DNA of 64,000 bases. Origin: Gammaproteobacteria bacterium. GTDB lineage: Bacteria > Pseudomonadota > Gammaproteobacteria > G965277405. Shown piece after piece: positions 1 through 64,000 of this stretch (the first letter of the stretch is position 1; every line of letters starts with the position of its first letter). Below the pieces are notes generated by a model, which saw only the letters and a list, made by a program, of their open reading frames with translations, had not been told where the DNA came from and made no database searches. The stretch spans positions 1,888,001 through 1,952,000 of the forward strand of contig OZ255726.1 in assembly GCA_965277405.1 (NCBI GenBank), written 5' to 3'. The position numbers and the translations under genes are program-made.

Positions 1-607
1 CGCCGTTATCGCGGGCTGAACGCCACCATCGGAACGCGGCGTCCTCGCCAAGCGCGGCGATGGTTATACACAGCCACGCGAACCCAGGGCTCGATGTTGC
101 TGGATGTTCTACAACGAGCAACTTGGCAAATTGTGGCTGCGCAAGTTGTGCAAGAGATTGCGGTAGCGCAATATTGTTGTCTGCAAACCATGCCGTATCA
201 TAGTTTAAAGTAACGTAGCCATGGTCAACCGCAGCAAGCGTTGCTGGTAAGTCAAAATTAGCAGAATGGTTGATTGGGGTAACCGCTGTTGGTAATGGCG
301 CCAGTAATTGATGCTTTGTTGCGGTTGCAGCGAGCGCGTTGTCAATTCCATATACAATGTCAGCGATTGGTTGCGCTGCGGTGAGTACCATGGTATTAAC
401 CATCGCCCCAGCGTCGCCTGCTTGGATAACCTCAACGGTGATGTTGTGTTTTTTTTCAAACTCCTCGAGCATCCCTGTTGGCAATGAGAAAGAGTCGTGG
501 GTAAGCAGCCTGATGGATGCTGCAAATGCGGGGGATGCGCTGCCCAACGCTGCCACAATACAAGATATTGTCAGCAAAACTTTAAGCGCACGGAATGATG
601 GTATCAT
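1..607 (-). CDS. thiB: Thiamine ABC transporter substrate-binding protein (TbpA/ThiB), runs off the window edge
   Basis: Manual minus-strand translation from ATG 607: signal peptide, then LLTHDSF...GDAGAMVN...ADIVYGIDN...DHGYVTLNYD...LVVEHPATSSPG, all typical of thiamine-binding proteins. SD AGGAG and a TPP riboswitch lie upstream. Absent from the ORF track because there is no stop in the window. Confidence 0.9.
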   Translation of the reverse strand, partial: MIPSFRALKVLLTISCIVAALGSASPAFAASIRLLTHDSFSLPTGMLEEFEKKHNITVEVIQAGDAGAMVNTMVLTAAQPIADIVYGIDNALAATATKHQLLAPLPTAVTPINHSANFDLPATLAAVDHGYVTLNYDTAWFADNNIALPQSLAQLAQPQFAKLLVVEHPATSSPGFAWLCITIAALGEDAAFRWWRSARDNG

Positions 608-650
608 GAGTACTCCTGATGAATGAACAAAAAAAAATATCAGCAGTACT

Positions 651-720
651 CATCTCCCTTCGCTGGTATTAACCAGTGCAGGTTCGGAGGGTATTTCTCA
701 GCCATATAGCACCCCTGATG
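651..720 (-). promoter_or_regulatory. TPP (THI-box) riboswitch aptamer
   Basis: Minus strand reads CATCAGGGGTGC...GCTGAGAAATACCC..GAACCTG..CTGGTTAATACCAGCGAAGGGAGATG, the canonical TPP motifs, directly upstream of thiB. Confidence 0.93.
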
Positions 721-762
721 TTGGTTTGAGTATATCCTTACAGCAAATAATATCTAGTGCTT

Positions 763-1704
763 ATGCCCCAGTTTCGTTTTCAAATTCCAATGCAAGCTAC
801 TGCTCGACGCATCGACCAGGTTGCAGCGCAATTCTTTCCTGATTTCTCCCGCAGCCACCTCAGCAAATGTATCCGCAATGGCGCGTTGACCGTCGATGGT
901 GAGAATGTCAAAAACAGCCATATTGTCCTTGGTGGGGAGAATGTAGCGTTGGTGGTGGAGGCAAATACGTCGACTACAGTGCAGGCAGAAACCGGTGAAA
1001 TAGACGTAGTGTATCAAGATGAAGCAATTGCCGTTCTCAATAAACCCGCAGGATTGGTGATGCACCCTGGCGCTGGCAATCAAACTGGCACATTGGTTAA
1101 CCGTGTCTTGCACCATTTTCCAGCATTGCATGATGTTACCCGCCATGGCTTAGTCCACCGTTTGGACAAAGATACCACGGGGCTGTTAATAGTTGCACTT
1201 AACAATGCAGCGTATAACAATTTGATTGCACAGCTGGCTTTGCGCAGGGTGTCGCGTCAGTATCTGGCAATAGTTGTTGGGCGGGTGCAGGCTGGGCGGC
1301 GTATCGAAAACACCATTGGTCGCGATGCTAATAATCGGCAACGTATGGCAGTGTTGAGTGACCTTGCTGCGACTTCGCGCGGGAAATATGCGGTAACCGC
1401 AGTAGCACCGCTTGAGTTGTTTGACGGGGCAACATTGCTGCGCTGTACCTTGCATACTGGCAGAACGCATCAAATACGCGTCCATTTGCACCATATTGGT
1501 TTTCCAGTTGTTGGCGACCAAACATATGGTATTAAGCGTAACTGTTTGCGCCATTTACCCAAGGAACTAATAGACTTTCCCCGCCAAGCACTGCATGCAA
1601 CTGAATTGGGGTTGTTACACCCAATAACCCACGCAGCCTGCCAGTGGCAGGTAGCTGTTCCGCAAGATTTTTCGACGTTGCTGGCAAGCTTACGAGATGG
1701 ATAG
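763..1704 (+). CDS. rluD: 23S rRNA pseudouridine synthase RluD
   Basis: N-terminal S4 domain, NKPAGLVMHPG, GLVHRLDKDTTG, TGRTHQIRVH, RQALHA; followed by pgeF. Confidence 0.92.
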   Translation: MPQFRFQIPMQATARRIDQVAAQFFPDFSRSHLSKCIRNGALTVDGENVKNSHIVLGGENVALVVEANTSTTVQAETGEIDVVYQDEAIAVLNKPAGLVMHPGAGNQTGTLVNRVLHHFPALHDVTRHGLVHRLDKDTTGLLIVALNNAAYNNLIAQLALRRVSRQYLAIVVGRVQAGRRIENTIGRDANNRQRMAVLSDLAATSRGKYAVTAVAPLELFDGATLLRCTLHTGRTHQIRVHLHHIGFPVVGDQTYGIKRNCLRHLPKELIDFPRQALHATELGLLHPITHAACQWQVAVPQDFSTLLASLRDG

Positions 1705-1716
1705 GCAGAATTAACT

Positions 1717-2412
1717 ATGGATGTCATTCGCCCGTTGGCAAATGTATTGGTAACTACCCGCAAGCAGGGTGCTGCTAGCGCACCGTATTACCGCGGTAAC
1801 CTTGCTCAACATGTTGGTGACGACGCGCAGGCGGTGGCACAAAATCGTCTAGCTGTGCAACAGCTATTACCTGCAAACACGGCAATTCAATGGATGCAGC
1901 AAGTGCACGGCAGCGATGTGGTGGCAATAGCTAGCGTGAGCAGCGGTATTGTTGCCGATGGGGTGTGGACGACCCAGCGCAATATTGCCCTCGCAGTGAT
2001 GACAGCAGATTGTGTGCCTGTTGTGTTGCACAGCAACGAGGCAATTGCGGTATTGCATTGTGGCTGGCGCAGTATTGCAGGTGGGATTATTAGCAAAGCA
2101 TTGCAACAGTTACAGCGGTATACAACATTTAAGGCGTGGATCGGCCCTGCAATTTGCCAGTGCTGCTATCAAGTAGATGCTCCCGTGCGCGACGCAATGT
2201 TAGCGCTCGATGCCAGCAATGAGCAATATTGTGTTGCCGATGGCAGCCAGCACTGGAAAATTGATTTACCAGCGCTAGTGGCATCCCAGTTAGCAGGGTA
2301 CGCAGTGGCAGTAACCCAATCTGGATTTTGCACATACCATCAACCAGAGCTGTGGTTTTCGCATCGTCACAGTCGACAATGTGGGCGGTTTGCAACGATG
2401 GTGTGGCGATGA
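1717..2412 (+). CDS. pgeF: PgeF/YfiH laccase-domain (purine nucleoside phosphorylase) protein
   Basis: NLAQHVGDD, QVHG, TADCVPV, HCGWR, IGPAI motifs; conserved position after rluD. Confidence 0.9.
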   Translation: MDVIRPLANVLVTTRKQGAASAPYYRGNLAQHVGDDAQAVAQNRLAVQQLLPANTAIQWMQQVHGSDVVAIASVSSGIVADGVWTTQRNIALAVMTADCVPVVLHSNEAIAVLHCGWRSIAGGIISKALQQLQRYTTFKAWIGPAICQCCYQVDAPVRDAMLALDASNEQYCVADGSQHWKIDLPALVASQLAGYAVAVTQSGFCTYHQPELWFSHRHSRQCGRFATMVWR

Positions 2413-3542
2413 ATATTGGCATGATTGCTGGTGAAATTTCTGCTGACATATTGGGGGCTGGGTTAATTCAACAACTCCAGCATCAATCCAACAATAGTTG
2501 TACGTTTGTTGGTGTGGGTGGCGAGCAAATGGTGCAACAAGGGCTTGAGTGTCTGGTGCCAATGCAGGAGCTAACCACATTCGGCATTGTTGAGGCTATG
2601 CAACATTTACCACGATTATTGCGGATACAAAAAAGCCTGAAGCATACGTTACTCGAACGCAAACTCGATGTGTTTATCGGCATTGACTTGCCTGATTTTA
2701 ACATTGGCATCGAGCGCTATTTAAAAAAAAATGGTATTTGTGTCGTGCATTATGTCAGCCCAACGGTGTGGGCATGGCGGCAACAGCGTGTCCATCAGTT
2801 TGGTAAAGCCTGTAACCTGATGCTATGCATGTATCCGTTTGAACCTGAAATCTACCAACGCTTTGGCTATACCGCAACTTTTGTTGGGCATCCACTTGCC
2901 GATGCTATTCCTCCACAGCGTGATCAAGCGCAGGCCAAGGCTAATCTCCAACTCCAGGCGGGGACGGTTATCGCCTTGCTCGCAGGTTCGCGTAGCAGTG
3001 AAGTCAACAATGTATTCGATGCGTTCTACGCAGGCACGCAACAATTCTTAGCTACGCAAACCTCAGCGCAAATTGTCATCGCAGCAGCAACTCAACAGCT
3101 TGCTACGTTGATGCAGCAGCAGATACAGCCAGTAAATAGCAATACTAAAATTGTTGTTGGCAAGACCAGGCAGGTTCTTGCAGCAGCAGATATTGCCTTG
3201 GTGTGTTCTGGTACGGCAACGCTTGAAGCGTGTTTGCTCAAAGTGCCGATGGTTGTTGGCTATAAAATGCATTGGGCATCATATTTGGTGTTAAAAATGC
3301 TGGTGCGCACCACATGGGTTGCCCAGCCAAACTGGCTCGCTGATGAATGTATTGCCCCAGAATTGTTGCAAAGTGCACTCAACTCTGCAGCAATTTGCCA
3401 GCGGTTGACAGAGGTGTTTGCGCGCAACCAGACAGAAAAAAACTATTACCAAACAGCGTGCACGAATATTTATACCAAGTTACGCCAAGGTGCATCGACG
3501 CTAGCGGCGCGTGCGGTGCTGGAGCATTCGCAGCAGCAATAA
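2409..3542 (+). CDS. lpxB: Lipid A disaccharide synthase
   Basis: AGEISADILGA, GIDLPDFN, HYVSPTVWAWR, FVGHPLAD, GSRSSE, SGTATLE; ATG 2409 overlaps the pgeF stop (ATGA). Confidence 0.93.
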   Translation: MNIGMIAGEISADILGAGLIQQLQHQSNNSCTFVGVGGEQMVQQGLECLVPMQELTTFGIVEAMQHLPRLLRIQKSLKHTLLERKLDVFIGIDLPDFNIGIERYLKKNGICVVHYVSPTVWAWRQQRVHQFGKACNLMLCMYPFEPEIYQRFGYTATFVGHPLADAIPPQRDQAQAKANLQLQAGTVIALLAGSRSSEVNNVFDAFYAGTQQFLATQTSAQIVIAAATQQLATLMQQQIQPVNSNTKIVVGKTRQVLAAADIALVCSGTATLEACLLKVPMVVGYKMHWASYLVLKMLVRTTWVAQPNWLADECIAPELLQSALNSAAICQRLTEVFARNQTEKNYYQTACTNIYTKLRQGASTLAARAVLEHSQQQ

Positions 3543-3552
3543 TAGCCGTTAA

Positions 3553-3648
3553 GGCAGCTCTGATTAAGTCCATGACGGGGGAGACGGAGCAAAAACGCTG
3601 ATGATAACTTAAGCGCATGCGTAGCTAACATTGGTGGGTATTATCAAT
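3553..3648 (-). mobile_element. Partial MITE copy (right end only)
   Basis: TTAA then GGCAGCTCTGATTAAGTCCATGACGGGGGAGACGGAGCAAAAACGCTGATGATAAC, matching the reverse complement of the right end of the 24141-24427 copy. Confidence 0.8.
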
Positions 3649-3682
3649 TGACCAGCCGTTACAGACAAGGCGTAGCAAATGG

Positions 3683-4564
3683 CTAGATATGCGTGATGTA
3701 TTGGGAAAATAGTTGGTAGTCTAGCAGCCAGTCTGGGCCAAAGTAGATACATAGCCATGCGGGAATGAGCAAAAATGGGCCAAACGGCATTGGATCGTGC
3801 AGGTTGCGCATCCGTAATGTTGCAGTAAGCAGGTTAAACAATAACCCTGTAACACTGCCAACAAATATAATGGTTATTAACGAATCATAGCCAGCCCAAG
3901 CACCAAGCGCTGCGAGCAGTTTAATATCTCCCATTCCAAGTGCTTCACGGTGCAACACGGCTTTGCTAGCAATGTAGAGCACATAGAAAAAACCATATCC
4001 AGCGATGCAGCCGATAAACGCCTCATAAAAACGTTGCTGTGTGTAAAAGTGATAGATGAGACCACTCCACAATAATGCATACACCAACACATCAGGTAAT
4101 ATCTGGTGCTTGCCGTCAATGAGCAGTAGGCTGAACATCAGCATTGATGCGGCTATCAGCGCGAATGCATCGAGGCTTATACCAAAGGTATGGACGATGA
4201 GTACACACAGCCAAGCACTGACGATTTCGACGAGTGGGTAAGTTATACTTATTGGTGATTTGCAGGAATGACATTTACCGCATACCGCCAGATAACTGAA
4301 AACAGGTATCAACAGCCACCACGGCAATGACCTTGCGCATGTTGGGCAATGCGAGCGTGGGGTAATTAGATTGAATGGAGGTGGCGGTTGCTCCGTTGGT
4401 AGCTCAAGATACTCTTGTGCCGCTGCAGTCCATGACTGGTTTAGCATGATGGGCAGGCGGTGGGTGAGGCAATTGAGAAAGCTGCCAGCGAGTAAACCAA
4501 ATAACCCTGCCAGCAGTAAATGGATATATGCAGGGTAGAAAGTGATGCTATACAATCCATTCAT
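3683..4564 (-). CDS. pilD: Prepilin peptidase/N-methyltransferase
   Basis: GSFLN, PRSHCPTC...GKCHSC, ILPD, GMGDIKLLAALGAW, PFGPFL. Confidence 0.92.
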   Translation of the reverse strand: MNGLYSITFYPAYIHLLLAGLFGLLAGSFLNCLTHRLPIMLNQSWTAAAQEYLELPTEQPPPPFNLITPRSHCPTCARSLPWWLLIPVFSYLAVCGKCHSCKSPISITYPLVEIVSAWLCVLIVHTFGISLDAFALIAASMLMFSLLLIDGKHQILPDVLVYALLWSGLIYHFYTQQRFYEAFIGCIAGYGFFYVLYIASKAVLHREALGMGDIKLLAALGAWAGYDSLITIIFVGSVTGLLFNLLTATLRMRNLHDPMPFGPFLLIPAWLCIYFGPDWLLDYQLFSQYITHI

Positions 4565-4578
4565 TAATTTGGATTTTG

Positions 4579-4800
4579 CTAGGTAAGACGGTGCAGCGGT
4601 CCGCTAACGTGCAACAGTCCAGTTGTCAGCCCATACACAATCATAATAACCAATAGCGCACAAAGCCCGACCCGCAGATATAGCATGTAGAGTAGTCGCC
4701 GTTGCGATGCGTTGTCTTTGATTAAAAATACCAAGCCTACAGCAAGACTGGCTACGGCTGCAACAAACACAATGACAATCGCCATGCTATACAGATTCAT
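4579..4800 (-). CDS. Twin-transmembrane small protein (DUF2909/HIG1-like)
   Basis: Two hydrophobic helices with SL..GL.FLIKD...L..RVGL pattern. Confidence 0.7.
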   Translation of the reverse strand: MNLYSMAIVIVFVAAVASLAVGLVFLIKDNASQRRLLYMLYLRVGLCALLVIMIVYGLTTGLLHVSGPLHRLT

Positions 4801-6062
4801 GAAATTGGACTGAGTGTTTTTTGGTTGCCAAGATATGGTTGCAGGGCTTTAGGAATAGCAATATCGCCGTTATCAAGACTGTGGTTTTCGATGATTGCCA
4901 GTAGCGCACGCCCAACTGCAACGCCTGAACCGTTGAGAGTATGAATAAGAACATTTTCCCCATTGATTTTAACTCTACTTTGCATTCTTCGCGCTTGAAA
5001 GTCGAGACAGTTACTCACTGAAGAAATTTCTCGATACGTTTGTTGCGATGGTAGCCAGACCTCAAGATCGTATGTTTTTGCCGCAGCAAAGCCAAGGTCA
5101 CCACCACAAAGATTAACAACGCGATACGCCAGTTCAAGTTTTTGTAAAATTCTTTCTGCGTGACTGAGCATTTCTTCGTGAGCTTGCCATGAGTTGCTTG
5201 GTTCGACTAATTGCACCATTTCTACTTTGTCAAATTGGTGTTGGCGAAACATCCCGCGGTTGTCTGTGCCATAGCTGCCAGCTTCGCGGCGAAAGCACGG
5301 AGAGTGAGCAACAAGTTTGAGAGGGAGCTTGGCTGGAGTAGTAATTGTTTCGCGGAGGAAGTTACTCAACGGAATTTCTGCAGTTGGAATTAAACAGGCG
5401 CTATCGTTTTTGCAGAAAAAAATATCTTCGGCAAATTTTGGTAGTTGTCCTGTTCCATATGCCGACTGCGGGCTAACCAGATATGGCACATAACATTCTT
5501 GATAGTTATGCTCGTTGATATGGGTGTCAAGCATCATTGCCGCGAGCGCACGGTGCAGTCGGGCTGCTGGACCACGCAGTATTACAAATCGTGCCCCCGC
5601 AAGCTTGGCAGCAAGGCCAAAGTCAAGTCCAAACTTTTCTCCTAGGTCGACATGGTCTGCTGAAAGAGTGGTATTGACTGCTCCTGTTATCTTCACAACC
5701 TCGTTTTCTGCTGCTGAACTGCCTATTGGCACAGATGCATCTGGGATGTTGGGAATACTGTCGAGTAAGTCTTGGAGTTGCTGTTGTACAATTTCAAATT
5801 GCTGTTGATTGAGTTTAATCTCTGCGTTGATATCTTGCATTGCCGCAATCATTGCTGCGGTATCTGTGTCATTTTTTTTGGCAATGGCGATATCTTTTGC
5901 ACCTTGATTGCGTTGTGCTTGCAGGCGTTGTAGCTGTTGTTGTGATTCGCATCGTTGCTGTTCGATTGCTTGGTATTGATGCTCTTCAATGATGAAGTGT
6001 TTTTTTTTCAGTGCGGTCTGCACGGTTGAAAATTCGTGGCGTAGGCGCGTAGAGTCAATCAT
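4797..6062 (-). CDS. serS: Serine--tRNA ligase
   Basis: IPNIP, GTGQLPKF, LIPTAEIP, FRREAGSYG, RQHQFDKVE, YREISSVSNC, HTLNGSG; start set at MIDS (6062). Confidence 0.96.
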   Translation of the reverse strand: MIDSTRLRHEFSTVQTALKKKHFIIEEHQYQAIEQQRCESQQQLQRLQAQRNQGAKDIAIAKKNDTDTAAMIAAMQDINAEIKLNQQQFEIVQQQLQDLLDSIPNIPDASVPIGSSAAENEVVKITGAVNTTLSADHVDLGEKFGLDFGLAAKLAGARFVILRGPAARLHRALAAMMLDTHINEHNYQECYVPYLVSPQSAYGTGQLPKFAEDIFFCKNDSACLIPTAEIPLSNFLRETITTPAKLPLKLVAHSPCFRREAGSYGTDNRGMFRQHQFDKVEMVQLVEPSNSWQAHEEMLSHAERILQKLELAYRVVNLCGGDLGFAAAKTYDLEVWLPSQQTYREISSVSNCLDFQARRMQSRVKINGENVLIHTLNGSGVAVGRALLAIIENHSLDNGDIAIPKALQPYLGNQKTLSPIS

Positions 6063-6430
6063 ATTCGTAGAGTAGATATTAATAAAAAACCAAGGGCACA
6101 ACCAGCTACGCAGGTAGTGATAGATCCAAAAGCATAGGTTATTGCACCAAGCATGTTGGTTTCAAACATGCGGAACACTTCTAGCGAAACAGTCGAGAAT
6201 GAAGTGAATGATCCAAGCAGACCGATTTGCAGAAAATGCCGCGTTGATTCAATCATTTGGAATTGTTTGAGCAGAGCAAAAAAAACACCAATACACAACG
6301 ATCCCAGCACGTTGCAAAGCAGTGTGCCCCAATTGAATGTATTTGCTAGAGTGGCAAATTGCATGCTTATCTGCCAGCGCATGATAGCACCAATGGCGCC
6401 GCCAATTGCTACTGAGATAAGTGCGAGCAT
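6059..6430 (-). CDS. crcB: Fluoride channel Fluc/CrcB
   Basis: GGAIGAIMR, GTLLCN..GS, GLLGSFTSFST; adjacent to serS. Confidence 0.9.
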   Translation of the reverse strand: MLALISVAIGGAIGAIMRWQISMQFATLANTFNWGTLLCNVLGSLCIGVFFALLKQFQMIESTRHFLQIGLLGSFTSFSTVSLEVFRMFETNMLGAITYAFGSITTCVAGCALGFLLISTLRI

Positions 6431-6434
6431 AGTT

Positions 6435-7430
6435 TTATTCTCGTTGCGATAAATATTCGACAAGCGGATAAACGGCACCAGCAAGCCAACCTATGAAACT
6501 TTTTTCTTTGCGTTTTACAATAAGCGCTGCATTGATACGTGCCAATGTCTTGTTAATGAATTGCTCTTCTTTTGGGGTAGTATTAATATCCAATTGTTGG
6601 CTGAAATGCTCTGCAAACAGCCGAGCAGTCTCAGCACGAGTTATCCGTGCGGCAGTTAGATCTGCAAACGCTGTTGATTTCTCACTGACAAATTTCTTGT
6701 TTTCATACACCTCAATTTTTTTTAGATACCCAGAAGAATAATAGGTTCGTTGTGCCCCATCAAGTTTGTTGTTGGAGTAATGAAAAACATCAACAAGTCG
6801 CCCGTCGCTGTGAAAGTTGAAGGTAATTCCATTTTTTTTGCCATCAACATATTTGGAGGCTGATCGGAGTTTCCCAGAAATGAAATATTCGACACGGGCA
6901 CCGTTATGTACCCCGTTTACTGACTGGATATGGCGTTGGAGGTTGCCATTGGTGAAGTAATGAAACACGTCGCCATGCAGCACATTGTCAACGTAGCTCA
7001 TTGTCGCGCTTAATGTACCGCTTAGATAATAGAATTTTTTTTCACCCGAGAGCATGCCGTTAACATACATTGCTTTGACTTGGATCGAACCATTTGGAAA
7101 ATACGTTTGGAATGGACCATGCGGCACATTCCCCACCATTTGCATTTCTGAAAGCAACTTGCCCTCAGCATACCGCAACATAATTCGGGCATCTGGTCGA
7201 TTTGGTTTGAGTTGAGGGACTGTCTCTTTGTCGTTAAACGCATCGCGCATATCGAGCAATTGCTGTTGAAAAAAAGCTAGTGGATTATCAAAAAAATTAA
7301 GCGATGCAGCGGTGTCCATTGGCGTGGTCTGCGCAGCATCAGCTAATAATGGCAGCGGGGAGCAGTAGGCTAATGCGCATAAAGCTCGAAAAAAAAGAGT
7401 ACGGTGTAACGCGTTGAATGTGATGGTCAT
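6435..7430 (-). CDS. MORN-variant repeat protein (YwqK-like), probably exported
   Basis: Repeated Y(Y/F)xxGxL...YxxGxxxG units; N-terminal signal-like segment. Confidence 0.7.
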   Translation of the reverse strand: MTITFNALHRTLFFRALCALAYCSPLPLLADAAQTTPMDTAASLNFFDNPLAFFQQQLLDMRDAFNDKETVPQLKPNRPDARIMLRYAEGKLLSEMQMVGNVPHGPFQTYFPNGSIQVKAMYVNGMLSGEKKFYYLSGTLSATMSYVDNVLHGDVFHYFTNGNLQRHIQSVNGVHNGARVEYFISGKLRSASKYVDGKKNGITFNFHSDGRLVDVFHYSNNKLDGAQRTYYSSGYLKKIEVYENKKFVSEKSTAFADLTAARITRAETARLFAEHFSQQLDINTTPKEEQFINKTLARINAALIVKRKEKSFIGWLAGAVYPLVEYLSQRE

Positions 7431-8665
7431 TGGCTTTGCGAGCTAATATATTGCAGCCAAAAAGTTGCTATCCATGCAATTATATCGCGCCCAAGTGCTG
7501 CTTTTTTCTTTGGCCCGAAGGTTTGTTGTGGTTGTGCGTGGTGTATTGTAGCGCGGGTATAGGCAGTTACAGTATGTTCTACGTCACCAAAACCGCAGTT
7601 TTTGCCAACCATATTTGCAAAGATAATATCAAGTTTTTTGTGTGCGAGTTTCTCTTTAGCGTGTTGCTCTACCTGTTCTGTCTCAGCTGCGAATCCAATG
7701 AATAGCTGTTGTTTGCTGTTACGCAGACTTGCACTTAGGGCAATATCGGCGGTTTTCACTAGCTGCAGGGTTATTGTGTCAGCGTCTTTTTTTATTTTTT
7801 GCTGTAGTTCTTTTGCTGGTTTATAGTTTGCAACCGCAGCACAAAAAATCATAATATCCTGTTGCGGCTGCGCTCGTTGGACAGCCGCATTCATTGCTGC
7901 AGCACTGGTAACATCATACCATTGCGTAAGGCTAGTTGGTTTGCTGATATGGACAGGACCAGAAATCAATGTCACCGCAGCGCCGGCATCAATTGCAGCC
8001 TGGGCAAGGCTATAGCCCATAAGTCCAGTGCTGGTATTGCTGATGTATCGAACTGGGTCAAGCGCCTCATGGGTTGGTCCTGCGGTAATGAGTATCCGCA
8101 CTCCAGCGAGCACTGGCGGTGCAGCAAATTGTTGCAAGCGTTTGATGATTGCCATTGGTTCACACATTCTGCCTGCGCCGAGCTCTCCACAGGCGAGCGT
8201 GCCGTCTTCACCAAACCAAACATGCACGCCGCGTTGGCTGAGGATTGCTATGTTTGCTTGGGTGGCAGGGTGGTTCAGCATCGCGGTGTTCATCGCTGGG
8301 GCGATAATAATGGGAGCACGAGTAACCAATGCTAACGTGCTAATCAGCGTAGCGGACTTACCAATGGCTAGATCGGCAATGGTGTCTGCACTGGCAGGAG
8401 CAATGAGGAGGATATCAGCCCATCGCGCCAGGCTGATATGGTCCATCGCAGCTGCGCTTTGCGCAGCAAACATATCTGTGTGCACAGGGTTTTCAGACAA
8501 TGCTTGCAATGTTAGTGGGGTAACAAATTCCTGTGCAGCAGCGCTGAGACAGACCCGCACGTTGGCTGTTGCTTTGCGTAATTCACGGACGAGTTCACAG
8601 GTTTTGTATGCGGCAATACTCCCAGTAATAGCAACAATAATGTTTTGCTTATTTAGAGTTGGCAT
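7427..8665 (-). CDS. coaBC: Bifunctional phosphopantothenoylcysteine decarboxylase/ligase
   Basis: TGSIAAYK, HISLARWAD, APAMN, LACGE.G.GRM, TAGPT.E.LDPVRYISN, GFAAET. Confidence 0.95.
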   Translation of the reverse strand: MPTLNKQNIIVAITGSIAAYKTCELVRELRKATANVRVCLSAAAQEFVTPLTLQALSENPVHTDMFAAQSAAAMDHISLARWADILLIAPASADTIADLAIGKSATLISTLALVTRAPIIIAPAMNTAMLNHPATQANIAILSQRGVHVWFGEDGTLACGELGAGRMCEPMAIIKRLQQFAAPPVLAGVRILITAGPTHEALDPVRYISNTSTGLMGYSLAQAAIDAGAAVTLISGPVHISKPTSLTQWYDVTSAAAMNAAVQRAQPQQDIMIFCAAVANYKPAKELQQKIKKDADTITLQLVKTADIALSASLRNSKQQLFIGFAAETEQVEQHAKEKLAHKKLDIIFANMVGKNCGFGDVEHTVTAYTRATIHHAQPQQTFGPKKKAALGRDIIAWIATFWLQYISSQSQ

Positions 8666-10514
8666 GGCTGCGCTCACGGTGTTGACAATGGAGCAATAGC
8701 AGTTGTAACGCCGCTGGAGTAATGCCTACAATCCGCCCTGCCATGCCGAGGGTTTCTGGACGGTGTGCTGCAAGTTTTTGTTGTAATTCAATAGAAAGTC
8801 CAGCCACACTTGCATAGTCAATATCAGCAGGAAGCTGTTGCTGTTCACGCGCATTGAGCTTGTCGATTTGCTGTTGTTGCCGGACAATGTAGCCTGCATA
8901 GCGTATTTCAGCGCAGACATGCTGGGCAACATCGCTGCGAGCAGGCGCTATTTTGGCAGCCGCGAGCAAAACGTGATATTTGACTTCTGGGCGTTTTAAC
9001 AATGTCTCTAAATTCGTAGCTTGCTGTATAGCTGCGATACCCGCTACGGTTGCTTGCTTTACTGATAACTGTGTTTGGCGTAGCCGTTGCTGTTCTTGTT
9101 GGATGCAGCGTTTTTTTTCTGCAAACTGTTTGATGCGTGCTACGGAAACAACACCAAGGTTATGACCAAGTGCACTCAGGCGGATGTCCGCATTGTCCTC
9201 GCGCAGCAGCAAACGGTATTCGGCACGAGATGTAAACATCCGATATGGCTCGTTGGTGCCACGGGTGATTAAGTCATCAACCAAGACCCCAAGATAGCTG
9301 GTATGTCGCTCGGCAATCCACGGGTCGCGGTGTAAACAATATCGTGCAGCGTTGATGCCAGCGTACAGTCCTTGGGATGCTGCTTCTTCGTATCCAGTGG
9401 TCCCATTGATCTGTCCAGCCAAATATAACCCTTTGAGGTGTTGCGAAGCAAGGGTACGGTCGAGTTGGCGCGGGTCATAAAAGTCATATTCAATCGCGTA
9501 TCCTGGTCGGGTAATCTTGGCTTGCTCAAGCCCTGGAATTGAGTTGACGTATTGTTGCTGCACTGCAAACGGCAACGATGTTGATAACCCGTTCGGGTAT
9601 ACCTCATCGTTATCAATTCCTTCAGGCTCAAGAAACACTTGGTGGCTGGGTTTATCGCTAAAGCGTTGAATTTTATCTTCAATTGACGGGCAATATCGCG
9701 GTCCGACGCCAGTAATATTACCACTGAATAATGCAGATTGATGTAAATTGTCCGCAATAATGGCGTGGGTTCGCGCTGTGGTATGGGTAATGTGGCAAAG
9801 CAGTTGTTGTGGTTGCGGTTTTGTTGGTTTGAGATACGACATTGTTGGCGTGGGGGTATCCCCAGGCTGTGCTGCTAGGGTGTTGTAATCGATAGTAGAA
9901 CGGCGTAACCGCGGTGGAGTTCCGGTTTTTAAACGGTTTGTGGTGATTCCGAGTGCTTGCATTTGCACTGCTAATTCATTGCTTGGTGGCTCCCCAGCGC
10001 GCCCGCCGCGTAGTTGTGTTGAGCCAATGCAGATGCTGCCGTGCAAAAATGTGCCCGCAGTCAGCACTACAGCAGCGCAACTCAATTCAATACCAATACT
10101 GGTGCGGATGCCTGTTATATTTCCACTCTTAATGTTGAAGCTGGCAACACTGTCTTGAAACACATCAAGATTATCTTGCCCCATTACCATCGCCAGCACT
10201 GCTGCTTTATACAGTTGTCTATCGCATTGTGCGCGAGTAGCTTGCACAGCAGGGCCTTTGCTGGCGTTGAGGACGCGTACATGAATTGCGGCGGCGTCGC
10301 AGGCACGCGCCATGGCGCCGTCGAGGGCGTCAACTTCTCTGACGAGATGGCTTTTACCGATGCCGCCAATCGACGGGTTGCAGGACATTTGCCCAATTGT
10401 TTCAATGTTTTGAGTAATCAGCAATGTTGATACGCCAATACGCGCGCTGGCAAGCGCGGCTTCAGTGCCTGCATGCCCGCCGCCAATGACTATAACTTGA
10501 TATTGTGGTGACAT
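8649..10514 (-). CDS. mnmG: tRNA U34 carboxymethylaminomethyl modification enzyme MnmG/GidA
   Basis: GGGHAGTEAA, MSCNPSIGGIGK, RLKTGTPPR, GPRYCPSIEDK, AGQINGTTGYEEAA, EPYRMFTSRAEYRL. Confidence 0.97.
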   Translation of the reverse strand: MSPQYQVIVIGGGHAGTEAALASARIGVSTLLITQNIETIGQMSCNPSIGGIGKSHLVREVDALDGAMARACDAAAIHVRVLNASKGPAVQATRAQCDRQLYKAAVLAMVMGQDNLDVFQDSVASFNIKSGNITGIRTSIGIELSCAAVVLTAGTFLHGSICIGSTQLRGGRAGEPPSNELAVQMQALGITTNRLKTGTPPRLRRSTIDYNTLAAQPGDTPTPTMSYLKPTKPQPQQLLCHITHTTARTHAIIADNLHQSALFSGNITGVGPRYCPSIEDKIQRFSDKPSHQVFLEPEGIDNDEVYPNGLSTSLPFAVQQQYVNSIPGLEQAKITRPGYAIEYDFYDPRQLDRTLASQHLKGLYLAGQINGTTGYEEAASQGLYAGINAARYCLHRDPWIAERHTSYLGVLVDDLITRGTNEPYRMFTSRAEYRLLLREDNADIRLSALGHNLGVVSVARIKQFAEKKRCIQQEQQRLRQTQLSVKQATVAGIAAIQQATNLETLLKRPEVKYHVLLAAAKIAPARSDVAQHVCAEIRYAGYIVRQQQQIDKLNAREQQQLPADIDYASVAGLSIELQQKLAAHRPETLGMAGRIVGITPAALQLLLLHCQHRERSHANSK

Positions 10515-10517
10515 CGG

Positions 10518-11275
<758 letters not shown>

Positions 11276-11392
11276 GAGTCCCTTACAGATACTAGGGACA
11301 TTGTAATCGCTAGCGCGACACACTATGATTATACAACGAAACGCATGGCGTGATAGACTTCATTTGCTGTTGTATCGATAGCGACTGTGTTA

Positions 11393-13432
11393 CTACTTAG
11401 CTGGGCTGATGATGCCTTTTACTCTGGCATTGAGCTGCCAGCGTAACAGTTCAATAAAAGCTTGTTGTCGAGTTTGCTGCACTTTGTCAGCAGTGCTTGC
11501 AGCACTGCTGACAAGCAGGCTCGTGCTATTTTCCCAAGGATAAAATACAGGATTACCACTTAGAGGATAGGCTCCTTTTTTATCAATCCAAAGTGAGGTG
11601 TTGTAACCAAAGTCCCGTCGTTTATCGTCCGTAACAGCAAGCATATTACGACCAGCTAATGCCTGATATTCTGTGTTTGATAGGCTATAGCAATATAAGG
11701 TTGGAAAAATGTCTTTATGAGATCCTACCCTATTTTTATCAAACTTCCATGCACTGTGCTTCAGTATTTCTTTAGGAACATACAAATAGAATGGAACAGC
11801 ATGGTCTAACATTTGCTCTTTAGGGTAGAATGCATTTAAACGACGCATTTTGTGGTCTTCACTCGCTGCGACCAGTGTTTTTTCACCCACTGGTAAGTTT
11901 TTGATGTTAGCCATAAATTGCCCAAAAGCATCAGCTGCAAACTGATAGGTTTCGAGAATATTTTTTTGCGCTATATCACCATCGACTTCGTGTTTTGCAA
12001 GCGCTGCAGTTATAGTAACAGGTGCTGCCTCGTACCGTGCTGGCGTGACGTAGGGCGGATGATTTGTAATAGTCAAAATACTGATAAAAAGAGGTTCTTT
12101 TGTTTCTTTTAATAAGGTTTCGGCAAGACGGTAAGCGTAATCATCTGGCACTCCCCAGTCAGTTAATTCTGCAGCAGACTCTGGGTATAGATCTATGAGT
12201 GTATTTTGATCATACACGCTATCTACCCCTTGTACATGCAGGTAGTTAACTAAATTACGCCACATCATGTTACCTGACGAAATAAATACTATTTTGTAAC
12301 CAGCTTGTTTATAGACCGCAAATGGGGTGCCGCTAAGTTTTATTTTTTGTGCTGAACTGTGACTGATGTTTGGGACAGGACTATGGAAAAACATTGCCGC
12401 CAGTGAAGGTGCTGTGGCATTGCCCTCTGAAACAAAGCGTTTAGCCGCCAGTGAAGGTGCTGTGGCATTGCCCTCTGAAACAAAGCGTTTAAAAACAAAA
12501 TCTTCTTTAAAGTGTGGTCGAAGACTGCCTAATAAATCATTTTTGCCTGGTTGATCAAAAGTTAGCATGTTATTACCAAAGCTTTCCATTAATACCATGA
12601 CGACATTGGGTTGATGTTTTGCAAGCCATGGGTTTACTGTGGTACGCGACTTCAGGCTATTTAAGCCAGAGTTCGCTATCAATGAGTCGCCTTTCTCTTG
12701 CGTCACTGCCTGAAACGCAGTGTCTGCATTATGGTCTTTGATAGCCCAGTTTATCGCCATTAAGCCATTGGGTGTCAGTTTATTCAGCACAATTAAGTTA
12801 GAAATTTGGGAGTTACTTCGTCGTAACGGAAAAGTACTTACACTCCCACGCGCTGCGATAGATACAACAGTCAAGACAATCAGTACATAGATAATAAAAA
12901 CGCCGACTCGCCACGGCTTGAGCGGCTTATCTTGTAAGCTGGTTTTAGCCAATCGAGCAGGTATCGCAGCGCATAATATAGCAAGAGCAAGACCACGAAT
13001 CACCGGATAATCTTGCCACATATTAGCAAGCACATTGGTCGTATCTTCGGCTAAGCCAAAGGCAAAAACATCAATATGATTGTGATAGGTTTGGTAGTAG
13101 TAAAAGTTACTAATGGCAACCACAGCTACAAAGAATGCGATAACACCAAACAAGCTTGGGGTAAAACGCACTAATAGCTGCCAAGTAGGTCGACTGATAG
13201 CAAATAGTAAACCAACTACAGCAAATGGAATGAGGAGCATGCCTGCAATGCGTAAATCATAGCGTAGCCCAGTCAACCACATACGAGTAACATCGGCGCT
13301 GTTACTGGTTAATTGGGCTGGTTCTGTAAAGTTAACCAACATAAAATAACGCGCAATCATCAAGATGGAAACCAACCAAACCAATTGGTAACTCAAGGTT
13401 GTTATAAAAGTGCGTATTCTTATTTGATACAT
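11393..13432 (-). CDS. LTA synthase family / sulfatase-like membrane phosphotransferase
   Basis: Five N-terminal TM segments with GLRYDL, then NVVMVLMESF, TITNHPPY, EDH and SHKDIFPTL. Confidence 0.85.
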   Translation of the reverse strand: MYQIRIRTFITTLSYQLVWLVSILMIARYFMLVNFTEPAQLTSNSADVTRMWLTGLRYDLRIAGMLLIPFAVVGLLFAISRPTWQLLVRFTPSLFGVIAFFVAVVAISNFYYYQTYHNHIDVFAFGLAEDTTNVLANMWQDYPVIRGLALAILCAAIPARLAKTSLQDKPLKPWRVGVFIIYVLIVLTVVSIAARGSVSTFPLRRSNSQISNLIVLNKLTPNGLMAINWAIKDHNADTAFQAVTQEKGDSLIANSGLNSLKSRTTVNPWLAKHQPNVVMVLMESFGNNMLTFDQPGKNDLLGSLRPHFKEDFVFKRFVSEGNATAPSLAAKRFVSEGNATAPSLAAMFFHSPVPNISHSSAQKIKLSGTPFAVYKQAGYKIVFISSGNMMWRNLVNYLHVQGVDSVYDQNTLIDLYPESAAELTDWGVPDDYAYRLAETLLKETKEPLFISILTITNHPPYVTPARYEAAPVTITAALAKHEVDGDIAQKNILETYQFAADAFGQFMANIKNLPVGEKTLVAASEDHKMRRLNAFYPKEQMLDHAVPFYLYVPKEILKHSAWKFDKNRVGSHKDIFPTLYCYSLSNTEYQALAGRNMLAVTDDKRRDFGYNTSLWIDKKGAYPLSGNPVFYPWENSTSLLVSSAASTADKVQQTRQQAFIELLRWQLNARVKGIISPAK
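12396..12491. repeat. Exact 48-bp tandem duplication (2 copies, in frame)
   Basis: GCCGCCAGTGAAGGTGCTGTGGCATTGCCCTCTGAAACAAAGCGTTTA x2; protein KRFVSEGNATAPSLAA x2. Confidence 0.97.
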
Positions 13433-13489
13433 TAATTACAGCTCCATATACAGCTAATGATGCAAATATCTAAAACCAGTATATTAAAC

Positions 13490-13810
13490 ATACTCTTTAG
13501 TAAGTAGGAAACAGAAAATCTGGTTTAATAATTAGAAAATCATCAGTTAGAATATTTTTAAATTCATCGTTACGCCAATTTTTATTTTATAAAAAAGTCA
13601 ATTGCATTTTGTCTAAAATCATCAAAATTGCGATACATTTTATTGTATAAAAATTTTTCATTAGAATTTCCCAAGTCGTTGAATAATATTAAGATTTATT
13701 AAATAAATAGATAGAATTTCAAGAAGGTTATTGTATGTGTTTTTAGAAAATATTTGATAACTTTTGCACGATAAGACCGAGATTTATCTAAGTGTTCTTA
13801 AAATATAGGT
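13490..13810 (-). pseudogene. IS630-family transposase 3' remnant (copy 2, more degraded)
   Basis: Aligns by eye with 11010-11275 (e.g. ATCAGTTAGAATATTTT, GTTACGCCAATTTTTATTT, TTTTGTCTAAAATCATCAAAATTGCGATA) in the same orientation. Confidence 0.75.
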
Positions 13811-13920
13811 ACTTAAAAGTAAAAGCAAGGAAAGATCATCAAGCAGCGAAACAAGGGGAGGGTTGTGGCGTTGATCGTGAGGGGATTTGATTTACTGCAA
13901 AAAGTCATACACTTTGTGTT

Positions 13921-14226
13921 ATGGTGCTAATTTCTAATTTTAACACTTTTGTGCTATGCCATTATCAACACTTAAAGAAAAAAGGACAAATCACGCTTCC
14001 TTCTTCCATTCGCAGAGAGATACATGCGGAAAAGGGAGATATATTTGATTTTCGAGCACAAGAAGACCAGGTGATTATGACCCGTCAAAGAGTTGTTCCC
14101 GCCAATACAACACCGGCACAAACAAGAAAAGACCTTTCCAAATGGATAGGGGCAAAACCTAGTGTATTTAACACCGCGGATGAGGTTGATCAATTTATCC
14201 GTAATCAGCGTGATTTATGGAGTTAA
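13921..14226 (+). CDS. AbrB/MazE/SpoVT-family antitoxin (start uncertain, probable frameshift)
   Basis: KGQITLPSSIRREIHAEKGD AbrB motif and a D.FIR..RD.W C-terminus; overlaps the PIN toxin start. Confidence 0.8.
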   Translation: MVLISNFNTFVLCHYQHLKKKGQITLPSSIRREIHAEKGDIFDFRAQEDQVIMTRQRVVPANTTPAQTRKDLSKWIGAKPSVFNTADEVDQFIRNQRDLWS

Positions 14227-14657
14227 AGGACAAACTGAAAGGAAGACAGGTTTATATTGATACAAATATAATTATTTATTTGGTAGAGGGTTTTTCATCT
14301 TATCAGCGGCTTGTTAACGACATCCAAGAACTGTTAGAAATAGAGGAGTTAATTGCATTTACCAGCGAACTTAGCCTGTGCGAGATCCTGATAAAACCTT
14401 TCAAAATGAATGCAACTGCAGGAGTAAGTTTGTTTCGCACCTTCTTGGAAGAAAGTAATTGCTTGGTATTGCTTCCCATAGATAAAGAAATTCTTGTTCA
14501 GTCTGCTTATATCTCAGCGGCTACAGGTTTAAAAACGCCAGATGCTATCCATGTAGCAACAGCAATAGCGAGTGACTGCGAAGTATTCTTCACGAATGAC
14601 AACAATATACGAACACCAAAGAGGTTGGAGAAAGTTTTGTTTTCAGATTACCTATGA
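14217..14657 (+). CDS. vapC: PIN-domain VapC-family toxin
   Basis: VYIDTNIIIY, SELSLCE, LKTPDAIHVATA, FFTND acidic PIN tetrad. Confidence 0.88.
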   Translation: MELKDKLKGRQVYIDTNIIIYLVEGFSSYQRLVNDIQELLEIEELIAFTSELSLCEILIKPFKMNATAGVSLFRTFLEESNCLVLLPIDKEILVQSAYISAATGLKTPDAIHVATAIASDCEVFFTNDNNIRTPKRLEKVLFSDYL

Positions 14658-14989
14658 AATGAATTTTCATTCTCACGGCTTCCACACTCAATTAAGACAC
14701 CAGCCAACCGCAGGCGACGCCGACGATTAGTATAAAAAATGTGAGCATAGTTAGCGCTCGCTAGTTGCGCAGCATCCAGCTTTTCCCATTCGCTTCACTC
14801 CTTATGTTTAGTAACTAATACAGTACCAGCTTCTTAGTTAGCTGATGTCTGAACAACCTCCGTAGCATTTACACCCGTGCTTTTCACGGCAACAGATTTA
14901 TGAACCAGCATTCTGCAAGTAATTGGCTGATTTCAGTTCGATCAGCTGCATCTGTGCTATTTTGCAGCACGGCTAGTGAAACTTTGTTT

Positions 14990-15129
14990 AATATACTGTT
15001 CAATATATAACGGTTTGCGGTACTTGCAGTGTTGCATCCTTAGGCGTATAGCTGGGCATGCGTCAGCGGATTGCAATTATCAGCAATTGCACGCAAACTC
15101 GCTCACTCAGCGGCTTATGCAAAGGTTCC
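14990..15129 (-). mobile_element. Partial MITE copy (left half, reverse orientation)
   Basis: Reverse complement reads TTAA|GGAACCTTTGCATAAGCCGCTGA...CAATTGCTGATAATTGCAA...TATACGCCTAAGGATGCAACAC, matching the left half of the other copies. Confidence 0.75.
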
Positions 15130-15173
15130 TTAAAGCCATTTAGCGCCTAAATTACCATTGAGGAGTAGCCAAG

Positions 15174-16691
15174 ATGCACATCAACCGCCGCAATTCTCTG
15201 CTTGGAACAGCCGCTGCTGGCGTGGCGTTGGCTGGAACGAGGCTTGTTCAGGCTGCCGTCCGTCCGCTGCCGCTGCTGCCGTTAACGGATCTTACTGGCG
15301 GTATCGACCGCCGAATTGCACTGGCGCTGACTGCTGCGGTGCATGACTTCGGCAATGGTGGCGCGAGTGCAACCTATGGAATCAACAACGACTATTTGGG
15401 ACCTGTATTGCGGGTGAAGCAAGGGCAGACGCTGCCTTTTGATGTAACCAATGGCACCGAAGACATCAGCACGCTGCACTGGCATGGTCTGCACATCCCA
15501 GGTGGCGTGGACGGTGGTCCGCATCAGCAAATCCTGCCAGGCGACACATGGTCGCCGGATGTAGCGATTGTCCAGCATGCGTCGATGAATTGGTTCCACG
15601 CCCACACGCATGGTAAAACTGCCGAGCAGACCTACAAGGGTCTGGCGGGTGTTATGCTGATTGAAGATGACGCTAGCCTAGCCGCAGATCTGCCTCATAG
15701 CTACGGCGTTGATGATTTCACACTGGTTTTGCAGGACAAGATGTTCAACAGCGCGGGTGAAATGAGCTATGAACTGACAGGCGAGGTGTTTGAGCAAGGT
15801 TTTCATGGCAACACATTGGTGGTTAACGGCGCAATTGCCCCAGTGACGCAGACCGTTCCAACCGGCCTGGTGCGCCTGCGCCTCCTTAATGCTTGCAATG
15901 CAAGATTTTTGACCTTGTCGATGTCCACCGGTCCGGTGACCGTGATTGCATCTGATGGCGGCTTCCTTGGCTTGGCTGTGGAGACTGAAACGCTCTTCAT
16001 GTCACCAGGAGAGCGTTATGAAATTTTGATCGACATGAATACACTCGAAAGCAACAGCCTGATGGTTGCGCCCTTCGATGATGACGAAGGGCTGTCCGGA
16101 TTCCTTGAAGACTTATTTGGCAGCATGGGCACCGAAATGGTGGCTCTCACGCTAACGCGCAGTGGCGATCAAGGCTTTACAGGTTCGATGCCAAACTTGC
16201 TTGCCAATCTCTCGGTCCCCAAGCGCGCTGAAGCGTCTGTCCTCCGCTCCTTCTCACTGAATATGGGAGGCGGCGATGGCAATGGCGACGGGAATACGAA
16301 TGGGAATGTCGAAGACTTCGCGGCGTTGGCACGTGCTTGGGGCAATTTCTGCGGTGACGGGGTGATGGGGATTAACGGGCTGCCCATGAACTTGGACCGT
16401 ATCGATGAACACGTTCGCAAGGGAGACACAGAAATCTGGCGGATCAGCGGTGGTGAGACCCTGCACCCATTTCATGTCCACGGCTGTTCGTTTCGGATCC
16501 TCAGCCAGCAAAACGGCACACCGCCGGCGTATGCACAAGGCTGGAAAGACATGGTCCATGTTGAAAATGGATGGTCCGAGGTGCTTGTCAAATTCAAACA
16601 TAAGGCAACTGACAGCGCACCGTACATGTATCACTGTCATATTCTGGAACATGAGGACTGCGGAATGATGGGGCAATTCACGGTAACATAG
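15174..16691 (+). CDS. Multicopper oxidase (CueO-like), Tat-exported
   Basis: Tat signal NRRNSL; copper ligands HWHG, WFHAHTH, HPFHVHG, YHCHILEHEDCGMM; visibly GC-richer than its neighbours. Confidence 0.92.
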   Translation: MHINRRNSLLGTAAAGVALAGTRLVQAAVRPLPLLPLTDLTGGIDRRIALALTAAVHDFGNGGASATYGINNDYLGPVLRVKQGQTLPFDVTNGTEDISTLHWHGLHIPGGVDGGPHQQILPGDTWSPDVAIVQHASMNWFHAHTHGKTAEQTYKGLAGVMLIEDDASLAADLPHSYGVDDFTLVLQDKMFNSAGEMSYELTGEVFEQGFHGNTLVVNGAIAPVTQTVPTGLVRLRLLNACNARFLTLSMSTGPVTVIASDGGFLGLAVETETLFMSPGERYEILIDMNTLESNSLMVAPFDDDEGLSGFLEDLFGSMGTEMVALTLTRSGDQGFTGSMPNLLANLSVPKRAEASVLRSFSLNMGGGDGNGDGNTNGNVEDFAALARAWGNFCGDGVMGINGLPMNLDRIDEHVRKGDTEIWRISGGETLHPFHVHGCSFRILSQQNGTPPAYAQGWKDMVHVENGWSEVLVKFKHKATDSAPYMYHCHILEHEDCGMMGQFTVT

Positions 16692-16727
16692 CGAATTGGG
16701 GCTTGCGTAGGGTGTTGTTAGCGCCGT

Positions 16728-17026
16728 GGAACCTCTGATTAAGTCGCTGATGGAGTGAGTTTGATGGCAATTGCTGATGATTGCAAGGCGCAAACCGCTA
16801 AGCGCATGCCAAGCTTATACGCCAAGGGATGCAACACAGCAAGGTCAGCAATTGCCGCAAAGCATAAGTATATTCAACAGATGGACGGGAAAAAACACTG
16901 CGCTACTACAGCTAACGTCGTTGCAGCACTTGGCAACACCCACAAGAGTATTATCTGCGCACTGCGTTTAAGTTTCATCGAGCGTTTTTGTCCGTCTCGC
17001 CCATCGTGGACTTAAGCAGAGATTCC
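16728..17026 (+). mobile_element. Full-length MITE copy (~299 bp)
   Basis: TIRs GGAACCTCTGATTAAGTC ... GACTTAAGCAGAGATTCC; interior homologous to 24141-24427; right flank TTAG. Confidence 0.88.
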
Positions 17027-17110
17027 TTAGAAGTCATTGACCAGCTGCGGTATTTAAATACAGAGATTACAGCGTGGTTGTCCATGACGACTCACGTTTC
17101 ATTCCAAATA

Positions 17111-17755
17111 CTAGCAATCTGCGCTGTTGCTTGAGTTGGGCAGCTGCGTTGCCAGCGGCCATCCACCTAGGTTATGGTAACGATTGATAAGCCAACAAAA
17201 GAACTCAGCTGTTTTGGTGGCATCGTACAGTGCATTATGCGCTTTATCATTATCAAAGGGGATGTGGCATAACCCACAAATTTTTGCAAGTACCGTATGC
17301 CCAACAAAAACACCACCAAGCGTTGCAGTATCAAAAGTAGTGAACGCATGAAATGGGTTGCGCTTGAATTGATGGCGTTTCGCAGCTTGCATGATGAAGC
17401 TCATGTCAAAGGCGGCATTGTGGGCAACTAACACGCTGCGGCTGCACTGATGTGCTTTTAGCGCAGCTCGGATTGAACGGAACAGCGAATCAAATACTTC
17501 GTATTCGCTGACAGCCATGCGAAATGGGTGGAATGGCTGGATACCATTAAATGCAAGAGCTTTTTCATCTAATACCATTCCTTCTTCTGGAATGACATGT
17601 TCGTGCACAGATTCAGTAATGACTATTTGCCCAGCTGCGTCGAAGTCGAGCATTACCGCGGCAATCTCTAAGATAGGGTTGTTGCGCGGGTTGAACCCAG
17701 CGGTTTCGATATCAATAACGACAGGTAAAAAGCCGCGAAAACGTTCGTGCATCAT
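17111..17755 (-). CDS. rnt: Ribonuclease T
   Basis: RFRGFLPVVIDIETAGFN, VAHNAAFD, RNPFH.F..FDTATL, AHNALYD; follows pyrC. Confidence 0.95.
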   Translation of the reverse strand: MMHERFRGFLPVVIDIETAGFNPRNNPILEIAAVMLDFDAAGQIVITESVHEHVIPEEGMVLDEKALAFNGIQPFHPFRMAVSEYEVFDSLFRSIRAALKAHQCSRSVLVAHNAAFDMSFIMQAAKRHQFKRNPFHAFTTFDTATLGGVFVGHTVLAKICGLCHIPFDNDKAHNALYDATKTAEFFCWLINRYHNLGGWPLATQLPNSSNSADC

Positions 17756-18780
17756 ACAACGTTCCAGTCGAGGGTTTTGCCTGCAAGCAACGGAATGATC
17801 GTGGTGTTGCCCCAGACTAATCGATGCGGCACACTCCATTGCTGCTGGCTCAGTGTTAGCGTCCCTCCATTTAATGGCAGACCATAGTAACGCGCGCCAA
17901 AAACACTGGTGAAGTCGTTGAGTTTATTGAGTGCATTGGCTTGGGCAAAGACCTGAGTATACAGCTGAATTGCGTGCAAACCAGTATAACATCCTGCACA
18001 GCCACACGCAGATTCTTTAGCATGCTGTGGGTGTGGCGCGCTGTCGCTGCCAGCAAAAAAGCATGGCTCACCACTGGTTGCAGCTTGAATGAGCGCGCGT
18101 TGGTGGTGGCCGCGTTTTAGAATTGGCAAGCAATACCAGTGGGGCTGCAACCCGCCTTGAAACAGATCATTTCTATTGCCAAGCAAGTGCTGCGGGGTGA
18201 TTGTTGCGGCAATATCGTAGCGTTGGCTATAGTCGCGGATACATGCAACTGATTGTTGGGTGGTAATGTGCTCGAGGACAACCCGCAAGGTTGGGTGGCG
18301 CAGCAGCAGCGGTTTGAGGATGCGTTCAATAAACACTGCTTCGCGGTCAAAAATATCCACACCAGGGTCGTTTACTTCGCCATGGATTAGCAGTGGTAAG
18401 CGGGTTGCAGCCATGGCTGAAAACAGGTGGTCGAGTACTGCGAAATTGTTGATTCCTCCAGCGGAATTCGTTGTTACGCCAGCTGGATATAATTTGATTG
18501 CAAACACAGTGTCAGAAGCCGCCGCTGTATGAATTTCTGCAACAGGCATTAGCTCGTGCAAATACAACGTCATCATTGGCTGGAACGCTTTAGTTGGTAA
18601 CGCGGCAAGGATGGTGGTGGCGTAGTGCTCTGCTTGGGCTGTGGTGGTTATAGCTGGCATCAGGTTGGGCATGATGATGGCGCGAGCAAAAACCTTGGCA
18701 GTGTCTGCAATGGCAAATGGCAACATTGCACCATCACGCAGGTGGAGGTGAAAGTCATCTGGGCGGCGAATGGTGATCAT
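17752..18780 (-). CDS. pyrC: Dihydroorotase
   Basis: RPDDFHLHLRDG, MPNL, KLYPAG.TTNS, LEHITT, CLPILKR, GSDSAPH...KESACGCAG. Confidence 0.96.
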   Translation of the reverse strand: MITIRRPDDFHLHLRDGAMLPFAIADTAKVFARAIIMPNLMPAITTTAQAEHYATTILAALPTKAFQPMMTLYLHELMPVAEIHTAAASDTVFAIKLYPAGVTTNSAGGINNFAVLDHLFSAMAATRLPLLIHGEVNDPGVDIFDREAVFIERILKPLLLRHPTLRVVLEHITTQQSVACIRDYSQRYDIAATITPQHLLGNRNDLFQGGLQPHWYCLPILKRGHHQRALIQAATSGEPCFFAGSDSAPHPQHAKESACGCAGCYTGLHAIQLYTQVFAQANALNKLNDFTSVFGARYYGLPLNGGTLTLSQQQWSVPHRLVWGNTTIIPLLAGKTLDWNVV

Positions 18781-18787
18781 CGCTGCT

Positions 18788-19297
18788 TTATATTCTGGCT
18801 TGTATTATTTCATCGATATTCATATGGTCGTATCGTTCAAAAGGCTGTTGAATCCACGGGTCATTATCGAGTGCTTTGCTGACGAAATCTGGAGTAAATT
18901 GGCTGGTTTTTTTGGTCCAAATGACAGCAGTGCGAATAGCGGTGATTTCGCTATATTTTTTTGGGAGCATTGTAACAATTTTTTGAAAAGTAACCCCAGT
19001 GTCGACGAGATCATCTACGAGCAAGACATTGCCATGAATGCTTCCGTCTGGAATACTAATTGCTGGCGCGATTTGTAAGTGACCTTGCAATGTGCCGCCG
19101 CCTTCACGGTACGAACGCGCCGCCAGAATTGCCAACGGCTTATTAAATATTCTGCTGAGTATATCGCCAGGGCGAAACCCGCCACGAGCTATGCACAGGA
19201 TTATATCGAATTTCCAGTTTGAATGATAGATGAGCGCTGCTAAGTCTTCAGTAAGTTGGCAGTATTGCTCAGTTGTGATGATTAGTTTGTCAGTCAT
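18788..19297 (-). CDS. Purine phosphoribosyltransferase (Gpt/Hpt-like)
   Basis: IARGG, PRPP motif VLLVDDLVDTGVT, WIQQPFE. Confidence 0.85.
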   Translation of the reverse strand: MTDKLIITTEQYCQLTEDLAALIYHSNWKFDIILCIARGGFRPGDILSRIFNKPLAILAARSYREGGGTLQGHLQIAPAISIPDGSIHGNVLLVDDLVDTGVTFQKIVTMLPKKYSEITAIRTAVIWTKKTSQFTPDFVSKALDNDPWIQQPFERYDHMNIDEIIQARI

Positions 19298-19492
19298 ACT
19301 TCAATAAAATACACGATGGTATGGTTTTCATAACGCTACAAAGATGAATATTATAAAAGTTGGCTAAACTAGCGATGTTGTGTAGCTGTTGTCAACGATG
19401 AATGCCAGTTTAGTGCATTTCGAATGTTGGCAGTTGTATTAACGCGACGTAGTATATATGGTGAGATATCTGCACAATTATATAGATAACGA

Positions 19493-20983
19493 ATGGAACT
19501 ACCAACTGGGCTACATCAATTAGAAAAATACACCGCAGACCTTAATATACTCGGCTTTTTGCACGGATTGTATATCAATGGTAGCTATTGCCAAGGCGGG
19601 GGGGAAGCCATCCAAACGCTGTATCCGGCGACGAATGCGCTGCTTACAAGTATTAACAGTGCTAGTAAACAAGATACAGAAGCAGCAATTGCAGCTGCAG
19701 CAGCAGCATTTGCTGAGTGGAAGCAGACACCAGCTGCTGTCCGTGGTCGAATTTTACGCAATGCTGCAGAAATTTTACGCAGCAAAAATGAGGCTCTCGC
19801 CCATCTAGAAACCCTTGATACTGGCAAGCCAATTGCTGAATCGCTCGTCGTCGATGTTGCCTCTGCAGCAGATTGCTTGGAATTTTTTGGAGGAATTGCA
19901 GCGAGCATTCACGGTGAATATATAGATCTTGGAACAGCGTTTGGCTATACCCGTCGTGAACCATTAGGTGTGTGCGCAGCAATTGGTGCTTGGAATTACC
20001 CGCTGCAAATAGCAGCATGGAAAGCCGCACCTGCATTGGCATGCGGCAATACGATGGTGTATAAGCCGTCAGAACTCACTCCATTGACTGCTCTGCAGCT
20101 CGCCAGTGTGTTGAGTGAGGCAGGGCTGCCAGATGGAGTATTTAACGTTATTTGTGGTTTTGGAGGAGTCGGTCAGCTGCTCGCGAGTCATCAGAACATT
20201 GCTAAAGTATCGTTGACAGGGTCGGTGGCGACAGGGATACAAGTCATGCAAGCTGCTGCAGCAACATTGAAGCCGGTGACGCTCGAGCTTGGCGGCAAAT
20301 CACCAATTATCGTGTTTGCAGATGCAGATATAGAAAATGCAGTAAAGGCATGTTTGAATGCAAATTTTTATACTCAAGGGGAAATATGCTCAAATGGCAC
20401 GCGTGTTTTTGTTGAAAATAGCATTGCGACAGCGTTCATCGCCACTTTAGCCGAACGGGCTCAACAGTTGCGGATTGGTGACCCGCTTGACCCGCATACC
20501 CAAATTGGTGCGCAAATATCTGCTGCGCATTGTCAGAAAGTCATCGATGCGATCGAGCAAGGAAAAAGAGAAGGGGCAAAATTAGTATGCGGTGGCAGCC
20601 GAGTTGGCGAGACGTTTGTATCCCCAACAATTTTTATCGCGCAAGATCATCATGCAATAGCACAACAAGAAATATTCGGTCCAGTGATGAGTATTCTGGC
20701 TTTTGCTAGCGAAGCTGAGGTTATCAGCCGCGCCAACGCAACTGAATTTGGACTAGCTGCTGGCGTATTTACTCAAGATATAAAGCGTGGACACCGTGTG
20801 GTTGCAGCATTAGACGCAGGCACATGTTGGATCAATAACTACAATATTACCCCAATAGAATTGCCGTTTGGCGGGGTCAAGCTATCAGGAATTGGTAGGG
20901 AAAATTCGCTCGCTGCAATCGAACATTATACAACTCGAAAGTCTGTATATGTTGAAATGGGTGATGTTGCCAGCGATTATTAA
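19493..20983 (+). CDS. betB: Betaine-aldehyde dehydrogenase
   Basis: ETLDTGKP, GAWNYPLQIA.WK.APALA.GN, LELGGKSP, TQGEICSNGTRV, EIFGPVM, C-terminal KSVYVEMG. Confidence 0.9.
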   Translation: MELPTGLHQLEKYTADLNILGFLHGLYINGSYCQGGGEAIQTLYPATNALLTSINSASKQDTEAAIAAAAAAFAEWKQTPAAVRGRILRNAAEILRSKNEALAHLETLDTGKPIAESLVVDVASAADCLEFFGGIAASIHGEYIDLGTAFGYTRREPLGVCAAIGAWNYPLQIAAWKAAPALACGNTMVYKPSELTPLTALQLASVLSEAGLPDGVFNVICGFGGVGQLLASHQNIAKVSLTGSVATGIQVMQAAAATLKPVTLELGGKSPIIVFADADIENAVKACLNANFYTQGEICSNGTRVFVENSIATAFIATLAERAQQLRIGDPLDPHTQIGAQISAAHCQKVIDAIEQGKREGAKLVCGGSRVGETFVSPTIFIAQDHHAIAQQEIFGPVMSILAFASEAEVISRANATEFGLAAGVFTQDIKRGHRVVAALDAGTCWINNYNITPIELPFGGVKLSGIGRENSLAAIEHYTTRKSVYVEMGDVASDY

Positions 20984-20988
20984 TTGCT

Positions 20989-22872
20989 ATGTTGCTGGCA
21001 TTGTATATTAGGGAAGTACTAACGTATCTGTTGCGCTGGGCGCTGTGTCTGGCGGTGCTGGTGATGGTTTGTTTGCTGTTTAGGCTAGCTGCAGCTGTAT
21101 GGCTATACCCACATCCACTCCCAACTGCTGAAATGGTGTCAGCGCTTATGTTTGGTTTGCGTTTTGATCTGGCGGTTGCTGCATTTTTGTCGTTAGCGCT
21201 TATACCATTTATTTATACGCAACGCTTTCATGGCGTGTGTTTTGTGTTGTTGTCATTGTGTGTGTTGGGGATAATTGCGGTATTCGTTGGAGATATTGCG
21301 TATTTTCAAGATACAGGAAAGCACGTTACCTATGAAGCACAGCATCTCATGCAAAGTGTGTACCCACTGTTGCAAACGCTGCTTTTCCAACACACGGCTG
21401 TGTTTGGTATAGGTGTAGCAATAGCTGGAGTTGTGTGGTTGGCGTTGTATTGCTTATACCGTTACCGAGCGCAGTTAGCATGGAGACATCAACCCAGCGT
21501 ACTGGCAATATCGTCATCTTTGCTAGTGTTGGTTTGCTGCGTGGTAGTGCTGGTAAGGGGTGGATTCATCAACATAGCATTGAAGTCCAACTATGTGTAT
21601 TATGCAGGGAATGTACATCACGTAAATGTAGCCACAAACCCAGTCTACCAACAGATATTCCGTATTATGGAAAGGCTGGTAAAACCTGATGCTGTCGATA
21701 TTCATGTTGGGTATGCAGGTGATGCGTATACAGAGGTTATGAATATATTGCCTGTGCCACAACGCCACGATGCGCTGCCATCTTGGCCACGAGCCAATAT
21801 CATTGTAGTCTTGTTAGAAAGTTGGCATATACGGGTTATTTCTCAGCGGGTGACGCCAAATTTCTTAGCCATTAAGGGCATCCGTGTGCAACGCATGGTC
21901 ACGGACGCTACCCGCACAACAGAAGGGTTATTTTCGACGTTTTGTTCGTATGCAAATCCGCTTGGTAGTAGTATTACGGCTGGCGATTTAATGTTCTATG
22001 ACTATAACTGCCTGCCATCAATCTTGCGCAACTCTGGCTATTCAAGTGCGTTTATTCAGGGCACACATCGTGATACCAGCGCAGTAGGAGCGGTCAGCAG
22101 TAAGCTCGGATTTTCTCATAGTTATGGTCGAGAAGAGATCCATACCCGCAAATACCCACTGCACGCTTGGGGGTTATACGATCAAGATATTTATAATTTT
22201 GCTATCAAAACAATCAGCCGCTTGGCTGAGCCATTTATTATTGGCATTAATACTAATACAACGCACAATGATGAACTGCTACCACAGCATACACCACTTA
22301 TAAATGCCACACGCGAGCAACAGGTATTTCATTTTGCCGATATCGCTTTAGGAGATTTCTTACGCGATCTCAAAAAATTGGTGCTGCAACGCCCAATGGT
22401 CTTGGTATTTGTTGCAGATCATACCAAAAGCGGCGGCAGTTTGAGTGAGCGGTTTTCCATACCAGTGGTGATTGCATTGCCAGATCATACTAGTACAACA
22501 TTGCCATTAATTGCCCATCAGCGCGATATTGCCGCGACGTTGTTAGATATACTTGGATTACCAGCAGAGCGTTCGTTTACTGGAGTTTCCTTGTTTAATC
22601 CTCAGCATCATTATAGCAATATATACGCTGATGGCGCGCTAGGCTGGAGTAGCCAGAATTTTGCGATAACCAGCAATGTATTTAATGGTGCTGAGGATTG
22701 TTATACGCAGGCATGGTTGGCACAGATACCGTGTGCCCCACCACACGCTGTATTACGCCAGCAAGCAACTGCATTCGTTGCGTATACCCAAGGATTGCTG
22801 TACACAGGGAATACTAAACTCTTTGGCGATCCAATTACTCGCAACCATTACCATGATTTTTATCGTCAATGA
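20989..22872 (+). CDS. LTA synthase family / sulfatase-like protein (second paralog)
   Basis: GLRFDL, TM region, NIIVVLLESW, RTTEGL, WGLYDQD, FVADHT, QRDIAATLL. Confidence 0.82.
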   Translation: MLLALYIREVLTYLLRWALCLAVLVMVCLLFRLAAAVWLYPHPLPTAEMVSALMFGLRFDLAVAAFLSLALIPFIYTQRFHGVCFVLLSLCVLGIIAVFVGDIAYFQDTGKHVTYEAQHLMQSVYPLLQTLLFQHTAVFGIGVAIAGVVWLALYCLYRYRAQLAWRHQPSVLAISSSLLVLVCCVVVLVRGGFINIALKSNYVYYAGNVHHVNVATNPVYQQIFRIMERLVKPDAVDIHVGYAGDAYTEVMNILPVPQRHDALPSWPRANIIVVLLESWHIRVISQRVTPNFLAIKGIRVQRMVTDATRTTEGLFSTFCSYANPLGSSITAGDLMFYDYNCLPSILRNSGYSSAFIQGTHRDTSAVGAVSSKLGFSHSYGREEIHTRKYPLHAWGLYDQDIYNFAIKTISRLAEPFIIGINTNTTHNDELLPQHTPLINATREQQVFHFADIALGDFLRDLKKLVLQRPMVLVFVADHTKSGGSLSERFSIPVVIALPDHTSTTLPLIAHQRDIAATLLDILGLPAERSFTGVSLFNPQHHYSNIYADGALGWSSQNFAITSNVFNGAEDCYTQAWLAQIPCAPPHAVLRQQATAFVAYTQGLLYTGNTKLFGDPITRNHYHDFYRQ

Positions 22873-22876
22873 ACAT

Positions 22877-23761
22877 TCAATATTTCATGGTATAAAACCA
22901 AGCGGTGGACAGCAGTAGTATTGGCAATACAACATGGAACGGCTGCGCCCATGGCGCTACATTGGCAACAGTCATACTGAATCCAATAAGTGCTGTAGCA
23001 CCAATAAGCAACAGTAAATAACCCATACAGCGCTGTGCATGGGTGTCCGCTGCCTTTCTTGCTGTATGCAATGACCATACAATCATCAGCCCGAGTATGA
23101 CCGCCATGGTTTTATGCACGATAAATAACGTGCCGAGTGATTTTGTACTTGCAGGGATGCGTAGCATTTGCGATATTTGTACGGCTTCATGTGCAGCACG
23201 AATTTGTGCACCGAGTAACAGTTGCAGGGTTAGCCCACCGCATATCCAAAACAAGTAGTTGCGCATGCGCTGCGAGATTTGCCAAGGCTGTATTCTGCGG
23301 ATACACCAAGTCAGATTGATGGTAATTGCAGCCGCACCCAACAAATGGCTGGTTATAACCAGCGGGTGTAATTTAGTATATACAAGCGCAGCTCCGAGCC
23401 AGCCGACGCAGCCGACTAATACCAGATTCACCAACGCATGGAGTATTGCAAATTTTTGGCGTTCAAGTATGCATGCAAGCAACAACAGCACGCTGCATAA
23501 CCCCACGAAAGAGCCGAAGAGCCTGTTGCTATATTCAGTCCACGTGTGGATAACGTTAAAATAAAAGTCAGGGAGCAGTAGATATGCTGGTGGAACTTCA
23601 TCAATGCTCGTCGGCGGAATCAATAAACCAAAGCACGTCGGCCAGTCTGGGCAGCCCATCCCCGCCCCTGTAGCGCGGACAGCTGCGCCGATAAAAATCA
23701 GCATATATACTGCACCAAGCGTAGTGTACAATATCAGCTTGGTTGGGGTTGATAATTGCAT
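22877..23761 (-). CDS. ctaA: Heme A synthase (COX15/CtaA family)
   Basis: GAAVRATGAGMGCPDWPTCFG, WTEYSNR, conserved His in TM helices. Confidence 0.85.
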   Translation of the reverse strand: MQLSTPTKLILYTTLGAVYMLIFIGAAVRATGAGMGCPDWPTCFGLLIPPTSIDEVPPAYLLLPDFYFNVIHTWTEYSNRLFGSFVGLCSVLLLLACILERQKFAILHALVNLVLVGCVGWLGAALVYTKLHPLVITSHLLGAAAITINLTWCIRRIQPWQISQRMRNYLFWICGGLTLQLLLGAQIRAAHEAVQISQMLRIPASTKSLGTLFIVHKTMAVILGLMIVWSLHTARKAADTHAQRCMGYLLLLIGATALIGFSMTVANVAPWAQPFHVVLPILLLSTAWFYTMKY

Positions 23762-24140
23762 GGCATTATGGGTTAGGAAATATGCATGGTGCTGGGAATA
23801 CAATATTTAGGGTCTGTCCTAAATTTTGGGTAAGTTCTCGCAGCACTTTTGTGTTTGGATAGGTAGCATCAATAGCATCAGCAAAGTCGTTGCGGTCATC
23901 CACACAGGCAATTAGCATAGCCGTGCAACCCCGATGTTACTGTTGCGAATGTTTCGCCTGAACGAGGCTCATTATAGGCATTTCACTCAATCAGGGATAC
24001 AGCGTACAATGTTACGTGGGTTCAGTTATTGCAGCGGATACAATCGCATTATCCTGCATTATTGTAAAAATTGGCAATGCTTGCCCCATTATGGCGCTGG
24101 CAACATTGCTGCGTTATAACCAAATTCTGAGCTGCCTTAG

Positions 24141-24427
24141 GGAAGCTCTAATTAAGTCGCTGATGGGGCGAGGTTGCCTGCAATTGCTGATGATTGCAAG
24201 GCGCAAACCGCTAAGCGCATGCCGTAGCATATACGCCAAGGGATGCAACACAGCAAGCGCAGCAATGGCAGCAAACCCAAAGTATATTCAACAGAAGGCT
24301 GGGAAAAAACGCTGCGCTAACGTCGTTGCAGCACTTGATAATACCACCAGTATTATCAAGTGCTGCGTATAGTTATCATCAGCGTTTTTTCTCCGTCTCG
24401 CCCATCATGGACTTAATCAGAGCTTCC
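24141..24427 (+). mobile_element. Full-length MITE copy (287 bp) with TTAG target-site duplication
   Basis: TTAG|GGAAGCTCTAATTAAGTC...GACTTAATCAGAGCTTCC|TTAG; imperfect TIR extends to ~30 bp (TGATGGG.CGAG); no transposase. Confidence 0.92.
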
Positions 24428-25189
24428 TTAGGACTTAGTAAAAAACGAAATAAGTTCAGCAGCAGGTGTATATCCGGCAATCACTTGATTGGTTGATAGA
24501 ATTAGCAGTGGTGTTCCGCGCACTCCAATTTTTTGTCCAAGGGCATATTGTTCTGCAACAGGGTTATCGCATTGGCGCATTGTTATAATTTTTCCTTGTT
24601 TGGCTGCGGTCATAGCAGTTTGCCGGTCAGGCGCACACCATACGTTCACCATCTTTTGATACGATGGTGTATTAAGACCAGACCGTGGATATGCAAGATA
24701 GCGCACACGAATACCTGCATTCAGGAGTTTGCCAACTTCTTGGTGCAGACGGCGGCAAAAGCCACAGTCAACATCTGTAAACACAAATATCTCGCCGATT
24801 GGTTTACCTTTTGGGTTGAAGTTGACAGTTTGGCTGTCATCGATGGCAGTAACTGTTTGGACTTTGAGTATGTTGCGCTGTTGCGCACTTGTATTTGCTA
24901 ATTGGTTGTGTTCGTTGACCGCGTATAAATCGCCAATTACAAAACTATCTACTGCTGGGTTGCTAAACAACTCAGTCCCATCTTTTAATACAATCACATA
25001 CAGTTGCAGTTGCGCATTAAATCTGACGATGTCGACTTGACTACCAATGACCGCAGTTGCGCGTGCTGTTACCCCTGCTATGTCTGGCGCGATGCTCTCA
25101 TCTGCTGCCAGTAACGATAGCGACAAACATAGCAGCACCAGCACACACAACTGGCGCGTTATCCGCATCAAGCCAAGCAGGGTAGCCAT
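24428..25189 (-). CDS. dsbC: Thiol:disulfide isomerase DsbC
   Basis: Signal peptide, VFTDVDCGFCRRLH, RYLAYPR, VWCA, GVRGTP. Confidence 0.9.
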   Translation of the reverse strand: MATLLGLMRITRQLCVLVLLCLSLSLLAADESIAPDIAGVTARATAVIGSQVDIVRFNAQLQLYVIVLKDGTELFSNPAVDSFVIGDLYAVNEHNQLANTSAQQRNILKVQTVTAIDDSQTVNFNPKGKPIGEIFVFTDVDCGFCRRLHQEVGKLLNAGIRVRYLAYPRSGLNTPSYQKMVNVWCAPDRQTAMTAAKQGKIITMRQCDNPVAEQYALGQKIGVRGTPLLILSTNQVIAGYTPAAELISFFTKS

Positions 25190-25552
25190 TTACTTTTTGT
25201 TGGTAATTTTCTCTTTAATACGCGCTGCTTTACCTGAAAGTTGGCGCATGTAATAAATTTTCGCTTGGCGGACATCACCGCGACGTTTACAGATAATGTC
25301 TTTAATTTGCCTACTATGCAGTTGAAATGTTCGCTCAACACCAACACCGCTTGAAATTTTACGGACGATAAAAGAAGAGTTCAATCCTCTATTTCTTCTC
25401 GCAATAACCACGCCTTCATACGCTTGAGTTCGCTCTTTTTCGCCTTCTTGAACGCGGACATTAACAATGACGGTGTCGCCTACAGAAAATTCTGGGATAT
25501 CCTGGCGCAATTGCTGTTTTTCAATTTCTTGAACGAGTGGGTGTGATTGCAT
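25190..25552 (-). CDS. rplS: 50S ribosomal protein L19
   Basis: [47 protein letters not shown]. Confidence 0.97.
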
Positions 25553-25588
25553 TGATGTTCTCTATGTGATTATGATAAAAAATATTGA

Positions 25589-26266
25589 CTATAGCAAATC
25601 GGGGCGTAAATGGAATGTCCGTTGCAGTGATTGTTGTAATCTCCATTTTTCAATCGCTTGGTGGTCACCACTCAATAGCACTGCAGGCACCTGCAGACCA
25701 GCAAATGTTGGCGGTCGAGTGTATTGTGGGTATTCTAATGTATCGTTGGCAAATGATTCATCTTTTGATGAGGCTGCGCTGATGGCGTTGGGTAGTAAGC
25801 GGATTATCCCATCAATCATCACCATAGCCGCCAGTTCGCCACCGCTAATCACATAGTCGCCGAGAGAAACAATATCAGCGTCGAGTAATTTCTCAACACG
25901 GGCATCGATTCCTTCATAACGCCCACAAATCATAGTAAGATTGTCGTATTGCGTATATTGCTTGAGTATAGCTTGGCACAAAGGCCTGCCATGCGGGGCA
26001 AAGATAATTGTTTTATTGGTTGAGCTGTGCTGATGTTGTTGTGTAGCTGCCTTACATGCAGCGATGATAGGCTCACACGCCAGCACCATTCCAGCACCGC
26101 CACCGTAGGGCTTATCATCAACCCTGCCAGTCGCATTGGAGGCATAGTCCCGCAGCTGCCATGGAGTAATCGAGCAAATTTGTCTGTCAAATGCCCGACC
26201 AATGATGGTCTGGTCGCGAATTGCCGCAAACATTTGCGGGAACAAGGTGATGACATCAAAATGCAT
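25589..26266 (-). CDS. trmD: tRNA (guanine37-N1)-methyltransferase
   Basis: VDDKPYGGGAGMV, CGRYEGIDAR, SLGDYVISGGE, YPQYTRP, VPAVLLSGDH. Confidence 0.96.
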   Translation of the reverse strand: MHFDVITLFPQMFAAIRDQTIIGRAFDRQICSITPWQLRDYASNATGRVDDKPYGGGAGMVLACEPIIAACKAATQQHQHSSTNKTIIFAPHGRPLCQAILKQYTQYDNLTMICGRYEGIDARVEKLLDADIVSLGDYVISGGELAAMVMIDGIIRLLPNAISAASSKDESFANDTLEYPQYTRPPTFAGLQVPAVLLSGDHQAIEKWRLQQSLQRTFHLRPDLL

Positions 26267-26277
26267 GGCGTCCTTAT

Positions 26278-26468
26278 GGAAGCTCTAATCAAACCAACAA
26301 TACCTGCAAAAGATTGTTTCGCGTAGTTATTTGCAATTGCATCGATTCGTTTAGAAGATGGTAAAATCATACAAACATACCATTGTTGTGGCATTGATAA
26401 GATTGGATCAGTACTTTAATCAGAGGTTCCATTGAATACTGCTGCAGTAACGACTTAAGCAGAGCTTT
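26278..26468. mobile_element. MITE-family TIR-bounded remnant with a different interior, plus an extra right TIR
   Basis: GGAAGCTCTAATCAAA at 26278, TTTAATCAGAGGTTCC ending 26430, and GACTTAAGCAGAGCTTT at 26452-26468; no TSD visible. Confidence 0.6.
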
Positions 26469-26566
26469 ACAATACATTGCACAACATTTGCCGCGCTGAT
26501 TTTCCATGCGGCTATCGTTTGCGTTTTTTTTGTGCACAATTGCAACTCAATTTACAGGATTTTGCT

Positions 26567-27907
26567 ATGACATTTCGCTACTTTGGTACAGATGGAATTC
26601 GCGGACGGGTTGGGCATGCACCAGTCACGCCAGATTTTGTACTAAAACTCGGCTGGGCATTAGGTAAAGTACTGCAAGAACAATATGACTCGGCAACAGT
26701 GCTTATCGGCAAAGATACCCGTGTCTCTGGCTACATGTTTGAGTCGGCGCTGCAAGCGGGGCTATCGGCATCTGGTACGGACATCCTGTTGGTTGGTCCG
26801 CTGACAACGCCTGCTGTTGCCTATCTTACCCGCACATTTAATGCGCAGGCGAGCGTGGTGATTACTGCGTCGCATAATACTTACAAAGACAACGGTTTTA
26901 AAATATTTTCAGCAAATGGCAGAAAACTTTCTGATGTGATGCAACAGCGCATCGAGCATTTTATAGATCTGCCATTACAAACAACCAAAGCCGCAAAACT
27001 CGGACGCGCTGCGCGAATGACAGATGCTCGGGGTCGCTATATTGAGTTTTGCAAGAGTACATTAGACAGCTCAATGGATTTGCACGGTATTCGTTTGGTG
27101 CTTGACTGTGCTAATGGGGCAAGTTATGACATTGCCCCGTCAGTGTTTACCGAACTTGGTGCAGATGTAATTGCGGTAAATATACATCCAGATGGTTTAA
27201 ACATCAACGAACAATGCGGTTCTACCCATCCTGATTCGCTGCAACACCATGTGAAAACCTATCGCGCCGATTATGGCATTGCTTTTGACGGTGACGGCGA
27301 TCGTTCAATTATGGCTGACAGGGACGGCAATATTTATGACGGCGATGACTATTTATACACAATCGCCCGTCACTGGATGAGCGTTGGCAAACTCGATGGT
27401 GCGGTCATTGGCACCATCATGAGTAACCAAGCACTAGAGCAGGCATTCAGGCGACTGTCCGTACCATTCTACCGTGCTAATGTTGGCGATCGTCATGTGC
27501 TTGCCGCCGTAGAACAGCATGGAGCAAACCTCGGCGGCGAGCCCTCTGGTCATGTCATTTGCCCGCAGTTTAATAGTGCTGGCGATGGAATTATTGCCTC
27601 CTTGCAAATGCTCACAAGTTTAAGACAGCTGAATTGGGATACGCCAACCTTGCGCGAACACTACACGCCCTATCCGTCTGAACTTGAAAACATTATTATT
27701 GAACGTGAAATAGTGAAGCGACACAAGGAGGAAATCGCAGCGATTGCCGCACGCGCCAATACCAATCTAGGCGCTGCAGGACGGGTGTTAATTCGACCAT
27801 CAGGTACGGAAAAAAAACTGCGTGTTCTTGTCGAATGTAATGATACTGATACCACATTAGCAACGATAGCCAGCGTGGTGACAGAACTGAACACGTTGTT
27901 GGGATAA
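26567..27907 (+). CDS. glmM: Phosphoglucosamine mutase
   Basis: YFGTDGIRG, GKDTRVSGYMFE, TASHN..DNG.K, AFDGDGDR, GGEPSGH, RPSGTE. Confidence 0.95.
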   Translation: MTFRYFGTDGIRGRVGHAPVTPDFVLKLGWALGKVLQEQYDSATVLIGKDTRVSGYMFESALQAGLSASGTDILLVGPLTTPAVAYLTRTFNAQASVVITASHNTYKDNGFKIFSANGRKLSDVMQQRIEHFIDLPLQTTKAAKLGRAARMTDARGRYIEFCKSTLDSSMDLHGIRLVLDCANGASYDIAPSVFTELGADVIAVNIHPDGLNINEQCGSTHPDSLQHHVKTYRADYGIAFDGDGDRSIMADRDGNIYDGDDYLYTIARHWMSVGKLDGAVIGTIMSNQALEQAFRRLSVPFYRANVGDRHVLAAVEQHGANLGGEPSGHVICPQFNSAGDGIIASLQMLTSLRQLNWDTPTLREHYTPYPSELENIIIEREIVKRHKEEIAAIAARANTNLGAAGRVLIRPSGTEKKLRVLVECNDTDTTLATIASVVTELNTLLG

Positions 27908-27913
27908 TCAAGC

Positions 27914-29248
27914 GTGCCCAGCAATAAAATTGCATTGCTCAACGAGTCATTAGAACGCGGCTCGTTGATGCAGGCGCGGCGCTTGCTCAATACAACGATT
28001 CACCCAGGTGACATCGCTCACTTGCTGGAATCATCACCCCCGCGTGATCGGCGGGTTATTTGGCAATTAATCGATAAAAATAAACAACCAGAAGTACTAC
28101 AAGAGCTGAATGAAGATGTTCGTGAAGAATTAATTGAGGGCATGTCGGTTAAGGAGTTGGTCAACTCCCTTGCCAACATGGATGTTGACGATACTGTCGA
28201 TATTTTACAGCAATTGCCGAATAGGGTCATCAATGATGTCCTCGGGCGTATGGATGAGGAAAATCGCAATCTCATCCAAGATGCACTTTCGTATCCGCAG
28301 GACAGTGCTGGTGGTTTGATGAACACCGACTTTGTGACGATCCGTGATAACGTCACGGTTGAAGTAGTCCTGCGTTTTTTACGGCGAATTGACTTGCCTA
28401 AAGACACTGATGCGATATATGTCATCGATAGCAACTCACGACTCATTGGCATCGTGCTGCTCACAAGTTTGGTCAATTCCATGCCAACGACTGTCGTGCA
28501 GCAGATAATGTCCAACAAATTTACGTTTACAACGCCAGATGTTGACGAAGGGGACATTGCCCATATCTTCACCAATCAAGGGTTGGTTTCATTGCCAGTT
28601 ATCAATGAAAATCATGTGATTATCGGACGAATCACCATTGACGATGTTCTCGATCTTGTCAGAGAGTTAGGTGAAAGCTCAATCGTTGCCGCAGCACCGG
28701 TGTTTGATGATGACGATACCTTCGCACCCATTCGCAAAACAGTTGTGGGACGGACAGCATGGCTTGGAATAAATTTAGTGACAGCCATAGCAGCCGCAAT
28801 GACTATCAGCCTGTTTGAGAATGTTATCTCCAATTTTGTTGCATTAGCAATCCTGATGCCAGTTGTTGCCAGTATGGGCGGTATAGCAGGCTCGCAGACA
28901 ATGACGATTATCGTCCGTGGTCTCGCACTTGGCCAAGTCACAAAAAGCAACGTGAAATACCTGATTAGCCGAGAATTTATCATCGGCGGCATCAATGGGA
29001 TTATCTGGTCAATTATCATAGGACTAGTTGCAGGATTTTGGTTTGACCAAGTCACCCTAGGATTTATTATTGCCATTGCAATTATTGTAAACCTTTTCGT
29101 TGCCTCACTCTGCGGAGTGCTGCTACCATTATTGTTGAAATCGCTGGGCATAGACCCTGCGCTTGCTGGTAATGTTATTTTGACAACCGTGACCGATGTT
29201 GTTGGTTTTTTTTCCTTCCTCGGGCTAGCAACACTTATCTATCTTTAA
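27914..29248 (+). CDS. mgtE: Magnesium transporter MgtE
   Basis: SAGGLM, CBS pair, GRITIDDV, ALAILMPVVASMGGIAGSQT, IDPALAG.VILTTVTDVVGF. Confidence 0.95.
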   Translation: MPSNKIALLNESLERGSLMQARRLLNTTIHPGDIAHLLESSPPRDRRVIWQLIDKNKQPEVLQELNEDVREELIEGMSVKELVNSLANMDVDDTVDILQQLPNRVINDVLGRMDEENRNLIQDALSYPQDSAGGLMNTDFVTIRDNVTVEVVLRFLRRIDLPKDTDAIYVIDSNSRLIGIVLLTSLVNSMPTTVVQQIMSNKFTFTTPDVDEGDIAHIFTNQGLVSLPVINENHVIIGRITIDDVLDLVRELGESSIVAAAPVFDDDDTFAPIRKTVVGRTAWLGINLVTAIAAAMTISLFENVISNFVALAILMPVVASMGGIAGSQTMTIIVRGLALGQVTKSNVKYLISREFIIGGINGIIWSIIIGLVAGFWFDQVTLGFIIAIAIIVNLFVASLCGVLLPLLLKSLGIDPALAGNVILTTVTDVVGFFSFLGLATLIYL

Positions 29249-29249
29249 T

Positions 29250-30014
29250 ATGACAATAGACTATCTGTTAAGTAATGATGACGGCATTCATGCCACAGGA
29301 CTGCGGGTGCTTAGCAAAACTATCCAGATGCTTGGTGAGGTCCGCATTATTGCTCCGCATAAAAATTGCAGCGGTGCCAGCAGCTCGTTAACACTCGACG
29401 CACCACTCCATCCAACCAAACTATATGGTAATCCACGTGCAATTGTTGTCGATGGCAGCCCTGCTGATTGCGTCCACCTTGCAGTCACTGGTTTTTTTGA
29501 TGAGCTGCCAAAACGTGTTATTTCAGGAATCAATCATGGGATAAACATGGGGGATGACGTGCTGTACTCAGGGACGCTTGCCGCAGCAATTGAAGGTCGT
29601 TTTTGTGAATACTCACCGCTTGCTGTTTCGCTTGATGGGACTACCCATTTTGAAACAGCAGCTCGGGTTGTCGCGACGTTGCTGCAATCAGCTGATTTTT
29701 GTGCAATCAACGGCACAATTTTTAATATAAATGTCCCAGATGTGCCGTGGCAGCAACTCAAAGGCATCCGTACCACTGTTTTGGGTAAACGATCATTACC
29801 TAAAAAAAGCTATGTTGTGGCAACGCCACGCAATACGGTATCCCACTGGATAGCAGAATCAGGGGAGCCAATCGACACTGCAGCAACTACTGACTTTACG
29901 GCAATAGCCCAAGGATTCGCATCAATCACACCTATTAGCATTGACATGACAGACACTAGCCGCGTTGCAGTAATGCGCAACGTCATTGATACTCTCATCA
30001 TTGCTCAAGCATGA
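29250..30014 (+). CDS. surE: 5'/3'-nucleotidase SurE
   Basis: LLSNDDGI, SGASSSLT, DGSPADCV, SGINHG.NMGDDVLYSGT.AAA.EG. Confidence 0.95.
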   Translation: MTIDYLLSNDDGIHATGLRVLSKTIQMLGEVRIIAPHKNCSGASSSLTLDAPLHPTKLYGNPRAIVVDGSPADCVHLAVTGFFDELPKRVISGINHGINMGDDVLYSGTLAAAIEGRFCEYSPLAVSLDGTTHFETAARVVATLLQSADFCAINGTIFNINVPDVPWQQLKGIRTTVLGKRSLPKKSYVVATPRNTVSHWIAESGEPIDTAATTDFTAIAQGFASITPISIDMTDTSRVAVMRNVIDTLIIAQA

Positions 30015-30871
30015 TCTATCTAGTCCGCATGATGTATGGTGCGCTGATTGGCAGCGCAGATGTAATTCCAGGCGTTTCTGGCGGCACCATGGCGTATATG
30101 CTTGGCATATATCCACGCTTTATTGCTGCAATCGCCGCTATAAATTTACAGACAGTGCGCTTGTTGTTCACATTGCGTTGGCAGGAAGTATGGCATGCCG
30201 TCGATGGCGCCTTTATATTGCCAATTGCAATCGGTGCACTAGCCAGCATTGCACTGTTGGCGCCAACAATACAATTTTTGTTGCAGCACTATCAACCCGT
30301 ATTATTTTCTTTGTTTCTGGGACTTGTTCTCAGTTGTGCTTTGGTTTTTTTGTTTGTTTCAGTATCACATTTACGCAAACGCAGCGCTGCAATACAACTT
30401 GGGGTCGGATTGCTGGTCGGCCTAGCCATTCGCCATGGCATCTCTGACCTTCCCATCAATACTCTCACAATCATTGTTGGCGGCATCGCTGCTGCAGCGG
30501 CGATGCTGTTGCCAGGGATATCTGGCTCATACTTACTGGTATTACTTGGTCTATACCCTGTGATTATTGATGCCATTGCCACATTTGATTTTCGTATTAT
30601 TTGTTTTTTTACAGCTGGCGTTGCGCTCGGTTTGTTGCTTGCCAGCAAAATCATTCATTTCATGTTAGAACGTGCATATCATCAAACGATGGTCTTTATT
30701 GTAGGTGTTATTCTTGGTACAATAGATGCGCTCTGGCCGTGGCAAGTCGCAGCTGCTCCAATCTCACCATTTGCCATTGAGGTTAATTATTTGTTATTTT
30801 GTATCATCGCATTTTTTATCGGATTCATTGTGTTTTTTCTTTCTTTCACGTTTGCTAAGCCCCGATGCTAA
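30011..30871 (+). CDS. DUF368 family membrane protein (putative undecaprenyl-phosphate transporter)
   Basis: ADVIPGVSGGTMA and AMLLPGISGS repeat motifs, WPW. Confidence 0.9.
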   Translation: MIYLVRMMYGALIGSADVIPGVSGGTMAYMLGIYPRFIAAIAAINLQTVRLLFTLRWQEVWHAVDGAFILPIAIGALASIALLAPTIQFLLQHYQPVLFSLFLGLVLSCALVFLFVSVSHLRKRSAAIQLGVGLLVGLAIRHGISDLPINTLTIIVGGIAAAAAMLLPGISGSYLLVLLGLYPVIIDAIATFDFRIICFFTAGVALGLLLASKIIHFMLERAYHQTMVFIVGVILGTIDALWPWQVAAAPISPFAIEVNYLLFCIIAFFIGFIVFFLSFTFAKPRC

Positions 30872-32091
30872 TATCTTCTTGTTTTAGCTATTTTTGTAGC
30901 ATATCTAGCATATCTAGCATATCTAGCATATCTAGCATATCTAGCATATCTAGCATATTGCGTATCGTCTGCATCAGTTTTGTTTGTGCCATCGTCGCTT
31001 CGTGCTCTTCAATGGAACAAGACCGAGCAAATACGCCGCCACGCTTTGATGAAGAACTGCGTAAGCCAAAGATAATTATTCTGCATGGCAAAAATACCAT
31101 ACCAACTCCAGTAGCAACACCACAGCAGCAGTATGAGCGGATTAAACCTCCGCAGGAACAGGCACTTCTTGGTACAGGTGATGATGTGCCAAACATGCAG
31201 TCTTTTGCAACAGATGTGCAGATTATCCAACAGCCAAAACAACCGGCACCAATTACCCCATTGCCAAAACAACCGGCACCAATTACCCAATTGCCAAACA
31301 ACCAAGCATCAATACCACAACAGCCAGCTGCTACTGCTGTGCGCATAGCACCTGCTGCAAGCCAAGCGTCAGTTGTTCATAACGGCGCAACTTTTCACAT
31401 TCTCCGCACTGGAGAAACCTTGTATTCTGTTGCTAAACGCTATGGATTTACTGTTGATGAGCTGGTCAATGAAAATGCTATTGCCGACCCGACAGTCATT
31501 AGCTCAAACGCTCGTATTTATTTTCCAAGACCAGCGGTCGTTACGCCAGCAACAGTCGTTCGTCAACCACCGCTGCGGATTAGGCAAGCTGCAACCGTTG
31601 CTCAACAGCAACCACAGACAATCGTTGCCACACTACCCCAACCTGCTAGCGCAGCTGTGGTCAAACAGCCCGTGTCGGCTGCAAACCCAACAACAAATTC
31701 ACCCGCGATATTAGCTAAACCATGGCGATGGCCCGTTACCACCCCTATTGTCACTAAATCTTATGATCGCAGCGCGGCGTTGACAGAGCGCGGTATCGAC
31801 ATCCAAGGTGTGCGCGGCTCGCCAGTTTTTAGTGTTGCTGATGGAGTGATTGTGTTTATTGGAGATGTAGAAGGTTTTGGCAAAATCGTCATTGTCAGCC
31901 ACTTAAAAGGTGTGCTAAGCATTTATTCTCAGAACGACGAGTTATCCAATATTAGTGAAAACCAACGGGTCCAACAAGGTCAGAAAATTGCCACAATGGG
32001 TGTCGATAGCGCGGGAAAAGTGCGGCTGCACTTTCAAGTCCGCGTCAATGGCGAGCCAGTTGATCCAATGAAATACTTGCCCGCTATTTAA
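30865..32091 (+). CDS. nlpD: LysM/M23 murein hydrolase activator lipoprotein (NlpD-like)
   Basis: Lipobox-like IVASC, LysM (GETLYSVAKRYG), WRWP, GIDI, degenerate M23 with LHFQVR..G.PVDPMKYLP; after surE-DUF368. Confidence 0.85.
   Translation: MLISSCFSYFCSISSISSISSISSISSISSILRIVCISFVCAIVASCSSMEQDRANTPPRFDEELRKPKIIILHGKNTIPTPVATPQQQYERIKPPQEQALLGTGDDVPNMQSFATDVQIIQQPKQPAPITPLPKQPAPITQLPNNQASIPQQPAATAVRIAPAASQASVVHNGATFHILRTGETLYSVAKRYGFTVDELVNENAIADPTVISSNARIYFPRPAVVTPATVVRQPPLRIRQAATVAQQQPQTIVATLPQPASAAVVKQPVSAANPTTNSPAILAKPWRWPVTTPIVTKSYDRSAALTERGIDIQGVRGSPVFSVADGVIVFIGDVEGFGKIVIVSHLKGVLSIYSQNDELSNISENQRVQQGQKIATMGVDSAGKVRLHFQVRVNGEPVDPMKYLPAI
30897..30958. repeat. 9-bp microsatellite (TAGCATATC) x~7
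   Basis: Direct reading; encodes (SIS)n at the nlpD N-terminus. Confidence 0.97.
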
Positions 32092-32102
32092 TCAGAGGTT
32101 AC
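32088..32102. repeat. Isolated MITE right-TIR remnant overlapping the nlpD stop
   Basis: TTAATCAGAGGTTAC|TAAG versus consensus TTAATCAGAG(C/G)TTCC|TTAG. Confidence 0.55.
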
Positions 32103-32108
32103 TAAGAC

Positions 32109-33077
32109 ATGTTTCGATTCTTCTTTTTATCGAGGAAGTGGCTGGCTTGGGCATGGGGCGGTACATTGTTCTTAGCTATTTCAATATTGGTTCAAGTTCA
32201 AATAACTGTTAAAATTAATATATGGTACCGCGACTTTTATAACTTATTACAGAAACCAGAAGAAGGCAGCCTTGAGCAATTTTGGGAATTTATTTGGCAG
32301 TTTTCTCACTATGCGTTTCCGTATGTAATCATCGCCACATTCACCGCTTGGTTTACCCGAATGTATTCATTAAAATGGCGCGAAGCGATGACATGGGGCT
32401 TTATACCGTTGTGGCAACAAGTTACACACGAAATAGAAGGTTCGAGCCAACGAATTCAAGAGGATGCATTTCGCTTTGCACGTATCATGGAATCATTGGC
32501 ATTATCAGTATTTCGAGCAATACTGACATTGATTAGCTTTATCCCAATACTTTGGGGTCTTTCTGAGAATGTTGAAATACCTATTTTAAAGAATATTACT
32601 GGGTCACTTGTCTGGCTTGCCTTGCTGGTTTCGGTAGGTGGTTTGATAATCAGTTGGTTTGTCGGTATTAAATTGCCAACGCTCGAATACAACAACCAAA
32701 AGGTTGAAGCAGCATTTCGTAAAGAATTGGTATACGCCGAAGACAACAAGCGCGACTATGGTCATACTGAAACGCTGCTGCAACTGTTTATTGGTGTCAA
32801 ATTCAATTATCGAAAACTATATTTCCATTATGGCTACTTCGACATTTGGAGTAATATTTTTGAACAGATCATGATCATCTTTCCATTGATAATCATGGGA
32901 CCATCGTTATTCGCAGGTGTCATCACCTTTGGCATTATTACCCAAGTCAGTAATGCGTTTGACAGGGTTCGCGATTCATTTTCTATTTTCATCTTACGTT
33001 GGACAGATATTACTGAAATGCGCTCTATTCATAAACGGATCAAAGAGTTTGAACATAATTTAGTAACCGCTAAATAA
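32109..33077 (+). CDS. SbmA/BacA-like peptide transporter
   Basis: MF..FF..RKW..WAW.G, INIWY..FYNLLQ, WR.AM, IEG.SQRIQED..RFA, LEYNNQKVEAAFRKELVYAED, NY..LYFHYGYF. Confidence 0.85.
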   Translation: MFRFFFLSRKWLAWAWGGTLFLAISILVQVQITVKINIWYRDFYNLLQKPEEGSLEQFWEFIWQFSHYAFPYVIIATFTAWFTRMYSLKWREAMTWGFIPLWQQVTHEIEGSSQRIQEDAFRFARIMESLALSVFRAILTLISFIPILWGLSENVEIPILKNITGSLVWLALLVSVGGLIISWFVGIKLPTLEYNNQKVEAAFRKELVYAEDNKRDYGHTETLLQLFIGVKFNYRKLYFHYGYFDIWSNIFEQIMIIFPLIIMGPSLFAGVITFGIITQVSNAFDRVRDSFSIFILRWTDITEMRSIHKRIKEFEHNLVTAK

Positions 33078-33226
33078 TCTGCCAATTAAGCCGCTGATGC
33101 AGCGACTTTGCCTGCAATGGCGGATGATTACTGGGCGCAAACCGTTGCATATACGCCAAGCGATGCTCACAGTAAGCGCAGCGTTTTTGCTCCGTCTCGC
33201 CCATCATCGACTTAATCAGAGGCTCC
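33074..33226 (+). mobile_element. Internally deleted MITE copy
   Basis: ATTAAGCCGCTGATG...GCGCAAACCG...CATATACGCCAAG...GCGTTTTTGCTCCGTCTCGCCCATCATCGACTTAATCAGAGGCTCC. Confidence 0.82.
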
Positions 33227-33273
33227 CAAACACCAAGCTAAGGTCGGTTGTAACCGCAGCGCTTGATCATTAT

Positions 33274-33349
33274 TGCTATATTTATCATGCTATATTTATC
33301 ATGCTATATTTATCATGCTATATTTATCATGCATGCTATATTTATCATG
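33274..33349. repeat. 14-bp tandem repeat (TGCTATATTTATCA) x5
   Basis: Four contiguous copies, a 4-bp insertion, then a fifth copy. Confidence 0.95.
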
Positions 33350-33704
33350 ATTGTTGCCAGAATTGGTGGTGGGGTGTATTCCTGATTTTATCTTTTGGGT
33401 CATGGTCTAGCAGTTTATAAAATAATTGTTGCTAACAGGGGGAAAACATTACCGCTCTGATTAAGCACAGCCCAGACCCTGAAATTGCCCGATATAGTTG
33501 CCAGTTTGCCACGTGACTTTGCTACCATACGCGACCTTGAAATGTTTTTTTGTGCAGAAAAATCATTCCGAGAAATCATTGACGTCTACCTAGAGGATGA
33601 GATGGGCGGAATGCTCTCACTATATGCGCCTAGCTAAAGCTGTCAAAAACCCTGTGGTATGCGCAGCACATCACTTGGATTATTAATCTTTTAGGAGGAA
33701 TTAA

Positions 33705-34673
33705 ATGAAACATACTTTTATAGCCCTTGCCACAAGTCTTGCCGTAATGAGTACTGCAGTACAAGCGCAACAGTCCATAGTTATCGGGCATTCGCTCTCA
33801 CCAACCTCACATTACGGTATCGGCGCTGCGGCTTTTATTGCCAAGCTTGGTGAGTTGTCGGACGGAGCGTTTACCGGTAGTCAAGCTCCCGCAGGTCAAT
33901 TGGGCGGGGAACGGGATATGATCGAGGGAGTGCAAATCGGCTCGCTTGATGTTGTGATTACCTCAACCGGACCCTTGGGCAATTTCGTCCCTGAGGTATA
34001 TGCGTTGGACCTACCGTTTTTATTCCGTGATTATGACCATGCTCGCAAAGTTCTTGATGGGGCGATCGGCAAGGAATTACTGGAGAAGATCAACGACAAT
34101 GATTTGGTTGGTCTGGCATGGTCAGAGAACGGTTTTCGCCATATTACCAATTCGAAGCGAGCAGTGCGTACACCTGCAGACCTCAAAGGTCTCAAGCTGC
34201 GGACTATGGAAAATCGCGTGCATATGGAAGTTTTCTCTTTAATGGGTGCTGCGCCAACACCGATGGCTTTTCCAGAGTTGTTCACGGCGCTGCAGCAAGG
34301 CGTGGTTGATGGACAGGAAAACCCCATAGCTACTATCACAGCCGCAAAGTTCTGGGAGGTACAAGGCTATCTTTCCTTAACTGGTCATGTGTATTCACCA
34401 CTCGCCATTCTTGCTGCGCCAAGCCTGATCGAGAGTCTGACCGCAGCGCAGCGCGGTTGGTTCTTTGCGGCAGCCGCAGCCTCTGTTGCGGCCACTCGTG
34501 CCGCAGTAGATCGTCTTGAAGAAGCTGGTGTTGCGCTATTGCGCAACAAAGGAATGGCAGTCATCACCGATATTGACAAGGCAGCATTCGCCAAACTGGC
34601 ACAGCCCGCGTATGCGATCTATACCGACAAGTACGGTCCTACATTAGTCGAGCGCATCCAAGCTGTTGAGTAG
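33705..34673 (+). CDS. dctP: TRAP transporter substrate-binding protein DctP
   Basis: Signal peptide, GQLGGERDMIE, LPFLFRD, ENGFRHITN, GLKLR, ALQQGVVDGQENP; strong SD AGGAGG. Confidence 0.93.
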   Translation: MKHTFIALATSLAVMSTAVQAQQSIVIGHSLSPTSHYGIGAAAFIAKLGELSDGAFTGSQAPAGQLGGERDMIEGVQIGSLDVVITSTGPLGNFVPEVYALDLPFLFRDYDHARKVLDGAIGKELLEKINDNDLVGLAWSENGFRHITNSKRAVRTPADLKGLKLRTMENRVHMEVFSLMGAAPTPMAFPELFTALQQGVVDGQENPIATITAAKFWEVQGYLSLTGHVYSPLAILAAPSLIESLTAAQRGWFFAAAAASVAATRAAVDRLEEAGVALLRNKGMAVITDIDKAAFAKLAQPAYAIYTDKYGPTLVERIQAVE

Positions 34674-34738
34674 CGCAATAATTGTCAGGGGGGTTGGTAT
34701 TACCGCGTCTGGCTTGCTTTTTACGATAGTAATAAGGG

Positions 34739-35245
34739 GTGATTATCCGCTATTTTCTACATTTTGAGAATTTTATGACTGGGGTCGCCCGCCGGCTATC
34801 AATCGGTTTTCTGGTGATTGCTGCGAGTCTTGCTTTCTACCAAGTTGTAACTCGTTTTGCATTTGGCGCACCTTCTACTTGGTCAGAAGTAATTACACGC
34901 TCGGCAATGATATGGTCGGTGTTTCTTGGTGTGGCCGTTGCGTTTAGACACGGGGCCATGATTGCAGTTGAGGTAATCCAAAACCTGCTCTCATACCGCT
35001 TGGGCTTGGCTCTGTTTATTCTCGCCAATGTTGGCTCACTTATCTTTTTCGCAGTACTATTATGGCAGGGCTGGCTCATGACGCTGCGTGTCATCCCGCA
35101 AAATTTGGCCGCGCTTGAGTTGTCAATCGCATGGGTGTATGCCGCACTACCGGTTGGATCTATCTTTATTCTAGTGTCCATCCTTGCCTCAATGGTGCGC
35201 GCGGTGCAGGGCGATTGGATTGCAGCCAGTCAAGCAAATTCATAG
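34739..35245 (+). CDS. dctQ: TRAP small permease DctQ
   Basis: QVVTRF, WSE...R..MIW.VFLG, four TM segments. Confidence 0.88.
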   Translation: MIIRYFLHFENFMTGVARRLSIGFLVIAASLAFYQVVTRFAFGAPSTWSEVITRSAMIWSVFLGVAVAFRHGAMIAVEVIQNLLSYRLGLALFILANVGSLIFFAVLLWQGWLMTLRVIPQNLAALELSIAWVYAALPVGSIFILVSILASMVRAVQGDWIAASQANS

Positions 35246-35247
35246 CT

Positions 35248-36528
35248 ATGAATACTGCACTCGGGCTATCTCTTGTGATCCTTTTCATCCTCGGTGTGCC
35301 GATAGCGGTGGCGATTGGACTTGCGTCAATCATCGGCATCGAGGCGCAGGGTAGCCTGCCGTTGTTGTTGGTGGCTCAGCGCATGTTTACTGGCATCGAC
35401 AAATTCCCACTCATGGCAATTCCTTTGTTTATTCTCGCTGGAAATCTGATGTCTGCAGGCGGAATTTCCCATCGACTGGTGGAACTTGCCAAGTCATTAG
35501 TTGGCGGCGTCCAAGGCGGTCTAGCATGTACATGTGTCCTTACTTGCATGCTGTTTGCCTCGGTTTCTGGATCTTCAGTAGCAACGACTTTTGCGATTGG
35601 TGCCATCCTCATTCCGTCGATGGTACGGCATAATTATCCCAAGGCGTTTGCCGCATCTATCCAAGCATCCTCAGCCGAACTCGGTGTGCTGATTCCGCCG
35701 TCAATCCCGCTCATTCTCTACGGTGTATCGACGGATACATCTGTTGGTAAATTGTTCATTGCTGGTTTGGGGCCAGGTCTTCTTGTTGCAGCATCGTTGC
35801 TGCTACTCGTCCTAGTGATTTGCCGCATACGTGGTATAGGCAAAGAGGATGGATCGGGGCGTGTCAGCCCAAGTGCCGCGTTTTTCCGCGCATTCCCTGC
35901 CTTGCTCATCCCTGTTGTAATCCTTGGTGGAATTTATACTGGCATCTTCACTCCAACCGAAGCCAGTGCTGCTGCTGTCGCCACTGCTATAATCGTTGGG
36001 ATGGGGCTTTACCGTGAACTCAAGTTGCGTGACCTTCCAGATATTCTTACAAAAACGATTATTTCGTCATCGGTAATCATGGTTATCATTGCAGCGGCCG
36101 CGCTGTTTTCTTTCCTAATCACCCGTTCAGGTCTACCGCATGAGATTGCAATATGGTTTCGAGATGTTTTCGATAATCAGATCGCATTTCTGTTGGCTAT
36201 TAACATTCTTCTCCTCATAGTCGGCATGTTTATCGAGACGTCAGCGGCAATCCTTATTTTTGCTCCCATCCTCACGCCTATAGCATTAGCGTATGGTGTA
36301 GATCCAGTGCATTTTGGTCTGATCATCGTTGTCAATCTTGCCCTTGGGATGATTACACCCCCACTCGGCGTCAATCTTTTCGCCGCCTGCGCTGTCGCTA
36401 ACTTACGTGTTGAGAAAATCATCCCTGAGTTGGTCTGGTTTGTAGTTACGGTATTTATGGCGCTAATGATTATTACGTATGTCCCAGCAATCACGCTGTG
36501 GCCAGTACAACTTGTCTTTGGAAAATAG
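35248..36528 (+). CDS. dctM: TRAP large permease DctM
   Basis: FPLMAIPLFILAGNLM, SGSSVA, IPPSIP, GIFTPTEA, GVDPVHFG, ITPPLG. Confidence 0.93.
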   Translation: MNTALGLSLVILFILGVPIAVAIGLASIIGIEAQGSLPLLLVAQRMFTGIDKFPLMAIPLFILAGNLMSAGGISHRLVELAKSLVGGVQGGLACTCVLTCMLFASVSGSSVATTFAIGAILIPSMVRHNYPKAFAASIQASSAELGVLIPPSIPLILYGVSTDTSVGKLFIAGLGPGLLVAASLLLLVLVICRIRGIGKEDGSGRVSPSAAFFRAFPALLIPVVILGGIYTGIFTPTEASAAAVATAIIVGMGLYRELKLRDLPDILTKTIISSSVIMVIIAAAALFSFLITRSGLPHEIAIWFRDVFDNQIAFLLAINILLLIVGMFIETSAAILIFAPILTPIALAYGVDPVHFGLIIVVNLALGMITPPLGVNLFAACAVANLRVEKIIPELVWFVVTVFMALMIITYVPAITLWPVQLVFGK

Positions 36529-36541
36529 CTGATTGCTGATT

Positions 36542-36790
36542 AACTTTGTTGGTCTTGTCTCGATGGGGCTTGGTATGGCAAGCGCAGTTTTGCGCGGTGG
36601 GTAAAAGATCTAGGTATCGTCTTGGATATCGCAAAATCAGCGAAATGCAGCGCGCCTATAACCGCTGCATCTTTGCAGCAGTTGTTGGCAGCATCGGGTT
36701 CTGGCTTGGGTAAACTTGACGACGCTGCCGTTGCGAAGGTCTATACGCGCAATGCCAACCTTAAATGCCTGATGCCAAACAGGAATGAGC
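36542..36790 (+). pseudogene. ltnD: L-threonate dehydrogenase (LtnD/YgbJ-like) remnant with a large internal deletion
   Basis: N-terminal Rossmann fragment VGLVSMGLGMASAVLRG joined out of frame at ~36600 to the C-terminal VKDLGIVLDIAKSAK.SAPITAA.LQQ.LAASGSGLG..DDAAVAKVY.RNA. Confidence 0.7.
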
Positions 36791-36793
36791 AGC

Positions 36794-36853
36794 ATGCTAC
36801 TGGGATGCAGCGGTGATGATTTAACAGGTTTGAGTGATCTTGCCAACACTTAG
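36794..36853 (+). pseudogene. otnK: 5' stub of four-carbon acid-sugar (3-oxo-tetronate) kinase OtnK
   Basis: MLLGCSGDDLTGLSDLANT matches the DUF1537/OtnK N-terminus (LG.IADD.TG..DLAN); cut by the IS1595 remnant. Confidence 0.6.
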
Positions 36854-36854
36854 A

Positions 36855-37152
36855 CTCCCAAATAACAACCGATAAATGGACTAGTTATAAGGCATTACAA
36901 AAATGTTCGAGAATATCAATCAAATATATTCTGGTGAAAAAGGAGGTAATTTGCTAGAGTTACGCAGAGTGATTATGAACCTTAAATCATGGCTAAGAGG
37001 ATACATCATCATGTAAAAAATTTTAAGATTATTTAGATGAACATTGTTATCTTTTTAATATAAGTTTTATGAAAGAAACTATATTTGACAATCTTTTAAA
37101 CTGAATTATTATAGAAAACTTGTTGTATTAAAAATCTTAGTGATTAAATGCC
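36855..37152 (+). pseudogene. IS1595-family transposase 3' remnant with terminal IR
   Basis: Frameshifted TDKWTSY, EL.RVIMNLKSWLRG, DYLDE.CY.FN.SFMKETIFDNLL; ends in CTTAGTGATTAAATGCC. Confidence 0.72.
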
Positions 37153-37209
37153 TATACCAATAGTTTATAAGTAGTTATAAATTCCAATTATTTCGATTGC
37201 AAAATCAAT

Positions 37210-37273
37210 CATTTACACATTTACACATTTACACATTTACACATTTACACATTTACACATTTACACATTTACA
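37210..37273. repeat. 8-bp microsatellite (CATTTACA) x8
   Basis: Direct reading; ~220 bp upstream of hsdM. Confidence 0.97.
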
Positions 37274-37324
37274 GATAGGAAGATAATATGCCATTATTTC
37301 AAAATACAGTCATTCAGTAACACT

Positions 37325-37473
37325 TAAAAAATAAAAAAGAGAGAGATAAAATTGTCTTTGGTAAAATAAGCTGACTGCGAAGACTGTTTTTTAGCAGAAC
37401 AACAAAAAGCAGCTGTAATAGATACCCAAATTGAGCAAACAGATAATCAAATAGCTGCAATCTATAATAATTA
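37325..37473 (+). pseudogene. Possible C-terminal remnant of a type IIG restriction-modification enzyme
   Basis: Degenerate IKLSL...ADCEDCFLAEQQKAAVIDTQIEQTDNQI resembles the KLSL...EWEDYF..EQQKA....QI..TDKEID tail of Eco57I-like enzymes. Confidence 0.45.
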
Positions 37474-37494
37474 AGCCTTAACTATAAAAATATA

Positions 37495-40116
37495 ATGTCC
37501 TTCGAAAAAAAACAAAAACTAACACTACCAAAATTAGAATCTCTCCTGCTAAAAGCCTGCGACGAATTACGTGGCAAAATGGACGCTTCAGAATACAAAG
37601 AGTTCATTTTTGGAATGCTCTTTTTAAAACGTGCCAACGATAAATTTATCGAGGAACGCAAAAAGCTAACAGTTGGATACGTAAAAAGTAATATGCCTGC
37701 TGACCTTACTAAGGGTCAGCTTATCAACCCTACCATGTACGATTTCTATGTGCCTCCCATTGCTAGATGGACGTTAACTGATAAGGAAAAACAGGAAATA
37801 GCGAAGGATATTGATAAAGACAATCGAGAATTTAAAGGTATTCTTCACCTTAAAAAAAATGTAGGTTCTGGCTTAAACAAAGCACTTCATGCCATTGAAG
37901 ATGCGAAACCTGAAGTTTTTGAAGACGTGCTTAAAAACATCAACTACAACCGTAAGGTAGGTAAAAAAACCATTGATGATGCTAAGTGGGTAGCGTTTAT
38001 AGAAAAATTTAACGACATCCCTTTAAGAGATGAAGATTTCGAATTCCCAGATTTGTTAGGTGCAGCCTACGAATTTTTAATAAAGTATTTTGCGGATAGT
38101 GCTGGTAAAAAAGGAGGAGAATTCTATACGCCTTTTGAGGTCGTTAATTTAATGACTAGAATACTTGCACCTAAACAAGGAATGAGTATTTATGACCCAG
38201 CAGTTGGTTCTGGGGGTATGCTCATTCAAGCTAAAGACTTTGTTTCAGAAAACGGTGGTAATCCTCGCGATCTTTGTTTTTTCGGGCAAGAAGATAGCGG
38301 AACTACTTGGGCAATTTGTAAAATGAATATGATTCTCCACGGTATTCGTGATGCAGATATCCGTAATGAAGATACCATTAAAAACCCTGAACATATTGAA
38401 GACGGCAAACTAATGGTCTTCGACAGAGTAATTGCCAACCCACCGTTTTCGCAAAACTACTCTAAAAAGGAAATGAAACATCCTGAGCGTTTCCATACGT
38501 TTATGCCAGAAGGCGGTAAAAAGGCAGACTTTATGTTTGTTCAACATATGGCAAGTGTGCTTAAGAACAATGGAAAAATGGCGGTGGTAATGCCTCATGG
38601 AGTATTATTCCGCTCAGCTGATGAAAAAGAATGTAGAGCTAAATTTATTAGCAGAGGTATTTTAGAAGCCATAATTGGTTTACCAGCGGGCTTGTTTTAC
38701 GGTACAGGAATTCCAGCATGTATTATGGTGTTTAATAAAAATGGAGCTAAAGACCGAAAAGAGATTCTTTTTATTAACGCTGATGCAGAATATAAGGAAG
38801 GTAAAAACCAAAACAAACTGCGTCCAGAGGATATTGAAAAAATAACCAATACCTATAACACCAAAACAGAAATATCAAAATACAGCCGAAGTATTCCTAT
38901 TTCTGAGATTCAAGATGAAGACTACAACCTCAACATCCGTAGGTATGTAGATAATTCTCCAGAGCCTGAACCGCACAATGTAAAAGCGCATCTTAACGGT
39001 GGTATTCCACGTGAAGAAGTCGAAGCTCTCAATACACAATCTGAGTCCTTATTTAATCTTAACAACAGCTTGTTTGATACAAATGATGGTGATTTTTACG
39101 CTTTTACGCAAGCGGTTCTCAGTAAAGACAGTATCAAAGAAATTATTGAAAACAGCGTTAAAGTACAACAAAAATATGTCGAATATAAAACACATATAAA
39201 TGACTGGTGGAATAAGTACAATGCCGATTTTGAAGACTTACCCGACACCAAAATCCCAGCGTTATTACGTAAAAAAGTAATGCCCGCTATAATAGAAGAC
39301 TTAAAATCTTTTGGTGCTTTAGACAGGCACGAAATACGCGGTGCCTTTGCACAGTTTTGGGACGACTTAAAATTTGATTTTAAAAGTGTTGCTGCTAGTG
39401 GTTGGGGAGCAGAATTAATCCCTGAAAAGGATATTCTACAAAGCCAATTTCCTGAAGTATTAAAACAAATAGAAAACGATAAAACACGTATTGCAGAGCT
39501 AGCAGGTTTGTTTAGTACGGCAGATGACGAAGATTATGAAGATGAAAACGACACAGGCATCTTAGCTAAGGAAACTGTAAAAGGCTTAAAAGAAACATTA
39601 AAAACACAAAACACTAATATTAGAGTCTTTAAAAAGGAACTAAAAGGACTAAAAGCAGCTTTTAAAACATTAGAAAAAAGTGAATCCGCAGATGCTATAG
39701 AGATAGCAACTATCACCCAAAAAATTGAGCAACTAGAAAGCACCCAGCTCATACAAGCAGAGCAAAAAAAAACAGAAATAGATGCCCAATTAGAAAAGCA
39801 CAGCACCTTAAACAAAGAACTAAGAGAACTAAAATCTAATATTAAAACTGTTGAAAATACAAAAGACAAACTAGTAGCAGCGGCACGTGCGAAAATTACT
39901 GCAAAAGAAGCCAAAGCCTTAATTTTAGAGCGTTGGTTAAACAGCTTACAACAGCAATATAAAGGCTATGTAAAAGCTTTTATAAACGATTATACTACTA
40001 AGGTACAAAATCTATATACCAAGTATAACTTAACAATAAAATCTATTCTAAAAAGTAGAGATGCTGATGCTGAAAAATTAAACGAATTTTTAATGGAGTT
40101 GGGGTATGAAGGGTAA
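37495..40116 (+). CDS. hsdM: Type I R-M methyltransferase subunit with long C-terminal extension
   Basis: [63 protein letters not shown]. Confidence 0.95.
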
Positions 40117-41380
40117 TATATTTAAAAAAAATCTAAGAATAATTTCAGGGTTTAATTCTTTTCCTGATAGTTGGAAACCTATCTCTGTCAAAACAGTTTT
40201 TGATATAGGAAGAGGAAGAATAATAAGCCAAGACGAAATAAATAATTATCCTGGGGTTTATCCAGTATACTCATCTCAAAGTTTTAATAATGGTGAAATG
40301 GGTAGGATAGATACTTATGATTTTAATAGAGAATTAATTACTTGGACTACTGATGGGGCAAATGCTGGAACTATATTTCATAGAAAGGGAAAATTTAATT
40401 GCACAAATGTTTGTGGAACTCTTGCCCCAAAAGGAGAATTTGATTTAAACTTATCATTTTTCAAATATCATTTAGAAAGAATAAGTAAAAAACATGTTTC
40501 CTATATCGGAAATCCAAAGCTTATGAATGATGTTATAGGTAGAATAGTCTTACCTGTGCCAAAAATTGAATCCCAACAAAAAATAGCAAAAATCCTAAAC
40601 ACCGTTGATGCTGTTATAGAAAAAACCGAGCAAGCCATTACCAAATACCAAGCCATTAAAAAAGGGATGACGCACGATTTATTTACTCGTGGCATAGATT
40701 TAAAAACAGGGCAATTAAGACCTAGTTATAAAGATGCACCAGAGTTGTATAAAAAAAGTACGTTGGGGATGATTCCGAAAGATTGGGAATACACCAAATT
40801 AGGAAGCAAAGGATCTTTCAGAAAGGGTAATAATATTCTAAAATATAATTTATCTAGCACTGGAAAGGGATGCATCCTTTACGGACAAATTTACACTCAT
40901 TACGACGATTTAGTTGAAACCTTTGATAGCAAAATACCAAAGGAACTTTCGATAGGAATGTCAGTTCTGAAAAAGGGAGATATTCTTTTTGCTGCCTCTG
41001 GTGAGACTCATGAGGATATAGGAAAATGTATTACTTATATAGGTAATGATGAAGTTTATCCAGGTGGAGATATAGTAATATTAAGTTTATTTAAAGAAAA
41101 CCAGCCTATTTTTTTCGGGTACTACTTAAATCACGAATCTATTCAAAAACAAAAAGCTAAACTTGGTCAAGGAAGTTCTGTAATTCATATTTACAAAGGT
41201 CATCTTGAAGCAATTGATATTTCAGTTCCTAAACCAAATGAGCAAAATAAAATATCTAAAAAGTTAATTCAGATTGATTTATTAATTAAGAATGAACAAA
41301 AAAACCTATCTAAACACCAAAACATAAAAAAAGGCTTAATGCAAGATTTATTAACAGCTAAAGTAGAAGTAACCGTTTAA
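40106..41380 (+). CDS. hsdS: Type I R-M specificity subunit
   Basis: Two TRDs separated by conserved PK...Q.KIAKIL...D..I and [10 protein letters not shown] helices; IPKDWE. Confidence 0.93.
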
Positions 41381-41392
41381 GAAAGTAAGCTT

Positions 41393-42373
41393 ATGCAATC
41401 AGAAATTATTATTTACCAAACTGAAGACGGGCAAACCAAAATACAAACGCGTTTAGAAAACGAAACAGTATGGCTATCGCAACAGCAAATTAGTGCGCTT
41501 TTTCAACGTGAGCGTAGTGTTATTACCAAGCACATTAGCAACATCTTTAAAGAAGGCGAGCTGGAAGAAAAAAGCAATGTGCAAATTTTGCACATTAGTG
41601 GCTCAGACCGTCCTGTTAAGTTGTATAACTTAGATGTTGTTATTTCGGTTGGTTACCGAGTAAAATCTCATAGAGGTGTCCAGTTTCGCCAATGGGCAAC
41701 CGCACGAATAAAAGAATACATTGTCAAAGGCTTTACCATAAATGACGATTTGCTCAAAGAAGCAGGTGGTGGCAATTATTTTGATGAGTTACTGGAGCGT
41801 ATTAGAGACATACGCTCATCAGAAAAAGTATTCTGGCGTAAAGTATTAGATATTTATGCTACAAGTGTTGATTACAACCCTAAGGCACAAGTATCACAAA
41901 CTTTTTTTAAAACCATACAAAACAAAATGCATTGGGCTGCACACGGTAACACCGCAGCAGAGGTTATTTACCAGCGTGTAAACGCAAGCACAGATAAACT
42001 AGGCTTAACTAATTACAAAGGCGAAAAACCTACTAAAAAAGAAACAGAAGTTGCTAAAAACTATTTAAATAAAGAAGAGTTAAATATTCTTAATCGTATC
42101 GTCACTGCATATTTAGAAATGGCAGAATTACAAGCCCTAAACCGCAACCCAATGTATATGGAAGATTGGGTAACAAAACTAGACAATTTCTTAAAAATGA
42201 CAGGTAATAATGTGCTAGATAATGCAGGAAGCATCAGCCATAAAAAAGCCATAGAAAAAGCACATAATGAATACGAAAATTTTATGCTAAAAATCAAAGA
42301 CGGCTTAAGTAAAGTAGAAAATGATTTTATTCAGCAAATAGATGCTACTGCAAAGCTATTGAAGAAAAAATAA
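41393..42373 (+). CDS. rhuM: RhuM family protein
   Basis: IIIYQTEDG, ETVWLSQ, YNLDVVISVGYRVKSHRGVQFRQWAT, YFDELLERIRDIRSSEK, QNKMHWA, AKNYL. Confidence 0.9.
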   Translation: MQSEIIIYQTEDGQTKIQTRLENETVWLSQQQISALFQRERSVITKHISNIFKEGELEEKSNVQILHISGSDRPVKLYNLDVVISVGYRVKSHRGVQFRQWATARIKEYIVKGFTINDDLLKEAGGGNYFDELLERIRDIRSSEKVFWRKVLDIYATSVDYNPKAQVSQTFFKTIQNKMHWAAHGNTAAEVIYQRVNASTDKLGLTNYKGEKPTKKETEVAKNYLNKEELNILNRIVTAYLEMAELQALNRNPMYMEDWVTKLDNFLKMTGNNVLDNAGSISHKKAIEKAHNEYENFMLKIKDGLSKVENDFIQQIDATAKLLKKK

Positions 42374-42393
42374 TATAACCATCACAAATAATT

Positions 42394-45300
42394 ATGTCTG
42401 AATACAACTATGTAGAAAAACCATTTTTAGACCAATTGCAACAATTGGGATGGAGGTGTATAGACCAAGGTTTTGGAATTCCCAAAGACCCAACAACAAG
42501 CTTTCGTACATCGTTTAGAGAGGTTGTTTTAAAAGAACAGTTTTTTAAAAGCGTTAAGGCTATCAATACGGCTAATGGCAAAACATGGTTGACAAACCGC
42601 CAACTTAAAGATGTTTTTTCTGAACTTGTAGAACACCCTACAAAGAACTTATTAGAAGTGAATAAAATAATTTTTAAAATATTATTAAATGGTTCTAGTG
42701 TAGATAAAAACGAACTTACTGGGGAGGAATACCCAAAGGTTCAGTTTATAGATTTCAAAAATCCAGAGAATAATAGCTTTATCGCAATTAATCAATTTAG
42801 AATAGATACACCAGGAACACCAAAAGGTTTTATTATTCCTGATATTGTATTATTTATAAATGGGCTACCTCTTGTGGTTGTAGAATGTAAAGACCAAAAC
42901 GAATATACCGCTAATCCATTAACCGATGCCTACAAACAATTAAGACGTTATAGCAATCAGCGAATAGAAACTCAGGAGGCAGGTTTAAAAGAAGGTGAAG
43001 AACGCTTATTCCACTTCAATCAATTATGTATTGCTACTTGTGGTGAGGATGCTACATACGGAACAATCACTTCAACAGATCAATACTATTTAAACTGGAA
43101 AGATATTTATCCAGAAACTTTAAAAACATATAATCCACCCTTAGAAAAAGCACGTATACAAGAACAACTTATTCAAGCTGTGTTGTCTAAAGAAAATTTA
43201 CTCGATTTACTGCAAAACTTCACGCTTTTTATGGAAGTTGGAGAAGGGAAAGAAATAAAAATAGTAAGTCGTTATCAACAGTTTAGAGCTGTTCAAAAAA
43301 TAAAAGAGCGATTACTTAAAAAAGAAACACCAAAAGAACGTTCAGGTGTTATTTGGCATACACAAGGTTCAGGCAAATCACTAACAATGGTTTTTCTAAT
43401 TCGTAAAATCAGAAACGTTTCTGCTTTAAGCGATTATAAAATCATCATTATTAACGACAGAACAGACCTAGAAGACCAACTAGGAAATACTGTACGTTAT
43501 ACAGGTGAAAAAGTAGATTATGTCACAAACATTGGCGATTTAAAACCAAAGCTTTCTACAGAAAACTCGAACATTACCATGGTAATGCTACAAAAATTTC
43601 AAGAGCGAGATAATTCAAATGTACCAAACTACTTATTGAGTAAAGTCGCAGAGCTAATTCCAGAATATAAAAATTTTGGGACTGTAAATACATCAGATAG
43701 AATTTTAATTCTACAGGATGAAAGCCATAGAACGGTTAACTCAGACTTAGGAGATAATATGTTTGCAGCATTTCCTAATTCTACAAAGATTGCATTTACA
43801 GGCACACCTTTAATTACAAATAGGCATACAACAAAAACTGTAGACCGCTTTGGTGATTATATAGATAAATATAAATTACAAGATGCGGTTGATGATGGTG
43901 CAACGGTTCAAATTCTTTATGAAGGAAAAACAGCGGATACGGCTTTAAATGAAAAAGCAATATTCGATAAAAAATTTGAAGACCTTTTTAAAGAACGAAC
44001 CGAAGAAGAGCTTTTAGCTATTAAAAAGAAATACGGAACTTATGGCGACATTCTTGAAGCAGAAAAGCGAATTGAGTTAATTGCTAAAGATATGGTTGAA
44101 CATTATGTTACAAATATTCTTCCGAATTCATTTAAGGCACAGGTTGTTTGTTCTTCTAAAATTGCAGCTGTTAGGTATAAAAAATACATTGATATAGCTT
44201 TAAGAGAAATTATTAAGGAGACAGAGTTGGGTGATAATTATAAACCTGAACTTTTAGAGAAATTAAAATTTTTAAAATCAGCAGTTATTGTTTCTAGTGA
44301 TAATACCAATGAATTAGCCGAAATTACTCAAGCAATAAAGGATGCCAAGGCATTAAACGCGGTTGAAAATTTTAAAAAGAAAATAAATTATGACGAGCCA
44401 AATACAGGAATAGTCTTTATAGTGGTTTGCGATATGTTATTAACTGGTTTTGATGCGCCAATTGAACAAATAATGTACTTAGATAAAAAAATTAAAGAGC
44501 ATACTCTTTTACAAGCCATTGCCCGAGTAAACAGGGTTTACCCAAATAAAAACAGAGGGTATATTGTAGATTATATTGGATTAGCCAATAACCTAAGGGA
44601 TGCCTTGTCTATTTACGGGGGTGACGCTTTTGATGAGGTAATGCAGGGTGTGAAGGATATTGAAACTGAAGTTCCGATTCTTGAAAGTAGGTATAGGCGG
44701 TTACTACAATTATTTAAAGACAATAAGCTGATGTACTTTGAAGAGTTTCTCAATCAAAAAATCAAAGATAAGCTAGAGGAATATAACGTTTTAGAGACTG
44801 CTATTTATTTAATGGAGGATATAAAACTAAGAGCAAACTTTACAATTTTTCTGCAAGCATTTCAAGAAAGTATGGATGTGATACTGCCTAATGAAGCCGC
44901 TACACCCTATAAAATTCCTGCAAAGCGATTTGGCTATCTCTTAATCAAAATTAAAGAACGTTATAAAGATGATACTCTAGATATTTCTGGGGCAGGAAAT
45001 AAGATTAAAAAATTAGTAAATGAACATTTAATTAGTTTAGGAATCAATCCAAAAATTCCCCCAACAGAACTCTTTTCTTCAAATTTTATTAAAGAATTAG
45101 AGAAAAATAAAACAGCCAAGTCACAGGCAAGCGAGATGGAGCATGCCACTCGTAAACACATCAAGGTAAACCTTGCTGATGATCCTGTATTCTATAAAAC
45201 AATGAGTGAAAAATTGGATTCTATTATTAAAGCACATTGGGAAGATTGGGACGCTATTTGTGAAGGCTTAATTGAATTAAGAGCAGATTTAAAAGCAGGG

Positions 45301-45648
45301 CGAAAAGAAGGCTCCATAGCAGGTATTTCCGTTGAAGAAGCACCGTTCTATGCCCTAATAATTGACATTGCCTATGGCAAAGAAGCTACTGATGAAGTAA
45401 TTCATCAGCTAAAACCAGTAACAACGCAGATTCTTCAGCTAATTAAAGAAGAAATTAAGATTACACGATTTTGGAAAAAACAAAATGAAGTTGAAAATTT
45501 GAGAGGGGAGATAAAAGATATTATTTTTCACATTGCAGGTAAATTAAAATTAAAGCCAGTAATAGACAAGACAGACAAAATTATTTCTGAAATTCTAGCA
45601 TTAGCAAAAAAAAGACATCTTAATTTATTAAATGAAGACAACATATAA
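42394..45648 (+). CDS. hsdR: Type I R-M restriction endonuclease subunit
   Basis: PDIVLFINGLPLVVVECK, GVIWHTQGSGKSLTM, DESHR, FTGTP, MLLTGFDAP, LLQAIARVNR. Confidence 0.96.
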   Translation: MSEYNYVEKPFLDQLQQLGWRCIDQGFGIPKDPTTSFRTSFREVVLKEQFFKSVKAINTANGKTWLTNRQLKDVFSELVEHPTKNLLEVNKIIFKILLNGSSVDKNELTGEEYPKVQFIDFKNPENNSFIAINQFRIDTPGTPKGFIIPDIVLFINGLPLVVVECKDQNEYTANPLTDAYKQLRRYSNQRIETQEAGLKEGEERLFHFNQLCIATCGEDATYGTITSTDQYYLNWKDIYPETLKTYNPPLEKARIQEQLIQAVLSKENLLDLLQNFTLFMEVGEGKEIKIVSRYQQFRAVQKIKERLLKKETPKERSGVIWHTQGSGKSLTMVFLIRKIRNVSALSDYKIIIINDRTDLEDQLGNTVRYTGEKVDYVTNIGDLKPKLSTENSNITMVMLQKFQERDNSNVPNYLLSKVAELIPEYKNFGTVNTSDRILILQDESHRTVNSDLGDNMFAAFPNSTKIAFTGTPLITNRHTTKTVDRFGDYIDKYKLQDAVDDGATVQILYEGKTADTALNEKAIFDKKFEDLFKERTEEELLAIKKKYGTYGDILEAEKRIELIAKDMVEHYVTNILPNSFKAQVVCSSKIAAVRYKKYIDIALREIIKETELGDNYKPELLEKLKFLKSAVIVSSDNTNELAEITQAIKDAKALNAVENFKKKINYDEPNTGIVFIVVCDMLLTGFDAPIEQIMYLDKKIKEHTLLQAIARVNRVYPNKNRGYIVDYIGLANNLRDALSIYGGDAFDEVMQGVKDIETEVPILESRYRRLLQLFKDNKLMYFEEFLNQKIKDKLEEYNVLETAIYLMEDIKLRANFTIFLQAFQESMDVILPNEAATPYKIPAKRFGYLLIKIKERYKDDTLDISGAGNKIKKLVNEHLISLGINPKIPPTELFSSNFIKELEKNKTAKSQASEMEHATRKHIKVNLADDPVFYKTMSEKLDSIIKAHWEDWDAICEGLIELRADLKAGRKEGSIAGISVEEAPFYALIIDIAYGKEATDEVIHQLKPVTTQILQLIKEEIKITRFWKKQNEVENLRGEIKDIIFHIAGKLKLKPVIDKTDKIISEILALAKKRHLNLLNEDNI

Positions 45649-46324
45649 ATACAAAGACATAGAATACGCTCTTAAACAGAGTAACAGAAAAACTTCCAGT
45701 ATTTACATAGAACGTGATGGAAGTATTTCTGTGTTAGTGTCTAAGCAATTATCGCATGCAGAGATTGAAAATATTATAGAAAAGAAGCGGTATAAAATTT
45801 ATAGTCATCTTGCTGAATGGGAAGATGCCAATACAAGCAAAGTGTATAGAGAATTTGTAAGCGGTGAAGGGTTTTATTATTTAGGAAGAACGTATAAACT
45901 AGAAATTGTAGAAGACCAAAACACACCTTTAAAGCTTAAAAACGGATATTTCCTATTGAGGAAAAAAGATTTGCCAAAAGCAAAAGAGCATTTTATACAT
46001 TTCTACAAAGAAAAAGGGGAAAGCAAAATAAATGAACGTGTAAGTTATTGGGAAAAACTGCTTAATGTAGAACCAAATGACGTTAAGATAATGGAGTTGC
46101 AAAACAGATGGGGCTCTTGCTCAGAGAAAAAAAACGTCAATTTTCATTGGAAATCTATAATGACACCTCTAACAATAATAGATTATATAATTGCTCATGA
46201 ATTAACGCATTTAATTCATCCAAATCACTCGGAAGCCTTTTGGTTAGAGCTTGATAAAGTGATGCCAGATTACCGCGAACGTAAATCATGGCTTAAAATA
46301 CACGGAGCAGGAATGGATTTGTAA
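45632..46324 (+). CDS. M48/YgjP-like (DUF45) zinc metallopeptidase
   Basis: RWGSCS, IDYIIAHELTHL...HS..FW; typical partner downstream of hsdR. Confidence 0.88.
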   Translation: MKTTYKYKDIEYALKQSNRKTSSIYIERDGSISVLVSKQLSHAEIENIIEKKRYKIYSHLAEWEDANTSKVYREFVSGEGFYYLGRTYKLEIVEDQNTPLKLKNGYFLLRKKDLPKAKEHFIHFYKEKGESKINERVSYWEKLLNVEPNDVKIMELQNRWGSCSEKKNVNFHWKSIMTPLTIIDYIIAHELTHLIHPNHSEAFWLELDKVMPDYRERKSWLKIHGAGMDL

Positions 46325-46647
46325 AAAACCAAGAATTAGTTTTAATAATAGTACAACCTTTAGCCACCCCCGTTAGCAGGAGCATCCTGCTCGTGACAGT
46401 ATGAGTAAGGAGAAAAAAAAGAGTAATAGCTCATGTGCAATTTGCAGGTGTGCCTGATCGTGGTGAGCCTGATGTAGGTGAAGTCGACTATACGTGGCTA
46501 CTCCAGCAAATTGCCAACTGGTTTCAACCAACCTTTTGGTGCAGAATATAGACCGCGCAGTACCACCGATGCTGGGCTTGGTTGGATGCATCAGTTGAGC
46601 CAACTTTGAGCGTTGAATTTGCCTGGACTATTATAGATAATTGTTGG

Positions 46648-47859
46648 TTATGACGCGAGTAGCCCCATCTCGTTGCGGACTATTTTCATGGTTTCTTCGC
46701 TGAACTGTTGCGCACGTTGCCTGCCTTTTGCTAGCAGTTTATCAAGCTCTGCACGGTCATTTTGATACACTTTTGCGCGCTCAAGAATCGGCTGCATTGT
46801 CGTGGCAATGTTTGCTGTTAGCACCTTCTTGCAAGCCATACACCCAGTCTTTGCTTGGGTGCAGTTTTCAAATAGTCGTGGTTGATCCGCATGGGGGGTA
46901 TGGAGGACGTGGTATGACCAAACTGGGCATTTATTCGGGTCTCCAACGTCCACCAAGCGCACGCGAGCTGGGTCAGTTGGCATCATTTTTATAGTGCGTG
47001 CAATCGAGTCTGCACTGGCGCGTAGGGCAATAGTATTATTATACGATTTAGACATTTTCTGCCCGTCTGTACCGATCATTTTTGGCGTCGGTGACAGCAA
47101 ATGGGTTGGTTCTGTGAGTATCTGTTTACCACTATCACGCAGATACGCATGCAGCGCAGCTGTTTGATCTGCAGCAAGGCGTTGTTGTGCACTGTACTGC
47201 TCGATTAGCGCTAAAGCGTCGGCTAACGCTTGCTGCTTGCCTAATTCTAGCCATGCTTTTCGCAATGTTTGCAGCTGCTGCTTGGTCTGAGTGGCTACAG
47301 TGTCTACAACCTGTTGTTTATACGTATCGTATGCTGGTGTTTTACCAAAAATGTCGTTAAAACGCCGTGCAATTTCACGTGCCATTTCTATATGGGGTAT
47401 TTGGTCTTCACCCACAGGAACTTTATGGGCACGATACAATAAAATATCCGCAGTTTGCAAGAGTGGATAGCCGAGAAAACCATAGGTGCCAAGGTCTCTA
47501 TCGCTGAGTTTTTGTATCTGCTCTTTATAGGTTGGCACGCGTTCCAGCCAACTAAGTGGTGTCGACATCGACAGCAGTAAATGGAGTTCTGCGTGAGCTG
47601 GTACGTGCGACTGGATGAATATGGTGGCTTGCTGTGGATCAAGGCCTGCTGCCAACCAGTCAATCAATACTTCATAACAATACTCTTGAATTTCGGCAGT
47701 ATTTTGATAATGGGTAGTGAGTGCATGCCAATCGACAATCGAGTAGAAGCAGTCATATGTGTTTTGCAAAGCAATCCAGTTTTTGAGCACCCCATGGTAG
47801 TGACCTAAATGCAGTGCTCCAGTAGGGCGCATTGCAGAAAACACACGTTGTTTACTCAT
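46648..47859 (-). CDS. trpS: Tryptophan--tRNA ligase
   Basis: RPTGALHLGHY, GFLGYPLLQTADILLY, VPVGEDQ.PH.E, KMSKSY. Confidence 0.96.
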   Translation of the reverse strand: MSKQRVFSAMRPTGALHLGHYHGVLKNWIALQNTYDCFYSIVDWHALTTHYQNTAEIQEYCYEVLIDWLAAGLDPQQATIFIQSHVPAHAELHLLLSMSTPLSWLERVPTYKEQIQKLSDRDLGTYGFLGYPLLQTADILLYRAHKVPVGEDQIPHIEMAREIARRFNDIFGKTPAYDTYKQQVVDTVATQTKQQLQTLRKAWLELGKQQALADALALIEQYSAQQRLAADQTAALHAYLRDSGKQILTEPTHLLSPTPKMIGTDGQKMSKSYNNTIALRASADSIARTIKMMPTDPARVRLVDVGDPNKCPVWSYHVLHTPHADQPRLFENCTQAKTGCMACKKVLTANIATTMQPILERAKVYQNDRAELDKLLAKGRQRAQQFSEETMKIVRNEMGLLAS

Positions 47860-48012
47860 ATATGGTGATATTGAAAAATAAAAAAAACGCGATTGTTTGT
47901 ATAAATTGGCAAAGCGAATACCCTACAATGTGTTCCGTAGTTTTTTTTACAACATTAGCTAAACACTAGCTGTTTTTTACTCGAATATAATTATGCGACC
48001 AGTAGGTTTTTT

Positions 48013-48222
48013 ATGGACTCAATAGCGCGTTTTGTCGGTTTTACCATTCTCATCGTTCTTGGGTTAGGTATATTAGCATTGGCATTGTTGTTGCTGCCGA
48101 TTACTGCAATATTATTGTTTTATTGGCGACATCGCTGGCTTGTTAAGGTGATGCAATACAAAAAAGCGCATACAAACAAACAAGAGAACAATAAAATAAT
48201 TATTGAACATGAACAACTGTGA
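48013..48222 (+). CDS. Small membrane protein, hypothetical
   Basis: Long hydrophobic N-terminus, basic tail ending IIIEHE; overlaps the next start. Confidence 0.55.
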   Translation: MDSIARFVGFTILIVLGLGILALALLLLPITAILLFYWRHRWLVKVMQYKKAHTNKQENNKIIIEHEQL

Positions 48223-50594
48223 TAGATGGAATACGCATGGGATTGGCAGTAGTTGCGATAACAATGTTGTTGCCAGGCTATGCACAAGCGCAGTTATATT
48301 CTACCGCGATAGCTGCGAATAAGCACGCTGTAGTGATTGAGTTATCATCACCACAGCGCTTACAACAAGATTCACTACAACAGCGGTACTTGCAACAAGA
48401 GTTGCTGCAACTACGTCAAACGGTCAATACCGCCCAGACTGATTACGCGATAGCGCGGATTGCTGCCAAGCATGCCTGCAGCGTTGAGTCGCCACAACAA
48501 AGCGACAGCGATAATCACAGCGATAATCACAGCGATAATCACAGCGACATTGAAAGTAACAATGCGCTAGTAACATTCAACCAGTCACTTTTCCTTGGAG
48601 TAGGCAGACTCCTGCAACAGGAGTTGCTGCCATACCCTCTGCTGCAACCAGTCAAGTCAGAAGTGTTTTTATCAGCGAGCGCATTTCAACTTGACGATCC
48701 AGGGTATCAGTATCAGTATTTTTTGCAGGATAATGCCCCCCCTGCGTATAGGTTTGGCAATACCAAGGTAACGCAGTCATGGGAATATCTACAACAGCAT
48801 ATTTTTCATACCATGGGCGCTGCGGCGCCGTTTTCAGACGAACGTACGCTCATTGCGGTTATCGATAGTGGAATACTGAGAAACAATGCTGATTTTAGTG
48901 ATGCTGCGCGGATATTACCTGGCAAAGACTTTATAACGCTCAGCAGTCGCGCCTTAGATGGTGACGGTCGAGACTCAAACCCGAACGATGAATGTGCAAC
49001 GTCACACGGTACGGTAGTTGCTGGGATAATTGGCAGCGAAAAAAACAATGGAGCGGGCATTGTTGGCATTGCACCAAATAGTAAGATATTGCCACTGCGT
49101 GCGGTTGCTGTTGATGGCACGAGCGTTATTTCTGACTTTATTGCAGCACTAGAATATGCCAATACCAGTGCAGCAACGATAACCAATGTAAGTTTGGCTC
49201 AGGCGTTGCCATGTACGGATTTAATTAATACCGCGCTTGCTCATGCTGCTGATAATTTTATTGTGTGGGCTGCTGGCAATGATTTTTTTGAAATCAGTGA
49301 GATAATACCAGGCAGCTGTGCGGGCGATCATTTTGTCGTTGGCGCCAGTGATCCATTTGGCACACTCACGTATTACTCTAATTTTGGCAGAAGGCTTGAT
49401 ATTTTAGCTCCAGGAGGTGTGCGCTATCTTAAAAAAAATAGTGGATTGACCCAGTCATTAACGGTGCTATCCAACTTGAGTAAATATATGTTGGGGTATA
49501 TGCAAGGAACCAGCGTGGCGGCACCGCATGTGGCAGGGGTTGCTGCACTGGTCGACGCCGTGTATTTAAATAAACATAACCGTCCAGCAACCCCTGCAGA
49601 ACTCCGTGGGATTTTGCAGGCAACCAGTGGCGAATTTAACCAAGATGCAGTCGGGCTGCGTTGTACAACAGAATATTGTGGCAGTGGTCTTCTGAATGCA
49701 GTAGACGCCGTTAAGCATGCGAATAGTTACGACATTATTGCATATTTTCCGATCACTGAACTGCACGAACAACCAGGGGCAACAACCCAGTTTGCAGTGG
49801 CATTGTCTAAGCCTGCTCGTGCAGCGCTAACGATTACACTCCGCAAGAATGGATACAGACATACTACGGTTCATTTTGCAACGGGCGAGAGCCGCAAAGT
49901 GGTGAGTGTAGCTGTTGGGCGCAGCAACGCTAGCTACACGATGGCGGCGAACTCATTCTATATAACAGCTGGAAGTCGGTTACAATCATTGACTATATAT
50001 CCTGTAACAGCTGCAACTCTTGTTAATAAGTCGATTGAGCTGTCTGATCCTGTCCATTTTGGTTTGCTTGCTCCAAGTCAGACCCATAGTTACTTACTCG
50101 ACATTGCTAAGTCAAATACCCGGGTTACAATTGCCACTATTGGTGATGAGCTGAATGTTGAGTTAAAGGTAGAACTGCTTGGTTACATACAAAATACCGT
50201 GGTTTTTTCAAGCGACATTACAGACCCACAAGATAAGCTAACAGGGAATCAAAATTATGTTTGGTGGAAAGAATTTGATCGATCAAATAGTCGTGACTCC
50301 AATACTGACAACCAACCGATTTACGACACATATCGCCCAGGAAAATATCGCATTAGTGTCCGTTCAAACAGCGGCGCAGCAGGCGTGTATGGTTTGGCCG
50401 TGAATCATATTGCCCCAGTTGCTGGGCTTGAGAACCTTGCAGAAAATTATCAAGTCACCAACTATAGTGTGTGTGCTGTGGGACCACAAGACGCGCACTT
50501 AAAAACAATCAAGTTATTGGCATTGCCATGGTGGGCTGTGTTGGGGTTATTCTGTTTTGGTATTCGGCTGCGTCAGTATGGTAGGTATTTGTAA
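48219..50594 (+). CDS. Secreted S8 (subtilase) serine protease with C-terminal membrane anchor
   Basis: Triad motifs IAVIDSG, HGTVVAG, GTSVAAPHVAG; oxyanion AAGN; signal peptide; hydrophobic-plus-basic C-tail. Confidence 0.9.
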   Translation: MIDGIRMGLAVVAITMLLPGYAQAQLYSTAIAANKHAVVIELSSPQRLQQDSLQQRYLQQELLQLRQTVNTAQTDYAIARIAAKHACSVESPQQSDSDNHSDNHSDNHSDIESNNALVTFNQSLFLGVGRLLQQELLPYPLLQPVKSEVFLSASAFQLDDPGYQYQYFLQDNAPPAYRFGNTKVTQSWEYLQQHIFHTMGAAAPFSDERTLIAVIDSGILRNNADFSDAARILPGKDFITLSSRALDGDGRDSNPNDECATSHGTVVAGIIGSEKNNGAGIVGIAPNSKILPLRAVAVDGTSVISDFIAALEYANTSAATITNVSLAQALPCTDLINTALAHAADNFIVWAAGNDFFEISEIIPGSCAGDHFVVGASDPFGTLTYYSNFGRRLDILAPGGVRYLKKNSGLTQSLTVLSNLSKYMLGYMQGTSVAAPHVAGVAALVDAVYLNKHNRPATPAELRGILQATSGEFNQDAVGLRCTTEYCGSGLLNAVDAVKHANSYDIIAYFPITELHEQPGATTQFAVALSKPARAALTITLRKNGYRHTTVHFATGESRKVVSVAVGRSNASYTMAANSFYITAGSRLQSLTIYPVTAATLVNKSIELSDPVHFGLLAPSQTHSYLLDIAKSNTRVTIATIGDELNVELKVELLGYIQNTVVFSSDITDPQDKLTGNQNYVWWKEFDRSNSRDSNTDNQPIYDTYRPGKYRISVRSNSGAAGVYGLAVNHIAPVAGLENLAENYQVTNYSVCAVGPQDAHLKTIKLLALPWWAVLGLFCFGIRLRQYGRYL
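48505..48547. repeat. 12-bp tandem repeat (ACAGCGATAATC) x~3.5
   Basis: Encodes (SDNH)n in the protease pro-region. Confidence 0.9.
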
Positions 50595-51429
50595 GGTTTT
50601 TGGCAATCCAATTCACCATAGTCTGTCGCCACAGATTCACACCATGTTTGGGCAACAAACTGCAATACAGATTGACTACCAAGCACAGCTGGTTGCTTTT
50701 GATGATTTTGAACGTGCAGTAGCGTCATTTTTTGCCATGCCAAATAGCTGCGGTTTAAACATTACCGTTCCCTTTAAACAACGTGCATTTGCTATGGCAG
50801 AGACAACCAGCAGCCGCGCACAACAATGTCAAGCTGCAAACACATTGTATATGCGCGCTGGAGTACTCCACGCAGATACCACCGATGGCATTGGTATAAT
50901 GGTTGACCTTGAACGACTGCATTGGGATGTCACCGATGCAGTTGTGGCGATTATTGGTGCTGGCGGTGCCGCACGCACGATTGCAGTTGCTTTAGCACAA
51001 CGCAATATTGGCGCCATGGTAGGGGTGAATCGCACCGTGCAACGTACGCTAGCAATGCAACAATTGGTTGCCCAAGTCAGCGATATTGCATTTACTGTTG
51101 TTGATTTTTCAGCAGCAGTGACACAGCCAATTGATTTTGTCTTCAACGCTACTCCTTTAAGTTTAATTGCCAGCGAAAATACTGTAGTCGCAGGCTGGTT
51201 ACAACAACTTGTAGCAGCAAATCCCACCACGCCAACACTGCGGTGCTATGATTTAGCGTATGCATTGAACGGTGAAACATGGTTTACCCAAACGATGCAA
51301 GGTTTTGGTGCTGATGCGGTCGATGGGCTGGGAATGTTGGTCGAGCAAGCCGCAGCCGCGTATGCAATCTGGCACGGCGTGACCCCCACCACATTGCCTG
51401 TCATCCAACAGTTGAGGAAAAATGCGTAA
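50578..51429 (+). CDS. aroE: Shikimate dehydrogenase
   Basis: GNPIHHSLSP.IH, GLNITVPFK, AANTL, TDG.G, GAGGAAR, DGLGMLVEQAA. Confidence 0.94.
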   Translation: MVGICKVFGNPIHHSLSPQIHTMFGQQTAIQIDYQAQLVAFDDFERAVASFFAMPNSCGLNITVPFKQRAFAMAETTSSRAQQCQAANTLYMRAGVLHADTTDGIGIMVDLERLHWDVTDAVVAIIGAGGAARTIAVALAQRNIGAMVGVNRTVQRTLAMQQLVAQVSDIAFTVVDFSAAVTQPIDFVFNATPLSLIASENTVVAGWLQQLVAANPTTPTLRCYDLAYALNGETWFTQTMQGFGADAVDGLGMLVEQAAAAYAIWHGVTPTTLPVIQQLRKNA

Positions 51430-51688
51430 AGTATATTGTATCAAATTAGCAAAAGAGCTGGAAGGCTTGGATGCTGCTCCGTTTCCAGGTGCTATGGGGC
51501 AGATGGTGTTTGACCATGTTTCCAAACAGGCATGGCAACAGTGGCTCGACCTGCAAACACGGTTGATAAATGAGAAACAACTGCAAATGTTCAACCAACA
51601 GCATCGTGACTATTTGCATGCACAAATGGACTTATTTCTACACAATAAGCAACATGACAGCGCGGTCGGCTATATTGCTCCTGAATAA
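51422..51688 (+). CDS. yggX: Fe(II)-trafficking/oxidative damage protection protein
   Basis: MR.VYC......EGLD..PFPG..G......SKQAWQQWL..QT.LINE. Confidence 0.93.
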   Translation: MRKVYCIKLAKELEGLDAAPFPGAMGQMVFDHVSKQAWQQWLDLQTRLINEKQLQMFNQQHRDYLHAQMDLFLHNKQHDSAVGYIAPE

Positions 51689-51718
51689 TTTAAGTTTCAT
51701 CGCATTACAACCGCTATT

Positions 51719-52621
51719 ATGGACGATGGATTGAGTCCGTTTAGTATTGTGGCACAACAGCAGTTGTTTGCCCAAGCACACCAGCAATGCCTCGCAAAAT
51801 ATTATCAAGAGCATGGTTTTTGTTCGTCGCGGTTACTGGAGGCAGTGCGCTACACCACCGGCAATGGTGGCAAGTTTGTGCGTCCGTTGCTAACACTGTC
51901 GATGAACCAAACGGTAGGTGGTAGTCAGCCTGCAGCGTTGCAAATTGGCAGTGCTCTTGAAATATTGCACACGTATTCGCTCATCCATGACGATTTACCT
52001 GCTATGGATGACGATGCATTGCGCCGTGGTCAGCCAACCTGTCATATTGTTTTTGACGAAGCAACAGCCATCTTAACAGGGGATGCGTTGCAGGCATTGG
52101 CATTTGATGTGCTGATTGACCAAACATATCTGTGTGACGCCGTTAAAGTGGTGTTGACGCAGCAATTTAGTCATGCTGCGCTGGCAATGGTGAATGGACA
52201 AATGCTGGATATGCAAGCAACAGGACAGCAACACAATGCCACGCAGCTTGAGTTTATGCACAGCCATAAAACTGGCGCGCTGATTACTTTTGCATTAGTT
52301 GCAGGGGTGTATTGCGCAGAGCGTATGCCAGATACCCACGTCGTTACCACTGTGCGTCAACTTGGCAAGCTTGTTGGCTATGGCTTTCAAATTGTTGATG
52401 ATTTGCTCGATGTCATCGGCAATCAAGCTGCGCTAGGAAAAACAGTTGGGCAAGATCAACTGCATGCTAAAGCTACCTACCCAAGTATCCATGGTATTCA
52501 AGCAACCAAAGAAAAAATTAAGCAGTTGCGCAGCACAGCACAGCAGCAACTCAGCGCTAATGGCTGGGAAGCCAGTCCAGTTGCCACAGTGATTGACTAT
52601 ATATTTTCGCGTTCGTCATAG
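51719..52621 (+). CDS. ispA: Farnesyl diphosphate synthase
   Basis: GGK..RP, HTYSLIHDDLPAMDDD.LRRGQPT.H, GQMLD, KTGAL, FQIVDDLLD. Confidence 0.93.
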   Translation: MDDGLSPFSIVAQQQLFAQAHQQCLAKYYQEHGFCSSRLLEAVRYTTGNGGKFVRPLLTLSMNQTVGGSQPAALQIGSALEILHTYSLIHDDLPAMDDDALRRGQPTCHIVFDEATAILTGDALQALAFDVLIDQTYLCDAVKVVLTQQFSHAALAMVNGQMLDMQATGQQHNATQLEFMHSHKTGALITFALVAGVYCAERMPDTHVVTTVRQLGKLVGYGFQIVDDLLDVIGNQAALGKTVGQDQLHAKATYPSIHGIQATKEKIKQLRSTAQQQLSANGWEASPVATVIDYIFSRSS

Positions 52622-52762
52622 CATTGTATGGTAATCAACAACGTGGAGCGTCCCAGCGGCAATCCAAGCAAAGTTCAATAGTGGGCATTGTTGATAACAG
52701 CGTAGCAACCGACCGAGTATTATGATACGAATACTGCGGATGCTAAAGCATTGAGCTGTGGT

Positions 52763-54148
52763 TTAATTCAATGCGTATGCAGGAAACCAAGTAATTAGGC
52801 TAGGCCAGATAATCACAATTATCAATAGCACCGCCTGCATTGCCACAAAAGGAATAATCCCTGTATAAATATCGGTTGTTTTTACATCAGCTGGGGCAAC
52901 ACTGCGCAGATAAAATAAGCTAAAGCCAAACGGCGGTGTTAGGAATGACGATTGTAATACAATCGCAAATACCACTCCCAACCAGACTGGGTCAAAGCCA
53001 AAGTGGAATAACGCTGGGGCGATGATTGGAATCAAGACTATCGAGATCTCGATAAAGTCTAAGAAGAACCCAAGGACAAACATCGTCAGCAAAACCATTA
53101 TCAGCAGCATCGTCGCGCTTAAGCCGCTGTCTTTAAACCAGCCGATAATCATTTCGTCACCACCAAAACCTCTAAAAACCAGTGAAAACAAATACGCGCC
53201 GATAAAGATAAACATAATTCTGGCGGTAATTGAAGCTGTGGTAAAGCTAGAATTTTTTAATATTATTAGCTTAAACCTGCCATAAATAATCGAGAGTAAC
53301 AGCACGCCAACACAGCCAATTGCCGCAGACTCAGTTGGGGTGGCAAGACCAAGCAATATCGAGCCTAACACCGATATTATTAAAAATAAACACGGTATAA
53401 TCGAGATCACGAGATACCAAACTATATTCTTATCACCAATTAACTCTTGTTTTAATTCTGTAGTGATGCTCGGCATTAGGTCTTTCTTCCATAGCGCAAT
53501 TGTGAAGATGAGCAGGCAATACAACCCAACTAAAATCAACCCTGGGATTAACGCACCAAAGAATAAATCACCAATCGACACCGTGATTGACGAAAAGTTA
53601 CCCATTTGTGATTGGGCGAGTTGGTATGAATTACTGACAACATCACCAAGAATGATGAGTACAAGCGACGGGGGAATGAGTTGCCCGAGTGTGCCAGCTG
53701 CTGCGACAACACCAGTGGCAAGTTTTTTGTTGTAGCCGTATTGCAACATTGTGGGTAAACAGAGAATTCCAAGCGTGGTGACGGATGCGCCAACAACACC
53801 GGTACTGGCAGCGAGCAACATGCCGATAATGACTACAGAAATTGCCAAACCGCCAGGAATACGGCTAAACGCCACCGCCATGCCGTTAATGAGATCTTTG
53901 GCTAGATTGCTTTGATCGAGCATACACCCCATAAAAATAAACAGCGGTAGGGCAATCAGCAACTCGTTTTGCATTAAACCATAAATTCTGTTGATCCATG
54001 CATCGAAAAATGACATGTCGAATGCACCGATAGATGCGCCCAAAACACCAAAAATTAAGCTGACGCCGGCTAGAGTTGGAGCTACTGGGTATCCTAAAAG
54101 AATCGCGATAAACAGCAGCGCAAATAGCACAAGGGCAAGATATTCCAT
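52763..54148 (-). CDS. dctM: TRAP large permease DctM (second system)
   Basis: LIALPLFIFMG, AASTGVVGASV, GTLGQLIPPS, ATPTE, GFFLDFIEI, SFLTPPFGFSLFYLR. Confidence 0.92.
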   Translation of the reverse strand: MEYLALVLFALLFIAILLGYPVAPTLAGVSLIFGVLGASIGAFDMSFFDAWINRIYGLMQNELLIALPLFIFMGCMLDQSNLAKDLINGMAVAFSRIPGGLAISVVIIGMLLAASTGVVGASVTTLGILCLPTMLQYGYNKKLATGVVAAAGTLGQLIPPSLVLIILGDVVSNSYQLAQSQMGNFSSITVSIGDLFFGALIPGLILVGLYCLLIFTIALWKKDLMPSITTELKQELIGDKNIVWYLVISIIPCLFLIISVLGSILLGLATPTESAAIGCVGVLLLSIIYGRFKLIILKNSSFTTASITARIMFIFIGAYLFSLVFRGFGGDEMIIGWFKDSGLSATMLLIMVLLTMFVLGFFLDFIEISIVLIPIIAPALFHFGFDPVWLGVVFAIVLQSSFLTPPFGFSLFYLRSVAPADVKTTDIYTGIIPFVAMQAVLLIIVIIWPSLITWFPAYALN

Positions 54149-54628
54149 TTATGTAATTCGTAATTTTTGGATGTCTTCAATAATATGTGCAACTGTTTGC
54201 ACAATAAGCAGTGCTGGGGTAATGAATAACAGTGTTTTGATGACGAATACCCCAGGTAGACCGCCAGATTGCAATGAGCCTTCTAATATTGCCCATGACC
54301 TTGCTACGTAGTCGATAGCCAAGTATGCCCATAAGCAAAAGGCTGGCAATGCCAAACAGCAATGACCTATCAGGTTAATGTATAGTTGATGTCGCCTACG
54401 CAAACAATTATATAGCGTATCCACTCGAATATGTTCTCGTTGTTGCCATATCCATGGAATTGCCAACATGAAGGCAAAAATATGCAAATAGCTGCCGACT
54501 TCTTGGATAGCGATTGAACCATAATTAAAGCCATATCGCATCGTTGCAACGAAAAACAACACCAAAAAAAGAGGAATGTTCAGATAGCTGGCATGTTCTC
54601 CCAACCAACGAATCACGTTGGAAAACAT
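54149..54628 (-). CDS. dctQ: TRAP small permease DctQ (second system)
   Basis: MRY.FN.GSIAIQE, HIRVD, SW..LEGS...GGLP. Confidence 0.88.
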   Translation of the reverse strand: MFSNVIRWLGEHASYLNIPLFLVLFFVATMRYGFNYGSIAIQEVGSYLHIFAFMLAIPWIWQQREHIRVDTLYNCLRRRHQLYINLIGHCCLALPAFCLWAYLAIDYVARSWAILEGSLQSGGLPGVFVIKTLLFITPALLIVQTVAHIIEDIQKLRIT

Positions 54629-54891
54629 TAATAAATTAGATTTTTTCACAAAAACTATAGTTATGTACCATGCGCAATTAGGGTAGAGTGTGAACACAAT
54701 AAATCAATCACTGTTTTTCTAAAAAATAGAGCTTGTGTGCGCTTTGACATGTGGCTGGGATGCAACATACAAAGATTGATAGCGAGCTCTTGCTTGCTGT
54801 GCATTTTGCTAGCCTTGTTGGTAAAGATGCTGCGCAGCCTTGTATTCATCACGAGAGCGTATATTTTTTCATGCATTTTTGTTGTACTTAA

Positions 54892-54917
54892 GGAACTTTT
54901 GCTTAAGCAGAGATTCC
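54892..54917. repeat. Collapsed MITE: fused left and right TIRs
   Basis: TTAA|GGAACTTTTGCTTAAGCAGAGATTCC|TT, a quasi-palindrome made of the two element ends sharing the CTTAAG core. Confidence 0.65.
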
Positions 54918-55108
54918 TTCATTTACATTTTACTCAAGAGCAGGTGTAGCGTGTGGTATGAACGTATACATAGGTTCAGATACAGTGAATAAAACAGCAT
55001 ATATAGTAAAACTCGAGTGTGTATAACCCATGTAAAATAAGGGGGAATGAATAAGATGCTTAGGATGCTTAGGAATAAACTACACACAAAGCTACACACT
55101 AATAACAC

Positions 55109-56084
55109 ATGGCTACTTTTAACAAACAACCAAACGGGAAAGTTCGGGCGGCAGTTTTTGCCAGCGGTCGCCGATATACTAAAGTCTTAGACACTGCCAC
55201 ATTAGCCAAAAAATGGGCGGCGACAATAGAAGCTCAGTCTCATGCACCTGTTGGTTCGAATCTGCTATTAAGCGACGTTTTGCGACGATATAGGGATGAG
55301 GTTTCTTCACGTAAGAAAACAGCTATCTACGAGGAAAGGCGCATTAACGCAATTTCTAGCGGTTTTTTGGGACAAATGCGTATAGCGAACATTACAAGCC
55401 CAACATATTGCAAAATGGCGGGATATGGAGCTTGAGCGCGTTCTAACAAGCACGGTGAATAGGTATTTAGGGTTTTTGTTCACCGTTTTTAATCACTCTA
55501 TACGTGAATGGCAAATAATCACCATTAACCCCGTTTCTCAAATTAAACGACCAAAAAACCCCGCGCACCGCGATAGGTTGATTTCCGATGATGAAATTCA
55601 CACAATTTGCAAAGCTCTCAACCACGCCGAGATGCGCCCTACAAATAAAGCTCAAGAGCTTGCTATTATGTTTTTACTAGCAATTGAAACCGCCTGCCGC
55701 TTGGGCGAATTGTGCGGTATTTTATGGGAGAATGTTGATTTAAACAAACGGACAATATTGTTGTTGGACACTAAAAACGGTGACAATAGAGCTGTGCCAC
55801 TTTCAACGCGAGCTGTTGAATTGATGCAACTAATGACTGGGCTATATACAAGATACGTGTTTATCTTGCAAGCTCATAACGCTAGCGTGATGTTCCACTT
55901 ACGAATTGCGCAAACTGGCATTAAAAATTTACGTTTTCATGACACGCGGCATGAAGCTATTACTCGACTTTCTAAAAAGCTCGACGTGCTGGCGTTAGCT
56001 CGCTGTGTTGGGCATAAAGACATCAAGCAGCTAATGACGTACTATAATGAAACTGCTGAGGATTTAGCGCGGCGGTTAGATTGA
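55109..56084 (+). pseudogene. Tyrosine recombinase/integrase (Rci/HP1-like), split by a +1 frameshift
   Basis: ETACRLGE (R), TKNG (K), FHDTRHE (HxxR), VGH, TYY. Removing one C at 55399-55401 joins ORFs 55109-55435 and 55425-56084 (ITSQHIAKWRDMELERV.STVNR). Confidence 0.88.
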
Positions 56085-56153
56085 GGACGCTATAACAGCA
56101 ACTATAAGCATAAGTACTACTGAACCATAGCAAATATAATCGTATTTATTCAT
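56076..56153 (-). CDS. 25-aa single-TM micropeptide (MNKYDYICYGSVVLMLIVAVIASSI)
   Basis: Manual translation; start overlaps the stop of the upstream micro-ORF. Confidence 0.4.
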   Translation of the reverse strand: MNKYDYICYGSVVLMLIVAVIASSI

Positions 56154-56313
56154 TGGTAAACCATGTCGCACAATATATAAAAACACCCACACCAATTAAC
56201 AAGCCACCCTGTCGTTTCTTTTGGTCGAGAGCCATCCCTAAAGCACCACCAATGATAAACCCGGAGGCGACGCTTTTCAAGTCTTGTTTAATCTCCGAGG
56301 TGATATGCATCAT
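56146..56313 (-). CDS. 55-aa hydrophobic micro-protein (two Gly-rich hydrophobic segments)
   Basis: MMHITSEIKQDLKSVASGFIIGGALGMALDQKKRQGGLLIGVGVFIYCATWFTNE; ATGA-coupled to the upstream ORF. Confidence 0.55.
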   Translation of the reverse strand: MMHITSEIKQDLKSVASGFIIGGALGMALDQKKRQGGLLIGVGVFIYCATWFTNE

Positions 56314-56450
56314 GCTTTTCTTTTACGCGAGCAACATTTTGCACGAACTATCCGCCCACCTTTTACAAATCGATAGCCCTTTTTTAAAATGCAGTTACTT
56401 TTACCGCGCATTGCGGTTCCTTTAGTTACACCTCCTCTTTTACGCCTCAT
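56310..56450 (-). CDS. 46-aa highly basic micro-protein
   Basis: MRRKRGGVTKGTAMRGKSNCILKKGYRFVKGGRIVRAKCCSRKRKA; GGAG SD upstream; ATGA overlap downstream. Confidence 0.6.
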   Translation of the reverse strand: MRRKRGGVTKGTAMRGKSNCILKKGYRFVKGGRIVRAKCCSRKRKA

Positions 56451-56508
56451 TTTATTTTAATCTCCAAAAATTCAATTCGCAGCTCAAGCTCTCGCAATAG
56501 CTGACCAT

Positions 56509-56874
56509 TTAAATACAGCTGCTTACATCTTGGATTGTCTTTAGAAGTGCTATTGGAACAGGCACGCATGACTTTAATTGTTTTGGACTCCTATCAGTCC
56601 GCCACCTGTCCCACGCAGCATCTTCTTCAGCCACATTTGCAGCCACATTTGCAGCCAGCTGCTGGCGGCTAAAATAGTTCATAATTTCGTGTAATTTCCA
56701 CCGCAACAAGCACCCGCATCCGCTTCCCAAATCAACTCCGCGCGGAAAATCACTTTTATCAACCAATAAACGCACAGAGCTCGCTGATATTTTAAACAGC
56801 GCACCGATTTGCTTCATGCCGACAAAAGTCACACCGTCACAGTCGAGCACTTTCCCATCTTTAACTTTTTTCAT
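56509..56874 (-). CDS. AlpA/excisionase-like winged-HTH protein
   Basis: GMKQIGALFKISASSVRLLV..DFPRGVDLG....RWKLHEI, the AlpA/Xis FP.P..LG...RW...E pattern; GGAG SD; divergent from the repressor. Confidence 0.75.
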   Translation of the reverse strand: MKKVKDGKVLDCDGVTFVGMKQIGALFKISASSVRLLVDKSDFPRGVDLGSGCGCLLRWKLHEIMNYFSRQQLAANVAANVAEEDAAWDRWRTDRSPKQLKSCVPVPIALLKTIQDVSSCI

Positions 56875-57022
56875 TCCAAACACTCCGTTTTACTCCCCAA
56901 TTCCCACAAATTCCGCTATCTTCCCAAAGTGCGGAGTTATATGCTCCGCACCTGGAGGAATGCAGCGCTTTAGCCCGGGGAAAGGCTGTACATGGCGCAC
57001 TAGCCATTTTGTGAATGCAACC

Positions 57023-57075
57023 ACTCGTTTATGAGTAGTTGTATATAATCTATATACTCATTTATGAGTTGTCAA
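57023..57075. promoter_or_regulatory. Divergent promoter switch with two 14-bp palindromic operators
   Basis: ACTCGTTTATGAGT (57023-57036) and ACTCATTTATGAGT (57056-57069). Leftward TTGACA(57075-57070)-17bp-TAGATT; rightward TATAAT at 57044-57049. Confidence 0.75.
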
Positions 57076-57077
57076 GA

Positions 57078-57356
57078 ATGCTGTCAAAAAAAATAAAAGA
57101 AATACGAAAAATGCAAGAACTGACGCAAATGGAATTCTGCAAGATGTTTGATATAGGCTACTCATCGCTTGGGCATTATGAAAGCGGGCGAAGTATACCG
57201 TCGGGGGATGTTTTAATAAAAATCTGCGCACAATACCCAGAATACGCCGCATGGCTACTGACCGACGACCGCACAGCTCTCAACACCGAACAGACCACAC
57301 CCGCCGCCGAAGCGCTTAAAAAAGCGGATACAACTCTATCAAAAAAAACGGGGTAA
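57078..57356 (+). CDS. XRE-family repressor, P2 C / Pf-phage repressor-like
   Basis: KIKEIRK..ELTQ.EF...DIGYSSLGHYESGRSIPS.DVL.KI...YPEYAAWLLT...Q.TP pattern as in P2 C-type repressors. Confidence 0.85.
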   Translation: MLSKKIKEIRKMQELTQMEFCKMFDIGYSSLGHYESGRSIPSGDVLIKICAQYPEYAAWLLTDDRTALNTEQTTPAAEALKKADTTLSKKTG

Positions 57357-57452
57357 AATTCTATTTTAAATAAAAACTACACAAAAATCACACACAAACC
57401 CCAAAAAACCCAGCAACTACAAGGGTTATAACGTCCGATACAGGGAAATTAT

Positions 57453-59078
57453 ATGGCAAGCCGTCATGATTATATAATTATTGGCGCAGGGCACAATGGC
57501 TTGGTCTGCGCCAATTATCTTGCGAAAGCACGCAAATCTGTGCTGATTGTCGAAGCACGCAATATCGTCGGCGGTGCTGCGGTCACTGAAGAAGTTTTTG
57601 AGGGCTATAAATTTTCACGGTTTTCGTATGTGTTGGGCGTTTTTAGACAAAAAGTAATAGACGAATTGTTTCCTGATAATTGGCGGGAACATGTCCCGCT
57701 ATATAAAGTTGAGTCAACGCTGTGCATTCCAGGAAAAAAAGTCGATGACTTTGTATTGCTGAGCCACGACGCAGACATTTCATACGCCAATATCAAGGCA
57801 TATGCGGGTGAGCAAGAGGCAGAAAACTATACTCGATTGATGCTCCGCATCGCTGATATATCACATAGCATCTCCCCATTGCTCGATACAGCTCCTATCG
57901 AGTCGCTTTGGTGCGCGTTCAAAAAACTGCCGTTGAGTAAGCTACCACGTCAGCAGAAAATTGATGAAGTCATGACATTCCTTAGCTCCAGCTGCGCCAA
58001 CGTATTAGATCAATGGCTAGAAAATGATCGGTTAAAAGCTGCATTGTCATATTCTGGCACTATAGGGATGGCGCTCTCACCGTATAGTCCAGGCACAGCA
58101 TTTTCACAATTGCACCATGTTGCAAATACCATTAAAGACGAGCAAGGCGAACAGAAATTTAGATATTACCCGCGCGGCGGTAATGGCAGCATCACCCAGT
58201 ATTTAGCGCAATTAGCGCAAGAGCGCGGTGTTATTATCCGCTTGCAAGCAAAAGTAAAGCGCATTTTGGTTGACAATAATACCGCACAGGGAATAGAACT
58301 TGCCAATGGTCAAGTGTGTTATGCCCGCAAAGGCGTGATTTCTAATGCGACATACAACGTAACGTTCAAACAATTAATCGATGAGAAAATCGACTTACCA
58401 GCAAGTTTTGCACGCGGGTTGAAGGTTATTCCATACCAAACCAACTGCACAAAAATCAACCTAGTGATTGACAAAATTCCACAATTTACTTGTTTAAAAA
58501 ATGTGCTGCCACTCGATGGCAACTTTACGCAAAACTGTCATGCAGCAGCGCAATATCTGCTGAATGTGATTTTGGCTGGCGATTCAATGGAGCACCTCCA
58601 TCAATGTTATTTAGCAGCAGAGCAAAAAAAGATGTCGACCCAACCAATTATCCAAATGCTAATACCGTCGCTAGTCGACGATAGCTTAACCCCTGATGGC
58701 AGCGAGCACCTCGTTGCCATGCTATTTACCCAATACACCCCGTATGACGTCAAGGGCGGTTGGGATGAAACAAACCGTCAGCAATTTATGAGCAATGTAT
58801 TGCGACGCATCGACAGCTACGCACCAGGGTTTAGCGAATCCATAGTTCACCAAGACGTGTTGTTTCCACCCGATATAGAAACAGTCTTGAATATGACCGG
58901 CGGCAACATATTCCATGGCGCGTTAACGCTGGATAATATATTTTCTGCCAGACCGATGCCGCGCCATTCACAATATCAAACACCTATTGAAAATTTATAC
59001 AGCTGTTCAGCGGCAAACCATCCTGGTGGCGGTGTTTCTGGTGGTCCTGGCCGCAACTGTGCCCAAGCGATTTTATAA
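57453..59078 (+). CDS. Phytoene dehydrogenase-like FAD oxidoreductase (PYROXD2-like)
   Basis: IGAGHNGLVCA, VGGAAVTEE, YPRGG.G, GGNIFHG, ARP...Y.TPI.NLY.C....HPGGGVSG.PG.N. Confidence 0.85.
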   Translation: MASRHDYIIIGAGHNGLVCANYLAKARKSVLIVEARNIVGGAAVTEEVFEGYKFSRFSYVLGVFRQKVIDELFPDNWREHVPLYKVESTLCIPGKKVDDFVLLSHDADISYANIKAYAGEQEAENYTRLMLRIADISHSISPLLDTAPIESLWCAFKKLPLSKLPRQQKIDEVMTFLSSSCANVLDQWLENDRLKAALSYSGTIGMALSPYSPGTAFSQLHHVANTIKDEQGEQKFRYYPRGGNGSITQYLAQLAQERGVIIRLQAKVKRILVDNNTAQGIELANGQVCYARKGVISNATYNVTFKQLIDEKIDLPASFARGLKVIPYQTNCTKINLVIDKIPQFTCLKNVLPLDGNFTQNCHAAAQYLLNVILAGDSMEHLHQCYLAAEQKKMSTQPIIQMLIPSLVDDSLTPDGSEHLVAMLFTQYTPYDVKGGWDETNRQQFMSNVLRRIDSYAPGFSESIVHQDVLFPPDIETVLNMTGGNIFHGALTLDNIFSARPMPRHSQYQTPIENLYSCSAANHPGGGVSGGPGRNCAQAIL

Positions 59079-59094
59079 AAGCGCATCCGCAACA

Positions 59095-59123
59095 TTGACA
59101 TTGACTGATTAGTCAATTATTTT
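59095..59123 (+). promoter_or_regulatory. Sigma70 promoter with BetI-type operator in the spacer
   Basis: TTGACA (59095-59100), 17 bp, TATTTT; palindrome ATTGACT-GATT-AGTCAAT at 59100-59117. Confidence 0.7.
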
Positions 59124-59157
59124 GTTCTTTTAATTTGTTGATTTATTGAACAAGTAC

Positions 59158-59778
59158 ATGGCGCATCCATTTATGGAATCATCGGTATTACCCAGCGGCA
59201 TAACCGCAAAAAAAACCCCGCGAAAAATCATTCTGGCTACCTTACAACAAATCAGCAGCAACGGTATCAGCTCACTCACTACCCAGCAAATTAGCAAGCA
59301 GGCTAAGGTCTCGACAGGGCTTATCCACCATTATTTTGCTACCAAGGAAAACTTGTTGTACTCGGCATTTGTATATTTAATCGATGATATTAGCAATCGG
59401 GTGAAAACAATCACATCGTCACCGAGTAATACGCCGATTGAGAATTTGCGGCGGTTATTATTTTTGAATTTTGAAGATTTTCAAGGCTCACAAGAGGCTG
59501 GGAATGTATGGTTGCAATTTTGGACGCATGCGCAATACGACACCCGCACCAAACGGCTATACATAGTCTTCAATCGACGCTTTCGCAGCAATCTTGCGTA
59601 TACATTGCAACTGCTTAGCCCAAATAACCGCTGCAGTAACATCTCCCAAGCGACGCTACTGATGGCTGGACTGCATGGCATTTGGCTAGAATACCAACAT
59701 TCCTCACTGGTGCGCTCCCGCGAGGAAGCACTTGGGCTGCTAGACCAACTTATTTCTAACACAACGGATTATTCATGA
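59158..59778 (+). CDS. betI: BetI-like TetR regulator
   Basis: TetR HTH (VSTGLIHHYF.TKENLL), W..FW, RL......R.RSNL, GIWL; start uncertain. Confidence 0.8.
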   Translation: MAHPFMESSVLPSGITAKKTPRKIILATLQQISSNGISSLTTQQISKQAKVSTGLIHHYFATKENLLYSAFVYLIDDISNRVKTITSSPSNTPIENLRRLLFLNFEDFQGSQEAGNVWLQFWTHAQYDTRTKRLYIVFNRRFRSNLAYTLQLLSPNNRCSNISQATLLMAGLHGIWLEYQHSSLVRSREEALGLLDQLISNTTDYS

Positions 59779-60746
59779 GCAATTTACACGCATCATCCAT
59801 CGTAATCGATGGGTTAATCATCGCAAAATGGACACGAGAAGTGTTTGAAGATATGCACAAAGGCGGGCTTACCGCTGCAAATTGCACCGTCTCTGTCTGG
59901 GAGGGCTTTCAAGCTACGGTGAATAACATTGCCGCAATGAATAAAAAAATATCAGAGAACAGTGATATTTTGATGAAAGTTCGCACTACAGCAGACGTGC
60001 ATACCGCAAAAGCTAACAACAAAACTGGGATTATCATGGGATTTCAAAACGCCCATGCCTTTGAAGACCAACTAGGCTATGTGCAGGTGTTCAAAGAACT
60101 CGGCGTCGGAATTATCCAAATGGCGTATAATACCCAAAATTTAGTTTGTACAGGGTGCTATGAAAAAGACGGAGGGCTTGCTGATTATGGTCGTGACATC
60201 GTCGCCGAAATGAACCGTGTTGGCATTATGTGTGATTTATCACACGTTGGCGCGCAGAGTTCACGTGATATCATCGCAACCTCAACCAAGCCTGTGTGTT
60301 ATTCACATTGCCTGCCAGCAGGGTTAAAAAAGCACCCACGCAATAAGTCTGATGAAGAGCTACGGTTTATTGCCAAACACCATGGGTTTGTCGGAGTGAC
60401 CATGTTCCCACCGTTCCTGCCCAAAGGTATACACTCCACTGTTCATGATTATGTGGCAGCAATTGACTATGTGATTAACTTGGTTGGCGAAGACATGGTT
60501 GGTATCGGTACTGATTTTACCCAAGGACATGATCGCGAGTTTTTTGACTGGATTACCCACGACAAAGGCAATGGACGCCAGCTAACTGAATTCGGAGAAA
60601 TTATAAATCCAGCAGGGTTAAGGGTTATTGGCGATTTTCCTAATCTTACTGATGCGTGTTTGCAGGCGGGGTGGAGCGAACGTAAAACAGAAAAAATAAT
60701 CGGGGAAAACTGGTTGAATGTATTAACAGAAGTATGGGGTAGCTAA
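59775..60746 (+). CDS. M19 membrane-dipeptidase-family protein of the dgc cluster
   Basis: IVIDGLII.KW.R..FEDM.KGGLTAANCTVSVWE, MCDLSHVG, HPRNKSDEEL, GIGTDFTQG. Confidence 0.88.
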   Translation: MSNLHASSIVIDGLIIAKWTREVFEDMHKGGLTAANCTVSVWEGFQATVNNIAAMNKKISENSDILMKVRTTADVHTAKANNKTGIIMGFQNAHAFEDQLGYVQVFKELGVGIIQMAYNTQNLVCTGCYEKDGGLADYGRDIVAEMNRVGIMCDLSHVGAQSSRDIIATSTKPVCYSHCLPAGLKKHPRNKSDEELRFIAKHHGFVGVTMFPPFLPKGIHSTVHDYVAAIDYVINLVGEDMVGIGTDFTQGHDREFFDWITHDKGNGRQLTEFGEIINPAGLRVIGDFPNLTDACLQAGWSERKTEKIIGENWLNVLTEVWGS

Positions 60747-61276
60747 TGAAACCGAAAATTCCAATTTCAGTTGATGAAGCCACAGGAATCTGGACAACAG
60801 ATGACCTGGCAATGATGTATGTGCCGCGGCACTTTTTTAATAACTTGCACCTTGGTATCGAAGAAGCCTTGGGACATGAAAAATACTCGCAGTCGTTGTT
60901 CAAATCAGGGCATAAATCTGCTTATTATTGGTGCGACCAAGAAGCACAAACGCATGATCTTGAGGGTGTTGGATGTTTTGAACACTATCTGGAACGGCTG
61001 TCGCTGCGCGGTTGGGGGCAATTTTCTTTTGCACAACAAGATATTATCGAACAAGGAACTGCTCAAGTTGCGGTACGACAGAGTGTTTTTACCTTACACC
61101 AGCAAGACTTTGAGCTGGAGGCAACGGCTGCGACCTGCTTTATGTATGCAGGTTGGTTTGCCGGCGCCGCAGATTGGGTGATGCGCGACAGCGGAATTAT
61201 CCACGAAAGTTATGAAAGCCAATGTCAAAGCGTAACTGGTGGAGAAAGCTGTATTTTTACAATTACCCGCGTATGA
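60746..61276 (+). CDS. V4R/DUF5943 hydrocarbon-binding protein of the dgc cluster
   Basis: PI.VD..TG.WTTD.L.M.YVPRHFF.N.H, LS.RGWG.F, MYAGWFAGA, E.QC. Confidence 0.85.
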   Translation: MKPKIPISVDEATGIWTTDDLAMMYVPRHFFNNLHLGIEEALGHEKYSQSLFKSGHKSAYYWCDQEAQTHDLEGVGCFEHYLERLSLRGWGQFSFAQQDIIEQGTAQVAVRQSVFTLHQQDFELEATAATCFMYAGWFAGAADWVMRDSGIIHESYESQCQSVTGGESCIFTITRV

Positions 61277-63318
61277 GTTACGAACACCTTTTCCAACCAA
61301 TAACACTGAATACAATTACGCTTAAAAACCGTATTATATCGACAGCACACGCCGAGGTATATGCCGATAACGGCGCACCCAACGAACGCTATATCCGCTA
61401 TTACGAGGAAAAAGCCAAAGGCGGGTTGGGGCTGGCAATTTGTGGTGGCTCAAGCCCAGTATCCCGCGATAGTCCAGCTATTTGGTGGAAATCTATCGAC
61501 CTTTGCCGCGATACAGTTATTGAGCCATTGCACCAATTGGCAGAAGCCATGCACAAACATGGCGCAAAAATAATGATTCAAGCCACGCATATGGGACGCA
61601 GAAATGCCTATCCAGGTGGCGATTGGCCATATTTATTAACCTCGAGCGGCATCCGCGAGCCAGTGCATCGAGGTGTTGCCAAGGCCATTGAACTGCATGA
61701 AATAAAGCGAATTATTGCAGACTTTGCGCGCGCCGCAAAGCGGGTACAAGCTTCAGGGTTAGACGGTATAGAAATCAGCGCAGCCCATCAGCATTTGATC
61801 GATCAATTTTGGAGTAAACGCACCAATCTGCGTACTGATGAATATGGTGGTAGCCTGAAAAACAGAATGCGCTTTGGTTTTGAAGTGCTCGAAGCCATCC
61901 GCGAACAAGTAGGTGCAGACTTTTGTATGGGAATCCGTATTTGTGGTGATGAGTTTCATGAAAATGGTCTGAGTCATGAAGATTTAAAAGAGATTGCCCA
62001 GATCCTCAGCGACAGCAAAATGGTTGATTTTATATCAGTTATTGGTTCAGGAGCCGACACCCACAATACTTTGGCAAACTGCATGCCACCGATGCAATTA
62101 CCACCAGAGCCATTTGTCCATCTCGCCGCAGGAATCAAGTCGGTTGTATCCATTCCGGTGATGCATGCACAAGGAGTGCGCGACCCAAACCAAGCCGAAC
62201 GCCTGCTACGCGAAGGCATGGTCGATATTGTCGGCATGACGCGGGCGCAAATTGCTGATCCACATTTTGTCAACAAAGTTCGTGAAGGCAAAGAGATGCA
62301 AATCAAGCAATGCGTCGGCGCGAATTATTGTATCGACCGCCAATATTTGGGGCAGGACGTGTTATGTGTGCAAAACGCGGCAACATCGCGCGAAGAAACA
62401 ATGCCGCATATCATCAGCAAAGGCGATAAAAAACGCAAAACAGTCGTCGTCGGCGCCGGTCCAGCAGGGCTTGAGGCAGCAAGGGTAGCAACGCTACGCG
62501 GCAATGATGTGGTGTTGTTTGAAAAGCACGATAAAGTTGGTGGACAGGTAAACATTGCCGCATTGGCCCCGCAGCGCGACCAAATGGGTGGAATTATTCG
62601 CTGGTTTGACTTAGAACTGCAGCGCCTTGGTGTTGATGTCCGCACCAATACAGCTGCAGATGTAGCGCTGATTTTAGCTGAAAATCCAGATATTGTAGTG
62701 TTAGCCACAGGCGGCGAGCCCAACTTGCAGGAATGGGGCTTTGACGACGGCTTATGCGTGAGTGCGTGGGATATTTTGCGCGGTGATGTCGCACTCAAAA
62801 AAAATGTGTTGGTGTATGATGTGTTTGGACAATGGACCGGCGCAGGGTGTGCGGATTTTGCCGCACGCAAGCAATCACTCGTTGAGTTTGTTACCCCAGA
62901 CCCAAAAGTTAATGATGACGTAGGCGGGACGACATTCCCGATTATGTACCGCAGTTTATATGCACATAATGTGATAATGACCCCAAACTTTTGGCTGACA
63001 AAAGTATACCAAGAAGACGGAAAGCTGGTCGCCCAACTGCAAAACGAATACACCGAAGCAGTCGAAGAACGCGAAGTAGACCAAGTGATTATGGAAAACG
63101 GCACTCGACCCGACGAAACGTTGTATTTTGCGCTCAAACCGCAATCTATCAACAACGGAGAAATTGACATTGACGCATTGTATGACGCGCAACCACAGCC
63201 AGCACTTGCTGCAGCCGCCACAGACGGTTTTCTACTCTACCGTATCGGCGAGGCAAACTGTCCGCGCAATATACACGGGGCAATTTACGACGCGTTGCGG
63301 CTGTGCAAAGATTTCTAA
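61273..63318 (+). CDS. dgcA: Dimethylglycine demethylation protein DgcA (OYE-family flavoprotein)
   Basis: STAHAEVYA, YYEEKAKGG, MIQ.THMGRR, HQHLIDQFWS, CVGANYCIDRQY.G.DVLCVQN, RNIHGAIYDALRLCKDF; ATGA overlap at 61273. Confidence 0.9.
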   Translation: MSYEHLFQPITLNTITLKNRIISTAHAEVYADNGAPNERYIRYYEEKAKGGLGLAICGGSSPVSRDSPAIWWKSIDLCRDTVIEPLHQLAEAMHKHGAKIMIQATHMGRRNAYPGGDWPYLLTSSGIREPVHRGVAKAIELHEIKRIIADFARAAKRVQASGLDGIEISAAHQHLIDQFWSKRTNLRTDEYGGSLKNRMRFGFEVLEAIREQVGADFCMGIRICGDEFHENGLSHEDLKEIAQILSDSKMVDFISVIGSGADTHNTLANCMPPMQLPPEPFVHLAAGIKSVVSIPVMHAQGVRDPNQAERLLREGMVDIVGMTRAQIADPHFVNKVREGKEMQIKQCVGANYCIDRQYLGQDVLCVQNAATSREETMPHIISKGDKKRKTVVVGAGPAGLEAARVATLRGNDVVLFEKHDKVGGQVNIAALAPQRDQMGGIIRWFDLELQRLGVDVRTNTAADVALILAENPDIVVLATGGEPNLQEWGFDDGLCVSAWDILRGDVALKKNVLVYDVFGQWTGAGCADFAARKQSLVEFVTPDPKVNDDVGGTTFPIMYRSLYAHNVIMTPNFWLTKVYQEDGKLVAQLQNEYTEAVEEREVDQVIMENGTRPDETLYFALKPQSINNGEIDIDALYDAQPQPALAAAATDGFLLYRIGEANCPRNIHGAIYDALRLCKDF

Positions 63319-63589
63319 CGGTATAAATATCCGAGTTTTACCTATCAGCATAACTACTAGCAATCGCCTGCGGATGGATGTAAGGGGTTGCAGATAGCTG
63401 TGGGCTTGCAGATAGCTGTATGGCTACCAATCACCCTGCAGCGTTACCACCGCGCCAGCAGTGTACCGCGCCAGCAGTGTTTTGCTGCACAATAAATTTG
63501 CTATCATAATTTGTAAATACACCGCAATATGTTGTTGCACTTCAAATTTTGACCAATAAGATGAAATTCAAGGGGCATAACAATTGTAA

Positions 63590-63876
63590 GGAACATCTGC
63601 TTAAGCCCATGATGGGCGAGACGGGGCAAAACGCTATGATTGCTTAAGCGCAGTGCGTAGCTAATATTATGCGTAGCTAATATTGGAGGGTATTAGCAAA
63701 TTCAGTAACGGCGTTAGCGCAGCGTTGTTTCCTAGCCACTGTTCAATATACCGATGGTTTGCGGCATTGCAGTACTTGCTGTGTTGCATTCTTTGGCATA
63801 TATGCTACGCAATACGCCTTGCAATCGGCAGAATTGCTAACAAATTTGCTCCATCAGCAACTTAAGCAGCAGTCCC
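63590..63876 (-). mobile_element. Full-length, diverged MITE copy (reverse orientation)
   Basis: GGAACATCTGCTTAAGCCCATGATGGGCGAGACGG... to ...CCATCAGCAACTTAAGCAGCAGTCC; interior matches the reverse complement of 24141-24427. Confidence 0.82.
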
Positions 63877-63940
63877 CAGGTCTCTGTGTATAGGGGCTGA
63901 ATACTTAGCAAAAAAAACAGTTCACATCAGGAGGACAATC

Positions 63941-64000
63941 ATGCTGTACAGTTACAAATCTATCAAAACCATGGCGTGCATCGTATTTGCGGCGGCACTC
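63941..64000 (+). CDS. Start of a probable exported protein (truncated by the window edge)
   Basis: AGGAGG SD, then MLYSYKSIKTMACIVFAAAL, a signal-peptide-like start. Confidence 0.5.
   Translation, partial: MLYSYKSIKTMACIVFAAAL

Follow-up and report, generated by a model that had tools for sequence, protein, structure and literature searches.

The window analysed here, a stretch of 64 kb of bacterial DNA, carries an island of about 2.4 kb flanked by dctQ and a gene for an FAD oxidoreductase. The island comprises a tyrosine integrase gene (int), four small leftward ORFs, a repressor gene, and repeats at its ends. A preliminary description of this locus had proposed that it is an ultra-small, self-regulating element of an undescribed kind, integrative or satellite-like, with a precisely trimmed prophage as the alternative, and had noted that it lacked both a tRNA target and any gene for replication, capsid, packaging or conjugation. 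Both absences were borne out: there is no tRNA in the 64-kb window, and none of the island ORFs, searched in Pfam, PHROGs, PADLOC and NCBIfam, fell into a family for replication, capsid, packaging or conjugation. Searches of the island ORFs against the same four databases also returned no defence, toxin or holin families, no primase or replicase, and no helper-exploiting genes, and Rfam gave no matches across the island.

The integrase is encoded on the plus strand by two ORFs lying in different frames. The N-terminal ORF (55109..55435, frame A, 108 aa) covers the arm-binding part and the start of the core-binding part (phrog_1, E = 4e-5), and the C-terminal ORF (55425..56084, frame B, 219 aa from the first ATG) contains the catalytic domain (PF00589, E = 1.9e-22; phrog_1, E = 4e-43). 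In the alignment to an intact 355-aa relative, frame A corresponds to residues 32–127 and frame B continues from residue 127, the switch between frames falling at 55388..55397. Frame B is open from 55386, following a stop in the same frame at 55383–55385, and each frame ends in a stop at the junction. The tyrosine integrase of the preliminary description is thus confirmed as to its catalytic domain but not as a single gene. Among related loci in which both halves of the integrase were matched, all four (4/4, frames worked out by hand) keep them in one frame.

Contigs from three public sequencing runs (X1, X2 and X3) span the break (55313–55465) without an indel relative to the window, although these runs may include the source sample of the assembly itself, and the agreement of the contig builds is perhaps not independent. 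A nearby SNP (55452) distinguishes X2 and X3 from the window but leaves the frame structure unchanged. With the gene split between two frames in the window and in the contigs of all three runs, the locus does not encode an intact site-specific recombinase. In a 12-sequence alignment, the columns of R105, K130, H185, R188 and Y219 are invariant and that of H210 nearly so; we take these six to be the catalytic residues, as in tyrosine recombinases generally. Since the catalytic columns are still intact, the break looks recent. Programmed frameshifting was considered and rejected: residues conserved in frame B already occur before the frame-A stop, and inspection by eye showed neither a slippery nor a stop-stimulated site.

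The nearest relatives of the integrase share 42–50% identity with it and lie mostly on viral contigs of 20–68 kb and in prophage-like loci. A search among proteins of at least 385 aa returned 26 matches at 30–46% identity, and owing to its length limit it missed the natural size class of the protein. Scans of IMG/VR for close relatives, with the integrase and with the repressor, gave none; a similar scan of genome contigs gave four loci at 26–38% identity. An element of the same gene order was found beside none of the nearest integrase relatives at six genome loci (0/6). Across 80 viral integrase loci, a weak C-like match occurred in three and the other island genes in none. Double-jelly-roll (DJR) capsid, ATPase and basic peptide genes were likewise absent from these 80 nearest viral loci (0/80), each represented by at most 10 kb of DNA, often on one side of the integrase.

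Both ends of the island carry repeats. On the left, two direct CTACACA repeats 12 nt apart (55077..55102, plus strand) end 6 nt before the start of int; on the right, a CTACACA-type pair occupies 57374..57398 (plus strand). The paired arm-like repeats of the preliminary description are therefore present at both ends, but the second copy of the right pair is degenerate, with two mismatches. Three of the six exact CTACACA copies in the 64-kb window lie at the island ends, and tandem pairs counted in the same way as the left one, with at most one mismatch in total, number only eight in the whole genome. The 10-mer AAACTACACA, found within the right CTACACA-type repeats, also occurs at the left end. 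Overall, the left and right intergenic regions have 12 7-mers in common, compared with 3.8 ± 2.6 in shuffles (P = 0.009). These repeats are candidates for arm-type Int sites.

The mirror-image end motifs also held up, as a 13-nt inverted repeat whose left copy (TATAACCCATGTA, 55022..55034, plus strand) is 92% complementary to the right copy (TACAAGGGTTATA, 57418..57430, plus strand). At up to one mismatch, the genome holds three copies, two of which are the island ends; a rough estimate of the p-value after multiple testing is about 0.05. The motif could act as a core-type site for Int or mark the ends. The proposed att core, GATACAG (54979..54985 on the left and 57437–57443 on the right, plus strand), fared less well. 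It is the sole 7-mer common to the outer flanks and the only direct-repeat core candidate outside the arm-like repeats, yet at least one such common 7-mer appeared in 33% of 3000 shuffles, the level of chance.

At the right end of the island, a gene on the plus strand (57078..57356, 92 aa from the ATG at 57078) encodes a repressor with a Pfam HTH_3 domain (E = 8.7e-11). Its assignment to the P2 C family, already made in the preliminary description, is supported by a match to phrog_147 (E = 6e-18, positions 3–99 of 100) and by 40% identity to P2 C (tblastn, E = 1e-9); P2 C itself falls in phrog_147 (E = 6e-39). The same family takes in the repressor of the P2-like Pseudoalteromonas phage ACA2, which, in the same layout as here, faces a leftward operon that starts with excisionase/cox and small ORFs and goes on to the replication genes B and A. 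Relatives of the island repressor sit in full-length P2-like phages.

Upstream of the repressor gene we confirmed the twin operators, 17-nt direct repeats 33 nt apart (57023–57039 and 57056–57072, plus strand), each containing a short palindrome. A 14-mer of the operator has no other copy in the 2.17-Mb genome at up to one mismatch, and the repressor would be expected to bind this pair. A promoter-like site for the leftward operon (57047..57075, minus strand) reads TTGACA, 17 nt, TAGATT, with 10 of 12 consensus positions matched, and the operators bracket its −10 element. Because such sites are no commoner in the region than in shuffles, the argument for this promoter is its position between the operators and not the match itself. 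Taking the transcription start from the promoter match, the predicted 5′ leader of the operon (56875..57040, minus strand) would contain a strong hairpin near 56931–56953. Its predicted fold has an energy of −61.8 kcal/mol, compared with −46.9 ± 4.0 in shuffles (z = −3.7; 0/200 shuffles as good).

The first gene of the leftward operon, orf121 (56509..56874, minus strand), encodes a possible helix-turn-helix protein in the position of Cox or Xis. Its earlier designation as AlpA/Xis-like is weak, as it depends on a Pfam AlpA match of E = 0.094, below the family threshold; another weak match is to phrog_4996 (E = 0.016), and we treat orf121 as an orphan. No match to the Cox family was found (phrog_272, Pfam Cox), nor to the xis-like neighbour of the closest integrase in a pairwise comparison, nor to phages by tblastn. 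Among 5.8 billion clusters, orf121 retrieved nothing besides itself; an exhaustive HMMER search of 1.84 billion representatives added one marginal 38-residue match within a 1367-aa protein (E = 2.1e-5). Atlas feature scores of 0.93–0.94 to viral HTH, HTH_17 and Cox clusters serve as a lead only, and the single-sequence AlphaFold model was poor (pLDDT 47.8).

Three micro-ORFs follow on the minus strand. The first, orf40 (56447..56569), overlaps the 3′ end of orf121 by 61 nt, is open in its frame only from 56590, and has no family match in Pfam or PHROGs. It is followed by orf46 (56310..56450) and by orf55 (56146..56313), the last gene of the operon. The tight coupling of the leftward operon noted earlier is evident in ATGA start/stop overlaps at 56447–56450 and at 56310–56313, the latter joining the start of orf55 to the stop of orf46. 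The product of orf55 is small, glycine-rich and hydrophobic and, judged by its sequence, looks like a small membrane protein. It matched no family in Pfam, PHROGs, PADLOC or NCBIfam; phage matches reached E = 0.6 only, and the best Atlas score (0.78) was uninformative.

The small basic peptide encoded by orf46 is a homologue of a distal late-operon gene of corticovirus-like phages. Compared with a 36-aa gene of a NO16-like Vibrio corticovirus, 20 of 35 residues are identical (pairwise E = 3e-10). In the reverse search, with the NO16 ORFs queried against the genome of the island, orf46 was the top match (E = 3e-5), and the one other match was weak, 23 residues long and unrelated (E = 0.006, at 1,143 kb). 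Database-wide tblastn gave E = 0.06 with 11 records, all NO16-like. The match is short; it is convincing in the pairwise and reverse searches only. Homologues also occur in three IMG/VR loci. On one of these contigs the gene is last in a late operon with a major capsid gene (phrog_8536) and an ATPase gene (phrog_2666), as in NO16; in locus L026 an orf46-type gene is placed after an endolysin gene and small membrane ORFs. Within the 5.8-billion database, orf46 found only the alternative allele of the same organism, on a 95-kb contig.

This alternative allele belongs to a polymorphic patch (56394..56492) with two haplotypes of equal length that differ at 14 sites. Eleven of these differences are synonymous and the other three replace an amino acid conservatively; stops occur in neither haplotype. 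Counted by gene, 5 of 6 codon changes in orf40 and 6 of 8 in orf46 are synonymous. These data demonstrate that purifying selection acts on orf40 and orf46 between the haplotypes, and that the micro-ORFs are real genes. Paired 159-nt contigs represent the two haplotypes at depths of 128.6 and 101.2 in X1 and of 17.5 and 15.6 in X2, their sum approximating the depth of the flanks and their ratio being near 55:45 in both runs. Over the surrounding 6.4 kb, X1 shows no differing letter and X2 a single one. A further joint in X1, from 56082 to 56321, occurs in a single contig at depth 12.6, with 30 letters on its shorter side. It may represent a minority form without orf55 or with a replacement for it, and is too weak to use.

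Elsewhere in the genome we found neither a second copy of the island nor a second related integrase. The contigs of X1–X3 contained no excision, circle or empty-site joint, and since contigs drop rare forms, this absence is weak evidence. None of 40 comparison genomes, all of the same class, matched the locus (0/40), and nucleotide searches of the island against plasmids and against phages gave no match. Remnants of other phage genes do occur in the genome: a fragment of a repressor gene, interrupted by an in-frame TAG, lies beside a methylase fragment (NPPY motif, recognized by eye), and there are a 51-aa integrase fragment and P2-like tail clusters, with no match to a P2 head gene. In other contigs of the same runs, 2.8–3.7 kb long, a related integrase gene was present, differing from that of the island at 11 of 81 nt and 5 of 39 nt in the matched pieces. 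Its depth was about 17.5 in both runs, while that of the host went from 232 to 26.

We compared the island with several known systems. In phage P2, two direct-repeat operators bracket the −10 element of the opposing promoter. The island has the same arrangement, with a repressor of the same family (phrog_147) and a small, DNA-binding-like first gene after the promoter. It differs in that its operators are 17 nt long and 33 nt apart, orf121 lacks a match to Cox, int does not follow C in the integrated order, and B, A and the late genes are missing. Phage satellites of the P4-like, PICI and PLE types, as well as small integrative mobilisable elements, share with the island an integrase and a small regulatory module, possibly including an AlpA/Xis-like gene. 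These elements are several-fold larger. The island, unlike them, has no primase, replicase, relaxase or capsid-redirecting gene, its integrase is broken, and its genome shows no matching helper phage, only the tail clusters.

The terminal small basic gene of NO16-like genomes is homologous to orf46. Int-type double-jelly-roll prophages are about 13.9 kb long and carry Int, a repressor and sometimes Xis, with Int serving as a terminal marker and a variable region lying between int and a lysis gene (PMC12715192). In these prophages, Int at one terminus adjoins the end of a late/lysis operon with small membrane and basic proteins, as it does in the island (PMC12715192). In contrast to corticovirus-like prophages of about 10–14 kb, the 2.4-kb island has no DJR capsid, packaging ATPase or rolling-circle Rep gene, and the NO16 repressor is of phrog_4441/638 type, whereas that of the island is of P2 C type. 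The ancestral phage type is ambiguous, with the repressor pointing to P2-like myoviruses and orf46 to corticovirus-like phages.

The island's genes are phage-derived, those for virions and replication have been lost, and a lesion inactivates the integrase, all features of a cryptic prophage remnant. Like other cryptic prophage remnants, it holds a subset of lysogeny genes without virion or replication genes, its integrase is damaged, and other phage debris lies in the genome. It differs from them in being unusually small (about 2.4 kb) and tidy, with both ends and the whole switch kept and the middle apparently removed in one clean step. Overall, the island is probably an immobile, recently decayed stub of a small prophage that retains a lysogeny module and distal late genes, for which a single internal deletion would be the simplest origin. 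It is most likely ordinary in kind and not a new type of self-mobile element. The proposal of an undescribed integrative element is not upheld: the integrase is frameshifted, the genome has no second related integrase, no excision joint was seen in the contigs of the three runs, and the gene order was not found beside the nearest integrase relatives. The trimmed-prophage alternative is favoured, as the recognisable genes have relatives in full-length phages, and the published layout of Int-type double-jelly-roll prophages fits it. As far as could be tested, the outcome is the one that the preliminary description itself had named as refuting its proposal: homologues confined to full-length prophages, this copy a unique deletion, and no evidence of excision or expression.

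According to this prophage-stub reading, what survives of a small temperate phage would be its lysogeny module and the distal end of a long lytic operon. The module comprises the tyrosine integrase, whose N-terminus is of the arm-binding kind, together with the repressor of the P2 C family and a divergent, two-operator promoter region; the lytic operon would have left orf121, its putatively DNA-binding first gene, and the three coupled micro-ORFs, among them the gene for the corticovirus-like basic peptide. The circular order was presumably repressor, attP, int and then the end of a single long operon, convergent with int and starting at the switch, so that int and the repressor would come to lie at opposite ends of the prophage. 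If the replication and virion genes were then lost in a single internal deletion, the 2.4-kb arrangement with both ends kept would result, and a one-base frame change would later have split the integrase, leaving the stub unable to move on its own. Through the two operators the repressor probably continues to hold the leftward promoter shut, and it may give immunity to related phages.

Some observations run against the stub reading. No full-length relative, empty site or deletion scar was seen, and the deletion is read from the gene order. The switch, the four small ORFs and the catalytic residues of the integrase are undamaged, and the end repeats look kept. The undamaged parts and the purifying selection on the micro-ORFs are consistent with a still-useful unit and also with a recent wreck.

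One rival explanation, which we consider unlikely, is that the island is a putative domesticated, switch-controlled peptide cassette, in which the repressor, operators and leftward operon are retained because they are useful to the host, while the dispensable integrase decays. It might serve, for example, in immunity to or exclusion of related phages, or a derepressed pair of membrane and basic peptides might kill or lyse infected cells. In keeping with such a use, the repressor, the two operators and the promoter match are intact, and so is each of the four small ORFs. The unusually structured leader agrees with it too, as do the resemblance of orf55 to a small membrane protein, the largely synonymous haplotype differences with conservative replacements and no stops, and the near-equal haplotypes within almost invariant surroundings in two runs. 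However, the synonymous pattern could predate the patch, having arisen in active phages before recombination copied one patch in. No defence, toxin or holin family was matched either, and the operators occur nowhere else in the genome, so the switch would control only itself. A more specific version, less likely again, has the cassette originate in a tailless, corticovirus-like phage and persist under selection as a set of micro-peptides gated by the repressor. The putative membrane and basic peptides would stay silent until a related phage or stress lifts repression and would then exclude the phage or lyse the cell, with the polymorphism kept by exchange with circulating relatives.

It is more doubtful still that the island is a non-autonomous mini-element that continues to move, its att sites and arm repeats being kept and its integrase supplied in trans by a relative in the community, as with cis-mobilisable elements. 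Such an element would explain the repeat motifs kept at both ends, and the related integrase in the contigs of the same runs could provide the activity; the patchwise exchange of alleles shows that relatives recombine with the locus. Nevertheless, empty-site and circle joints were absent from the contigs of the three runs, no direct-repeat core rises above chance, the island is present as a single copy in one genome that has no related integrase, and a 2.4-kb circle would have no known means of replication or packaging. Less probable than any of these is a truly intact integrase whose frame break arose from an error in assembly or sequencing, which would make the island a self-sufficient minimal element. 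In favour of this, long-read assemblies may contain indels, the genome was assembled as one 2.17-Mb contig, and the rest of the integrase gene is undamaged. Against an error stand the indel-free contig builds of three runs across the break, one of them at depth 232, the unchanged frame structure in X2 and X3 despite their SNP, and the break site, which is not a long homopolymer.

The prophage-stub reading carries a warning for the interpretation of small islands, in that preserved ends may need no other explanation than a prophage layout that puts int at one terminus and the repressor at the other. The locus further illustrates that population haplotypes alone can validate micro-ORFs of 40–46 codons. 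It also extends a small basic corticovirus-like peptide, for which the reference NO16 record has no annotation, to a deep-branching bacterium without near relatives among the genomes compared. If the peptides did form a repressor-gated exclusion or lysis device, the island would be a very compact case of phage parts turned to host use.

The phage-type DNA of about 2.4 kb (hereafter the island) sits between dctQ (54149–54697, minus strand; Pfam DctQ E = 9.8e-16) and the gene of a FAD-dependent oxidoreductase (57453–59078, plus strand), and its GC content resembles that of its surroundings. On the plus strand it opens with a 13-nt motif (55022–55034), two CTACACA repeats (55077–55102) and an integrase gene in two ORFs (55109–55435 and 55425–56084). 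Four small minus-strand ORFs, all reading toward the integrase, come next: orf55 (56146–56313), orf46 (56310–56450), orf40 (56447–56569) and orf121 (56509–56874). A 203-nt spacer with two 17-nt repeats (56875–57077) precedes a plus-strand HTH repressor gene (57078–57356), a second pair of CTACACA-type repeats (57374–57398, plus) and an inverted copy of the 13-nt motif (57418–57430, plus). The tight coupling ascribed to the leftward operon in the preliminary description is visible as ATGA overlaps joining orf40 to orf46 and orf46 to orf55. As also stated there, no tRNA target is present: the window holds neither tRNA nor tmRNA, and no Rfam family matched the island at E ≤ 1.

The neighboring TRAP transporter genes dctM and dctQ (52763–54697) have no adjacent dctP, while 11 DctP genes lie elsewhere in the genome, the nearest about 20 kb away. 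The island occupies the usual dctP position, and that gene may have been lost through the insertion or a subsequent deletion. On the other side, no terminator-like site was found in the 96 nt that separate the repressor stop from the oxidoreductase start (57357–57452), and the oxidoreductase may therefore now be read from the repressor promoter.

The repeats at the island ends exceed chance: the two intergenic ends have 12 seven-mers in common, where shuffled sequences have 3.8 ± 2.6 (P = 0.009). Of six exact CTACACA copies in the window, three fall at the ends; the 13-mer, at up to one mismatch, has three copies genome-wide, and two of them are the ends themselves, in inverted orientation. 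The proposed paired repeats and mirror motifs are both present, with a degenerate second repeat in the right-hand pair. The proposed core, GATACAG, does not stand out: it is the sole 7-mer common to the outer flanks, yet 33% of 3000 shuffles yield at least one shared 7-mer.

The tyrosine integrase retains its catalytic domain (PF00589), but the gene is not the single frame implied earlier, being split between two ORFs in different frames. The 108-aa N-terminal ORF matches phrog_1 at E = 4e-5, and the C-terminal catalytic ORF matches PF00589 at E = 1.9e-22 and phrog_1 at E = 4e-43; the stops lie at 55383–55385 (frame B) and 55433–55435 (frame A). Against an intact 355-aa relative from another genome (48–49% identical), frame A aligns through residue 127 and frame B from residue 127, which places a one-base frame change at about 55388–55397. 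Both halves also match in one frame at each of four related loci in other genomes (L021, L022, L024 and L004; frames computed by hand), a count that leaves aside L023, whose N-terminal match was insignificant (E = 0.023), and L005, which had none. The frame break is not an assembly slip, with the reservation that the three public sequencing runs on which this was checked belong to a single study, and the material behind the assembly itself may be among them; their independence is thus not certain. In run X1, a 7.6-kb contig (depth 232) shows 0 differences over 53000–56074; in X2, a 7.9-kb contig differs by one SNP, at 55452, which recurs in a 153-nt contig of X3 spanning 55313–55465. None of these contigs has an inserted or missing letter at the break. 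In a 12-sequence alignment, the R105, K130, H185, R188 and Y219 columns are invariant and H210 nearly so, which argues for one lesion only, and the gene looks recently broken.

The integrase is 42–50% identical to those of tailed phages and prophages and matches 504 phage records (best 47.7%). Among 400 other genomes of the class, five have a match at E ≤ 1e-40, one of them lying in a region that resembles a prophage, with Rep, SSB and a phrog_4996 xis-like neighbor. At six genome loci, no relative of any other island gene stood beside the integrase. We also fetched 80 integrase loci from IMG/VR, mostly from contigs of 20–68 kb; they extended to no more than 10 kb, in many cases on a single side, and within that reach none had a double-jelly-roll (DJR) capsid, an ATPase or the basic peptide, while a weak C-like match occurred at three and DnaB at seven. 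A unit of this size with this gene order, for which a search had been suggested, was thus not found at these 6 genome and 80 viral loci. Contigs of 2.8–3.7 kb in X1 and X2 carry a diverged integrase copy matching the window at 55652–55690 and 56007–56087; they have a depth of about 17.5 in X1 and X2 alike as host depth goes from 232 to 26, and since it does not track the host, they point to a related element in another genome of the community.

The repressor is P2 C-like, as proposed: it matches phrog_147 over the whole profile (6e-18; P2 C itself, 6e-39), and tblastn recovered 92 phage records, including P2 C at 40% identity (E = 1e-9). Its relatives reside in P2-like phages. At up to one mismatch, the 14-mer of the twin operators has only these two copies in the 2.17-Mb genome; at two mismatches there are ten matches including the two operator sites, the other seven sites being scattered and about as many as chance would give by our estimate. 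The best leftward promoter match (TTGACA, 17 nt, TAGATT; 57075–57047) has one operator covering its -35 and spacer and the second just downstream of its -10. The region shows no enrichment of promoter-like sites, and the case for a leftward promoter therefore lies in this operator geometry and not in the match. In the P2-like Pseudoalteromonas phage ACA2, the repressor likewise opposes a leftward operon, which comprises excisionase, cox and small ORFs and, beyond them, replication genes B and A; the island lacks the replication genes. The predicted 166-nt leader (56875–57040, minus strand) folds far better than shuffles (z = -3.7), with a 10-pair hairpin near 56931–56953, and could act as an attenuator or protein-binding structure.

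The AlpA/Xis label given to orf121 could not be sustained (Pfam E = 0.094, under the family cut-off; phrog_4996 E = 0.016), and orf121, orf40 and orf55 had no detectable relatives in protein-family, phage and large protein-database searches. In X1 and X2, 56364–56522 assembles as two contigs of equal length, with 14 mismatched positions from 56394 to 56492 (14% over 99 nt) and depths that add up to that of the flanks (128.6 + 101.2 vs 232 in X1; 17.5 + 15.6 vs 26–33 in X2), a ratio of roughly 55:45 in both runs. The remaining 6.4 kb compared in X1 are identical to the window, and the alternative orf46 allele is also recorded on a 95-kb contig. Applying the 14 substitutions by script changed eight codons of orf46, six synonymously (plus R5K and T9A), and six of orf40, five synonymously (plus I37V), with no stop codon in either allele; control frames read straight across the patch, a set that includes each ORF's own frame, gave 3–7 synonymous among 13–14 changed codons. 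These mostly synonymous changes without stops argue that orf46 and orf40 are real genes that evolved under purifying selection in their annotated frames, and the patch resembles a short tract acquired by recombination from a diverged relative of the element. Separately, one X1 contig (depth 12.6 vs 232) runs from the integrase stop codon directly into sequence slightly upstream of the orf55 start (56082–56321), so that 238 nt are skipped; the shorter side of the joint is 30 letters only, making this weak evidence that a minority form may lack orf55 or carry a replacement.

Relatives of orf46 were found in corticovirus-like phages. It is identical at 20 of 35 positions (pairwise E = 3e-10) to the 36-aa product of the last gene of the long leftward operon in Vibrio corticoviruses like the tailless phage NO16. 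The database-wide search reached only E = 0.06, yet all 11 records were NO16-like, and when every NO16-like ORF was searched against the genome carrying the island, orf46 came top (E = 3e-5). An IMG/VR pattern scan with the three-sequence alignment gave three confirmed loci among 40 pattern matches: L026 has capsid (phrog_8536) and ATPase (phrog_2666) families as in NO16, and there an endolysin, a 136-aa ORF and a 43-aa hydrophobic ORF come before the basic peptide gene; L028 has NO16-type regulators; and L027 is a 10.6-kb contig with the peptide. The gene is unannotated in the reference NO16 record, and the peptide did not turn up in the searched passages of the NO16 structure paper (PMC13552765). 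Nearly all NO16 genes form one long unit running from the regulatory region round the circle to the small basic gene, convergent with the regulators. By similarity, the island parts point to more than one phage lineage. Mixed lineages are usual for phage mosaics.

The genome is a single 2.17-Mb contig, with no relative closer than class among those compared. No second island copy was found in it, and its only other full-length Pfam integrase match bears no relation to the island integrase at E ≤ 0.001. Remains of other phages lie elsewhere in it. A second C-family repressor fragment (G000:C1:626,832–626,951; residues 47–86, 53% identity) carries an in-frame TAG; short broken ORFs surround it, including, by eye, a methylase/methyltransferase fragment (NPPY motif). 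A 51-aa integrase C-terminal fragment lies at 1,004 kb. P2-like baseplate, tail sheath, tube, tape-measure, gpU, gpX and gpD genes (29–48% identity to a P2-like phage) occupy G000:C1:966,800–977,900 and 728,500–732,300, and P2 portal, terminase and capsid had no match anywhere in the genome; these genes may represent a tailocin-like cluster or the remnant of a prophage lacking its head. An inverted, near-identical segment pair (G000:C1:857,300–858,700 and 1,423,700–1,425,100) carries in each segment a gpD-like late-gene fragment and a gene 56–58% identical to a Burkholderia phage ORF.

The island is probably a dead-ended prophage stub. According to Ma and Zhang (PMC12715192), int-type DJR prophages measure 13.9 ± 0.9 kb and carry Int, a repressor and sometimes Xis, with Int as the invariant terminal gene and a variable region between int and a lysis gene. 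Supposing that attP of the ancestor lay between repressor and int, the prophage order would have been int, the late-operon end, virion and replication genes further in, then orf121, the switch and the repressor, and we infer that one internal deletion produced today's 2.4 kb and spared both ends. A candidate place for the junction is the odd 61-nt out-of-frame orf121/orf40 overlap, but the orf40 frame is open for no more than 21 nt before its ATG, and no scar is demonstrable. Alternatively, the small ORFs, two of them under selection, might form a retained, repressor-gated peptide cassette, which we consider unlikely. Mobilization of a mini-element in trans is a still more doubtful reading; it draws on the related integrase gene that further contigs of these runs carry, whose depth does not track the host. 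An intact integrase hidden by sequencing error is highly improbable given the contigs that span the break, of uncertain independence as they are.

In the prophage stub, the C-family repressor, expressed from a promoter overlapping the leftward one, would probably still bind its two operators, which would hold orf121-orf40-orf46-orf55 silent and could make the host immune to relatives. Full-length integrase presumably cannot be made, so excision would not occur, and the arm-type repeats and 13-nt inverted repeat would be relics of attL and attR. Defective prophage remnants with a P2-type immunity region are a known kind; what is new is how compact the stub is, that a P2 C-type switch stands together with a corticovirus-type terminal peptide, and the population evidence for selection on ORFs of 40–46 codons.
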